Shown here: positions 1 through 38,841 of the stretch, one piece after another
Layout of the letters: every line of letters starts with the position of its first letter
Position numbering within the stretch: position 1 is the stretch's first letter
Source: Chryseobacterium gleum
Lineage (GTDB): Bacteria; Bacteroidota; Bacteroidia; Flavobacteriales_D; Crocinitomicaceae
Length of the DNA: 38,841 bases
NCBI GenBank assembly: GCA_943326315.2
Contig: CALPSU020000001.1
Span: 1-38,841, forward strand
Direction of reading: 5' to 3'
The notes under the pieces: model-generated
Database searches by the model: none
Told to the model about the DNA's origin: nothing
Seen by the model: only the letters and a program-made list of their open reading frames with translations
Made by a program: the position numbers and the translations under genes

Positions 1-176
1 GTGCAAATTGGTTAGAAAGAGAGACATACGATTTCTATGGTGTTATTTTTTCAGGACATCCAAATTTAACTAGAATACTTAACGAAGATAGTATGGATTA
101 TTTTCCAATGCGTAAAGAATACCAATTGGAAGATGCTACAAGAGAAGATAAAGATGATCGCTTCTTTGGAAGATAA
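1..176 (+). CDS. nuoC: NADH-quinone oxidoreductase subunit C, C-terminal fragment (5' end outside window)
   Basis: Frame 3 is open from base 3 and reads [57 protein letters not shown], with stop TAA at 174-176. The ERE..D.FG..F.GHP.L.RIL pattern is typical of the 30-kDa subunit C-terminus. It lies 15 nt upstream of nuoD. Confidence 0.8.
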
Positions 177-191
177 TTTAATGATACTGCT

Positions 192-1427
192 ATGAGTAAC
201 GAATTAAAAGAAACTATTAAAGAGGAGTACAACGAAGGTTTATTGTCACATGAAACAATTGATGGCGATTTAGCGACTCTTAATTTAGGTCCTACACATC
301 CTGCAACACACGGTATTTTTGAAAATATTTTAACCATTGATGGAGAGAAAATTTTAGATGCCGTTCAAACAGTAGGTTATATTCACCGTGCTTTTGAAAA
401 ACTTGCAGAACGTAGACCTTACAACCAAATTACAACTATTACAGATAGATTAAACTATTGTTCATCCCCAATTAATAATATTGGTTGGGCATTGACAATG
501 GAAAAGTTAATAGGGATTGAAGTTCCAAAGCGCGTAGATTATATGCGTGTGATTATCATGGAATTAGCAAGAATTAACGATCATTTGATTTGTAATTCTG
601 TTGTTGGTGTAGATACTGGAGCTTTAACTGGATTTACATACTTATTTCAACAGCGTGAAGCGATTTACGAATTATTTGAAGAAGTTTGTGGAGCAAGATT
701 AACAACAAATATGTGTCGTATCGGTGGTTTCGAAAGAGATTTTTCGGATACTTTCTATTCAAAATTAGATACTTTCTTAATAGAATTCCCTAAAGTATTT
801 ACTGAATTTGATAGCTTACTTTCTCGTAACAGAATCTTTATGGATCGTACGATTGGAACTGGGCCAATTTCAGCTGAAAGAGCTTTAGAATATTCATTTT
901 CAGGACCAAATCTTAGAGCTGCAGGAGTTGATTATGATGTTCGTGTTATGAATCCTTATTGTTCTTATGAAGATTTCGATTTTATCGTTCCAGTAGGTTC
1001 AAACGGAGATACATACGATCGTTTTCAAGTTCGTCAGGAAGAAATTCGTCAAAGTTTATCTATCATTAAACAGGCACTAGCTAAAATGCCAGAAGGTGAT
1101 TACAAGGCTGATGTACCTGAGTTTTACCTTCCAAGAAAAGAAGATGTTTACGAGAAAATGGAATCTTTAATTTATCACTTTAAAATAGTAATGGGTGAAA
1201 CTCCTGTTCCTGTTGGTGAAATATATCATTCAGTAGAAGGTGGAAATGGTGAATTAGGATTTTATTTAATAAGTGATGGAGGCCGTACACCTTACCGTTT
1301 GCAATTCCGTCGCCCTTGTTTTATATATTATCAAGCATACCCAGAAATGATTATTGGTCAAACTATTAGTGATGCTGTATTGACATTAAGTAGTTTGAAT
1401 GTAATTGCTGGAGAATTGGACGCATAG
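192..1427 (+). CDS. nuoD: NADH-quinone oxidoreductase subunit D (49-kDa subunit)
   Basis: 411-aa ORF with NLGPTHPATHG near the N-terminus and a ...RRPCF...LNVIAGELDA C-terminus typical of NuoD. Operon position is between nuoC and nuoE. Confidence 0.93.
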   Translation: MSNELKETIKEEYNEGLLSHETIDGDLATLNLGPTHPATHGIFENILTIDGEKILDAVQTVGYIHRAFEKLAERRPYNQITTITDRLNYCSSPINNIGWALTMEKLIGIEVPKRVDYMRVIIMELARINDHLICNSVVGVDTGALTGFTYLFQQREAIYELFEEVCGARLTTNMCRIGGFERDFSDTFYSKLDTFLIEFPKVFTEFDSLLSRNRIFMDRTIGTGPISAERALEYSFSGPNLRAAGVDYDVRVMNPYCSYEDFDFIVPVGSNGDTYDRFQVRQEEIRQSLSIIKQALAKMPEGDYKADVPEFYLPRKEDVYEKMESLIYHFKIVMGETPVPVGEIYHSVEGGNGELGFYLISDGGRTPYRLQFRRPCFIYYQAYPEMIIGQTISDAVLTLSSLNVIAGELDA

Positions 1428-1429
1428 TT

Positions 1430-1972
1430 ATGATAAGTACATTAGAAACCCAAGCAAAAAGACCTCCTTTTAGTCCTGAAAAAATGGCTGAAGTGCAAGG
1501 AGTAATCAAACAATTTCCAGAAGGAAAACAAAAAAGCGCTATTCTAAGAGTTTTGCACATTGCTGAAGAGGAATTCGGAGGATGGTTAAGCCCTGAAACA
1601 ATGGATTATGTAGCTGGCTTGTTAGATATTCAATCAATTGAAGTATACGAAGTTGCCACTTTTTATACTATGTTTAACATGAAACCTACGGGGAAATTTG
1701 TATTCGAAGTTTGTCGTACAGGACCATGTATGTTGGTTGGAAGCGATGATATTATTGAATATATTAAAACTAAATTAGGTATTTCAAAAGTAGGTGAAAC
1801 AAGTGCTGACGGTATGTTTACATTGAAAACAGCTGAGTGTTTAGGTGCCTGTGGAGACGGACCAATGCTACAATGTGGTAAAGTATATCACGAACATTTA
1901 ACACCTGCTAAAGTAGATGCTTTAATGGACGAATACAGAGAAAAATATTCATCTTCAACTAATCAAAACTAA
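1430..1972 (+). CDS. nuoE: NADH-quinone oxidoreductase subunit E (24-kDa, 2Fe-2S)
   Basis: 180 aa with the Cys motifs CRTGPC and CLGACGDGP of the thioredoxin-like 2Fe-2S site. Starts 2 nt after the nuoD stop. Confidence 0.92.
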   Translation: MISTLETQAKRPPFSPEKMAEVQGVIKQFPEGKQKSAILRVLHIAEEEFGGWLSPETMDYVAGLLDIQSIEVYEVATFYTMFNMKPTGKFVFEVCRTGPCMLVGSDDIIEYIKTKLGISKVGETSADGMFTLKTAECLGACGDGPMLQCGKVYHEHLTPAKVDALMDEYREKYSSSTNQN

Positions 1973-3315
1973 TGGGAAGAAAGTTACTATTAGAGCACAT
2001 TAACGTTCCTGGAATTGAAACGTACGATGTTTACCGTAATCACGGTGGTTATAAATCAGTTGAAAAAGTTTTAAAAACAATGTCTCCTCAGGAGGTTGTG
2101 GAAGAAGTTCAAAAATCTGCTTTAAAGGGTAGAGGTGGAGCAGGTTTTCCAACTGGAATGAAATGGTCATTTTTAGCAAAACCTGAAGGTGTTCCAAGAT
2201 ATTTAGTTTGTAATGCAGATGAAAGTGAGCCTGGAACATTTAAAGATAGATTCTTGATGGAAAAACTTCCTCATTTGATGGTGGAAGGAATGATAACATC
2301 TAGTTATGCTTTAGGAGCTAATACATCTTATATTTACATTCGAGGTGAATATATGTTTGTGTTAGAGATTCTTGAGAAAGCAATAGCAGAGGCATACGAA
2401 AAAGGTTGGTTAGGGAAAAATATTCAAGGATCTGGATATGATTTAGATTTATATGTTGCACCAGGAGGTGGAGCTTATATTTGTGGTGAGGAAACAGCTT
2501 TGTTAGAGTCTTTAGAAGGAAAAAGAGGAAACCCAAGAATGAAACCACCATTTCCAGCTATCAAAGGATTATATGGTTGTCCAACTGTAGTAAATAATGT
2601 TGAAAGTATTTGTACTGTTGTTCCAATTATAAACATTGGCGCTGACGAATATCTTAAAATTGGTACAGAAAAAAGTTCAGGTACGAAATTGATCTCTGCT
2701 TGCGGAAATCTAGCTCGACCAGGAGTTTATGAAATAGAATTAGGAATGTCTGTAGAAGATTTTATCTACGGTGATGAGTGGTGTAGAGGAATTGCAAACG
2801 GGAAAAAGATTAAAGCTTTAATCCCAGGTGGTTCATCTGTTCCGATTTTACCAGCACATTTAATTACAACAACTGCAGCTGGAGAAACAAGATACATGAG
2901 TTACGAAAGTTTATCAGATGGTGGATTCGCAAGTGGATCTATGTTAGGTTCTGGTGGATTTATTGTTTTTGATGAAGATCAGTGTATTGTAAGAAATACG
3001 TGGAATTTTGCTCGTTTTTATGCACATGAATCATGTGGACAATGTTCTCCTTGTAGAGAAGGTACTTCATGGATGGAGAAAGTTCTTCACCGTTTAGAAA
3101 CTGGAAAAGGAAACATGCGTGACATTGATTTATTGGCTGAAATCAATAAAAAAATAGAAGGAAATACAATTTGTCCTTTGGGTGATGCTGCCGCATGGCC
3201 GGTTGCTGCCGCGATTCGTCATTTCCGTGAGGAATTTGAATGGCACGTTACACATCCAGAAGATGCTGTAAAAGGGAACTACGGTTTATTAAAAACTCCA
3301 TCAATAACTTTATAA
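1972..3315 (+). CDS. nuoF: NADH-quinone oxidoreductase subunit F (51-kDa, FMN/NADH site)
   Basis: 447 aa with the GRGGAGFPTG FMN/NADH motif and ESCGQCSPCREG...ICPLGD 4Fe-4S ligands. The start overlaps the nuoE stop by 1 nt (TAATG). Confidence 0.95.
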   Translation: MGRKLLLEHINVPGIETYDVYRNHGGYKSVEKVLKTMSPQEVVEEVQKSALKGRGGAGFPTGMKWSFLAKPEGVPRYLVCNADESEPGTFKDRFLMEKLPHLMVEGMITSSYALGANTSYIYIRGEYMFVLEILEKAIAEAYEKGWLGKNIQGSGYDLDLYVAPGGGAYICGEETALLESLEGKRGNPRMKPPFPAIKGLYGCPTVVNNVESICTVVPIINIGADEYLKIGTEKSSGTKLISACGNLARPGVYEIELGMSVEDFIYGDEWCRGIANGKKIKALIPGGSSVPILPAHLITTTAAGETRYMSYESLSDGGFASGSMLGSGGFIVFDEDQCIVRNTWNFARFYAHESCGQCSPCREGTSWMEKVLHRLETGKGNMRDIDLLAEINKKIEGNTICPLGDAAAWPVAAAIRHFREEFEWHVTHPEDAVKGNYGLLKTPSITL

Positions 3316-3325
3316 AAATACAATT

Positions 3326-4294
3326 ATGATCAAAGTCACAATTGATGATATAGAAATAGAAGTAGAAGAAGGAACAACGATTATGAATGCTGCTCGAATG
3401 ATCGGTGGTGATGTCGTTCCTCCTGCTATGTGTTATTATAGCTCACTTCCTGGTACTGGTGGGAAATGTAGAACTTGCTTAGTAGAAGTTGCTGCTGGTT
3501 CAACAAAAGATCCTCGACCAATGCCAAAATTAATGGTTTCTTGTTCTACAACAGTTCAAGATGGAATGATTGTAAAAAATAGAACGAGCGAAAAGGTAAT
3601 AGAAAACCGTGGAGCTGTCGTTGAGTTTTTATTGATTAACCACCCATTAGATTGTCCAGTTTGCGATCAGGCAGGAGAATGTGATCTACAAGATTTAGGT
3701 TTTTCTCATGGTAAGGAAGGGTCTCGTTACGAGGAAGAAAAAAGAACATTTGAACCGATTGATATTGGTGAAAATATCAAGTTGCATATGAATAGATGTA
3801 TCTTGTGTTATAGATGTGTTCATGTAGCGAATCAATTAACTGATCAAAGAGTGCATGGAGCTTTACACAGGGGTGATCATACCGAAATCAGTACATATAT
3901 TGAGAAAGCTGTTGATAATGAGTTTTCAGGTAATATGATTGATGTTTGTCCTGTTGGGGCTTTAACAGATAAAACTTCTCGTTTTAAAAGTCGTATTTGG
4001 TTCTTAAATCCAATGAATGCTACTTGTGAATGTACAAAATGTTCAGGTAAAGCAGTAGTTTGGATGTTCGGAAAACAAGTTTATAGAGTTTCGGTTCGTC
4101 AAGATAAATATGGTGAAGTAGAAGTTGAAAATGGAAAACCAAATTGGCTTTGTAACGATTGTCGTTTTGACAAGAAAGATGTAACTAAATGGAATATTGA
4201 AGGTCCACGTCATATTGATCGTCATTCAGTTATTTCTCAAGGACATTACGAAAAACCAAATCCGTTGAAAAACGTGACTAAAAATATAGAATAA
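3326..4294 (+). CDS. nuoG: NADH-quinone oxidoreductase subunit G, short form (Fe-S N-terminal module only)
   Basis: 322 aa. Cluster ligands are C36/C48/C51/C73 (2Fe-2S), H106/C110/C113/C119 and C158/C161/C164/C208 (4Fe-4S). There is no molybdopterin-oxidoreductase-like C-terminal domain. Confidence 0.85.
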   Translation: MIKVTIDDIEIEVEEGTTIMNAARMIGGDVVPPAMCYYSSLPGTGGKCRTCLVEVAAGSTKDPRPMPKLMVSCSTTVQDGMIVKNRTSEKVIENRGAVVEFLLINHPLDCPVCDQAGECDLQDLGFSHGKEGSRYEEEKRTFEPIDIGENIKLHMNRCILCYRCVHVANQLTDQRVHGALHRGDHTEISTYIEKAVDNEFSGNMIDVCPVGALTDKTSRFKSRIWFLNPMNATCECTKCSGKAVVWMFGKQVYRVSVRQDKYGEVEVENGKPNWLCNDCRFDKKDVTKWNIEGPRHIDRHSVISQGHYEKPNPLKNVTKNIE

Positions 4295-5328
4295 TGGATA
4301 CAGGATTATTTTTAGAAAAACTTATTTTAGTTGTAATTCTTTTTGCTATTTCATTGGGAATAGCTATGTATTCAACTTATTTAGAGCGAAAAGTTGCTGC
4401 TTGGTTTCAAGATCGTGTTGGTCCAGATAGAGCAGGTCCTTTTGGGTTGCTTCAACCTTTAGCAGATGGAGGTAAAATGTTTTTTAAAGAAGATTTCACT
4501 CCTTTTAGCTCAGATAAATGGTTGTTTATAATTGCACCTGGTATTGCAATGTTTGTTTCTTTAATAACAAGTGCTGTTATTCCATGGGGACCAAATTTAT
4601 TCGCTTTTGGAAGAGATATTCAATTGCAAGTTGCTAACGTAGATATAGGTATTCTATTTATCATGGGATTTGTTTCTATTGGAGTTTATGGAATTATGAT
4701 TGGTGGATGGGCTTCAAATAACAAATTTTCTTTGTTTGGAGCTATTCGAGCGTCTTCTCAAATGATTTCTTACGAATTAGCAATGGGAATATCAGTAATT
4801 ACAATTGTTTTACTAACAGGAAGTTTAAGTTTAAAAGATATAGTTGAAGCTCAACATGGTATAAATTGGTTTGTTTGGAAACAACCTTTAGCCTTCATTA
4901 TATTTTTTGTTTGTGCTTTAGCAGAATGTAATAGAGCACCTTTCGATTTAGCTGAATGTGAAAGCGAGTTAATTGGTGGATATCACACCGAATATGGCTC
5001 TATGAAATTAGGTTTCTTCTTATTTGCTGAATATACAAATATGTTCATCTCTTCAGCAGTAATTGCGGCATTGTTCTTTGGAGGATATAATTTCCCAGGT
5101 ATGGATGCTTTCTCTGGAAATCTATTATCTATACTTTGTGTAGCAGCTTTCTTTGTGAAAATTGTATTTTTCATTTTTCTGTTTATGTGGGTAAGATGGA
5201 CAATCCCGAGATTTAGATACGATCAATTAATGCATTTAGGATGGAAAAAAATGATTCCTATTGCTTTAATTAATTTATTGGTAACTGCAATTGTAATCGC
5301 CTTCATTGAAGGATGGTTTAATTCATAA
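4294..5328 (+). CDS. nuoH: NADH-quinone oxidoreductase subunit H
   Basis: 344-aa polytopic membrane protein with ERKVAAWFQDRVGP near the N-terminus and the ECNRAPFDLAECESEL motif typical of NuoH/ND1. Overlaps the nuoG stop by 1 nt. Confidence 0.93.
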   Translation: MDTGLFLEKLILVVILFAISLGIAMYSTYLERKVAAWFQDRVGPDRAGPFGLLQPLADGGKMFFKEDFTPFSSDKWLFIIAPGIAMFVSLITSAVIPWGPNLFAFGRDIQLQVANVDIGILFIMGFVSIGVYGIMIGGWASNNKFSLFGAIRASSQMISYELAMGISVITIVLLTGSLSLKDIVEAQHGINWFVWKQPLAFIIFFVCALAECNRAPFDLAECESELIGGYHTEYGSMKLGFFLFAEYTNMFISSAVIAALFFGGYNFPGMDAFSGNLLSILCVAAFFVKIVFFIFLFMWVRWTIPRFRYDQLMHLGWKKMIPIALINLLVTAIVIAFIEGWFNS

Positions 5329-5345
5329 TTCTTAGATACTGAACT

Positions 5346-5888
5346 ATGCAAAGTTTAACGAATAGAAGTAAAATGGTTTCAAACAAGAAAATGACTTTTC
5401 TTGAGAAATTATATTTACCTGCGATTTTTGGAGGAATGCTTATCACTTTTAAGCATTTATTTAAGAAAAATAATACACTGAAATACCCTGAAGAAACAAA
5501 AGTTTTTGCTCCAGTGTATCGTGGGCTACATGTTTTGAAAAGAGATGAGCAAGGTAGAGAAAATTGTACTGCTTGTGGATTATGCGCTGTAGCATGTCCT
5601 GCTGAAGCTATTACGATGGTTGCAGGTGAAAGAAAAAAAGGAGAAGAAACTTTATATAGAGAAGAAAAATATGCTGAAACATATGAAATCAATATGTTAC
5701 GTTGTATTTTTTGCGGTTTATGTGAAGAAGCTTGTCCAAAAGAGGCAATTTTCTTGACAGACCGAATTGTTCCTTCTCAATATGAAAGAGAAGATTTTAT
5801 TATGGGCAAAGATCGCTTAGTAGAAGATTTAGATAATAGAATAGATATTTCAAAGCGTCAATTGACTGGTAAAAGAAACGAGATATGA
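5346..5888 (+). CDS. nuoI: NADH-quinone oxidoreductase subunit I (2x4Fe-4S ferredoxin)
   Basis: Two CxxCxxCxxxCP motifs (CTACGLCAVACP and CIFCGLCEEACP). The start could instead be the internal Met at codon 10. Confidence 0.9.
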   Translation: MQSLTNRSKMVSNKKMTFLEKLYLPAIFGGMLITFKHLFKKNNTLKYPEETKVFAPVYRGLHVLKRDEQGRENCTACGLCAVACPAEAITMVAGERKKGEETLYREEKYAETYEINMLRCIFCGLCEEACPKEAIFLTDRIVPSQYEREDFIMGKDRLVEDLDNRIDISKRQLTGKRNEI

Positions 5889-6397
5889 ATATAGAAACAA
5901 TCGCATATATTTTAGGGGGCTTAACGATCGGTTCAGCTTTGATGGTTATTTTAAGTCAGCACCCTATCAGAAGTATTCTTTATTTGGTGGTTACATTTTT
6001 CATGATTTCTGCTAATTATGTACTTATGAACGCTCAATTTTTAGCAATTGTAAACATCATTGTCTATGCTGGAGCAATTATGGTATTATTCCTTTTCGTT
6101 TTGATGATGTTGAATTTGAGTAAAGATACAGAACCAAAAAGTTCAATTCCAATGGTTGCTGCTTCTGTTATTGCAGGAGGATCACTTTTAGTTGTTTTTA
6201 TAGCAGCATTGAGAGATGCAACAGTTGCTGTGATTTCTGTAGGTGATAACTCAAATGAAATAGGATTAGTAAAAACATTAGGACATAAATTATTTACAAC
6301 GTATGTTCTTCCTTTTGAAATGTCGTCTGTTTTGTTTATTTCAGCAATCGTTGGTGCTGTTTTATTAGCTAAACGTGAAAAACAAATAATTGATTAA
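5885..6397 (+). CDS. nuoJ: NADH-quinone oxidoreductase subunit J
   Basis: 170-aa hydrophobic protein in the canonical operon position. ATGA overlap with the nuoI stop. Confidence 0.85.
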   Translation: MNIETIAYILGGLTIGSALMVILSQHPIRSILYLVVTFFMISANYVLMNAQFLAIVNIIVYAGAIMVLFLFVLMMLNLSKDTEPKSSIPMVAASVIAGGSLLVVFIAALRDATVAVISVGDNSNEIGLVKTLGHKLFTTYVLPFEMSSVLFISAIVGAVLLAKREKQIID

Positions 6398-6399
6398 TT

Positions 6400-6726
6400 A
6401 TGGTATTAGCAACTATTTTTGAATCCGTTCCGATTCAGTATTATTTAGTATTATCATCTATCCTTTTTGTTATTGGAGTGGTTGGTGTACTAATACGTAA
6501 AAATGCAATCATCGTTTTGATGTGTATTGAATTAATGTTAAATGCTGTCAACCTTTTATTGGTTGCATTCTCAACATATTTCGGTCAATCTGACGGTCAG
6601 TTATTCGTGTTCTTTATTATGGTTGTAGCTGCAGCCGAAGCAACTGTTGGATTGTCGATTTTAGTATTGATTTACCGTAACACAAGATCTGTGGATATAG
6701 GGTTATTTAATAAACTTAAAGATTAA
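6400..6726 (+). CDS. nuoK: NADH-quinone oxidoreductase subunit K
   Basis: 108-aa three-helix membrane protein with ...MCIELMLNAVNL... and ...AAAEATVGLSIL... motifs typical of NuoK/ND4L. Confidence 0.9.
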   Translation: MVLATIFESVPIQYYLVLSSILFVIGVVGVLIRKNAIIVLMCIELMLNAVNLLLVAFSTYFGQSDGQLFVFFIMVVAAAEATVGLSILVLIYRNTRSVDIGLFNKLKD

Positions 6727-6731
6727 TTAGT

Positions 6732-8651
6732 ATGTCTATAGAACAACTTATACCAATTATTATAGCATTACCTTTAATTGCTGGTGCTATCAATGGTATT
6801 TACGGAAAAAAGCTACCTAAGATCTTAGTTGGATCTTTAGCTACGATAACCGTTTTTACCTCTTTCTTCTTAGCATTAACTGTTTTCTTTCAAATGAATG
6901 AAGCGGTTCATATCAATTTGTTTACCATTTTGAAATTAGAAGATTTTTCTTTAAATGCTCGTCTTTTAGTAGATAACCTGTCAATCTGGATGGTACTTAT
7001 TATAACTGGAGTAGGAGCTTTGATTCATTTATTCTCTATGGGTTATATGAGTCACGATGAAGGTTATTATAAGTTCTTTACCTATTTGAATTTATTCATC
7101 TTTGCAATGTTAATTTTAGTATTAGGTAGCAATTATTTTATGCTTTTCTTTGGATGGGAAGGGGTAGGTATATGTTCATACTTGTTAATTGGTTTCCATT
7201 ACAGCGATGCTCAGAAAGGAATGTTGAATGGTTTGGCTGCTAGAAAAGCATTCATTATGAATAGAGTTGGTGATTTAGGTTTATTAATAGGACTTTTCTT
7301 ACTATTAGCTCAGTTTGGAACTTTAGAGTATACTGAATTAGCAGATAAAATTAGCATGGATAATATTCCTGTTGGCGCTGCTTCGATGTTTGCTATTACA
7401 CTTTGTTTATTCATTGGTGCAACTGGTAAAAGTGCGCAAATTCCATTATTTACTTGGCTACCAGATGCAATGGCAGGACCAACTCCTGTTTCGGCATTGA
7501 TTCACGCTGCAACAATGGTAACTGCTGGTATCTTTTTGGTAGTTCGTTCTAATTTCTTGTTTGAATTAGCACCAATGACGCAAGATATTATGTTGTACAT
7601 TGGATTAGCGACTTCATTGATTGCTGCATTCATTGCTCTTCGTCAAAATGATATTAAAAAGGTATTGGCCTATTCTACAGTTTCACAATTAGGTTTATTA
7701 TTTGTAGCATTAGGAATGGGGGCTTATACAGCTGCTATGTTCCATGTTACTACTCATGCCTTTTTTAAAGCTTTACTTTTCTTAGGTTCTGGAAGTGTAA
7801 TTCATGCAATGTCTGACGAACAAGATATTCGTAAAATGGGTGGTTTGAAAAAATTCATTCCTACTACACATGTTACTTTTTTGATCGGAACTCTAGCTAT
7901 TTCAGGTTTTCCATTACTTTCAGGTTTCTATTCTAAAGATGAAATTTTAGGTCATGCATTTGGTCACAATCCTTTGCTTTATGTTGTATTGATGATCAGT
8001 GTTACTTTAACTGCAATATATATGTTCAGAATGTATTTTGTAGTTTTTCATGGAACATTTAGAGGAACGAAAGAGCAAGAAAACCATTTACATGAAAGTC
8101 CTGCAAATATGACTATTCCTTTGGTTATTTTAGCTATTCTTTCTGTTTTTGGAGGTGTTTTAAATCTCCCAGGTTTATTTTTGAAAAATGGAGCACATTG
8201 GATGTCTCATAATTTAAGTCATAATGTTAAAGGTCTAGATTTTATTACATCAGAACACTTGGATAATGGCACAACAATGATGTTGATGGCTGTTGCAGTT
8301 TTGGTTTGTTTAGGAGCTTTATCTTTTTGTTATTCAGCTTATGTTAAAAAATCGCAACTTCCTGTTGAAGATGATAAATTAACAGGATGGGCAAAAGCAT
8401 CTGCAAATAAATTATACTTCGACGAAATTTACAATGCCTTATTTGTAAAACCTATTGAATGGGTTTCAGAAAAAGGTCATCAAGTTATAGAGCTTTTACT
8501 GTTGAATGGAATTATTTCATTTGCTACAAAAACGATTGACAGATCGGGAGAATTAGTTAAAAAATGGCAATCAGGTAAAACGGATTGGTATATTTTATGG
8601 ATGGTTTTCGGAATTGTTGGATTAGTTATTTATTATCTTCTAAATTTTTAA
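6732..8651 (+). CDS. nuoL: NADH-quinone oxidoreductase subunit L
   Basis: 639-aa antiporter-like subunit with WEGVG, GKSAQIPLFTWLPDAMAGPTPVSALIHAATMVTAG and a C-terminal lateral-helix extension. Confidence 0.93.
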   Translation: MSIEQLIPIIIALPLIAGAINGIYGKKLPKILVGSLATITVFTSFFLALTVFFQMNEAVHINLFTILKLEDFSLNARLLVDNLSIWMVLIITGVGALIHLFSMGYMSHDEGYYKFFTYLNLFIFAMLILVLGSNYFMLFFGWEGVGICSYLLIGFHYSDAQKGMLNGLAARKAFIMNRVGDLGLLIGLFLLLAQFGTLEYTELADKISMDNIPVGAASMFAITLCLFIGATGKSAQIPLFTWLPDAMAGPTPVSALIHAATMVTAGIFLVVRSNFLFELAPMTQDIMLYIGLATSLIAAFIALRQNDIKKVLAYSTVSQLGLLFVALGMGAYTAAMFHVTTHAFFKALLFLGSGSVIHAMSDEQDIRKMGGLKKFIPTTHVTFLIGTLAISGFPLLSGFYSKDEILGHAFGHNPLLYVVLMISVTLTAIYMFRMYFVVFHGTFRGTKEQENHLHESPANMTIPLVILAILSVFGGVLNLPGLFLKNGAHWMSHNLSHNVKGLDFITSEHLDNGTTMMLMAVAVLVCLGALSFCYSAYVKKSQLPVEDDKLTGWAKASANKLYFDEIYNALFVKPIEWVSEKGHQVIELLLLNGIISFATKTIDRSGELVKKWQSGKTDWYILWMVFGIVGLVIYYLLNF

Positions 8652-8654
8652 GCT

Positions 8655-10094
8655 TTGGAAATATTATTAATACCCTTTTTATTTGCACTTCTTTCCTTGG
8701 TTGTTCCAAGTAATTTTGTGCGACAATTTTCACTATTAGGTGGAATTACTTCTTTAGTATTTACAATCGGTCATTTTTGCACATTCGATATAGCAACTTT
8801 TGTTACGATTTTAGAGCCTAAAAATATCTCAGGATTTGGTTTTACTTGTAAAATGGGATACGATGGAATGAGTTTGTTCATGGTTTTATTGACAAACGTG
8901 ATTACTTTTTTAATTATCCTAAGTAATTATAATAGAGATTTGTCTTCTAACAGAACGTTTACTGCATTAGTATTCTTTATGCAATTAGCTTTGTTGGGTG
9001 TTTTCACATCCTTTGATGGGTTGTTATTTTACATCTTTTGGGAACTTACATTAATTCCAGTATTCTTAATTGCTTTATGGTATGGTGGAAAAGATAGAAA
9101 AACAGCATTAGTAAAATTCTTTATCTACACGTTTGTTGGATCTTTAGCAATGTTGTTATCCTTAATGGCAATAAAAGGACATGCAAAAAGCTTTTCACAT
9201 TCTGATTTAATGGCAGCGGAATTAACTGCAAAATCAGCTTTCTGGATTTTTGGAGGTTTCTTCTTAGCTTTCGCAATTAAAATACCATTGTTTCCATTTC
9301 ATACTTGGCAACCAAACACATATACAACTTCTCCAATGGCTGGAACGATGTTGTTATCTGCATTGATGTTAAAAATGGCTTTGTATGGAATGATTCGTTG
9401 GCTAATTCCATTGGCTCCAGAAGCTTTAACAGAAATGACGTATCCAATTGTGGTTTTAGGTATAATTGGGGTTGTTTATGCTGGTGTTTTAGCAATCAAA
9501 CAAAATGACATCAAACGCTTATTTGCTTTTGCATCAATTAGTCATGTTGGTTTAATTGCAGCAGGTGCAATTTTAATTGGTCATGATAATTGGTCAGCTG
9601 TATTTGTTCAAATGGCAAACCACAGTTTAGTTGCTGTTGGTTTATTCTTATCTGCTGATATTATTGAGCAACGATTAGGAATTAGAACTTTAAGTGATTT
9701 AGGAGGAATAGCAAAACAAGCTCCTAAATTTGCATTTATGTTTGGTGCTTTGGTTTTAGCAGCAATTTCAGTTCCTCTATCCATGGGGTTTATTGGTGAG
9801 TTTATGTTGTTAAAAGGTATCTTTTCTTACAATGTATTAATAGGTGTTATTGCAGGAACTACATTAATTGTTGGCGCTGTTTATACATTAAGAGCATACC
9901 AATTAAGTATGTATGGTGCACCAAAAACAATACCTTTTGCAGATTTAACATGGAATGAATGGTTAGCTTATTTGATTATCATGGTTTTGATAGTTGTTTT
10001 TGGTATTCATGCTCAAACAATCATCGATTTCTTGTCGCCAAGCATCGACAGTTTATTAGAATCAGTTAAAACGATTAATACTTTACATCAATAA
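8655..10094 (+). CDS. nuoM: NADH-quinone oxidoreductase subunit M (TTG start)
   Basis: 479-aa antiporter-like subunit (FAIKIPLFPFHTWQPNTY...). The only in-frame start near the nuoL stop is TTG at 8655. Confidence 0.88.
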   Translation: MEILLIPFLFALLSLVVPSNFVRQFSLLGGITSLVFTIGHFCTFDIATFVTILEPKNISGFGFTCKMGYDGMSLFMVLLTNVITFLIILSNYNRDLSSNRTFTALVFFMQLALLGVFTSFDGLLFYIFWELTLIPVFLIALWYGGKDRKTALVKFFIYTFVGSLAMLLSLMAIKGHAKSFSHSDLMAAELTAKSAFWIFGGFFLAFAIKIPLFPFHTWQPNTYTTSPMAGTMLLSALMLKMALYGMIRWLIPLAPEALTEMTYPIVVLGIIGVVYAGVLAIKQNDIKRLFAFASISHVGLIAAGAILIGHDNWSAVFVQMANHSLVAVGLFLSADIIEQRLGIRTLSDLGGIAKQAPKFAFMFGALVLAAISVPLSMGFIGEFMLLKGIFSYNVLIGVIAGTTLIVGAVYTLRAYQLSMYGAPKTIPFADLTWNEWLAYLIIMVLIVVFGIHAQTIIDFLSPSIDSLLESVKTINTLHQ

Positions 10095-10095
10095 T

Positions 10096-11457
10096 ATGGA
10101 CGCTCTAATTGTCATTTTCTTAAGTGGTTTACTTTCTCTTTTCGTATCTTTCACGAAAAAACCGATTTTAGTTCTACTTACAGCTTCAGCAGGTTTAATC
10201 ACTGGAGCAATTTTATTGATAAGTCAATGGTACAATCCATATACTTTGTTTGATTACAAAGGATTAGACTTTACGGATTCAGCAATTTCATTTTCTTTGG
10301 TAGCGATACTTTTCGCTTTCTTAGCAATATTAGCAGGATATAAATCTTTCAAAGAACAACCAGAGCACGTAGGTGATTTTACAGGTTTGTTTTTATTCTC
10401 TCTAGTAGGAGTAATGTGTATGGTTTCATTCACGGATATGTTTATGTTTTTCTTAGGTTTAGAAATTATGTCTATTCCAATTTATGTTTTGGCGGGTTCT
10501 GCTAAAAAAGATATAAAATCGAGTGAGGCATCGTTGAAATATTTCTTAACTGGAGCATTCGCAACAGGGATTTTATTATTTGGAATTGCTTGGATTTACG
10601 GAGCTACAGGTTCGTTTGATGTGAATACAATTTCTTCTGTAATCAATATGGAAGATTCTCATTCTTCATTGACTTACGTAGGAATACTTTTAATTCTTAG
10701 TGCTTTCTTGTTTAAAGTAGGTGCTGCCCCATTTCATTTTTGGAGTCCAGACGTTTATAGTGGTAGTCCAAGTATCGTAACTGGTTTCATGGCATCTGTT
10801 GTAAAGTTGGGTGCTTTTGGAGCTTTCTTTAAATTGTTTACAGTTTGTTTTCCTGCTTTACATGAATTTTGGGCACCAGCTATAGTTGTAATGGCAGTTT
10901 TAACAATGTTTGTAGGTAATTTATCTGCTTTAAGTCAAACGACTTTTAAACGATTATTAGCTTATTCAAGTATTACACACGTAGGATATGCATTATTGAC
11001 AATTTTAACGCAGAGTTCAGAAAGTGGATCTAATTTGTTGTTTTACTTATTTTCATACGGTTTCTCAGTAATAGCTTTAATCACTGTTGCAATGATTATC
11101 AACGATAGCGAAGATCGCTTAGAAGCTTTTAAAGGTTTAGCAAAACGAAATCCAGTTTTAGGATTTATTTCAGTATTAGCTTTATTATCATTAGCAGGAG
11201 TTCCTCCATTGGTTGGTTTCTTCGGGAAATACTTAGTTTTCTCTTCGGCAATCTCAGAATATCCAACATTAGTAATTATTGCAATAGTAAATTCAGGAAT
11301 TGGAATTTACTATTACTTAAAAACAGTTATAACAATAGTTTCAAAAGAAGAATTAGAAGTACAAGAAAAGTTATCTGTGACTGGTATTCAATGGTTCGTA
11401 TTAGCAGTTTGTGCTTTAGGATTATTGTTTGGAGGTAGTTTCGCTTCTTGTATTTGA
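10096..11457 (+). CDS. nuoN: NADH-quinone oxidoreductase subunit N
   Basis: 453-aa antiporter-like subunit (FKVGAAPFHFWSPDVY...), last gene of the operon. Starts 1 nt after the nuoM stop. Confidence 0.9.
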   Translation: MDALIVIFLSGLLSLFVSFTKKPILVLLTASAGLITGAILLISQWYNPYTLFDYKGLDFTDSAISFSLVAILFAFLAILAGYKSFKEQPEHVGDFTGLFLFSLVGVMCMVSFTDMFMFFLGLEIMSIPIYVLAGSAKKDIKSSEASLKYFLTGAFATGILLFGIAWIYGATGSFDVNTISSVINMEDSHSSLTYVGILLILSAFLFKVGAAPFHFWSPDVYSGSPSIVTGFMASVVKLGAFGAFFKLFTVCFPALHEFWAPAIVVMAVLTMFVGNLSALSQTTFKRLLAYSSITHVGYALLTILTQSSESGSNLLFYLFSYGFSVIALITVAMIINDSEDRLEAFKGLAKRNPVLGFISVLALLSLAGVPPLVGFFGKYLVFSSAISEYPTLVIIAIVNSGIGIYYYLKTVITIVSKEELEVQEKLSVTGIQWFVLAVCALGLLFGGSFASCI

Positions 11458-11482
11458 TGTAAATCTTAAACATAAAATGCTT

Positions 11483-11522
11483 AAAAGCAGTATAGAGTGG
11501 TGACATTTTATACTGCTTTTTT
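11483..11522 (+). terminator. Rho-independent terminator of the nuo operon
   Basis: A 9-bp perfect stem, AGCAGTATA (11486-11494) paired with TATACTGCT (11509-11517), has a 14-nt loop. It is flanked by AAA upstream and followed by a TTTTTT run. Confidence 0.75.
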
Positions 11523-11530
11523 GTTTTTAA

Positions 11531-11589
11531 CTGAAGCAATTAACGTTAATTACTTCAGTATACTCAAGTAATTAACATTAATTGCTTGA
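11531..11589. repeat. Two tandem imperfect palindromes sharing the core AAGyAATTAACrTTAATTrCTT
   Basis: Unit 1 (11531-11558, CTGAAGCAATTAACGTTAATTACTTCAG) pairs 13 of 14 positions. Unit 2 (11564-11589, TCAAGTAATTAACATTAATTGCTTGA) pairs 11 of 13. Their centres are 32 bp apart. Confidence 0.7.
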
Positions 11590-11628
11590 ATTGATTATTT
11601 ATACTAACTTGGATTAAAATTTATTAAA

Positions 11629-12348
11629 ATGAAACCTAACAAAATCTTATCTCTAATACTGACAATCTTTATATTCCATCTTTCTGCTCAAAAGAATACT
11701 GTAAACTCCTATGAAGAGAAATGGGTTGCTCTAAAACCAAGTAAAAATAACAAGGCTTTTTTTCCTTTATACAATAAGAAAAATCCAGAATTAGATTTGC
11801 TTCGAGTAATCAGTGATTTAACTTTAAAAGCTGAGTCAATTACCATTTATACGGAAGAATCTTTTATGTCAGATGAAAAATTTTGTTCGAAGCCTGAAAT
11901 GAAAGAAATTGAAGTAGATACAAATGAATTGAAAAAATCTAATGATTATTTAGAAATTCATTTCCCAAATATTATACCATTAGCAAATATATATGGATTA
12001 GATAGTACTGCTTTTATCGATGGAGCTGAATTAATTGTTTTCCCAAGAAGTGCTAAATTACAGATTCGTTTATCTGAAATCACTGAAATTAGAATTCACG
12101 AAGCACGGTTTTATGATAGCATTACAAAATCATACGATTTGAGAGCTGATGGAATTTGTTTTTACATTGAATCAGAACTAAATGGAGAAAGAGAGATTTT
12201 CTGGATTCGTTTAAATGATTTATATTTATATCTTCTCAATCCTATAAGATACCCTTGGTACAATGCGATAGTAAACAAAAAATACGAAGGAAATACATAC
12301 AAGTATCGTCTTGTTGGTAATAAAGAAATTAAGGAGATTAAAAAATAA
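11629..12348 (+). CDS. Hypothetical exported protein (possible distant GldN/PorN-like fold, unverified)
   Basis: 239 aa with an N-terminal signal-like segment (MKPNKILSLILTIFIFHLSAQ). The C-terminal ...RFYDS...DLRADGICFY...REIFWIRLNDLYLYL resembles by eye the FDk...RIiGi.P...lFWiyy.elR signature of GldN-family proteins. No search was possible. Confidence 0.5.
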   Translation: MKPNKILSLILTIFIFHLSAQKNTVNSYEEKWVALKPSKNNKAFFPLYNKKNPELDLLRVISDLTLKAESITIYTEESFMSDEKFCSKPEMKEIEVDTNELKKSNDYLEIHFPNIIPLANIYGLDSTAFIDGAELIVFPRSAKLQIRLSEITEIRIHEARFYDSITKSYDLRADGICFYIESELNGEREIFWIRLNDLYLYLLNPIRYPWYNAIVNKKYEGNTYKYRLVGNKEIKEIKK

Positions 12349-12355
12349 TCAAAAA

Positions 12356-14434
12356 CTAATCTTTCAATTTCATCAACAAATATGAATATTGCAATGCTGC
12401 TAACTTTGCGCGTTGGTCATTTGTTGAAGCACCAGCATGGCCACCTTCTAAATTCTCATAATAATAAACAGGATAACCCATTTCTTCCATTCTAGCAACC
12501 ATTTTTCTTGCATGTGCAGGATGTACACGGTCGTCACGAGTTGAAGTAGTGAAAAATACTTCTGGATATTTAACTCCTTTTTTCAGGTTTTGGTATGGTG
12601 AGAATTTTTGAATGAAAGTCCATTCTTCAGGAATGTCAGGATTGCCATATTCGCCCATCCAGCTAGCACCAGCTAAAAGTTTATTAAAACGTTTCATATC
12701 TAAAAGTGGAACTGCACAAATTACAGCATTGAAAAGATCTGGACGTTGCGTAAATGCAACACCAACAAGTAAACCTCCATTGCTTCCTCCCATGATACCG
12801 AGATGTTTTGGTGAGGTTATTTTTTTAGAAATCAATTCTTCTGCGATGGCATAAAAATCGTTGTATACGTTTTGTCTTTTATCTTTTAACCCAGCTTGAT
12901 GCCATTTCGGTCCGAATTCTCCACCTCCGCGAATATTAGAAAGAACATAAACACCACCATTTTCTAGCCAAGCATTTCCTAAAGTGCCAGAATAACTTGG
13001 AGCTAAAGAAATTTCAAATCCACCATAACCATATAATAGGGTAGGGTTCAGACCATTGTATAGGACTGATTTTAAAGAAACTACAAAATATGGAATCATT
13101 GTACCATCTTTTGATTTGGCTTTGAATTGTTCTACTTTGTATTTAGTGCCATCGAAATATGCCGAAAGCGATTTGATTATTTTAAAAGTATTAGTATTCG
13201 CATCTGCAAAATATAATGAGGAAGGAGTTAAAAAGTTTTGGAAATAAAAAAAGTATTCATCCGATAATTCATCTGTTGAGCCTACATTTATTGTTCCAAA
13301 ATCAGGGGCATTAACTCTTGATTTTACCCATTTTTGGCTTTCTAACGTGTAAATGTAAAGCTCATTTTTAACATTCGTTAAAACATTGATTAATAGTTTA
13401 TTTTTTGTAGTTGTAATGTCTGAAATACTAGAGAATTCATCTGGTTCGTATACTAATTTAACATCTGTTATTCCTTTAATTAAGGATGTGAAATTTGCAC
13501 TTACAATTGAACCTTGTTTGAAAATTGTTGATCCTATTTTCCAGTCTGATTTTAAGGTGATAATTAATTGATCATTTAAGATTGTTGAAAAATCAGCATC
13601 TTCAGGTATTTTTAATTTAGTCAATTGATTATTAATCCAAATGAAATATTTATTAGTGTAAAATGTAGTTCCTTGCGAGACAATGAAATAACTTTTATCC
13701 CCGTCATACAATTTGTATCCACTAGTGCTTACATCTGAAATAACACCTTCATGAATTAATTGCGCGTCTTTTAACAATGTTCCTCTCTTCCATAATTTTA
13801 CTTGTCTTGGGTAGCCAGAGCTTGTTAGAGTTCCTTCTCCAAAATCAGAAGAAACGATTAATGTGTTTTCATCGTAGAAACTTGCTCCTCCTTTTGATTC
13901 ATCAATATAAAAACCATTTTCAATAAAGCTTTTGGTCTTCATATCAAATTCTCTTGTTACAACTGCATCACCACCACCTTTAGACAGACTTATTAGATAG
14001 CGATCATATTTTGGATATAATCCTGTTGAACCTTTGAAAACCCATTTAACACCATCCTTCTTATACATCTCATCAAGATCTAAAAGGATTTCCCAACTTG
14101 GATTTTCCGTTAAGTAAGATTCTTTCAATGTTCTTCTCCATATTCCTCTTTCGTGTATTTTATCTTGCCAAAAGTTGTACACATGAGTTCCTTCAATCGA
14201 TGGGTTAGCAATACGATCTGTTGAATTATAAATATCTAAACTTTTATCATAAATAGTTTGATAGTTTTTTTCACGACTTAATTTCTCTATTGAACTTGTA
14301 TTATATTTCGTTACAAATTCAAGAGCTTTTGTTCCATCGACATCCTCAAGCCAAATATATGGGTCTACTTCTTGCGAAAATAATCTTGGAACACTTGTCA
14401 TAATTGCTATTGATAGGAAAATGTATTTTTTCAT
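12356..14434 (-). CDS. Prolyl oligopeptidase family serine peptidase (S9), secreted
   Basis: 692 aa with a signal peptide, a long N-terminal propeller-like region and a C-terminal alpha/beta hydrolase. It carries the nucleophile motif GGSNGGLL and a GGHAG histidine region. Confidence 0.88.
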   Translation of the reverse strand: MKKYIFLSIAIMTSVPRLFSQEVDPYIWLEDVDGTKALEFVTKYNTSSIEKLSREKNYQTIYDKSLDIYNSTDRIANPSIEGTHVYNFWQDKIHERGIWRRTLKESYLTENPSWEILLDLDEMYKKDGVKWVFKGSTGLYPKYDRYLISLSKGGGDAVVTREFDMKTKSFIENGFYIDESKGGASFYDENTLIVSSDFGEGTLTSSGYPRQVKLWKRGTLLKDAQLIHEGVISDVSTSGYKLYDGDKSYFIVSQGTTFYTNKYFIWINNQLTKLKIPEDADFSTILNDQLIITLKSDWKIGSTIFKQGSIVSANFTSLIKGITDVKLVYEPDEFSSISDITTTKNKLLINVLTNVKNELYIYTLESQKWVKSRVNAPDFGTINVGSTDELSDEYFFYFQNFLTPSSLYFADANTNTFKIIKSLSAYFDGTKYKVEQFKAKSKDGTMIPYFVVSLKSVLYNGLNPTLLYGYGGFEISLAPSYSGTLGNAWLENGGVYVLSNIRGGGEFGPKWHQAGLKDKRQNVYNDFYAIAEELISKKITSPKHLGIMGGSNGGLLVGVAFTQRPDLFNAVICAVPLLDMKRFNKLLAGASWMGEYGNPDIPEEWTFIQKFSPYQNLKKGVKYPEVFFTTSTRDDRVHPAHARKMVARMEEMGYPVYYYENLEGGHAGASTNDQRAKLAALQYSYLLMKLKD

Positions 14435-14441
14435 ATAAAAA

Positions 14442-14449
14442 CAAATTTA
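14442..14449 (-). promoter_or_regulatory. Bacteroidota -7 box TAAATTTG, 7 nt upstream of the S9 peptidase ATG
   Basis: Exact TAnnTTTG match on the minus strand (plus-strand CAAATTTA). Only 7 nt separate it from the start codon at 14434. Confidence 0.3.
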
Positions 14450-14520
14450 GTTTTTTAATTGAAATTTAAGCTTCTATTGAATGCGTGATTTTTTTAATCT
14501 TTAAAACAAAATAAGTAATT

Positions 14521-15543
14521 TTAGTTACTTACCGCATTTTTCACTAATGGGATAACTTTTGTCCCAATTAATTCAATGGATTTACAAAGTTGTGCATGGG
14601 TTAAGCCAGCATCCATTTGAAATGTAAACCTATCTATTCCACCGAGAGCTTTACTATGTCTGAGAATTTTTTCAGCAACCTCTTCCGGATTTCCAACAAC
14701 TAATGCACCTAAATAACCATTTTGAGCATCAAATCGATCTTTTGTAACAGGGGGGAAGCCACGCTCTTTTCCTATTCTTGTAAACATTTCTTTATAACCA
14801 GGGTAGTATTCTGCAATTGCTTCAGACGAAGTATTGGCTACAAATCCAAGTGAATGAAGACCTACTTTTAATTCATCTGGAGAAAAACCAGCCTTTTCAC
14901 CTGCTTGTCTATATAAATCGATAAGTGGTTTGAAACGATGCGTTTCTCCTCCAATAACTGCAACCATAAGCGGTAGTCCCAGTTTTCCGGCACGAGTAAA
15001 AGATGCAGGTGTTCCACCAACACCAAGCCAAATGGGAAGTTTGCTTTGTAATGGACGAGGGTATATCGGTTGATTAGAAAGTGAAGGGCGAAATTTTCCT
15101 GACCAATTCACAAATTCATTGTCACGAATGTTTAATAAAAGATCTAATTTTTCTGAAAAAAGTTCGTCGTAATCGTGTAAGTTTAATCCAAATAGTGGGA
15201 ACGATTCAGTAAAAGAACCACGTCCTACAACTATCTCAGCTCTGCCTTTTGAAATCAAATCTAAAGTTGAAAAATTTTGAAAAACACGAACAGGATCTGC
15301 TGAACTTAGAACTGAAACAGCACTTGTTAAAATGATTTTTTCTGTTCGAGATGCTGCTGCTGCAAGTATAATTGCTGGAGCTGAATCTAAAAATTCTTTT
15401 CTATAATGTTCACCTATTCCAAAAACATCTAAACCAACTTGATCCGCTAATTCAATTCTATCGATTAATTCGCCTAATGCTTGTGAATTGCTTATCCCTA
15501 AATTAGTTGGAGCTGCTGCAAAACTATCTATTCCAATTTCCAT
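14521..15543 (-). CDS. LLM-class (luciferase-like) flavin-dependent oxidoreductase
   Basis: 340 aa with MEIGIDSF...FGIGEHY... and TIM-barrel LLM family features throughout. Confidence 0.8.
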   Translation of the reverse strand: MEIGIDSFAAAPTNLGISNSQALGELIDRIELADQVGLDVFGIGEHYRKEFLDSAPAIILAAAASRTEKIILTSAVSVLSSADPVRVFQNFSTLDLISKGRAEIVVGRGSFTESFPLFGLNLHDYDELFSEKLDLLLNIRDNEFVNWSGKFRPSLSNQPIYPRPLQSKLPIWLGVGGTPASFTRAGKLGLPLMVAVIGGETHRFKPLIDLYRQAGEKAGFSPDELKVGLHSLGFVANTSSEAIAEYYPGYKEMFTRIGKERGFPPVTKDRFDAQNGYLGALVVGNPEEVAEKILRHSKALGGIDRFTFQMDAGLTHAQLCKSIELIGTKVIPLVKNAVSN

Positions 15544-16006
15544 GTTTTATTTAAAAGTTTATTTCCAAAATAATTTTGGTATTCTAAGATTTTTTCTTGT
15601 TTTACTAATTCCTATGAAATATCAAGTATTCATAATTCAACGATTTACTTAGTTAAATCTTTATTAATAATACAAAGCTGTAAATTAAAATAAGCAATCC
15701 ATTAATCTATATTAAGATTAAATGAAAATGATTTTATTTATTTTGCACTCTTTTTATTATCGATTGAAAAACTCCTTAACAATCCAGATTCAACTTTATA
15801 TATTTTAGCATTTAAATCTCCTTTAAGCTGAATGATTGTACTTTTTTTAATTCAATTTTTTTCATTAGATTACTTTGAAAATTTTGACCTACTAAAGCAA
15901 ACTTTATTCTAAGTCTAATAATTAAAGAAATTAAAATAAATGTGGAGTATTGAATTAATTTTAGAATTGTACAAGATTTTATCTTGGGAGGAGGTTGAAA
16001 GAATTC

Positions 16007-16053
16007 AAAAAAAACATTACTGATTAATACTGAAATCAATATTAATCAGTAAT
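16007..16053 (-). terminator. Rho-independent terminator of the CDGSH gene
   Basis: A perfect 14-bp stem, ATTACTGATTAATA (16016-16029) paired with TATTAATCAGTAAT (16040-16053), has a 10-nt loop. The plus-strand A8 run (16007-14) gives a U-tract on the minus strand. It begins 11 nt after the stop codon. Confidence 0.75.
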
Positions 16054-16063
16054 ATAAAATTAG

Positions 16064-16303
16064 TTAAAGTTTATTGTGTGATCCATCGCAAAAACCAGGG
16101 TTAGCTGTGTGTTTGCAGTTGCATAAATAAGCTGTTTTAGTTTCTTCTGCTTCAAAAACTTTAGGAACAAATTCAGATCCCTTATGTGAACCATCGCAAA
16201 ATGGTTGATTGGCAGATTTTCCACATGAACACCAAGCATACGTTTTACCTGCTTCTAATTCAACAGCTATCGGTGTTTTTCCTGCAATAATTGGTTTTTC
16301 CAT
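16064..16303 (-). CDS. CDGSH iron-sulfur domain protein (two CDGSH motifs)
   Basis: Contains CSCGKSANQPFCDGSH and CNCKHTANPGFCDGSH. I place the start at the internal ATG at 16303 (MEKPIIAG...) because a -7 box lies inside the longer ORF that would start at 16342. Confidence 0.85.
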   Translation of the reverse strand: MEKPIIAGKTPIAVELEAGKTYAWCSCGKSANQPFCDGSHKGSEFVPKVFEAEETKTAYLCNCKHTANPGFCDGSHNKL

Positions 16304-16330
16304 CTTTTTATATTTTAACTTTTTAAAATC

Positions 16331-16338
16331 CAAATGTA
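16331..16338 (-). promoter_or_regulatory. -7 box TACATTTG for the CDGSH gene
   Basis: Exact TAnnTTTG match on the minus strand, 27 nt upstream of the ATG at 16303. Confidence 0.4.
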
Positions 16339-16433
16339 CCATATAAAAAAAGGTTTTGCGTTAATATATAAAGAAATGAAGTAATTATTTTTCTTTGATG
16401 AGCGCAATCATATTTTGAAATTATTAGGATCAA

Positions 16434-16441
16434 TATTTTTG
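16434..16441 (+). promoter_or_regulatory. -7 box TATTTTTG upstream of a 47-codon ORF and bamD
   Basis: Exact TAnnTTTG match, 14 nt upstream of the ATG at 16456. Confidence 0.3.
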
Positions 16442-16455
16442 AAAAAAAATTATAA

Positions 16456-16599
16456 ATGAAAAGTATTCAGATTCTAAAATTTACAAGTGAATATTCAGAT
16501 TCAAGGCTGAAAACTTTTTTAATAGGCGATTTATTGATTAAGGCATTTAAGACTTCAGGACAAGATTTTGTAAATGATTTGAAAAAAAGCACCTCTTAA
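16456..16599 (+). CDS. Possible small ORF (47 aa), function unknown
   Basis: Runs ATG to TAA and encodes MKSIQILKFTSEYSDSRLKTFLIGDLLIKAFKTSGQDFVNDLKKSTS. It falls below the ORF-track size cutoff and shows no recognisable family. Confidence 0.25.
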   Translation: MKSIQILKFTSEYSDSRLKTFLIGDLLIKAFKTSGQDFVNDLKKSTS

Positions 16600-16611
16600 C
16601 ACGATTTTATT

Positions 16612-16619
16612 TACCTTTG
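16612..16619 (+). promoter_or_regulatory. -7 box TACCTTTG, 6 nt upstream of the bamD ATG
   Basis: Exact TAnnTTTG match. The ATG at 16626 follows after 6 nt. Confidence 0.35.
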
Positions 16620-16625
16620 ACCCTA

Positions 16626-17432
16626 ATGAAAATAAGAATTATATATATAATACTTTCGGCATTTTTAGTTTTGACAAGTTGTTCAGGATATAATAGTGTT
16701 GTAAAAGGTGATAATTATGAGCGAAAGTTTGAGGTTGCCGGCGAACTTTATGAAAAAAAACAATACATGCGTTCGGTTACATTGTATGAACAAATTTATC
16801 AGCGTGTACCTAAAACTGGAGAAGGTGAGTTAGCTTATTACAGAATTGGGAAAGCATATTATGCAGAGAAAGATTATCATATGGGGGGTTATTATTTAGG
16901 CTCTTTTTACCAACGTTTTCCATTTAGTCCCAAAGCTGAAGAAACATTGTTCTTATCTGCAATTTGTGCGGTTAATAACTCACCGGAATTTTCTTTGGAT
17001 CAGAACGATACTGAATTAGCTATAAATGATTTACAGCAATTTATTAATAAATATCCGAACTCAGATTTAGTCGATTCATGTAATAATGTAATGGATCGAT
17101 TACGTTTTAAATTAGAAACTAAAGATTATAATGTGGTGAAATTATATTCTAAAACAGAAAATTATAAAGCTGCAATTACTACATCAAAAACATTTATGGA
17201 TGATTATCCAGGATCAATTTTTAAAGAAGAAGTAGGTTTTATTTTTGTTAATAATTCTTTCATTTTAACAAAAAACAGTATTGAAGAGAAAAAAAAGCAA
17301 AGAATAGAGGAAACTTTAGAAAGATATCGTAATTTTGTAATTGAATTCCCAAATTCCAAATATAAGAGAGAGGTTAACTCTATAAGCGATTTGATGGAAA
17401 AGGCACTTCAAGAAGTTAATTCTAAAAAATAA
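16626..17432 (+). CDS. bamD: Outer membrane protein assembly factor BamD (lipoprotein, TPR-like)
   Basis: Lipoprotein signal MKIRIIYIILSAFLVLTSC, TPR-like repeats and conserved position upstream of rpoZ and coaBC. The ATG at 16626 is preferred over the track's TTG at 16617. Confidence 0.8.
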   Translation: MKIRIIYIILSAFLVLTSCSGYNSVVKGDNYERKFEVAGELYEKKQYMRSVTLYEQIYQRVPKTGEGELAYYRIGKAYYAEKDYHMGGYYLGSFYQRFPFSPKAEETLFLSAICAVNNSPEFSLDQNDTELAINDLQQFINKYPNSDLVDSCNNVMDRLRFKLETKDYNVVKLYSKTENYKAAITTSKTFMDDYPGSIFKEEVGFIFVNNSFILTKNSIEEKKKQRIEETLERYRNFVIEFPNSKYKREVNSISDLMEKALQEVNSKK

Positions 17433-17438
17433 ACAAGA

Positions 17439-17765
17439 ATGAATTTTAAAAACAGCACTGCAGAACGTTCTACTATTACTAGAGATACTGTTCATATTGA
17501 AAAAGTAACAGGAAACATCTATGAATCTATCGTAGCAATGTCAAGACGTTCTAATCAAATCAGCACAGAGTTGAAAGAAGAGTTGACACAAAAATTGCAA
17601 GAATTTGCATCTTCGACTGATAATTTAGAAGAAATTTTTGAAAATAGAGAACAAATAGAAATCTCTAAATTCTACGAAAAACTTCCGAAACCTGTTTCTA
17701 TGGCTATTGATCAGTTATTGAATGATGAAATTTATGTTCGTCACCCAGAAGTAATTCAAAAATAA
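17439..17765 (+). CDS. rpoZ: DNA-directed RNA polymerase subunit omega (Bacteroidota long form)
   Basis: 108 aa. The ...NIYESIVAMSRRSNQISTELKEEL... core resembles the omega helix. Position is conserved between bamD and coaBC. Confidence 0.65.
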   Translation: MNFKNSTAERSTITRDTVHIEKVTGNIYESIVAMSRRSNQISTELKEELTQKLQEFASSTDNLEEIFENREQIEISKFYEKLPKPVSMAIDQLLNDEIYVRHPEVIQK

Positions 17766-17774
17766 AACAAAAAA

Positions 17775-18971
17775 ATGCAAGGGAAACGCATTCTTCTAGG
17801 TATTACAGGAGGAATAGCAGCTTATAAAATTGCATCCTTAATAAGATTATTAATAAAATCAGGGGCAGAAGTCAAATGTATTTTGACTCCTGCCTCTTGT
17901 GATTTTATAAGTCCACTAACTGTAGCTACTTTATCTAAAAACCCTGTAGGCATAGAATTTTGGGATAAGAGCGATGGTTCTTGGACAAACCATGTAGAAT
18001 ATGGATTATGGGCAGATGTTTTTTTAATTGCTCCACTAACTGCCAATACACTTCATAAATTGGCGACTGGAGGTTGTGACAACTTACTTTTAGCGACATA
18101 TCTTTCAATGAAATGTCCTGTTATAGTTGCGCCAGCAATGGATTTAGATATGTATATTCACCCTTCGACTACACGAAATTTAGAGCTTCTACGTTTGGAT
18201 GGAGTTAAAATTATTCCTGCTGAATCTGGAGAATTAGCAAGTGGTTTGATTGGTCAAGGAAGAATGGCAGAACCTGAAAATTTATTTACTTTTTTAGAAT
18301 CGTTTTTCTCAAAATCTAATGTTTTTGCAGGAAAAAAGTTTTTAATAACAGCCGGCCCAACATACGAATCAATTGATCCAGTTCGTTTTATTGGGAATCA
18401 TTCCTCAGGTAAAATGGGGTACGCATTAGCTTCAAACATTCTTGAAAAAGGAGGGGAAGTACTTCTGATCTCAGGTCCAACAAAATTAGATATTAAACAT
18501 GAAAACCTTACCTTGATAAAGGTACAGTCTGCACAAAATATGTTAGATGCAGTTCAATTAAATTGGTCAAAATCAGATGTTGGAATCTTTTCAGCTGCGG
18601 TTGCGGATTACAGACCTTCAACAATTGCGAATCAGAAAATAAAAAAGGGTGAAGACAGTTTAACAATTGAATTGATTAAAAATCCAGATATTTTGGATTG
18701 GGCAGGATCTACTAAATCAGAGGATCAATGTCTTATTGGATTTGCATTAGAAACAAACGATGGTAAACAATACGCTGAAGATAAGTTGCGTCGAAAGAAT
18801 TTGAATTTCATTGTATTGAACTCATTAGAAGATCATGGCGCAGGGTTTGGTCACGATACAAATAAAATTTCAATTTTAGATAATCACAATAATTTCACTA
18901 GCTTTGAGTTAAAGACTAAAGTGGATGTTGCAGATGACATCGTTAAGTATTTTCAAACCTATTTGAAATGA
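17775..18971 (+). CDS. coaBC: Bifunctional phosphopantothenoylcysteine decarboxylase / phosphopantothenate-cysteine ligase
   Basis: 398 aa with an N-terminal flavoprotein domain (ILLGITGGIAAYK) and a C-terminal DFP ligase domain (FITAGPTYESIDPVRFIGNHSSGKMG). Confidence 0.93.
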   Translation: MQGKRILLGITGGIAAYKIASLIRLLIKSGAEVKCILTPASCDFISPLTVATLSKNPVGIEFWDKSDGSWTNHVEYGLWADVFLIAPLTANTLHKLATGGCDNLLLATYLSMKCPVIVAPAMDLDMYIHPSTTRNLELLRLDGVKIIPAESGELASGLIGQGRMAEPENLFTFLESFFSKSNVFAGKKFLITAGPTYESIDPVRFIGNHSSGKMGYALASNILEKGGEVLLISGPTKLDIKHENLTLIKVQSAQNMLDAVQLNWSKSDVGIFSAAVADYRPSTIANQKIKKGEDSLTIELIKNPDILDWAGSTKSEDQCLIGFALETNDGKQYAEDKLRRKNLNFIVLNSLEDHGAGFGHDTNKISILDNHNNFTSFELKTKVDVADDIVKYFQTYLK

Positions 18972-19888
18972 ATTTTTTAAAAATTATTTTTTGTTTATTT
19001 TTTGTTGGATTAAATGTCAACACTTCTTTTTCTCAAGAATTTAATTGTCAAGTATCTTATATTTTGGAAGCAAAAGTAGAAGCTTCAACAGCGGATAAAG
19101 CTTTATTAGAGCAATTAAAAACAGCAATGTATGAGTTTATGAATAACCAGCAATGGACAAATGATAAATTCAAAACAGAAGAAAGGATTAATTGTCAAAT
19201 ACAATTTCAAATAACAGCGATTCCTTCATTCGGACAATTTAATGGATCCATGCAAATTCAGTCTACAAGGCCAGCGTTGAATTCATCCTATAACACAACT
19301 TTATTTAATTTTGACGATACTGAAATACAAGTTAATTATACAGGAGGAACTGCATTAATATTACCTAAAAATGGATATAGAGATAACTTAAGTTCTTTAC
19401 TTGCGTTTTATGGATATTTTATTTTAGGAATGGATTATGATTCATTTTCACTAAAAGGCGGAACTCCATATTTTACACAGGCGCAACAAATTGTTTCAAA
19501 TGCGCAGCTTTCAGGGGGCGCTGGATGGCAATCAAATGAATCTGGGAAAGGAAAAAGAAATAGGTATTGGTTAGTTGATAATATCCTACATCAATTGTTT
19601 GAGCCTTTGAGAGAATGTAATTACGAATATCATAGAAAAGGAATAGATGTATTAAATGAAGATAAGGCAAAAGGAAGAAAAGCGATTTCAGCTGCTATAT
19701 TAAAATTAGATAAAATATCTTCAACTAGACCAAATTCAATCAATGTTTTGAATTTTTGTCAAGCAAAAGTTACCGAATTAAAGAATTTATATATCGATGC
19801 TGATCCAAAGGAAAAAACAGAAATTGTGAATCTTTTAAAGAAAATAGATCCGGCAAATTCATCTAAATACGAACAAATCTTAAATTAA
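18968..19888 (+). CDS. DUF4835-family exported protein
   Basis: 306 aa with a signal peptide and motifs WTNDKF..EERINC, RPALNSSYNT, LAFYGYFILGMDYDSF and NRYWL typical of the family found between coaBC and recN in Flavobacteriia. ATGA overlap with coaBC. Confidence 0.7.
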   Translation: MNFLKIIFCLFFVGLNVNTSFSQEFNCQVSYILEAKVEASTADKALLEQLKTAMYEFMNNQQWTNDKFKTEERINCQIQFQITAIPSFGQFNGSMQIQSTRPALNSSYNTTLFNFDDTEIQVNYTGGTALILPKNGYRDNLSSLLAFYGYFILGMDYDSFSLKGGTPYFTQAQQIVSNAQLSGGAGWQSNESGKGKRNRYWLVDNILHQLFEPLRECNYEYHRKGIDVLNEDKAKGRKAISAAILKLDKISSTRPNSINVLNFCQAKVTELKNLYIDADPKEKTEIVNLLKKIDPANSSKYEQILN

Positions 19889-21537
19889 TGCTTTCTACTT
19901 TACGTATTCAAAACTTTGCATTGATTGACTTTGTAGAGTTAGATTTTAAAAAAGGTTACACTACTCTTACAGGAGAAACAGGTTCGGGGAAATCGATTCT
20001 CTTAGGTGCCTTAAATTTAATTTTAGGTGAAAGAGCAGATTTTTCAGTTATTGGTCCTGCGACAGATAAAGCTATAGTTGAAGCTGAATTTGAATTAGCA
20101 AATTTTCATTTGGAATCTTTTTTTCAATCCAACGATATCGATAGTTTAAACCCGACAATTATTCGTAGAGAAATCAATAGTCAAGGTCGTTCAAGAGCTT
20201 TTATTAACGATACTCCAGTTCAATTAGTAGTTTTAAAAGAGTTGACAGAACAATTGGTTCATATTCATTCTCAACATAATACATTAGAACTTAGAAAAGC
20301 AGATTTTCAAATTGAATTATTAGATACTTTGTCTGGCTTGGATGAGTTACGGCAAGAATATAATCTGAAATTTAAAAATTGGAATTCAGAGCGAAAAATT
20401 TTGATTCAATTAAAAGATAAACTAGCAGTTTCTTTGCAACAGACTGATTATAATCGTTTTCAATTAGAAGAGTTAGAAGAATTACATTTAGAAAAACATA
20501 ATTATCAGGATTTAGAATTAGAGTTAACTCGAAACGAAAATGTCGATAATTTAAAATTAACTTTAAGTTCGATTGTTTCAGCAATTGAAAGTGAAGATGG
20601 AGCTTCTGGAACCTTAAGGAAATTAAAATCTATACTAGAAAAATCAAAAGGAGTTGATGCGACTGTAGATGAATTAGCTCAACGAATTCAGTCTTCTTTA
20701 ATTGAATTACAAGACATTTCAGGTGAAGCAGAAAATTATTTAGATAAAATTGAAATAAATCCTGAAAGATTAAACGAATTAACGCTTTTGATTGATCATT
20801 ATAATAGAGTTCTTAGAAAACATAATTTTTCAAACCAAGATCAACTTATTGTTTTAAAAGAGAATTTATCTTTGGGTTTAGATGATACTAGTGAGCTTCA
20901 AGAATTGATAGAATCGAAAACTAAAGAATTAGAAATACTAAAGTCTAGTTCAATTCTTTTGGCAAATACTCTTCACGAAAAACGAATTTCAGAGGCTAAA
21001 TCATCAGAGAAAGCTGTGAAAGAGCTTTTGTCCGATTTGAAAATGCCAGATACGCAATTTCTTTTCGATTTTTTAAAGCGCGATGAATTAAATAACCACG
21101 GTTGCACAGATGTGAAAATGTTATTCTCACCTAATAAAGGTATGGTTCCTGTTAGTATTGAAAAAGCTGCAAGCGGAGGAGAATTGTCGCGATTGATGCT
21201 TGCATTGCAGAATTTAGTATCTTCTAAAAAGCAATTACCGACAATTATTTTTGACGAAATAGATACTGGAGTTTCAGGAGATGTTGCTCAAAAAATAGGT
21301 GTTTTATTGAAAAGAATGGGAGCAAATTTACAACTTATTGCAATTACACATTTACCACAAGTAGCAGGTAAAGCGGATTATCATTTTAAAGTTGAGAAAT
21401 CCCATAAAGAGAATAGAACCTTAACCAGTGTTAGTATTTTAAATGAGACTGAAAGAGTAGAAGAGATAGCTAGATTAATGAGTGGTGAAGAAATTAACGA
21501 AGCGGCACTTTTAAATGCCAAGGCTTTGATGTCTTGA
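19888..21537 (+). CDS. recN: DNA repair protein RecN
   Basis: 549 aa with N-terminal Walker A (GETGSGKS), a long coiled-coil middle, and a C-terminal ASGGELSR signature followed by IFDEIDTG. Confidence 0.93.
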   Translation: MLSTLRIQNFALIDFVELDFKKGYTTLTGETGSGKSILLGALNLILGERADFSVIGPATDKAIVEAEFELANFHLESFFQSNDIDSLNPTIIRREINSQGRSRAFINDTPVQLVVLKELTEQLVHIHSQHNTLELRKADFQIELLDTLSGLDELRQEYNLKFKNWNSERKILIQLKDKLAVSLQQTDYNRFQLEELEELHLEKHNYQDLELELTRNENVDNLKLTLSSIVSAIESEDGASGTLRKLKSILEKSKGVDATVDELAQRIQSSLIELQDISGEAENYLDKIEINPERLNELTLLIDHYNRVLRKHNFSNQDQLIVLKENLSLGLDDTSELQELIESKTKELEILKSSSILLANTLHEKRISEAKSSEKAVKELLSDLKMPDTQFLFDFLKRDELNNHGCTDVKMLFSPNKGMVPVSIEKAASGGELSRLMLALQNLVSSKKQLPTIIFDEIDTGVSGDVAQKIGVLLKRMGANLQLIAITHLPQVAGKADYHFKVEKSHKENRTLTSVSILNETERVEEIARLMSGEEINEAALLNAKALMS

Positions 21538-21552
21538 TTTTTAATTGTTAGT

Positions 21553-21681
21553 TTAGAAAATTAATTTAATTAAATAAGATATTTTATCAAAAAAAGAAAC
21601 AGCTAATACCATTAATAATATAAGCACTAACAATACTCTTTTTCTTCGTTTTAGCCTTGTATTTACATATTCATTTTCCAT
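21553..21681 (-). CDS. Possible 42-aa single-pass membrane micro-protein
   Basis: Hand translation of the minus strand gives MENEYVNTRLKRRKRVLLVLILLMVLAVSFFDKISYLIKLIF then TAA. It has a basic patch followed by a hydrophobic helix. A TAnnTTTG box sits 47 nt upstream. It is not in the ORF track because of its size. Confidence 0.35.
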   Translation of the reverse strand: MENEYVNTRLKRRKRVLLVLILLMVLAVSFFDKISYLIKLIF

Positions 21682-21728
21682 AATGAGTGATGTTTTTAAA
21701 CTTGAGAAGACAAATGTCTATTCAAGCC

Positions 21729-21736
21729 CAAAATTA
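21729..21736 (-). promoter_or_regulatory. -7 box TAATTTTG upstream of the 42-codon ORF
   Basis: Exact TAnnTTTG match on the minus strand (plus-strand CAAAATTA). Confidence 0.3.
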
Positions 21737-21792
21737 ATTATTGCTCTCCTAAAAGTCAATATTATCCCTATAACTTTATAGATAAAAAATGT

Positions 21793-21800
21793 TAAATTTG
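21793..21800 (+). promoter_or_regulatory. -7 box TAAATTTG for the GSCFA gene
   Basis: Exact TAnnTTTG match, 34 nt upstream of the ATG at 21835. Confidence 0.45.
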
Positions 21801-21834
21801 GCACTTTACTTTAATTATTTAGTTTTTTGCTAAT

Positions 21835-22773
21835 ATGAATTTTAAACTCAATTTTGAAATACAACCTTCTGATTTTAGTATTCGGCATGGAGATGGAATT
21901 ATCTTTTTAGGGAGTTGTTTTTCAGATGAAATTGCTTTAAAAGCCAAGAATAGTGGGATGAAAGTTGCTTCAAATCCTTTTGGTACTGTTTTTCATCCAA
22001 CATTATTAAGCAGATTTATTAGAGAATCTATAGTAGGGGTTGAGCAGGAGAGAGTTTTTTTAAGAAATGATATTTATTTATCTTGGGATGCCAACAGTAC
22101 CGTATTTAATTTTTCGAAAGAAGAATTGAATGTAAAATTAAAAGCATTACGAAATGATTTTGTTTCAAACTTAAAAATTTCTAAAGTTGTTTACATCACT
22201 TTTGGAACAGCTTGGGGGTATAGATTAATAGAAAATGATCAATTAGTAGCCAATTGTCATAAGCTACCAAGTGTAAAATTTGAAAAAGAGTTATCCGAAA
22301 TTAATGTTTTATATAGCGAGTGGATTCAAACTATTCAATTAATTAAATCTGTAAATCCTACAATCGAAATTGTGTTTACAGTTAGCCCTGTTCGTCATAT
22401 TCGGGATGGTTTAATTGAAAATAATCAAAGTAAAGCTATACTGATTGAACTTGTAAGAATGTTAACCTTAGATTTTGAGAATCATTATTTTCCGTCTTAT
22501 GAGATTGTAATAGATGAATTGAGAGATTATCGCTTCTATAAATTAGATCGGATTCATCCATCTGAAGAGGCTATTGAATATGTATGGAAAAGCTTTGAAA
22601 AAATGTATTTCGATGAAAAAACAATTTTATTAAATCAAAAAGTTTCAAATTTTAGAAAATCTTTATCTCATAGAAGTATTCACAATGGATCTAAAGAAGA
22701 TATCAACCATAAAAGAAATATTCAAAAGCAATTAAATGAATTTTTAGAACAAAATACAGAAATTATTTTTTGA
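21835..22773 (+). CDS. GSCFA domain protein
   Basis: 312 aa with an N-terminal FLGSCFSDEI (GSCFA-type) motif and a ...VSPVRHIRDG... core typical of the family. Confidence 0.7.
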   Translation: MNFKLNFEIQPSDFSIRHGDGIIFLGSCFSDEIALKAKNSGMKVASNPFGTVFHPTLLSRFIRESIVGVEQERVFLRNDIYLSWDANSTVFNFSKEELNVKLKALRNDFVSNLKISKVVYITFGTAWGYRLIENDQLVANCHKLPSVKFEKELSEINVLYSEWIQTIQLIKSVNPTIEIVFTVSPVRHIRDGLIENNQSKAILIELVRMLTLDFENHYFPSYEIVIDELRDYRFYKLDRIHPSEEAIEYVWKSFEKMYFDEKTILLNQKVSNFRKSLSHRSIHNGSKEDINHKRNIQKQLNEFLEQNTEIIF

Positions 22774-23862
22774 TTACATTCTTAATATTATCCCTTTGTA
22801 TATTGAGTTTTCACCTGGTTCTGGATTGTAAATAGTAACTTTCCATAAACAGTTTTCGCCTTGAGGCACCATATTACCTGTTCTTATATCGATACCATCC
22901 CAAGGTTGATTAGCATCATTGGTTTGGTATATTATCCCACCATTTTTAGCGTCTAAAATCACCATCGTGAATTGGGTATTTCTTTCGGTTAATGCGAATG
23001 GTATAAAAGTATTGATTTTAGAATTATTTTCATTTGGGCTAAATGCATCAACTGCTAGTAAATTATAATCGCTATTTATTGTAATGTTTTTTGTTTCAGT
23101 AGAACTTTGCCCACTTTGATTAGTAGTCGTTAATGAGATTGAATAAGTTCCTTTTTTGAAGTAATGCAATTCAACTTCTTTCGATTTTTGCTGAATTACT
23201 TTATTATTGGAAGTCCATTCATAGTTTACAGCTGTATTGCTCGATTTAACTTTAATAGAAGGTAATCCTTTTTCATAATAGATTTCATTTTCAATATCGA
23301 AATCAGTCTTAATATTCGATTCATTTTTGTTTTCATTGTTTGAAGGAGAAATAATATCCGTATTTTTTTCTTGAGGTTGAATATTTTTCGAGTCACTAGT
23401 ATTTATTTTCTCTTTATAAATAAGATTAATGTTTGAATTTTCTTTTTTATCAATCGAATTGATCACAATTGCATTTGGATTTTTTGAATCATTTGTTTTT
23501 TCAATCGCGCTATTGTTTTTGACACTAGTATTAATTAATTCAGTTGATTTTTGAGATACATTTTTACCATTATCGTTTTTCTGATCATTCGTATTTGTTT
23601 GTTTGATTCTCTTAGGTAATTCGGAAGTGTTTTTTGAAATCACTTTTTGATTAGTAGAATTCGAAGTTTTGAAAACGTATATTCCAGAAATGGTAGTTGC
23701 TATTATTAGCATAGAAGTTAACCACCACTTTGTGTTTGATTTTCTCGAAGTTGGCATTTTTTTATCCAATTCTTTGCTTAAGGAAGTCCAAGCATTTGCA
23801 TCATACGAAAATTCGTGATTTGCAAATTTGTCTTGAATATTTTTATCAAAGTTTGTTTTCAT
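22774..23862 (-). CDS. Single-pass membrane protein co-transcribed with the ECF sigma factor (putative anti-sigma/sensor); N/S/K-rich linker, PKD-like domain, T9SS type-B (CHU_C)-like C-terminal domain
   Basis: 362 aa, starting 5 nt after the sigma stop. It has a 45-aa cytoplasmic head, a TM segment (WWLTSMLIIATTISGIYVF) and a low-complexity linker. A PKD-like segment (YEWTSNN...GTYSISLTTTNQSG) precedes a tail, AFSPNENNSKINTFIPF...WDGIDIRTGNMVPQGENCLWKVTIY...YKGIILRM, that resembles the gliding-motility C-terminal domain. Confidence 0.55.
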   Translation of the reverse strand: MKTNFDKNIQDKFANHEFSYDANAWTSLSKELDKKMPTSRKSNTKWWLTSMLIIATTISGIYVFKTSNSTNQKVISKNTSELPKRIKQTNTNDQKNDNGKNVSQKSTELINTSVKNNSAIEKTNDSKNPNAIVINSIDKKENSNINLIYKEKINTSDSKNIQPQEKNTDIISPSNNENKNESNIKTDFDIENEIYYEKGLPSIKVKSSNTAVNYEWTSNNKVIQQKSKEVELHYFKKGTYSISLTTTNQSGQSSTETKNITINSDYNLLAVDAFSPNENNSKINTFIPFALTERNTQFTMVILDAKNGGIIYQTNDANQPWDGIDIRTGNMVPQGENCLWKVTIYNPEPGENSIYKGIILRM

Positions 23863-23867
23863 TCTAT

Positions 23868-24518
23868 TTACAATAGATTAACTAATTTATTTTCAATTAA
23901 TTTTTGAATATTAACTTTTGCTTTTGATAGATTAGATTTTGAAGTACCTTCACTTATCCCTAATATTTCAGCGATTTCTTTATGGGAGTAATTTTCAATT
24001 ACAAACATATTGAAAACAGTTCTGTATGCTGGAGATAATTGTTGAATTGCTGCCATTATCACCTCTGTTTTTACCTCTGATAATTGGATATTTTCCAATT
24101 CTTCCATTGGGTCTGTGCTACCTAACTTAAAGTCATTGTCATTATCTGTTAAAAAAGGATCTTTTTTAGATTTTCGAATATAGTCTATAGCTGTGTTTAC
24201 AACTATTCGTCTTAGCCAACCTTCAAAAGAACCTGAATTATCAAATAAATTTAATTTTTCAAAAACTTTGATAAAACTATCTTGAACAATTTCTTGTGCG
24301 GTATCTCTGTCGTGTGTGTAACGCATTGAAATACTTAGCATTTTACCATAAAAAAGTTTAAATAATTGTTCTTGTGACTTTCTATCATTTCGTAAACAGC
24401 CAGTTATAAACCCTTTTATTTTGTCTTTGTCTTCCACAATTCTATCAGTTGTATGACGTGTTGCTTTTGATATGGTTGCCTTTTCTCCTTCTTTAATGAG
24501 AAATACTTTATTTTCCAT
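23868..24518 (-). CDS. ECF-type RNA polymerase sigma-70 family factor
   Basis: Region 2 (FKLFYGKMLSISMRYTHDRDTAQEIVQDSFIKVF) and region 4.2 HTH (YSHKEIAEILGISEGTSKSNLSKAK) are present. The start is uncertain: ATG at 24530, ATG at 24518, or GTG at 24437 which would give a canonical-length protein. Confidence 0.85.
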   Translation of the reverse strand: MENKVFLIKEGEKATISKATRHTTDRIVEDKDKIKGFITGCLRNDRKSQEQLFKLFYGKMLSISMRYTHDRDTAQEIVQDSFIKVFEKLNLFDNSGSFEGWLRRIVVNTAIDYIRKSKKDPFLTDNDNDFKLGSTDPMEELENIQLSEVKTEVIMAAIQQLSPAYRTVFNMFVIENYSHKEIAEILGISEGTSKSNLSKAKVNIQKLIENKLVNLL

Positions 24519-24550
24519 ACAAAATAACACATTTTTATTTTCAAATTGTT

Positions 24551-24558
24551 TACTTTTG
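24551..24558 (+). promoter_or_regulatory. -7 box TACTTTTG for mdh
   Basis: Exact TAnnTTTG match, 42 nt upstream of the ATG at 24601. Confidence 0.45.
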
Positions 24559-24600
24559 ACGCAGATTATATTTTATTTAGATATTCAAAATAACAAAGAA

Positions 24601-25542
24601 ATGAAAGTAACCGTTGTAGGAGCTGGAAACGTAGGAGCAACTTGTGCTGACGTATTAGCAAAAAGAGAAATTGCAAACGAAATCGTTTTGCTTGATATTA
24701 AGGAAGGTTTTGCTGAAGGTAAAGCTTTAGATATTTGGCAGACATCACCAATAAATCTTTATGATTCAAGAACTATTGGATCTACGAATGATTATTCAAA
24801 AACAGCTGATTCAGATGTTGTTGTTATTACTTCAGGTTTACCGCGTAAACCAGGAATGTCTCGTGATGATTTGATCGCTACTAATGCAGGTATCGTTAAG
24901 TCTGTTACAGAAAATATTGTTAAATATTCTCCAAATGCAAAAATAATTATCGTTTCTAATCCTTTGGATGTAATGACTTATTGTGCATTTTTAGCAGCTA
25001 AAATAAACCCTAATCATATTTTTGGTATGGCTGGTGTTTTAGATACAGCTCGTTACCGTGCTTTTCTTGCAGAAGAATTAAATATTTCTCCTAAAGATAT
25101 TCAAGCAGTTTTGATGGGTGGTCATGGAGATACTATGGTTCCACTTCCTCGTTATACTACTGTTGGTGGTATTCCAGTTACTGAATTAATTTCTACTGAA
25201 AAATTAGATGAAATTATCGAACGTACTAAATTTGGAGGCGGTGAAATCGTTAAATTATTAGGAACATCGGCTTGGTATGCTCCAGGTGCAGCAGCAGCTC
25301 AAATGGTTGAAGCTATTGTTCGTGATCAAAAACGTATTTTCCCAGTTTGTGCTTGGTTAACAGGTGAATATGGTTTGAAAGATATTTACTTAGGGGTTCC
25401 TGTAGTTTTAGGTAAAAATGGAATCGAAAGAATCATAGAATTAGACTTGAATGCAGATGAGAAAGCATTATTAGCTGAATCAGCAATTGCAGTAAAAGAT
25501 GTAATGAATGTTTTAGATGAAATGAATGCTCAAAACGCATAA
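24601..25542 (+). CDS. mdh: Malate dehydrogenase (LDH-like type)
   Basis: MKVTVVGAGNVGATCA Rossmann start, plus GLPRKPGMSRDDL and GGHGDTMVP motifs. The track ORF begins at 24472, but that extension overlaps the divergent sigma gene and has no homology-like features. Confidence 0.93.
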   Translation: MKVTVVGAGNVGATCADVLAKREIANEIVLLDIKEGFAEGKALDIWQTSPINLYDSRTIGSTNDYSKTADSDVVVITSGLPRKPGMSRDDLIATNAGIVKSVTENIVKYSPNAKIIIVSNPLDVMTYCAFLAAKINPNHIFGMAGVLDTARYRAFLAEELNISPKDIQAVLMGGHGDTMVPLPRYTTVGGIPVTELISTEKLDEIIERTKFGGGEIVKLLGTSAWYAPGAAAAQMVEAIVRDQKRIFPVCAWLTGEYGLKDIYLGVPVVLGKNGIERIIELDLNADEKALLAESAIAVKDVMNVLDEMNAQNA

Positions 25543-25562
25543 TTCACATAATTGATTTAATG

Positions 25563-25589
25563 AAAAGGGAGCTTCGGTTCCCTTTTTTT
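25563..25589. terminator. Intrinsic terminator between convergent mdh and the beta-helix gene (A-tract/stem/T-tract, potentially bidirectional)
   Basis: GGGAGC-TTCG-GTTCCC hairpin at 25567-25582 with one G-U pair. It is flanked by AAAA (25563-66) and T7 (25583-89). Confidence 0.7.
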
Positions 25590-25614
25590 ATGAACCAAAC
25601 TGAAGTGTTTAAAT

Positions 25615-27024
25615 TCAATATGCCCCAATATTTGGAGGGCTAACAGTTATTCCTTCAATTGTTAATCCTGATAGAGTAGGATAGAGTATGTCGGCAGAAC
25701 CATTTAAGGGGGATGAATTTGTAAAAGTATATTTGTTGTTGGTAATATTGTTAAAAAGCGGGTCTATATTCCATAAATTCCCATTTGTATAATATGAATC
25801 TGTTCCGACTATTTCTTTTTTAATTAAACATCTTTGAATGTCGAAATTTAATGTAACTCCAGGTGTATTTCCAATTGTGTCAAAAGCAATTTCTGAAGTT
25901 TGATTCCCGTATATTACTGAATTCCGAATTATTCCTTGATGTATTGATCCGACATGCATTTGATTGTCAATTATAAAGTGATTTGTTATCCCAACAGCTT
26001 GATTTTTAGAACTTGAATTGTATCCTAAAATGTTGCAATGGTTGATGTTAAAATCCCCACTAAGAAGGACCAATAATCCAAAACCTCCATTTTTACTAAT
26101 GACACAATTGTCAGCGTAAACACTTGCTCCAGAATATATTAAGACGCCATTATTTGTGTTGTTGAATATTTTAGTATTCGTAAGTCTTAATGTATATTGA
26201 TTTGTATTAGAAGTATTGTTTTCAAAAAGATGAATACCCGTAGTTCCATTTTTTATTATAGCATAATTAATAGAAGAAGGAAGTGCATGATCTAAGTATA
26301 TTCCATAAAATTGACCAGAAACATCTTCATAATCTGATTCTAATCGATCTCCTTGAAATATTACTTCATTGTTAAGTGCACCGTTTACATTTAAAGTTCC
26401 TTTATAGTTGTATAATAAAGCGTTTTTATGAAAATACACTTTTGTTCCAGCTTGAATGGATAAAGTTTTGCCTTCATCGATAAAAGCTGCGCCATAAATT
26501 AAGTGAGGCTTGTCGTTTGGCCAAATCCCCTCGTTTAGGTCAAGTAATTGGTTCCCTTCCGTTAAACGTGAATAGTGATAATACATATCTTGCCCCCAGA
26601 CTCTTAATTGAAGATATTGATCTTTACCATTTGTTCTAAATCGAATAGAATCTTTTATGACCATTGGATTAGTTTGGTTATTCACTTTTAATGTCACTTC
26701 TACAAAAGCAAATAAACTATCTTTCCCTTCTAATTTGACTGATGAAAAGAGTTTTCCAGGAATTCCGTCAATATTTATTCTAAAAGGTGAATCAGTTCCT
26801 CCCATTAATTCAATTTGATCTATGGTTACTGTCTTACTATCTTCATTATAAATTTTAAAGAGCTGAGTAGTCGAACCAATTGTCGTAAATACAGTATCAA
26901 ATACTAGGGTGTCAATAGAAAACGTTAAGTTTCCTTTTGAAAAACCTTTAATTTTTTTACAGCTAGAATTCAATATTAAAATAGAAATTAAGGCTATGAA
27001 AATTATATAGATATTTTTTTTCAC
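25615..27024 (-). CDS. Lipoprotein with right-handed parallel beta-helix repeats
   Basis: 469 aa with the lipobox signal MKKNIYIIFIALISILILNSSC. Repetitive ...N.I..N...GI.. segments (NNTNNGVLIYSGASVYADNCVISKNGGFGLLV...NHCNILG) are typical of pectin-lyase-fold proteins. Confidence 0.6.
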   Translation of the reverse strand: MKKNIYIIFIALISILILNSSCKKIKGFSKGNLTFSIDTLVFDTVFTTIGSTTQLFKIYNEDSKTVTIDQIELMGGTDSPFRINIDGIPGKLFSSVKLEGKDSLFAFVEVTLKVNNQTNPMVIKDSIRFRTNGKDQYLQLRVWGQDMYYHYSRLTEGNQLLDLNEGIWPNDKPHLIYGAAFIDEGKTLSIQAGTKVYFHKNALLYNYKGTLNVNGALNNEVIFQGDRLESDYEDVSGQFYGIYLDHALPSSINYAIIKNGTTGIHLFENNTSNTNQYTLRLTNTKIFNNTNNGVLIYSGASVYADNCVISKNGGFGLLVLLSGDFNINHCNILGYNSSSKNQAVGITNHFIIDNQMHVGSIHQGIIRNSVIYGNQTSEIAFDTIGNTPGVTLNFDIQRCLIKKEIVGTDSYYTNGNLWNIDPLFNNITNNKYTFTNSSPLNGSADILYPTLSGLTIEGITVSPPNIGAY

Positions 27025-27046
27025 TGTTTTGTATTACATTTTACCT

Positions 27047-27054
27047 CAAATGTA
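27047..27054 (-). promoter_or_regulatory. -7 box TACATTTG for the beta-helix lipoprotein gene
   Basis: Exact TAnnTTTG match on the minus strand, 22 nt upstream of the ATG at 27024. Confidence 0.4.
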
Positions 27055-27116
27055 ACGTAAACAAATTAAAGTTTATTTTAATTTAAAAAAAAATGATGTG
27101 TTTTTAAAAACTTTGA

Positions 27117-27124
27117 TTAAATTT
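27117..27124 (+). promoter_or_regulatory. -7 box TAAATTTG for the L31 gene
   Basis: Exact TAnnTTTG match, 48 nt upstream of the ATG at 27173. Confidence 0.45.
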
Positions 27125-27172
27125 GCACTCCCTTTAATAAAGGAACTTTAAATAGCATATAATAAAATTAAA

Positions 27173-27430
27173 ATGAGAAAAGATATACACCCAGAAGATT
27201 ACAGAATGGTAGTATTCAAAGATATGTCAAATGACTATTCTTTTATTTGTCCATCTTGCGCTACAACTAGCGAAACTATTAAATGGGAAGATGGTGTTGA
27301 ATATCCATTATTTAAATTGGATATCTCGCACAAATCTCACCCGTTCTTTACAGGTATTGTTCAATTTGTGGATACTGCAGGTCGTATTGATAAGTTTCAA
27401 AATCGTTACGCGAAAACAATCAAGAAATAA
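27173..27430 (+). CDS. rpmE2: 50S ribosomal protein L31, type B
   Basis: 85 aa with MRKDIHPEDY...VVFKD.S.D..F...ETIKWEDGVEYPLFKLDISHKSHPFFTG...GRIDKFQNRY, which matches the type-B (YtiA-like) pattern. Only one CxxC pair (CPSC) is retained. Confidence 0.9.
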   Translation: MRKDIHPEDYRMVVFKDMSNDYSFICPSCATTSETIKWEDGVEYPLFKLDISHKSHPFFTGIVQFVDTAGRIDKFQNRYAKTIKK

Positions 27431-27451
27431 TTTATTATTGAAAGATATAAA

Positions 27452-27478
27452 AGCCTCCTTATTGGGGGCTTTTTTTTT
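27452..27478 (+). terminator. Rho-independent terminator after rpmE2
   Basis: AGCCTCC-TTATT-GGGGGCT hairpin at 27452-27470 with one G-U pair, followed by a T9 run. Confidence 0.7.
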
Positions 27479-27511
27479 GAAAATATTTTCATTAATAAAA
27501 CTTGTGTTTTA

Positions 27512-27531
27512 AGTCTTGCAGTCTTGCAGTC
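27512..27531 (+). repeat. Tandem octamer AGTCTTGC x2.5
   Basis: AGTCTTGC occurs at 27512-19 and 27520-27, followed by a partial AGTC. The repeat lies between the rpmE2 terminator and the WG-repeat gene start. Confidence 0.8.
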
Positions 27532-27538
27532 TATTTCT

Positions 27539-27546
27539 TACCTTTG
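27539..27546 (+). promoter_or_regulatory. Possible -7 box TACCTTTG immediately before the GTG start of the WG-repeat gene
   Basis: Exact TAnnTTTG match, but only 3 nt before the GTG at 27550, so a role as promoter for that start is doubtful. Confidence 0.25.
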
Positions 27547-27549
27547 AAT

Positions 27550-29676
27550 GTGAAATCATATATTAAGATACTTTTTGCTTCAGTAGCAATATTCTTTTTC
27601 TCTCTTTCAATTAAAGCTAGCGGAATAGAAAAAGGATATATTGCATTAAAGGAATATAATTACTTTGAAGCAAAGAAAATTTTCACTAAATCTTTAAAAA
27701 AAGATTCTTCAGCTGCTGGATTTGGTTTAGCAACTATCTTTTTTAGAAATGATAATCCTTTTCACGCTTTAGATTCGGCTTATAAATACATTTGTATTTC
27801 TGAACGAAATTTTATTTTTGTTGGAGATCCAGAAAAAATAAAACTTCGACAATATGGTTTTGATTATTTGAATATCATTAACCTACGTCAGAAGATTAGT
27901 TTACAGTATTACGAATTTGCTTTAAAAGAAAATACTGTTTTAGGATTTGAGAACTTTATTCAAAAAAATGATTGGTCAAATGAACGTTTTCAGGCAATTT
28001 ATAAAAGGGATTCGTTAGCATTTGAAAGTGCCGTAAAAATTAATACGTCTATTGAATTACGATCTTTCATGGCTAAATATCCTTCGAGCGAATTTATCAG
28101 GGATGCTCAAAAAGTTTTAGAATTGTGTCAATATAAAGAAGTGACAGCAAGTGGAACAATGGATTCATATATTTCATTTTGTAAAGATTATTCTAGAAAT
28201 CGATATGTAAAAGACGCAGAAGATAAAATATATGAATTGTCAATTATTAATAAAAAGTTGGATGAATATTATCTATTTATTGAAAACTTTCCATTCAATA
28301 GGAATGTAGAGGTTGCTTGGAGAAATGTGTACAAACTTTTTTTAGTTGATTATTCAGATGATAGAATATTGAGTTTTCAAAATTCGTACCCTAATTATCC
28401 ATTCCAGTCTGAATTACAACAAGATATAAAATTTTCTAAACGTTTACTTGTACCTTTTAAAGAAGGGTTATTGTATGGTTTTATGGATTATGAAGGTGCA
28501 CCAATTATTCAACCTGAATATGATTATGTAGGTTTTTTTAGTGAAGGAGTTGCTGTTGTAATGAAAAATGGTAAATATGGATTTATTGATAAAGGAAATA
28601 ATTTAATTATTGATCTTTTATATGATTCAGCAATTGATTTCGAAGGTGGACGTGCAATTGTAGGATTAAAAGATAAATTCGGAATAATAAATAGAGTTGG
28701 TCATATCATATTACCAATTGATTTTGAGGATTTAGGAACCTTTTCAGAAGGCTTAATTTATGGGAAAAAGGATAGTCTTTTTGGTTATTATGATAATTCT
28801 GGTTTTCAGCGTTTAGAAGAAAAGTATTCAGAGGCTTTTTCCTTCTCAAATGGAATTGCAAAAGTTCAATTAGGAAGAAAACAAGCTTTTATTGATACTT
28901 ATGGAGCATTAATAGTATCACCAGTTTTTGAATCGATACATTTTTTTAATGATTCTTTACTTGTATTTGAGAAAGAAGGTCGTTTTGGCATTTGTCGAAA
29001 AAATGGAACTTTAATAGATTCGATTAAATACGATATGATAGGTCTATTGTCTACAGATAGGGCTATCGTTACAAACAAAGGAAAGTTAGGGTATATAAAC
29101 GGCGAGGGTAAATTAATAATTGATATGAAATTTGATGAATTTCCAAATTTCATTGAAGTAGGTCAGTATAAAGGCGCTTATGCTGTAATTAGAATAAAAG
29201 GTAAATATGGTGTTATTGATCATCTTGGGAAAATAATTATTCCAGCAACTTATCTTCATTTAGGGAAGTTTAGCTCTCTAATAGCATTTACAAAAGGGAA
29301 AGGTTGGGGATTTTTAGATCTACTTAATAATCCTGTCATTTCAGCACAATTTGATTTTGCAGAAAGCTTTAACGACGGCTTTGCTGTTGTAGAGAAAGAT
29401 ACATTATTAGGTTTAATAAATCCTCAGGGCATAGTTACACTTCCGATTACTTTTAATGAGATTAATAGGATTGATAAAAATAGGGTTATGGTTGGTTTAA
29501 AATATCTTCATGGTATTTATTCTGTAACTGGCGAAGTAATAGTACCTATTGAATATCAGCAAATTCGAATAATAGATAAAGATTTTTTAATTTTAACGAA
29601 GCAAGATGAGGTTCATTATTTGTATCTTCCGCAAAATAAAATTATTAAGCCAAATCCAAAAGTAGGGGATGAATAA
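27550..29676 (+). CDS. Exported WG-repeat (KWG) protein with N-terminal helical-repeat region
   Basis: The signal-like N-terminus appears only if translation starts at GTG 27550 (VKSYIKILFASVAIFFFSLSIKASG); the track uses TTG at 27502. The N-half has about five copies of x-F-x-x-x-YP-x-S/N-x-F/Y...A units. The C-half has about a dozen repeats such as GKYGFID..G..ii...YD....F.eG.A.V. Confidence 0.75.
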   Translation: MKSYIKILFASVAIFFFSLSIKASGIEKGYIALKEYNYFEAKKIFTKSLKKDSSAAGFGLATIFFRNDNPFHALDSAYKYICISERNFIFVGDPEKIKLRQYGFDYLNIINLRQKISLQYYEFALKENTVLGFENFIQKNDWSNERFQAIYKRDSLAFESAVKINTSIELRSFMAKYPSSEFIRDAQKVLELCQYKEVTASGTMDSYISFCKDYSRNRYVKDAEDKIYELSIINKKLDEYYLFIENFPFNRNVEVAWRNVYKLFLVDYSDDRILSFQNSYPNYPFQSELQQDIKFSKRLLVPFKEGLLYGFMDYEGAPIIQPEYDYVGFFSEGVAVVMKNGKYGFIDKGNNLIIDLLYDSAIDFEGGRAIVGLKDKFGIINRVGHIILPIDFEDLGTFSEGLIYGKKDSLFGYYDNSGFQRLEEKYSEAFSFSNGIAKVQLGRKQAFIDTYGALIVSPVFESIHFFNDSLLVFEKEGRFGICRKNGTLIDSIKYDMIGLLSTDRAIVTNKGKLGYINGEGKLIIDMKFDEFPNFIEVGQYKGAYAVIRIKGKYGVIDHLGKIIIPATYLHLGKFSSLIAFTKGKGWGFLDLLNNPVISAQFDFAESFNDGFAVVEKDTLLGLINPQGIVTLPITFNEINRIDKNRVMVGLKYLHGIYSVTGEVIVPIEYQQIRIIDKDFLILTKQDEVHYLYLPQNKIIKPNPKVGDE

Positions 29677-30445
29677 TTTTTTCAATTTTATTGATAAATA
29701 TAAATTCGGTATTATAGCTGCATTTGCAACTTATATTGGGATATTTATGTATTTGCAATTGACTTCTATTCCTGAATATTTTGAGATTAAACCTTTTACT
29801 GAAGGAGCTAGACTTGAAAAGCCAAAAGAAGAAGTAGCTTTAAAACCTGAAAACATAGAAGTTCCACCACAATTTGAAGCTGGAAAAGTGACAAATACAG
29901 CTCGGGATATGAATGACAATCGTTCTCGCTCTGAGGAGGATTGGACAGCTACAAAATCCACTTCAGAAGATGTTGAAAAAATGGTTCGCGAAGAAGAAAG
30001 AAAAATGTTTGAAGAAACTGGAGGAGCCGCAAAAAGGAAAGCGATTCAACAAATGGATGAAGAACGAAAAAAGAACGAAAAAAATAAATCAAATACTCCT
30101 GTTAAATCAACTAATTCACAAACAGGAAGTAATAATGCTGTAAAAGGAAATGTAATGGTTGAATGGTCTTTACAGAATAGGATGCCTCATCAAAATAATG
30201 AATGGAACGTTCGGAATCCTGGTTACACTTGTGGTCATGGATCTACAGGTAGAGTTGTTATAGTAATAAAAGTTGGACAAGATGGAAGAGTTGTTAGTGC
30301 TTCTGCTGAAGCTAGCGGAAGTTCGACCGCTAATTCTTGTATGATTGAACAGGCACTTAAATATGCTAAACTTTCTCGCTTCGATTATTCTCCAACCGAA
30401 GTAAATCAAAGCGGTAAGATATATTACACTTTTATATCTCAATAA
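29669..30445 (+). CDS. Membrane-anchored protein with charged linker and TonB C-terminal-like domain
   Basis: 258 aa with an N-terminal TM segment (FGIIAAFATYIGIFMYLQL) and a Lys/Glu-rich linker. The C-terminal ...GRVVIVIKVGQDGRVVSASAE...CMIEQALKYAKLSRFDY...GKIYYTF resembles TonB_C. There is an 8-nt overlap with the WG-repeat gene. Confidence 0.55.
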   Translation: MNNFFNFIDKYKFGIIAAFATYIGIFMYLQLTSIPEYFEIKPFTEGARLEKPKEEVALKPENIEVPPQFEAGKVTNTARDMNDNRSRSEEDWTATKSTSEDVEKMVREEERKMFEETGGAAKRKAIQQMDEERKKNEKNKSNTPVKSTNSQTGSNNAVKGNVMVEWSLQNRMPHQNNEWNVRNPGYTCGHGSTGRVVIVIKVGQDGRVVSASAEASGSSTANSCMIEQALKYAKLSRFDYSPTEVNQSGKIYYTFISQ

Positions 30446-30458
30446 TGAATTTTTCACT

Positions 30459-30764
30459 ATGTCGGAATTAGATAAAATTAAAATTATAATATTTAAAGCG
30501 ATTGATGAATTTAATTTATCTCAAGAATTTGAGAATAAATTAGATAAAATGGAGGAAGAAATTCTTTTTTCAAGAGCTGGATTTACAGGAAATGGGAAAT
30601 TAGACAGTTTGACGTTGGTTTATTTTTTGGTTACAATTGAAGAGTATTTACAAAAGGAAATAGATTTAAATTATAATCTTCAAATTCAAAATTTGATTGA
30701 TAATAAAGAGAAAGAATTAAAGAATATTTCTTCTTTAATGAATTATGTAAAAAACTCACTATAA
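30459..30764 (+). CDS. Standalone acyl/peptidyl carrier protein
   Basis: 101 aa with the phosphopantetheine attachment motif GKLDSLTLVYFLVTIEE (Ser50, codon 30606-30608). Starts 13 nt after the upstream gene and ends 7 nt before the FkbH-like gene. Confidence 0.75.
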   Translation: MSELDKIKIIIFKAIDEFNLSQEFENKLDKMEEEILFSRAGFTGNGKLDSLTLVYFLVTIEEYLQKEIDLNYNLQIQNLIDNKEKELKNISSLMNYVKNSL

Positions 30765-30771
30765 GATAACT

Positions 30772-32445
30772 ATGAAAATTCTTTTGATCTCTGATTTTTC
30801 AATAAATAATCTTTCTGGGTATTTAAAAAATGATTTATTAGATCAGAAATTACAGACTATAATCGCACCCTTTAACCAGGTTCATCAAACTTTAATTTCG
30901 GATTCAAACGATTGTTGGATTGACAAACCAGATTATGCTTTTGTATGGACACAGCCAGAAAGAATCTTAAATACTTTTCAGACGTTTCTTAATAATGAAA
31001 AGTTTGAAATGGATAAACTTATTCAAGAAATTCAAGATTTTTCAAATTTATTAATTTTGGCAAGTCAAAGGGTTTCGTCTTTGTTTGTTGCCAATTGGAC
31101 AGTTGATTTAAGTCTAAATTATCGTGGAATAGTAAATACAAAATCAGGAATTGGTGTAGTTGAAGTGTTGTCTAAAATGAATTCAACCCTTGAGCGATCT
31201 TTATCTACAATTCCGAATATATTTATACTTAATAGTCAGAAATGGATATCTAATTCAGGTAATATAGCGTATAGTCCAAAACTATGGTATTTAAGTAAAA
31301 CACCTTTTCATACATCTGTATTTTCAAGCGCTTCCAAAGATATTTCATCTTGTATTAAAAGTGAAAAAGGAGGCTCTAGAAAATTAATTATTACGGATTT
31401 GGATAATACACTTTGGGGAGGTGTTGTTGGAGATGTTGGTTATGAAAATCTAATTTTAGGTGGACATAATCCAATCGGAGAAGCTTATAAAGACTTTCAA
31501 TTAGCTTTGAAATCTATATCAAATTTAGGCGTTGTTTTAGCTATTACAAGTAAAAATGAAGAATCAGTTGCTTTAAAAGCTATTGAGGACCATCCAGAAA
31601 TGGTTTTGAGGAAGGATAGTTTTGTTTCTTGGAGAATAAATTGGGATGATAAGGCAAAAAATATTTTTGAAATTTCTCAAGAGTTAAATTTAGGATTGGA
31701 TTCAATAGTTTTTTTAGACGATAATCCTTTTGAAAGGGAAAGGGTAAAACATTCTTTGCCTGAAGTATTTGTTCCCGAATTACCAAAAGATCCAATGTTA
31801 TATAGGCAATTTTTATTGCAATTGGATTGTTTTAACTCCAATGCAATAAGTGAGGAAGATTTAAAACGGACAGAATTATACGCTTTGGAAAAGCAAAGGA
31901 ATGTGCATAAAAATGGCTTTAATGATTTGGAAGAATGGTTGAAATCGATTGATATAAAAGTGAAATGTGAAAAAATTAATGATGAAAATTTTCAACGTGC
32001 TTTACAATTATTGAATAAGACAAATCAAATGAATTTGATGACTGCTCGATATTCTGAAAAAGAGTTGTTGGATAAAAGTTTTGAAGAGAATAGTTTTACA
32101 TATACTTTTTCGGTAAAAGATAATTTTGGAGATGCTGGTTTAACTGGAGTAATCGGTTTAAAAAAGGTGCAAAATGTATTATTTTTTACTGATTTCGTAT
32201 TGAGTTGTAGGGTAATAGGAAGAAAAATAGAGGAAACTATGCTTTCTGTGGCATTTCGTATTGCAAAAGAAAATGGCTGTTCCAAATTGATAGCGAATTA
32301 CAGTAGAACAGATAAAAATAAACCTTGTCATGATTTTTTTAAATCTTCAGGATTTGAGCAAAAGGATGAAATTTTTGTTTGGGATCTCAAAACAAGCTAT
32401 GTAAGACCTTATTACATTGATTTAGAAATGAATGATTTTATTTGA
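30772..32445 (+). CDS. FkbH-like HAD-IIIC phosphatase / acyl-ACP loader
   Basis: 557 aa. HAD motifs are ITDLDNTLWGG (D209/D211), ITSKN, WDDKAKN and FLDDNPFE. FkbH C-domain motifs are NKTNQMNLMTARYS, DNFGDAGLTG and LSCRVIGR (Cys479). Confidence 0.85.
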   Translation: MKILLISDFSINNLSGYLKNDLLDQKLQTIIAPFNQVHQTLISDSNDCWIDKPDYAFVWTQPERILNTFQTFLNNEKFEMDKLIQEIQDFSNLLILASQRVSSLFVANWTVDLSLNYRGIVNTKSGIGVVEVLSKMNSTLERSLSTIPNIFILNSQKWISNSGNIAYSPKLWYLSKTPFHTSVFSSASKDISSCIKSEKGGSRKLIITDLDNTLWGGVVGDVGYENLILGGHNPIGEAYKDFQLALKSISNLGVVLAITSKNEESVALKAIEDHPEMVLRKDSFVSWRINWDDKAKNIFEISQELNLGLDSIVFLDDNPFERERVKHSLPEVFVPELPKDPMLYRQFLLQLDCFNSNAISEEDLKRTELYALEKQRNVHKNGFNDLEEWLKSIDIKVKCEKINDENFQRALQLLNKTNQMNLMTARYSEKELLDKSFEENSFTYTFSVKDNFGDAGLTGVIGLKKVQNVLFFTDFVLSCRVIGRKIEETMLSVAFRIAKENGCSKLIANYSRTDKNKPCHDFFKSSGFEQKDEIFVWDLKTSYVRPYYIDLEMNDFI

Positions 32446-32456
32446 TTAATAAACAT

Positions 32457-32861
32457 TTATTTTTCTTCTTCAACGATTTCAATTATTTCAAAAGTAGGAG
32501 AAGATAAAAAGATAACTCGTCTGTTATTAAAAGCAATAGCAGGTTGCGGTTTACTTAAAGCAATAAATTTATTAGAAAGACACCTTTTTATGTCTTCGTC
32601 AAAATTATTAGCAACAAAACACATATGGTATAGCCCACCTTTTTTCTTTTGTAATATTTGATTGACAGGGCTTTCTTCATTTAATGGTTCAATTAATTCT
32701 AATCGTACTCCATTAGAACTAGTTGCAAAGGCAATTTTGCAATTTTGAATTGGATCTATAATAATCTCACTTAATTCAGGTATTCCAAGGATTGGACTTA
32801 ACATAGAAGAAAAATAATCTTCAATATTTTTGACTGCAATACCAACGTGATCGAATTCCAT
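32457..32861 (-). CDS. VOC-family protein, methylmalonyl-CoA epimerase-like
   Basis: 134 aa with MEFDHVGIAV..., ...RLELIEP..., ...GGLYHMCF... and ...EIIEIVE. These match the His/Glu metal-ligand spacing of glyoxalase-fold epimerases. Confidence 0.7.
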   Translation of the reverse strand: MEFDHVGIAVKNIEDYFSSMLSPILGIPELSEIIIDPIQNCKIAFATSSNGVRLELIEPLNEESPVNQILQKKKGGLYHMCFVANNFDEDIKRCLSNKFIALSKPQPAIAFNNRRVIFLSSPTFEIIEIVEEEK

Positions 32862-32931
32862 TTTTATTTATTATTAATTCATGCTTTGCTTTTCTAGATC
32901 TAAAATACGATTAAAATATGAAGTATTAGAT

Positions 32932-32950
32932 TTCCTGTTTAAAACAGGAA
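32932..32950. promoter_or_regulatory. 19-bp palindrome TTCCTGTTT-A-AAACAGGAA in the divergent intergenic region
   Basis: Perfect 9-bp arms around a single central base. It lies between the VOC start (32861, minus strand) and the methyltransferase start (32998, plus strand). Confidence 0.4.
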
Positions 32951-32997
32951 GATTCTTTTTATCTTCGTGCCTAATCATAATTTAAAATAGTATTACT

Positions 32998-33762
32998 TTG
33001 ATTTTAGCTATTGACATAATTCAAATAATTACAACAGTTATATTTGCTGCACTACTTTTTTTGGGGTTTAAATTTTTTGAATCAACTTGGTCTTATACTA
33101 TCAGTAAGCCTAATAAATGGGAAAGTAGTTTACTGACTGGAGATATCTCTAAAAAATTAAAAAAGCTTGAAAGAACTTATAAGGATCGCGTTCGATTTTA
33201 TAATTTTTGGTTTCAAATTGAACGTTTAAAACGAGATAATGTTGAAGGTGCATTTGTAGAATTAGGAGTTTATCAAGGGGAAACAGCTGAAATTATACAT
33301 GAAATGGATTTGACTAGAGGTTTTCATTTATTCGATACTTTTGAAGGTTTTGATGACAAAGATTTACTTTTAGAGAAAAATAAAGACGATCGATACACAA
33401 CAAATAATTTTTCAGATACGCAATTAAATAAAGTAAAAGAAATCTTTAAAGGTAGTTCAAATGTGTTTTTTTATAAAGGTTATTTCCCAGATACTACTGT
33501 AGATTTGAAAGAAAAAAAAATTGCATTTGTGAATATCGATGCAGACTTATATAAACCTACTATCTCTGCCCTGGAATATTTTTACCCCAAGTTATCTCCA
33601 GGTGGTGTTATTATTGTTCACGATTATAATCACAATTGGGATGGGGCAAAACAAGCGTTAGATGAATTTATTATAACTATTCCTGAATGTTTGATTGAAA
33701 TACCTGATTGGCAAGGTAGTGCCATGATAATAAAAAATCAAACACCAACTATTAAAAATTAA
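32998..33762 (+). CDS. TylF/MycF/NovP-type O-methyltransferase with N-terminal hydrophobic segment (TTG start)
   Basis: 254 aa with ELGVYQGETA (SAM glycine-rich loop), FDTFEGF and VNIDADLYKPT...IIVHDY metal/SAM motifs of the macrocin-O-methyltransferase family. The first ~30 aa (ILAIDIIQIITTVIFAALLFLGFKFF) are hydrophobic. Confidence 0.75.
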   Translation: MILAIDIIQIITTVIFAALLFLGFKFFESTWSYTISKPNKWESSLLTGDISKKLKKLERTYKDRVRFYNFWFQIERLKRDNVEGAFVELGVYQGETAEIIHEMDLTRGFHLFDTFEGFDDKDLLLEKNKDDRYTTNNFSDTQLNKVKEIFKGSSNVFFYKGYFPDTTVDLKEKKIAFVNIDADLYKPTISALEYFYPKLSPGGVIIVHDYNHNWDGAKQALDEFIITIPECLIEIPDWQGSAMIIKNQTPTIKN

Positions 33763-33769
33763 ATATCAA

Positions 33770-34570
33770 GTGTACATTCCATATCAAAAAATAGCGGAAA
33801 ATTTAGGATTAAAAGAAGACGATACTCTTTTGATTGCATCTGATATTTCGAAATTGGCGTATAATACGTTCAAAAACAAAGAAAAATTAAACAGTAATTT
33901 ACTTGTTGATAGTTTTAAGAAAGTTTTAAAAGATGGGACATTACTTTTTCCTGCCTTTATAGATGATTTTAAAGATGGTGATGTTTTTGATAAATTGAAA
34001 AATGCTCCTGAAATGGGAGCTTTGTCTAAATTAACATTTGAACGAGTAGATTTTATTCGTAGTTCAGATCCACTTCATTCATTTATGCTTTTCGGAAGAG
34101 ATGCAGATGATTTGTCAGAAATAGTAAGTGATTCAACTTTTGGAAGTAAATCTATTTTTGCTTATTTAAAAAATAAAAAAGCTAAAATGTTACTGATTGA
34201 CGTTGATTTAGAACATAGTTTCACTTTTGCACATTATGTTGAAGAAGATCAAAAGGTATCGTATAGGAAGTATTTGGATCTGAAATATAAATCAGTGAAT
34301 GAAAGTGGAAGATTGGAAGATAAAGTTTTAAAAGTTTATACAAAAAAAGCAGGAATTGTAAATACGTTAAATTCTTTAGAATCCTTACTTATTGAAAAAG
34401 GAGCAATGGGTAAAATTGAAATAAATGAAAGCATATTTAGATTAATTCATCTCGATACAGCCTTTGATGTAATTCAGGATGATATTCAAAATAATAAAGC
34501 TCAAAATCTGTATCGTTTTGAATTTAATAATTTTATAAAAACATCTTTGAAATCAGTTCTGAAAAGATGA
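33770..34570 (+). CDS. AAC(3)-fold (aminoglycoside N3-acetyltransferase family) acyltransferase, GTG start
   Basis: 266 aa. The N-terminal pattern ...LGLKEDDTLLIASDISKL...VDSFKKVLKDGTLLFPAF... matches by eye the G....l.vHsS...lG......l.....GTL.mP.f signature of the family. Confidence 0.6.
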   Translation: MYIPYQKIAENLGLKEDDTLLIASDISKLAYNTFKNKEKLNSNLLVDSFKKVLKDGTLLFPAFIDDFKDGDVFDKLKNAPEMGALSKLTFERVDFIRSSDPLHSFMLFGRDADDLSEIVSDSTFGSKSIFAYLKNKKAKMLLIDVDLEHSFTFAHYVEEDQKVSYRKYLDLKYKSVNESGRLEDKVLKVYTKKAGIVNTLNSLESLLIEKGAMGKIEINESIFRLIHLDTAFDVIQDDIQNNKAQNLYRFEFNNFIKTSLKSVLKR

Positions 34571-35487
34571 AAAGCGATATTAAATATGTTTCTTATACTG
34601 AAATTGATTTCATAAAATGGGATGCTTGTATTGAAAATTCTTTAAACGGAATTGTTTTTGCATATTCCTGGTATTTAAAGTCTGTAAGTGATGAATGGGA
34701 CGCTTTAATTTTGAATGATTATGATGCTGTATTTCCCATTACAAGAAAATCTAAGTTTGGATTAAATTATTTTTATAATCCGATATTCGCTCTTCAATTA
34801 GGTGTCTTTTCAAAGGTTACTTTATCTAATGATCTTATTAATAGATTTATTAATTGTATTCCTTCCAAAATAAAATTGATTGATATTAATTTAAATTTTG
34901 GAAATAAATTAATTGACTCTTCTTTTGATATTTCGGATAAGTCATGCCAATTTATTGATTTGAAAGATAATTACGAGATTATTTTTCAAAAATATTCTAC
35001 AAATCTTAAAAGAAATTTAACCAAAGCAAAGAAGAATAATTTAGAAATAGTCTTATCTCTTAATACTGAAAATGTAGTAAAACTTTTTAAAGAAAATAGG
35101 GGAGAAACATTGAAGGAAATAACAGAGGATCATTATTTTAGACTTAATACATTACTTGCAGAAATGCAAAAAAGAAAAATAGGTAAAATTTACGAATGTT
35201 GGCTAGGTAAAGAATTAATTGCTTCAGCGTTCTTTTCTATAACAAATAATAGAATTATTTATATCAAGGGAGGTACTACTCAGAAAGGCCGAGATTTAGG
35301 TGCGATGCATTTTATTATGGATGAGGTAATACATTTGAATTCAAAAAGTAATTTAATATTCGATTTTGGCGGTTCTTCTATTCCTCAGGTGGTTAGATTT
35401 AATCACACTTTTGGAGCAAATGATTATGTGTACCAAAGATTGTATAGAAATAGATTGCCATTTTTTTTAAAACTATTAAAAAAGTAA
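34567..35487 (+). CDS. FemAB-like / BioF2-like GNAT acyltransferase
   Basis: 306 aa, with size and layout of the two-lobed FemAB-like GNATs common in Flavobacteriia (...W...I.NS.NG.VFAYSWYL..V...WDAL...). ATGA overlap with the upstream gene. Assigned by resemblance only. Confidence 0.5.
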   Translation: MKSDIKYVSYTEIDFIKWDACIENSLNGIVFAYSWYLKSVSDEWDALILNDYDAVFPITRKSKFGLNYFYNPIFALQLGVFSKVTLSNDLINRFINCIPSKIKLIDINLNFGNKLIDSSFDISDKSCQFIDLKDNYEIIFQKYSTNLKRNLTKAKKNNLEIVLSLNTENVVKLFKENRGETLKEITEDHYFRLNTLLAEMQKRKIGKIYECWLGKELIASAFFSITNNRIIYIKGGTTQKGRDLGAMHFIMDEVIHLNSKSNLIFDFGGSSIPQVVRFNHTFGANDYVYQRLYRNRLPFFLKLLKK

Positions 35488-35521
35488 TTCAATCAGAATA
35501 ATCGTTTATTGTTATTTTAAA

Positions 35522-37561
35522 TCACCAGATAACAACTCTTTCAGAAGGTGAAAGGTAAATTTTATTTCCTTTTTTAACCTTAAATTCTTTATAAAACTCC
35601 GGCATATTGCTTAGCGGTCCGTTGATTCTAAATCTAGCAGGAGAATGAACATCCGTCATTATTTGATTTGCTAAAGATTCATCATTTATATTTACCATCC
35701 ACGCATAGGCATATCCTAAAAAGAAACGTTTATTTGGGTTTAATCCACTTATTTTTTGATTTGTTTTAAATTGTTTAGTTGATTTGAAAGCTTCGTATCC
35801 CATTACAACTCCTCCTAAATCGGCAATGTTTTCTCCTTGGGTAGCGCTTCCATTCACATGTTTGTTTTTTAATACTGTAAAACGGTCAAATTGTGAAACT
35901 ATACGTTTTGTTTTTGATTGAAATTTGTTTAAGTCTTCTTTCGTCCACCAATTATTTAAATTCCCTTTTTCATCGTATTGGCAACCTTGATCATCAAAAC
36001 CATGAGTCATTTCATGTCCAAAAGTTGATCCCCCAATTATAGAATATAAAACGGCATCATCTGGCATTCTGCCTTCAAATCCAGGAACAGTTATGTTGCA
36101 TGCTGGAACAACTATTTCATTATTGCTAGGGTTATAATAAGCATTATATGTATGAGGTTGCATTCCCCATTCTGATTTATCAACAGGTTTTTTATACTTA
36201 CTTATCATTTGTTTATATTCCCAGATGTTTGCATTCATTACATTTGAACAATATGATTTCCTGTCGATTTTTAAATCACTTAAGTCTTTCCATTTGTCAG
36301 GAAAGCCTACTTTCATAACCATTTTACTAAGTTTATGTAAAGCCTTTTTCTTGGTTAATTCGCTCATCCAGTCAAGCTTTTTTATGTGTGAGGCAAATAC
36401 ATTTCGAATGTTTACTCCAATTTCTTCAAGTTTTTCTTTAGATCCTTTCGGGAGATATTCAGAAACATAAACTTGCCCAATTAGATCCCCTAATGCTTCG
36501 TCTGTTTGACCTACAACTCCTTCCCATCGAGGTTTTTGTTGCGTGATTCCAGAAAGAACTGTTCCGAAAAACTTGAAATTTTGATTTCTAATGTCTTTAT
36601 TTAAATAAGAAGAATATGAATTTAATAAATCCCATCTTAAATATGTTTTCCATTCGGATATGGAATATTTTAATATTAGTTTATCAAACGAAGTAAAAAA
36701 CTCAGGTTGACCAATAATTACAGTGTCTACGTTTTTTAATCCGAGTATTTTTAGTGTTTTTACCCAAGAAATGTTTGGTGTGGTTTTAGAGAATTGATCA
36801 ACGCTCATTTTATTGTAATTTTTAAAAGGATCACGAAGTTCATCTAGTTTACGAGAAGATTTAGCTAAATCACTTTCAATTTTCATTATGATTGAAGCAT
36901 TTTCGCTCGCTAATGATTCATTATCTCCAATCAGAATCATCATTGCTTTTAGATGTTTCAAATATTCTTTCTGAATTGTTTTTGTCCTTTTATCAGAATT
37001 AAAATAATAATCTCGATCGCCCAGCCCCAAACCACCTTGACTGAAAAACAATGCATATTTTGAACTAATTTTATCGTCTTGTGATAAATAAAATGAAAAT
37101 GCTGGCCCTGCTCCAATAGTGTGAAGATGAGCAATTGAATTCATTAAATTCTTGACATCAGTAATCTGGTTAATTTTATTGAATTCTTTTTTAAGTGAAT
37201 TTAGACCAGCTTTTTCGATGCTTAAAGTATCCATGCCAGAAGCATAAAAGTCACCAATTTTTTGCTTATTACTCCCTTTTATTGATTTTGATTCAGCAGC
37301 AGACTTTTCACATATTTGTTTAATTTGACTATTAATTGTGTCTTCAATTGTTTTGAAAATCCCATTGCTGTTATCACTAGATGAAATTGGATTTTCATTA
37401 AACCAAGTGCCATTTGCATATTGAAAGAAGTCGTCTGCAGGATTTACAGTTGTATCTCTGTGAGAAATTAGAGGATCTGTAAAAATGACACTTTTTTCGT
37501 TGCAACTAGCAAATATTGAAATCGCAGAAATAAGTAATGCTATATGTTTAAAGTAATTCAT
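35522..37561 (-). CDS. M13 family zinc metallopeptidase (PepO/neprilysin-like), lipoprotein
   Basis: 679 aa with the lipobox signal ...ISIFASC, the zinc motif HEMTHGFDD and the downstream GENIADLGG motif. Confidence 0.92.
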   Translation of the reverse strand: MNYFKHIALLISAISIFASCNEKSVIFTDPLISHRDTTVNPADDFFQYANGTWFNENPISSSDNSNGIFKTIEDTINSQIKQICEKSAAESKSIKGSNKQKIGDFYASGMDTLSIEKAGLNSLKKEFNKINQITDVKNLMNSIAHLHTIGAGPAFSFYLSQDDKISSKYALFFSQGGLGLGDRDYYFNSDKRTKTIQKEYLKHLKAMMILIGDNESLASENASIIMKIESDLAKSSRKLDELRDPFKNYNKMSVDQFSKTTPNISWVKTLKILGLKNVDTVIIGQPEFFTSFDKLILKYSISEWKTYLRWDLLNSYSSYLNKDIRNQNFKFFGTVLSGITQQKPRWEGVVGQTDEALGDLIGQVYVSEYLPKGSKEKLEEIGVNIRNVFASHIKKLDWMSELTKKKALHKLSKMVMKVGFPDKWKDLSDLKIDRKSYCSNVMNANIWEYKQMISKYKKPVDKSEWGMQPHTYNAYYNPSNNEIVVPACNITVPGFEGRMPDDAVLYSIIGGSTFGHEMTHGFDDQGCQYDEKGNLNNWWTKEDLNKFQSKTKRIVSQFDRFTVLKNKHVNGSATQGENIADLGGVVMGYEAFKSTKQFKTNQKISGLNPNKRFFLGYAYAWMVNINDESLANQIMTDVHSPARFRINGPLSNMPEFYKEFKVKKGNKIYLSPSERVVIW

Positions 37562-37599
37562 AGTTAATATGTTATAGTTTTGCCTTCAAATTAATACTC

Positions 37600-37607
37600 C
37601 AAAAGTA
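37600..37607 (-). promoter_or_regulatory. -7 box TACTTTTG for the M13 peptidase gene
   Basis: Exact TAnnTTTG match on the minus strand, 38 nt upstream of the ATG at 37561. Confidence 0.4.
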
Positions 37608-37676
37608 TATATATTATTCAATTTAGCGAGTTTCTATGTATTCATTTATTAATTTTACATCTCAAATTTATTTACA

Positions 37677-38498
37677 ATGGCAAAACATAATTGGACAACA
37701 ATTAAAGAATATACAGATATCAAATTTGATTTTTTAGACGGAATTGCTCGTATTATGATCAATAGACCTCGTGTTTACAATGCATTTCGACCTGAAACAA
37801 ATATGGATATGTTAGATGCAATGAACATTTGTAGAGAACGAAACGATATTGGTGTTATCATTTTGACAGGTGCAGGTGATAAAGCATTCTGTTCGGGCGG
37901 TGATCAAAATGTAAAAGGTATTGGTGGTTATATTTCTGAAAATGGAGTGCCACGTTTAAATGTTTTGGATTTACACAAAGCAATTCGTTCGATGCCAAAA
38001 CCTGTAATTGCAATGGTGAATGGTTATGCAATTGGTGGTGGACATGTATTGCACGTAGTATGTGATTTAACGATTGCTTCTGATAATGCAATTTTCGGTC
38101 AAACAGGTCCAAAAGTTGGAAGTTTTGATGGAGGTTTTGGATCTTCTTACTTAGCTAGATGTGTTGGTCAGAAAAAAGCGCGCGAGATATGGTTTACATG
38201 TAATCAGTACAGTGCAGAAGAAGCTGAAAAAATGGGAATGGTAAATAAAGTTGTTCCTTTTAATCAATTGGAAGACACGACCATCGATTGGTGCAGAACA
38301 ATTATGCAAAGAAGTCCTCTAGCCATCAGGATGATTAAGAGAGGTTTAAATGCCGAATTAGACGGTCAACATGGAATCATGGAATTAGCAGGAGATGCTA
38401 CTTTGATGTATTATTTAACTGAAGAAGCGCAAGAAGGAAAACATGCATTTTTAGAGAAAAGACAACCAGATTTTCAAAAATTTCCGAAATTCCCTTGA
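37677..38498 (+). CDS. menB: 1,4-dihydroxy-2-naphthoyl-CoA synthase
   Basis: 273-aa crotonase fold with [28 protein letters not shown] and a C-terminal ...[14 protein letters not shown]. Confidence 0.92.
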
Positions 38499-38522
38499 TA
38501 AATATTTAAGAAAATAACGAAG

Positions 38523-38553
38523 AGGTTGATAAGTTTCAACCTCTTTTTTTTTA
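38523..38553 (+). terminator. Rho-independent terminator after menB
   Basis: GAGGTTGA (38523-30) pairs with TCAACCTC (38537-44) around a 6-nt loop. A T9 run (38545-53) follows. Confidence 0.8.
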
Positions 38554-38572
38554 AAATAAACCTTATTTAGAA

Positions 38573-38841
38573 TGAAATTCTTATTACTTCAAATTACAAT
38601 AATTATAAGTGGATTTGCTTTATCTTCAGAAGATTGGATGCGTTATTCTGCTATTTCTCCAGATGGTCAAACGATTGTATATTCATTTCAAGGCGATTTA
38701 TTTACAGTTGGTATAAACGGCGGCGAATCGAAGCAATTAACTTCTCATCAGGCACATGATTATATGCCTATTTGGTCAAATGATTCAAAGAATATTGCAT
38801 TCGCCAGTAATCGTTTCGGAAATTTTGATGTTTTTATTGTA
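38573..38841 (+). CDS. Tricorn-protease-like / TolB-type beta-propeller peptidase, N-terminal fragment (3' end outside window)
   Basis: The ATG at 38573 opens MKFLLLQITIIISGFALSSEDWMRYSAISPDGQTIVYSFQGDLFTVGINGGESKQLTSHQAHDYMPIWSNDSKNIAFASNRFGNFDVFIV. The P.ISPDG..I.FsyqGDl..v...GG...qLTsh.a.d..P.wS.D.k.iaF.S.R.G..dvf pattern is typical of tricorn-homolog N-termini. Confidence 0.6.

Follow-up and report, generated by a model that had tools for sequence, protein, structure and literature searches.

A carrier protein and FkbH-type loader beside AAC(3)-fold and FemX-fold transferase genes: a candidate cassette for carrier-dependent acylation of an amino sugar

What does an FkbH-type acyl loader do in a genome region that has no polyketide assembly line? 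This question is raised by six adjacent genes at 30459-35487 in a freshwater Flavobacteriales genome. The flanks and the rest of the window (the whole stretch of 38,841 nucleotides that was analysed) are housekeeping only, with the nuo operon, BamD, rpoZ, coaBC, recN, mdh, rpmE2, an M13 peptidase, menB and others (Pfam, ORFs of at least 100 aa). The six genes of the cassette are:

30459..30764, + strand: stand-alone carrier protein (ACP-like), 101 aa, phosphopantetheine site Ser50 in LDSL
30772..32445, + strand: FkbH-family loader, 557 aa, with FkbH_N, HAD-IIIC phosphatase and C-terminal acyl-Cys domain
32457..32861, - strand (antisense): VOC-fold metalloenzyme, 134 aa, resembling methylmalonyl-CoA epimerase and glyoxalase I
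32998..33762, + strand: TylF-family SAM-dependent O-methyltransferase, 254 aa, PF05711 89.7 bits
33770..34570, + strand: AAC(3)-fold N-acyltransferase (AAC3), 266 aa, PF02522 (Antibiotic_NAT) 82.5 bits
34567..35487, + strand: FemX-fold (FemAB/VimA-like) transferase, 306 aa, Acetyltransf_6 21.4 bits, just under the cutoff of 22

An ORF check placed the reading frames at these coordinates, and profile searches and fold models confirmed domains, motifs and folds for all six proteins, bearing out the cassette as an earlier note on this DNA had described it. Related metagenomic genomes carry all six genes, 62-82% identical, which marks them as genuine genes and not chance ORFs. Our answer to the question, held at slightly better than even confidence and favoured by these assignments, is carrier-dependent tailoring, in which an (O-methyl)glyceroyl group replaces the usual acetyl on the amine of an activated amino sugar bound for a glycan of the cell surface.

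The carrier protein had no match in Pfam and matched TIGR00517 weakly (E=0.008). Its Ser50 lines up with Ser36 of E. coli AcpP and with the FkbH-adjacent carrier proteins of 16 other related loci (surveyed loci are labelled L plus a number); the carrier protein beside FkbH in L026 scores as Pfam PP-binding. After a gap of 7 nt follows the loader, which matched TIGR01686 FkbH at 282 bits (cutoff 147), HAD-IIIC at 61 bits and FkbH_N at 27.5 bits. The catalytic motifs D209-L-D211-x-T213, S260-K-N262, K294, D316, K416-T-N-Q-x-N-L422 and S478-C479-R480 were invariant among 13 diverse homologues, and PDB 3SLR (B. fragilis BF1531) covers loader residues 2-361. The product predicted from the sequence is glyceryl-S-carrier protein: going by what is known of the family, FkbH would dephosphorylate a C3 unit from 1,3-bisphosphoglycerate and tether it to the phosphopantetheine on Ser50.

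To our knowledge, the biochemically characterised FkbH enzymes all feed assembly lines, which speaks for the cassette being a detached PKS/NRPS fragment that supplies a methoxymalonyl- or hydroxymalonyl-ACP extender or a tetronate. This explanation is effectively refuted. A Pfam scan of every ORF of at least 100 aa found no ketosynthase (KS), acyltransferase (AT), condensation (C) or adenylation (A) domain, glycosyltransferase, flippase or exporter in the window, and profile scans of the window found no FkbK/FkbI-type dehydrogenases. A ketosynthase or megasynthase adjoined the cassette in none of the 91 related loci screened, so that the lack of PKS/NRPS machinery first reported for the window extends to the cassette's neighbours in all of these loci. 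A single FabF-like KS lies about 6 kb off, beside biotin genes, in L008/L036 (one contig, counted twice) and is unrelated. Whether orthologues are embedded in biosynthetic clusters, as the earlier note had asked, has a divided answer: distant homologous cassettes do lie in sugar clusters, whereas orthologous cassettes of the window's own lineage are vertically conserved and occupy the same housekeeping slot every time.

Two enzymes may modify the tethered unit. The VOC protein matched Glyoxalase_4 (61 bits) and fell under the cutoff of 115 for the methylmalonyl-CoA epimerase model TIGR03081 (56 bits). Glyoxalase I and human methylmalonyl-CoA epimerase are nearest to it among solved structures, and the residues H5/E55/H79/E128 are present. 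Of the 12 loci in the AAC3 survey that contain FkbH, 9 also have a VOC gene, as does L092. The enzyme is predicted to be a C2 epimerase or isomerase on the glyceryl thioester, and would epimerise the 2-hydroxy-thioester by swapping its C2 proton via an enediolate. The TylF enzyme is closest among solved structures to the sugar O-methyltransferases 5I10/4CDZ, MycF and NovP, and its hydrophobic N-terminus, a membrane anchor, is conserved in the orthologues of L012, L014 and L094. From this anchored position it may O-methylate a hydroxyl of either the glyceryl unit or the sugar, a step that would be optional, since the gene is missing from the otherwise syntenic cassettes of close relatives L010 and L011.

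The AAC(3)-fold protein was modelled by AlphaFold with pLDDT 95 and reached TM values of about 0.75 to BA2930, YokD, FrbF and AAC(3)-III, its invariant catalytic His155 aligning with His183 of BA2930. Assignment as a resistance-type AAC(3) was rejected (NCBIfam AAC_3 scores 27 bits, cutoff 270). We predict instead that the carrier protein supplies the acyl group, which this enzyme would move to a sugar amine, as gene neighbourhoods suggest. Of 77 loci of the AAC3-like subfamily, 42 had a carrier protein gene within 6 kb and 29 had both carrier and loader; 47 had a deacetylase-like partner. FkbH-carrier-AAC3 adjacency recurred in Bacteroidota (L004, L019, L027, L065 and the window's clade), Bacillales (L007, L026), Lachnospiraceae (L063, L068, L077, L082), Treponema (L086) and L093. 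Comparative genomics thus backs the core of the earlier proposal, FkbH glyceryl loading followed by AAC(3) transfer to an amine, with the FemAB-like enzyme acting on the same acceptor. The usual Bacteroidales cassette, complete in 11 loci, has the order DUF7033, (alpha/alpha)6, DltA-like ligase, carrier, small GNAT, AAC3, DUF7033, FemX-like. L065 reads (alpha/alpha)6, carrier, FkbH, VOC, AAC3, DUF7033, FemX-like; FkbH-carrier-VOC stands where the usual cassette has its DltA-like ligase-carrier pair, a loader swap.

The same neighbourhoods bear on the explanation that the adjacency is partly chance, with AAC3 an ordinary acetyl-CoA N-acetyltransferase and ACP-FkbH-VOC(-TylF) inserted beside it for another product, such as an O-glyceroyl or lipid modification whose enzyme has its gene in another place. 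Several observations fit this and count against carrier-dependent tailoring. Where an AAC(3)-fold structure returned by the fold search has a bound donor, that donor is always CoA or acetyl-CoA. A solitary AAC3, with neither carrier nor loader, follows the upstream WG-TonB-like gene pair in about 28 of 63 informative loci and is what most relatives have in this slot, so the fold evidently can work alone. The close relative L002 keeps ACP-FkbH-VOC, while AAC3 and FemX-like genes are absent within 8 kb, and L005 and L092 have ACP-FkbH without AAC3. We nevertheless find chance adjacency unlikely. At least four phylum-level lineages show the FkbH-AAC3 pairing independently of one another, and in a neighbour-joining tree (a rapid distance method, no support values) the FkbH-linked AAC3 proteins of Bacteroidota group in a single clade, apart from solitary ones, including residents of the same slot from the same order. 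The loader swap between L065 and L039, in an otherwise identical frame, is hard to explain without a hand-off from carrier to AAC3.

Upstream of the cassette lie three further features:

27449..27473, + strand: terminator-like hairpin after rpmE2, 10-bp stem with 5 GC pairs, then a T-run
27502-29676, + strand: WG-repeat protein, Pfam WG_beta_rep 185 bits
29669-30445, + strand: TonB-C-like membrane protein, tonB_Cterm match weak

The WG and TonB-like genes overlap by 8 nt, a gap of 13 nt separates them from the ACP gene, and both are probably co-transcribed with ACP-FkbH, the hairpin being the likely upstream boundary of the unit. They are not obligate parts of the system: the pair is stable in the 63 informative metagenome loci, but AAC3 comes next in no more than about 30 of them and FkbH in 2. 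The arrangement (an overlap, gaps of at most 13 nt, a terminator only upstream) would suit a non-sugar acceptor, be it a lipid head group, peptidoglycan or another peptide, or the neighbouring WG-repeat or TonB-like protein. So would the substrates of FemX-fold enzymes such as FemX and MprF, which include peptidoglycan precursors and lipids, and the window itself, where profile scans found no deacetylase, sugar-nucleotide gene, glycosyltransferase or flippase, an absence that also counts against our reading. Such an acceptor is, in our judgement, quite improbable, as about half of the loci have WG/TonB-like genes without AAC3 or FkbH, and the informative neighbours of homologous cassettes are always sugar-nucleotide enzymes, VimE-family deacetylases, or glycosyltransferases and flippases. 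The earlier suggestion that the WG protein is acylated found no support in a syntenic pair that often stands without any AAC3 gene.

The last gene of the cassette, the FemX-like one, overlaps AAC3 by 4 nt, and its product (AlphaFold pLDDT 94) has its best fold matches in FemX, the tRNA-dependent peptide synthases Sbb17/Sba18 and the MprF C-domain. Counting against our reading, the window's protein had no direct match to the FemAB and VimA models; two members of its family match TIGR03019 weakly. In 25 of 80 loci a family member has a VimE-family deacetylase as its partner, the DUF7033 partners being full-length VimE homologues (106-171 bits, far under the VimE equivalog cutoff of 440), and in L004 and L020 a WecB-type epimerase (UDP-HexNAc class) adjoins the cassette. 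The protein is predicted to be an aminoacyl transferase on a sugar amine, and would, VimA-like, aminoacylate that sugar at a second amine. The pairing points to the Wbp/Vim pathway, whose VimE/VimA chemistry is published (PMC7468200). Our leading guess for the acceptor, offered tentatively as the weakest link, is a Wbp/Vim-type "linking sugar": a UDP-linked sugar of the 2,3-diamino-uronic-acid type.

In Bacteroidota the AAC3-like gene is found together with VimE-family deacetylases and this FemX-fold protein, whereas in Firmicutes AAC3-like, FkbH, carrier, VOC and TylF-like methyltransferase genes stand beside pseudaminic acid (Pse) and Cj1295-type genes. L026 has the order Pse genes, AAC3, DUF2172 (the Cj1295 family), methyltransferase, FkbH, carrier, VOC, methyltransferase, then FliD. 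This layout parallels the C. jejuni locus tied to 2,3-di-O-methylglyceroyl-pseudaminic acid, which holds Cj1295-Cj1302. The parts AAC3-like, FkbH, carrier, VOC "epimerase" and TylF-like methyltransferases recur together in the flagellin/pseudaminic-acid islands L026, L007 and L063. C. jejuni flagellin carries 5-N-(2,3-di-O-methylglyceroyl)-Pse (PMC3068675), cj1302 and cj1301 encode FkbH and an epimerase (PMC7099621), and Cj1299 is acpP2 (PMC6109747). This gene set is therefore already present in known flagellin-sugar loci, and the earlier note's statement that the cassette matches no described system falls on this account as well as through the Wbp/Vim link.

These parallels also suggest the same chemistry with a nonulosonic acid (pseudaminic or legionaminic) as acceptor, its Pse/Leg genes lying elsewhere in the genome, which would match both the C. 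jejuni modification and Pse5Am7Gra of Tannerella forsythia. AAC3 relatives in Firmicutes, Treponema and L093 adjoin Pse genes and DUF2172, ACP-FkbH-VOC of L092 lies within a NeuC/CMP-synthetase cluster, and T. forsythia, itself in Bacteroidota, has N-glyceroyl-Pse, for which the responsible gene "remains elusive" (PMC6120980, PMC5378307). We hold a nonulosonic acid to be an improbable acceptor, as the surveyed Bacteroidota AAC3 loci had no DUF2172 or Pse genes and VimE-family and FemX-like genes instead, their AAC3 proteins branch separately from Pse-linked ones in the neighbour-joining tree, and Pfam scans of the ORFs found no nonulosonic acid genes in the window.

Overall, the earlier reading is partly supported. 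Glycobiologists have described the genes for one such sugar decoration as "elusive"; if carrier-dependent tailoring is true, the cassette points to the machinery behind it. If the acceptor is of the Wbp/Vim kind, the product would be a variant form of the sugar through which type IX secretion cargo is anchored.

Six open reading frames were found at 30459-35487, exactly as the earlier note had described them. Together with the two genes upstream they are arranged as follows:

27502-30445, the WG and TonB-like genes, overlapping each other by 8 nt; 13 nt to the next gene
30459-30764, plus strand, carrier protein (ACP); 7 nt to the next gene
30772-32445, plus strand, FkbH-like protein; 11 nt to the next gene
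32457-32861, minus strand, VOC protein, antisense to its neighbours; 136 nt of divergent gap to the next gene
32998-33762, plus strand, TylF-type methyltransferase; 7 nt to the next gene
33770-34570, plus strand, AAC(3)-fold protein (AAC3); overlaps the next gene by 4 nt
34567-35487, plus strand, FemX-like protein (306 aa)

A scan of the window confirmed that genes for a PKS, an NRPS, a glycosyltransferase, a flippase or an exporter are all absent, and the remainder consists of housekeeping genes. The GC content was 26-30% in the cassette and 27-34% in its flanks, so that composition is silent on horizontal acquisition, either way. A strong terminator lies 3' of rpmE2. A sigma-70 promoter scan returned fewer sites than in shuffled sequence, and its model does not fit Bacteroidota promoters; of these signals the rpmE2 terminator alone was relied on. 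Rfam and tRNA scans of the whole window were empty. Long ORFs are missing from just one sizeable stretch, 15544-16616, and there a 92-aa protein bearing two CDGSH iron-sulfur motifs is encoded (16064-16342, minus strand).

Profile searches verified the domain calls of the earlier note for FkbH, Glyoxalase_4/VOC, TylF and Antibiotic_NAT; Acetyltransf_6 was borderline, and the carrier protein had no Pfam match, its Ser50 being placed by alignment. FkbH scored 282 bits against TIGR01686 (cutoff 146.65) and 61 bits against HAD-IIIC (cutoff 35.75). HAD motif I, DxDxT (D209/D211/T213), and the acyl-cysteine site S478-C479-R480 were invariant across 13 homologues from several phyla. The conserved C-terminal cysteine of the FkbH family is the carrier of the acyl intermediate. 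The carrier protein did not match Pfam PP-binding and reached only 16 bits against TIGR00517 (cutoff 70), but its Ser50, in an LDSL version of the DSL-type motif at the start of helix II, aligned with Ser36 of E. coli AcpP and with all cassette carriers beside FkbH in related loci. Compared with AcpP, the window carrier has two extra insertions; its counterpart in the Lysinibacillus antri locus L026 passes PP-binding. From what is known of its family, FkbH is predicted to load glyceryl from 1,3-bisphosphoglycerate onto this dedicated carrier protein.

Glyceryl-ACP loading by FkbH and ACP is known from polyketide pathways, namely those of methoxymalonyl-ACP, the tetronates and oxazolomycin (OzmB). 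The window shares with them the TIGR01686 family, the catalytic motifs including the acyl-cysteine, and a dedicated carrier encoded next door. It differs in having neither FkbK/FkbI dehydrogenases nor an assembly line, and in its partners, a VOC enzyme and an AAC(3)-fold transferase. None of the requirements of a methoxymalonyl-ACP or other PKS extender route (FkbK/FkbI-type dehydrogenases, a consuming PKS or NRPS) was found in the window, and no ketosynthase or megasynthase adjoined the cassette in 91 related loci screened. The reading of the cassette as a PKS fragment was rejected on the housekeeping-only content of the rest of the window and on the lack of an adjoining ketosynthase in the related loci. 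FkbH homologues with 45-50% identity are very widespread, and those sampled lay within glycan clusters. One of them stands among glycosyltransferases (L005). Another, 49% identical, belongs to an ACP-FkbH-VOC set within a cluster of legionaminic type that also encodes a NeuC-type epimerase, a CMP-synthetase and a CBS-NTP-transferase (L092, 1-21689). No AAC(3)-like gene was found on that contig (1-21689), where the glyceryl unit may be taken by a different transferase. The same contig, whose protein cluster is named Candidatus Omnitrophica by NCBI, also encodes a B12-radical SAM enzyme, an unannotated 355-aa protein and a LIC12162-family transferase.

The VOC protein matched Glyoxalase_4 and scored 56.3 bits against the methylmalonyl-CoA epimerase equivalog TIGR03081, below its cutoff of 114.95. 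The fold and the ligands H5/E55/H79/E128 are present, and glyoxalase I and methylmalonyl-CoA epimerase are its nearest relatives of known structure. The methyltransferase was assigned to PF05711 (89.7 bits, gathering threshold 23), with MycF, NovP and 5I10 as relatives in the PDB; its hydrophobic N-terminus is kept in orthologues. Since the gene is missing from the related loci L010 and L011, we regard TylF as an optional module.

AAC3 matched PF02522 (Antibiotic_NAT) with 82.5 bits against a gathering threshold of 25. PDB sequence searches with the AAC3-like and FemX-like proteins yielded nothing useful, and structure prediction and fold searches were therefore needed. The AlphaFold model of AAC3 (pLDDT 95) has the AAC(3) fold, with TM scores of 0.74-0.78 to BA2930, YokD, FrbF and AAC(3)-III, and its invariant His155 aligns with the catalytic H183 of BA2930. 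Where a solved AAC(3)-fold structure from the fold search contained a donor, this was CoA or acetyl-CoA. Fold and catalytic histidine are thus common to AAC3 and to AAC(3) enzymes, FrbF, YokD and BA2930, at an identity of only 14-19%; the window protein is predicted to differ in using an acyl-carrier-protein donor rather than acetyl-CoA, and a biosynthetic amino-sugar acceptor rather than an antibiotic. A role in aminoglycoside resistance was rejected because of the score against the resistance equivalog NF033082 (AAC_3; 27.3 bits, cutoff 270) and because of the biosynthetic neighbourhoods.

These neighbourhoods were surveyed in 80 loci from named genomes, anchored on AAC3, and fell into three contexts. 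In context A (Firmicutes, Treponema, Omnitrophota) AAC3 occurs with DUF2172/DUF4910 (the Cj1295 family); genes for pseudaminic acid frequently adjoin it, and FkbH, carrier, VOC and methyltransferase genes are often present too. The Metabacillus locus L007 and the locus L093 are arranged much like L026. Context B comprises Bacteroidales and others, with DUF7033, the VimE-family deacetylase partner. Context C comprises Bacteroidota with FkbH.

Gene orders around AAC3 in the three contexts
Context A, Lysinibacillus antri (L026): PseB-C-F-G-NeuB, AAC3, DUF2172, methyltransferase, FkbH, carrier (PP-binding), VOC, methyltransferase, FliD
Context B: DUF7033, (alpha/alpha)6, DltA-like AMP-ligase, 85-aa carrier, small GNAT, AAC3, DUF7033, FemX-like
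Context C, L065: frame of context B, with carrier-FkbH-VOC replacing ligase-carrier-GNAT
Context C, L004: WecB-type epimerase, DUF7033, carrier, FkbH, AAC3, deacetylase-like protein, FemX-like

The context B cassette was complete in 11 loci, and AAC3, DUF7033 and FemX-like genes occurred together in 21. Its eight genes span 5047-13100 in L039 and are also found in L023, L029, L032, L034, L038, L040, L042, L044, L056, L067 and L071; the cassette looks like an undescribed system for double re-acylation of an amino sugar. A MacB-type permease gene follows it in L039. Among 77 AAC3 loci, 42 had a carrier protein within 6 kb, 29 had both carrier and loader, and 47 had a deacetylase-like partner. 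In a neighbour-joining tree (a quick distance tree without support values) the FkbH-linked Bacteroidota AAC3 proteins formed one clade. Other Bacteroidota with cassettes lay nearer to this clade than did the solitary AAC3 proteins from the order to which the window belongs.

The set in the window has a counterpart in flagellin glycosylation. The flagellin of C. jejuni NCTC 11168 carries 5-N-(2,3-di-O-methylglyceroyl)-pseudaminic acid, for which Cj1295 is needed (PMC3068675), and the locus includes cj1302 with an FkbH domain and the 'epimerase' cj1301 (PMC7099621), acpP2 (Cj1299; PMC6109747), and the N-acetyltransferase Cj1296/7 (gene set as in PMC7099621, PMC6109747 and PMC3068675). Genetic evidence that links a gene to the di-O-methylglyceroyl sugar exists for Cj1295 alone, and no literature was found that proposes or tests an FkbH-carrier-transferase route for this locus. 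Our comparison was drawn from these papers and from Firmicutes analogues. Cj1296/7 we take to be of the AAC(3) family, by analogy with the Firmicutes proteins, and the Cj1295-Cj1302 locus presumably also includes a methyltransferase. A genome scan with the single AAC3 pattern [FM]TF[ATV]H[YF]VEE returned no Campylobacter contig. FkbH, ACP, 'epimerase' and N-acyltransferase are common to the C. jejuni locus and the window, neither has a PKS, and in the C. jejuni product an amino sugar bears an amide of the N-glyceroyl type.

The window holds FkbH, carrier, VOC 'epimerase', O-methyltransferase and AAC(3)-like transferase co-located, and the identical set occurs in L026. Lysinibacillus, Metabacillus and Lachnospiraceae carry an equivalent set beside Pse genes, with the AAC(3)-like transferase and two TylF-like methyltransferases. 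The window has one methyltransferase where the flagellin islands have two, and a FemX-fold transferase that the islands are missing. Unlike the C. jejuni-type module it is without DUF2172/DUF4910 and pseudaminic or legionaminic acid genes; neither this partner nor adjoining genes of that kind were found in the window or in any surveyed Bacteroidota locus. In T. forsythia, the N-glyceroyl gene for Pse5Am7Gra is still elusive (PMC6120980), and the genetic basis of the N-glyceroyl group of pseudaminic acid was described as still a major challenge (PMC5378307).

The sixth protein links the cassette to another sugar pathway. The FemX-like protein matched Acetyltransf_6 at the border (21.4 bits, cutoff 22), and its AlphaFold model (pLDDT 94) has the fold of FemX, of the tRNA-dependent peptide synthases Sbb17/Sba18 and of the MprF C-domain. 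In the Wbp/Vim pathway of Porphyromonas gingivalis and Tannerella forsythia, a 2-N-seryl/glycyl-3-N-acetyl-hexuronic acid or amide is the linking sugar that anchors type IX secretion cargo; VimE is the UDP-2,3-diacetamido-glucuronate 2-N-deacetylase, and VimA, reported to match the FemAB PEP-CTERM family TIGR03019, puts Ser or Gly on the freed amine (PMC7468200). Members of the FemX-like family in L006 and L065 matched TIGR03019 weakly, whereas a profile search with the window copy gave no match to it. The names of the clusters of distant relatives read 'hypothetical protein' only. Across Bacteroidota the family pairs with full-length VimE-family deacetylases, adjoining them in 25 of 80 related loci. 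With 106-171 bits, these DUF7033 partners, which are full-length VimE homologues, stay below the VimE cutoff of 440 and are therefore paralogues or distant orthologues of VimE. The Wbp/Vim pathway and the relatives of the cassette would have in common that an acetyl group is removed and the sugar amine re-acylated, but neither an AAC(3)-fold enzyme nor a carrier protein nor FkbH figures in the pathway as published. The pathway further calls for WbpA/B/E/D and a PorU sortase in the genome; no VimE-like or Wbp genes were found in the 38.8-kb window. It does encode GldN-like and DUF4835 proteins (11629-12348 and 18968-19888), which hints at an organism with a gliding or type IX secretion apparatus and bears on the linking-sugar hypothesis.

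The earlier proposal of a PKS-free, carrier-dependent N-acylation is thus well backed by comparative genomics; its statement that no described system matched does not hold, the module being already present in known flagellin-sugar loci. Judged from gene content, the cassette is a putative Bacteroidota variant of that module, combined with a VimA-like enzyme.

The locus in the 53-kb source contig (L001) is identical to the window, and the cassette is syntenic in related freshwater Flavobacteriales, with 62-82% protein identity. In L011 the VOC and AAC3 genes stand four genes apart, and in L002 ACP-FkbH-VOC is kept without AAC3 or the FemX-like gene nearby. Five MAG contigs bear titles that appear taxonomically wrong: L014, L015 and L062 ('Chryseobacterium gleum'), L052 ('Candidatus Kuenenia stuttgartiensis') and L013 ('Chitinophagaceae'). 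They show Flavobacteriales rpmE2-WG-TonB-like synteny, or cassette genes near-identical to those of the window. A stable frame, rpmE2-WG-TonB-like-[...]-menB (window 27173-30445 and 37677-38498; L094-L173), was seen in many Flavobacteriales of fresh water and the sea. When metagenomes were surveyed with the TonB-like protein as anchor, 63 loci proved informative; in 53 of these the two overlapping genes, WG and TonB-like, stood together.

Genes 3' of the TonB-like gene
Solitary AAC3, menB present or not: about 28 loci
menB directly: 7 loci
None of the queried genes: 26 loci
FkbH present: 2 loci

On the basis of this survey the WG and TonB-like genes were rejected as part of the system and are regarded as neighbours, not obligate components. 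Solitary AAC3 genes are common in the genomic slot of the cassette, and only rarely is this 'AAC3 slot' elaborated by the FkbH module. In L122 and L126 the FemX-like gene and then AAC3 follow the TonB-like gene, the reverse of the window order, and the FkbH module is missing; the slot can thus contain the AAC3/FemX-like pair alone.

From the observed domains, motifs, folds and neighbourhood statistics we infer the following route. FkbH would form glyceryl-S-carrier protein; the VOC enzyme would epimerise C2 via an enediolate, chemistry common to glyoxalase I and methylmalonyl-CoA epimerase; and TylF would O-methylate a hydroxyl. The AAC(3)-fold enzyme would move the acyl group from the carrier protein onto a sugar amine, and the FemX-fold enzyme would aminoacylate a second amine. 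The general logic of the relatives would be 'deacetylate, then re-acylate', with a DUF2172 or VimE-like deacetylase and with AAC3 as the putative re-acylating enzyme. The scan of the window revealed neither sugar genes nor a deacetylase. As for the acceptor, our preference is for a diamino-uronic sugar linked to UDP, as in the Wbp/Vim pathway, itself a rather doubtful assignment; a nonulosonic acid as in the flagellin islands is unlikely.

We tentatively propose that the AAC3 subfamily may be a widespread, so far uncharacterised group of carrier-dependent sugar N-acyltransferases served by interchangeable loaders, FkbH for glyceryl and DltA-like ligases for other acids. Such enzymes could be the missing ones for N-glyceroyl and di-O-methylglyceroyl nonulosonic acids and, with VimE- and VimA-like partners, could give new Bacteroidota cargo-sugar variants, of which the window might be an O-methylglyceroyl-amide version.

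The window is one instance among many, and the evidence is entirely comparative. The gene-neighbourhood pattern provides a concrete, testable enzyme set for glyceroyl chemistry, consisting of FkbH, carrier, VOC and AAC(3)-fold transferase. This would take FkbH chemistry beyond assembly lines and would add a new donor type for the AAC(3) fold. In Bacteroidota, the link with VimE- and VimA-like genes suggests that the sugars by which type IX secretion cargo is anchored are of a diversity still unexplored, a possibility explicitly raised by Veith and colleagues (PMC11969387).
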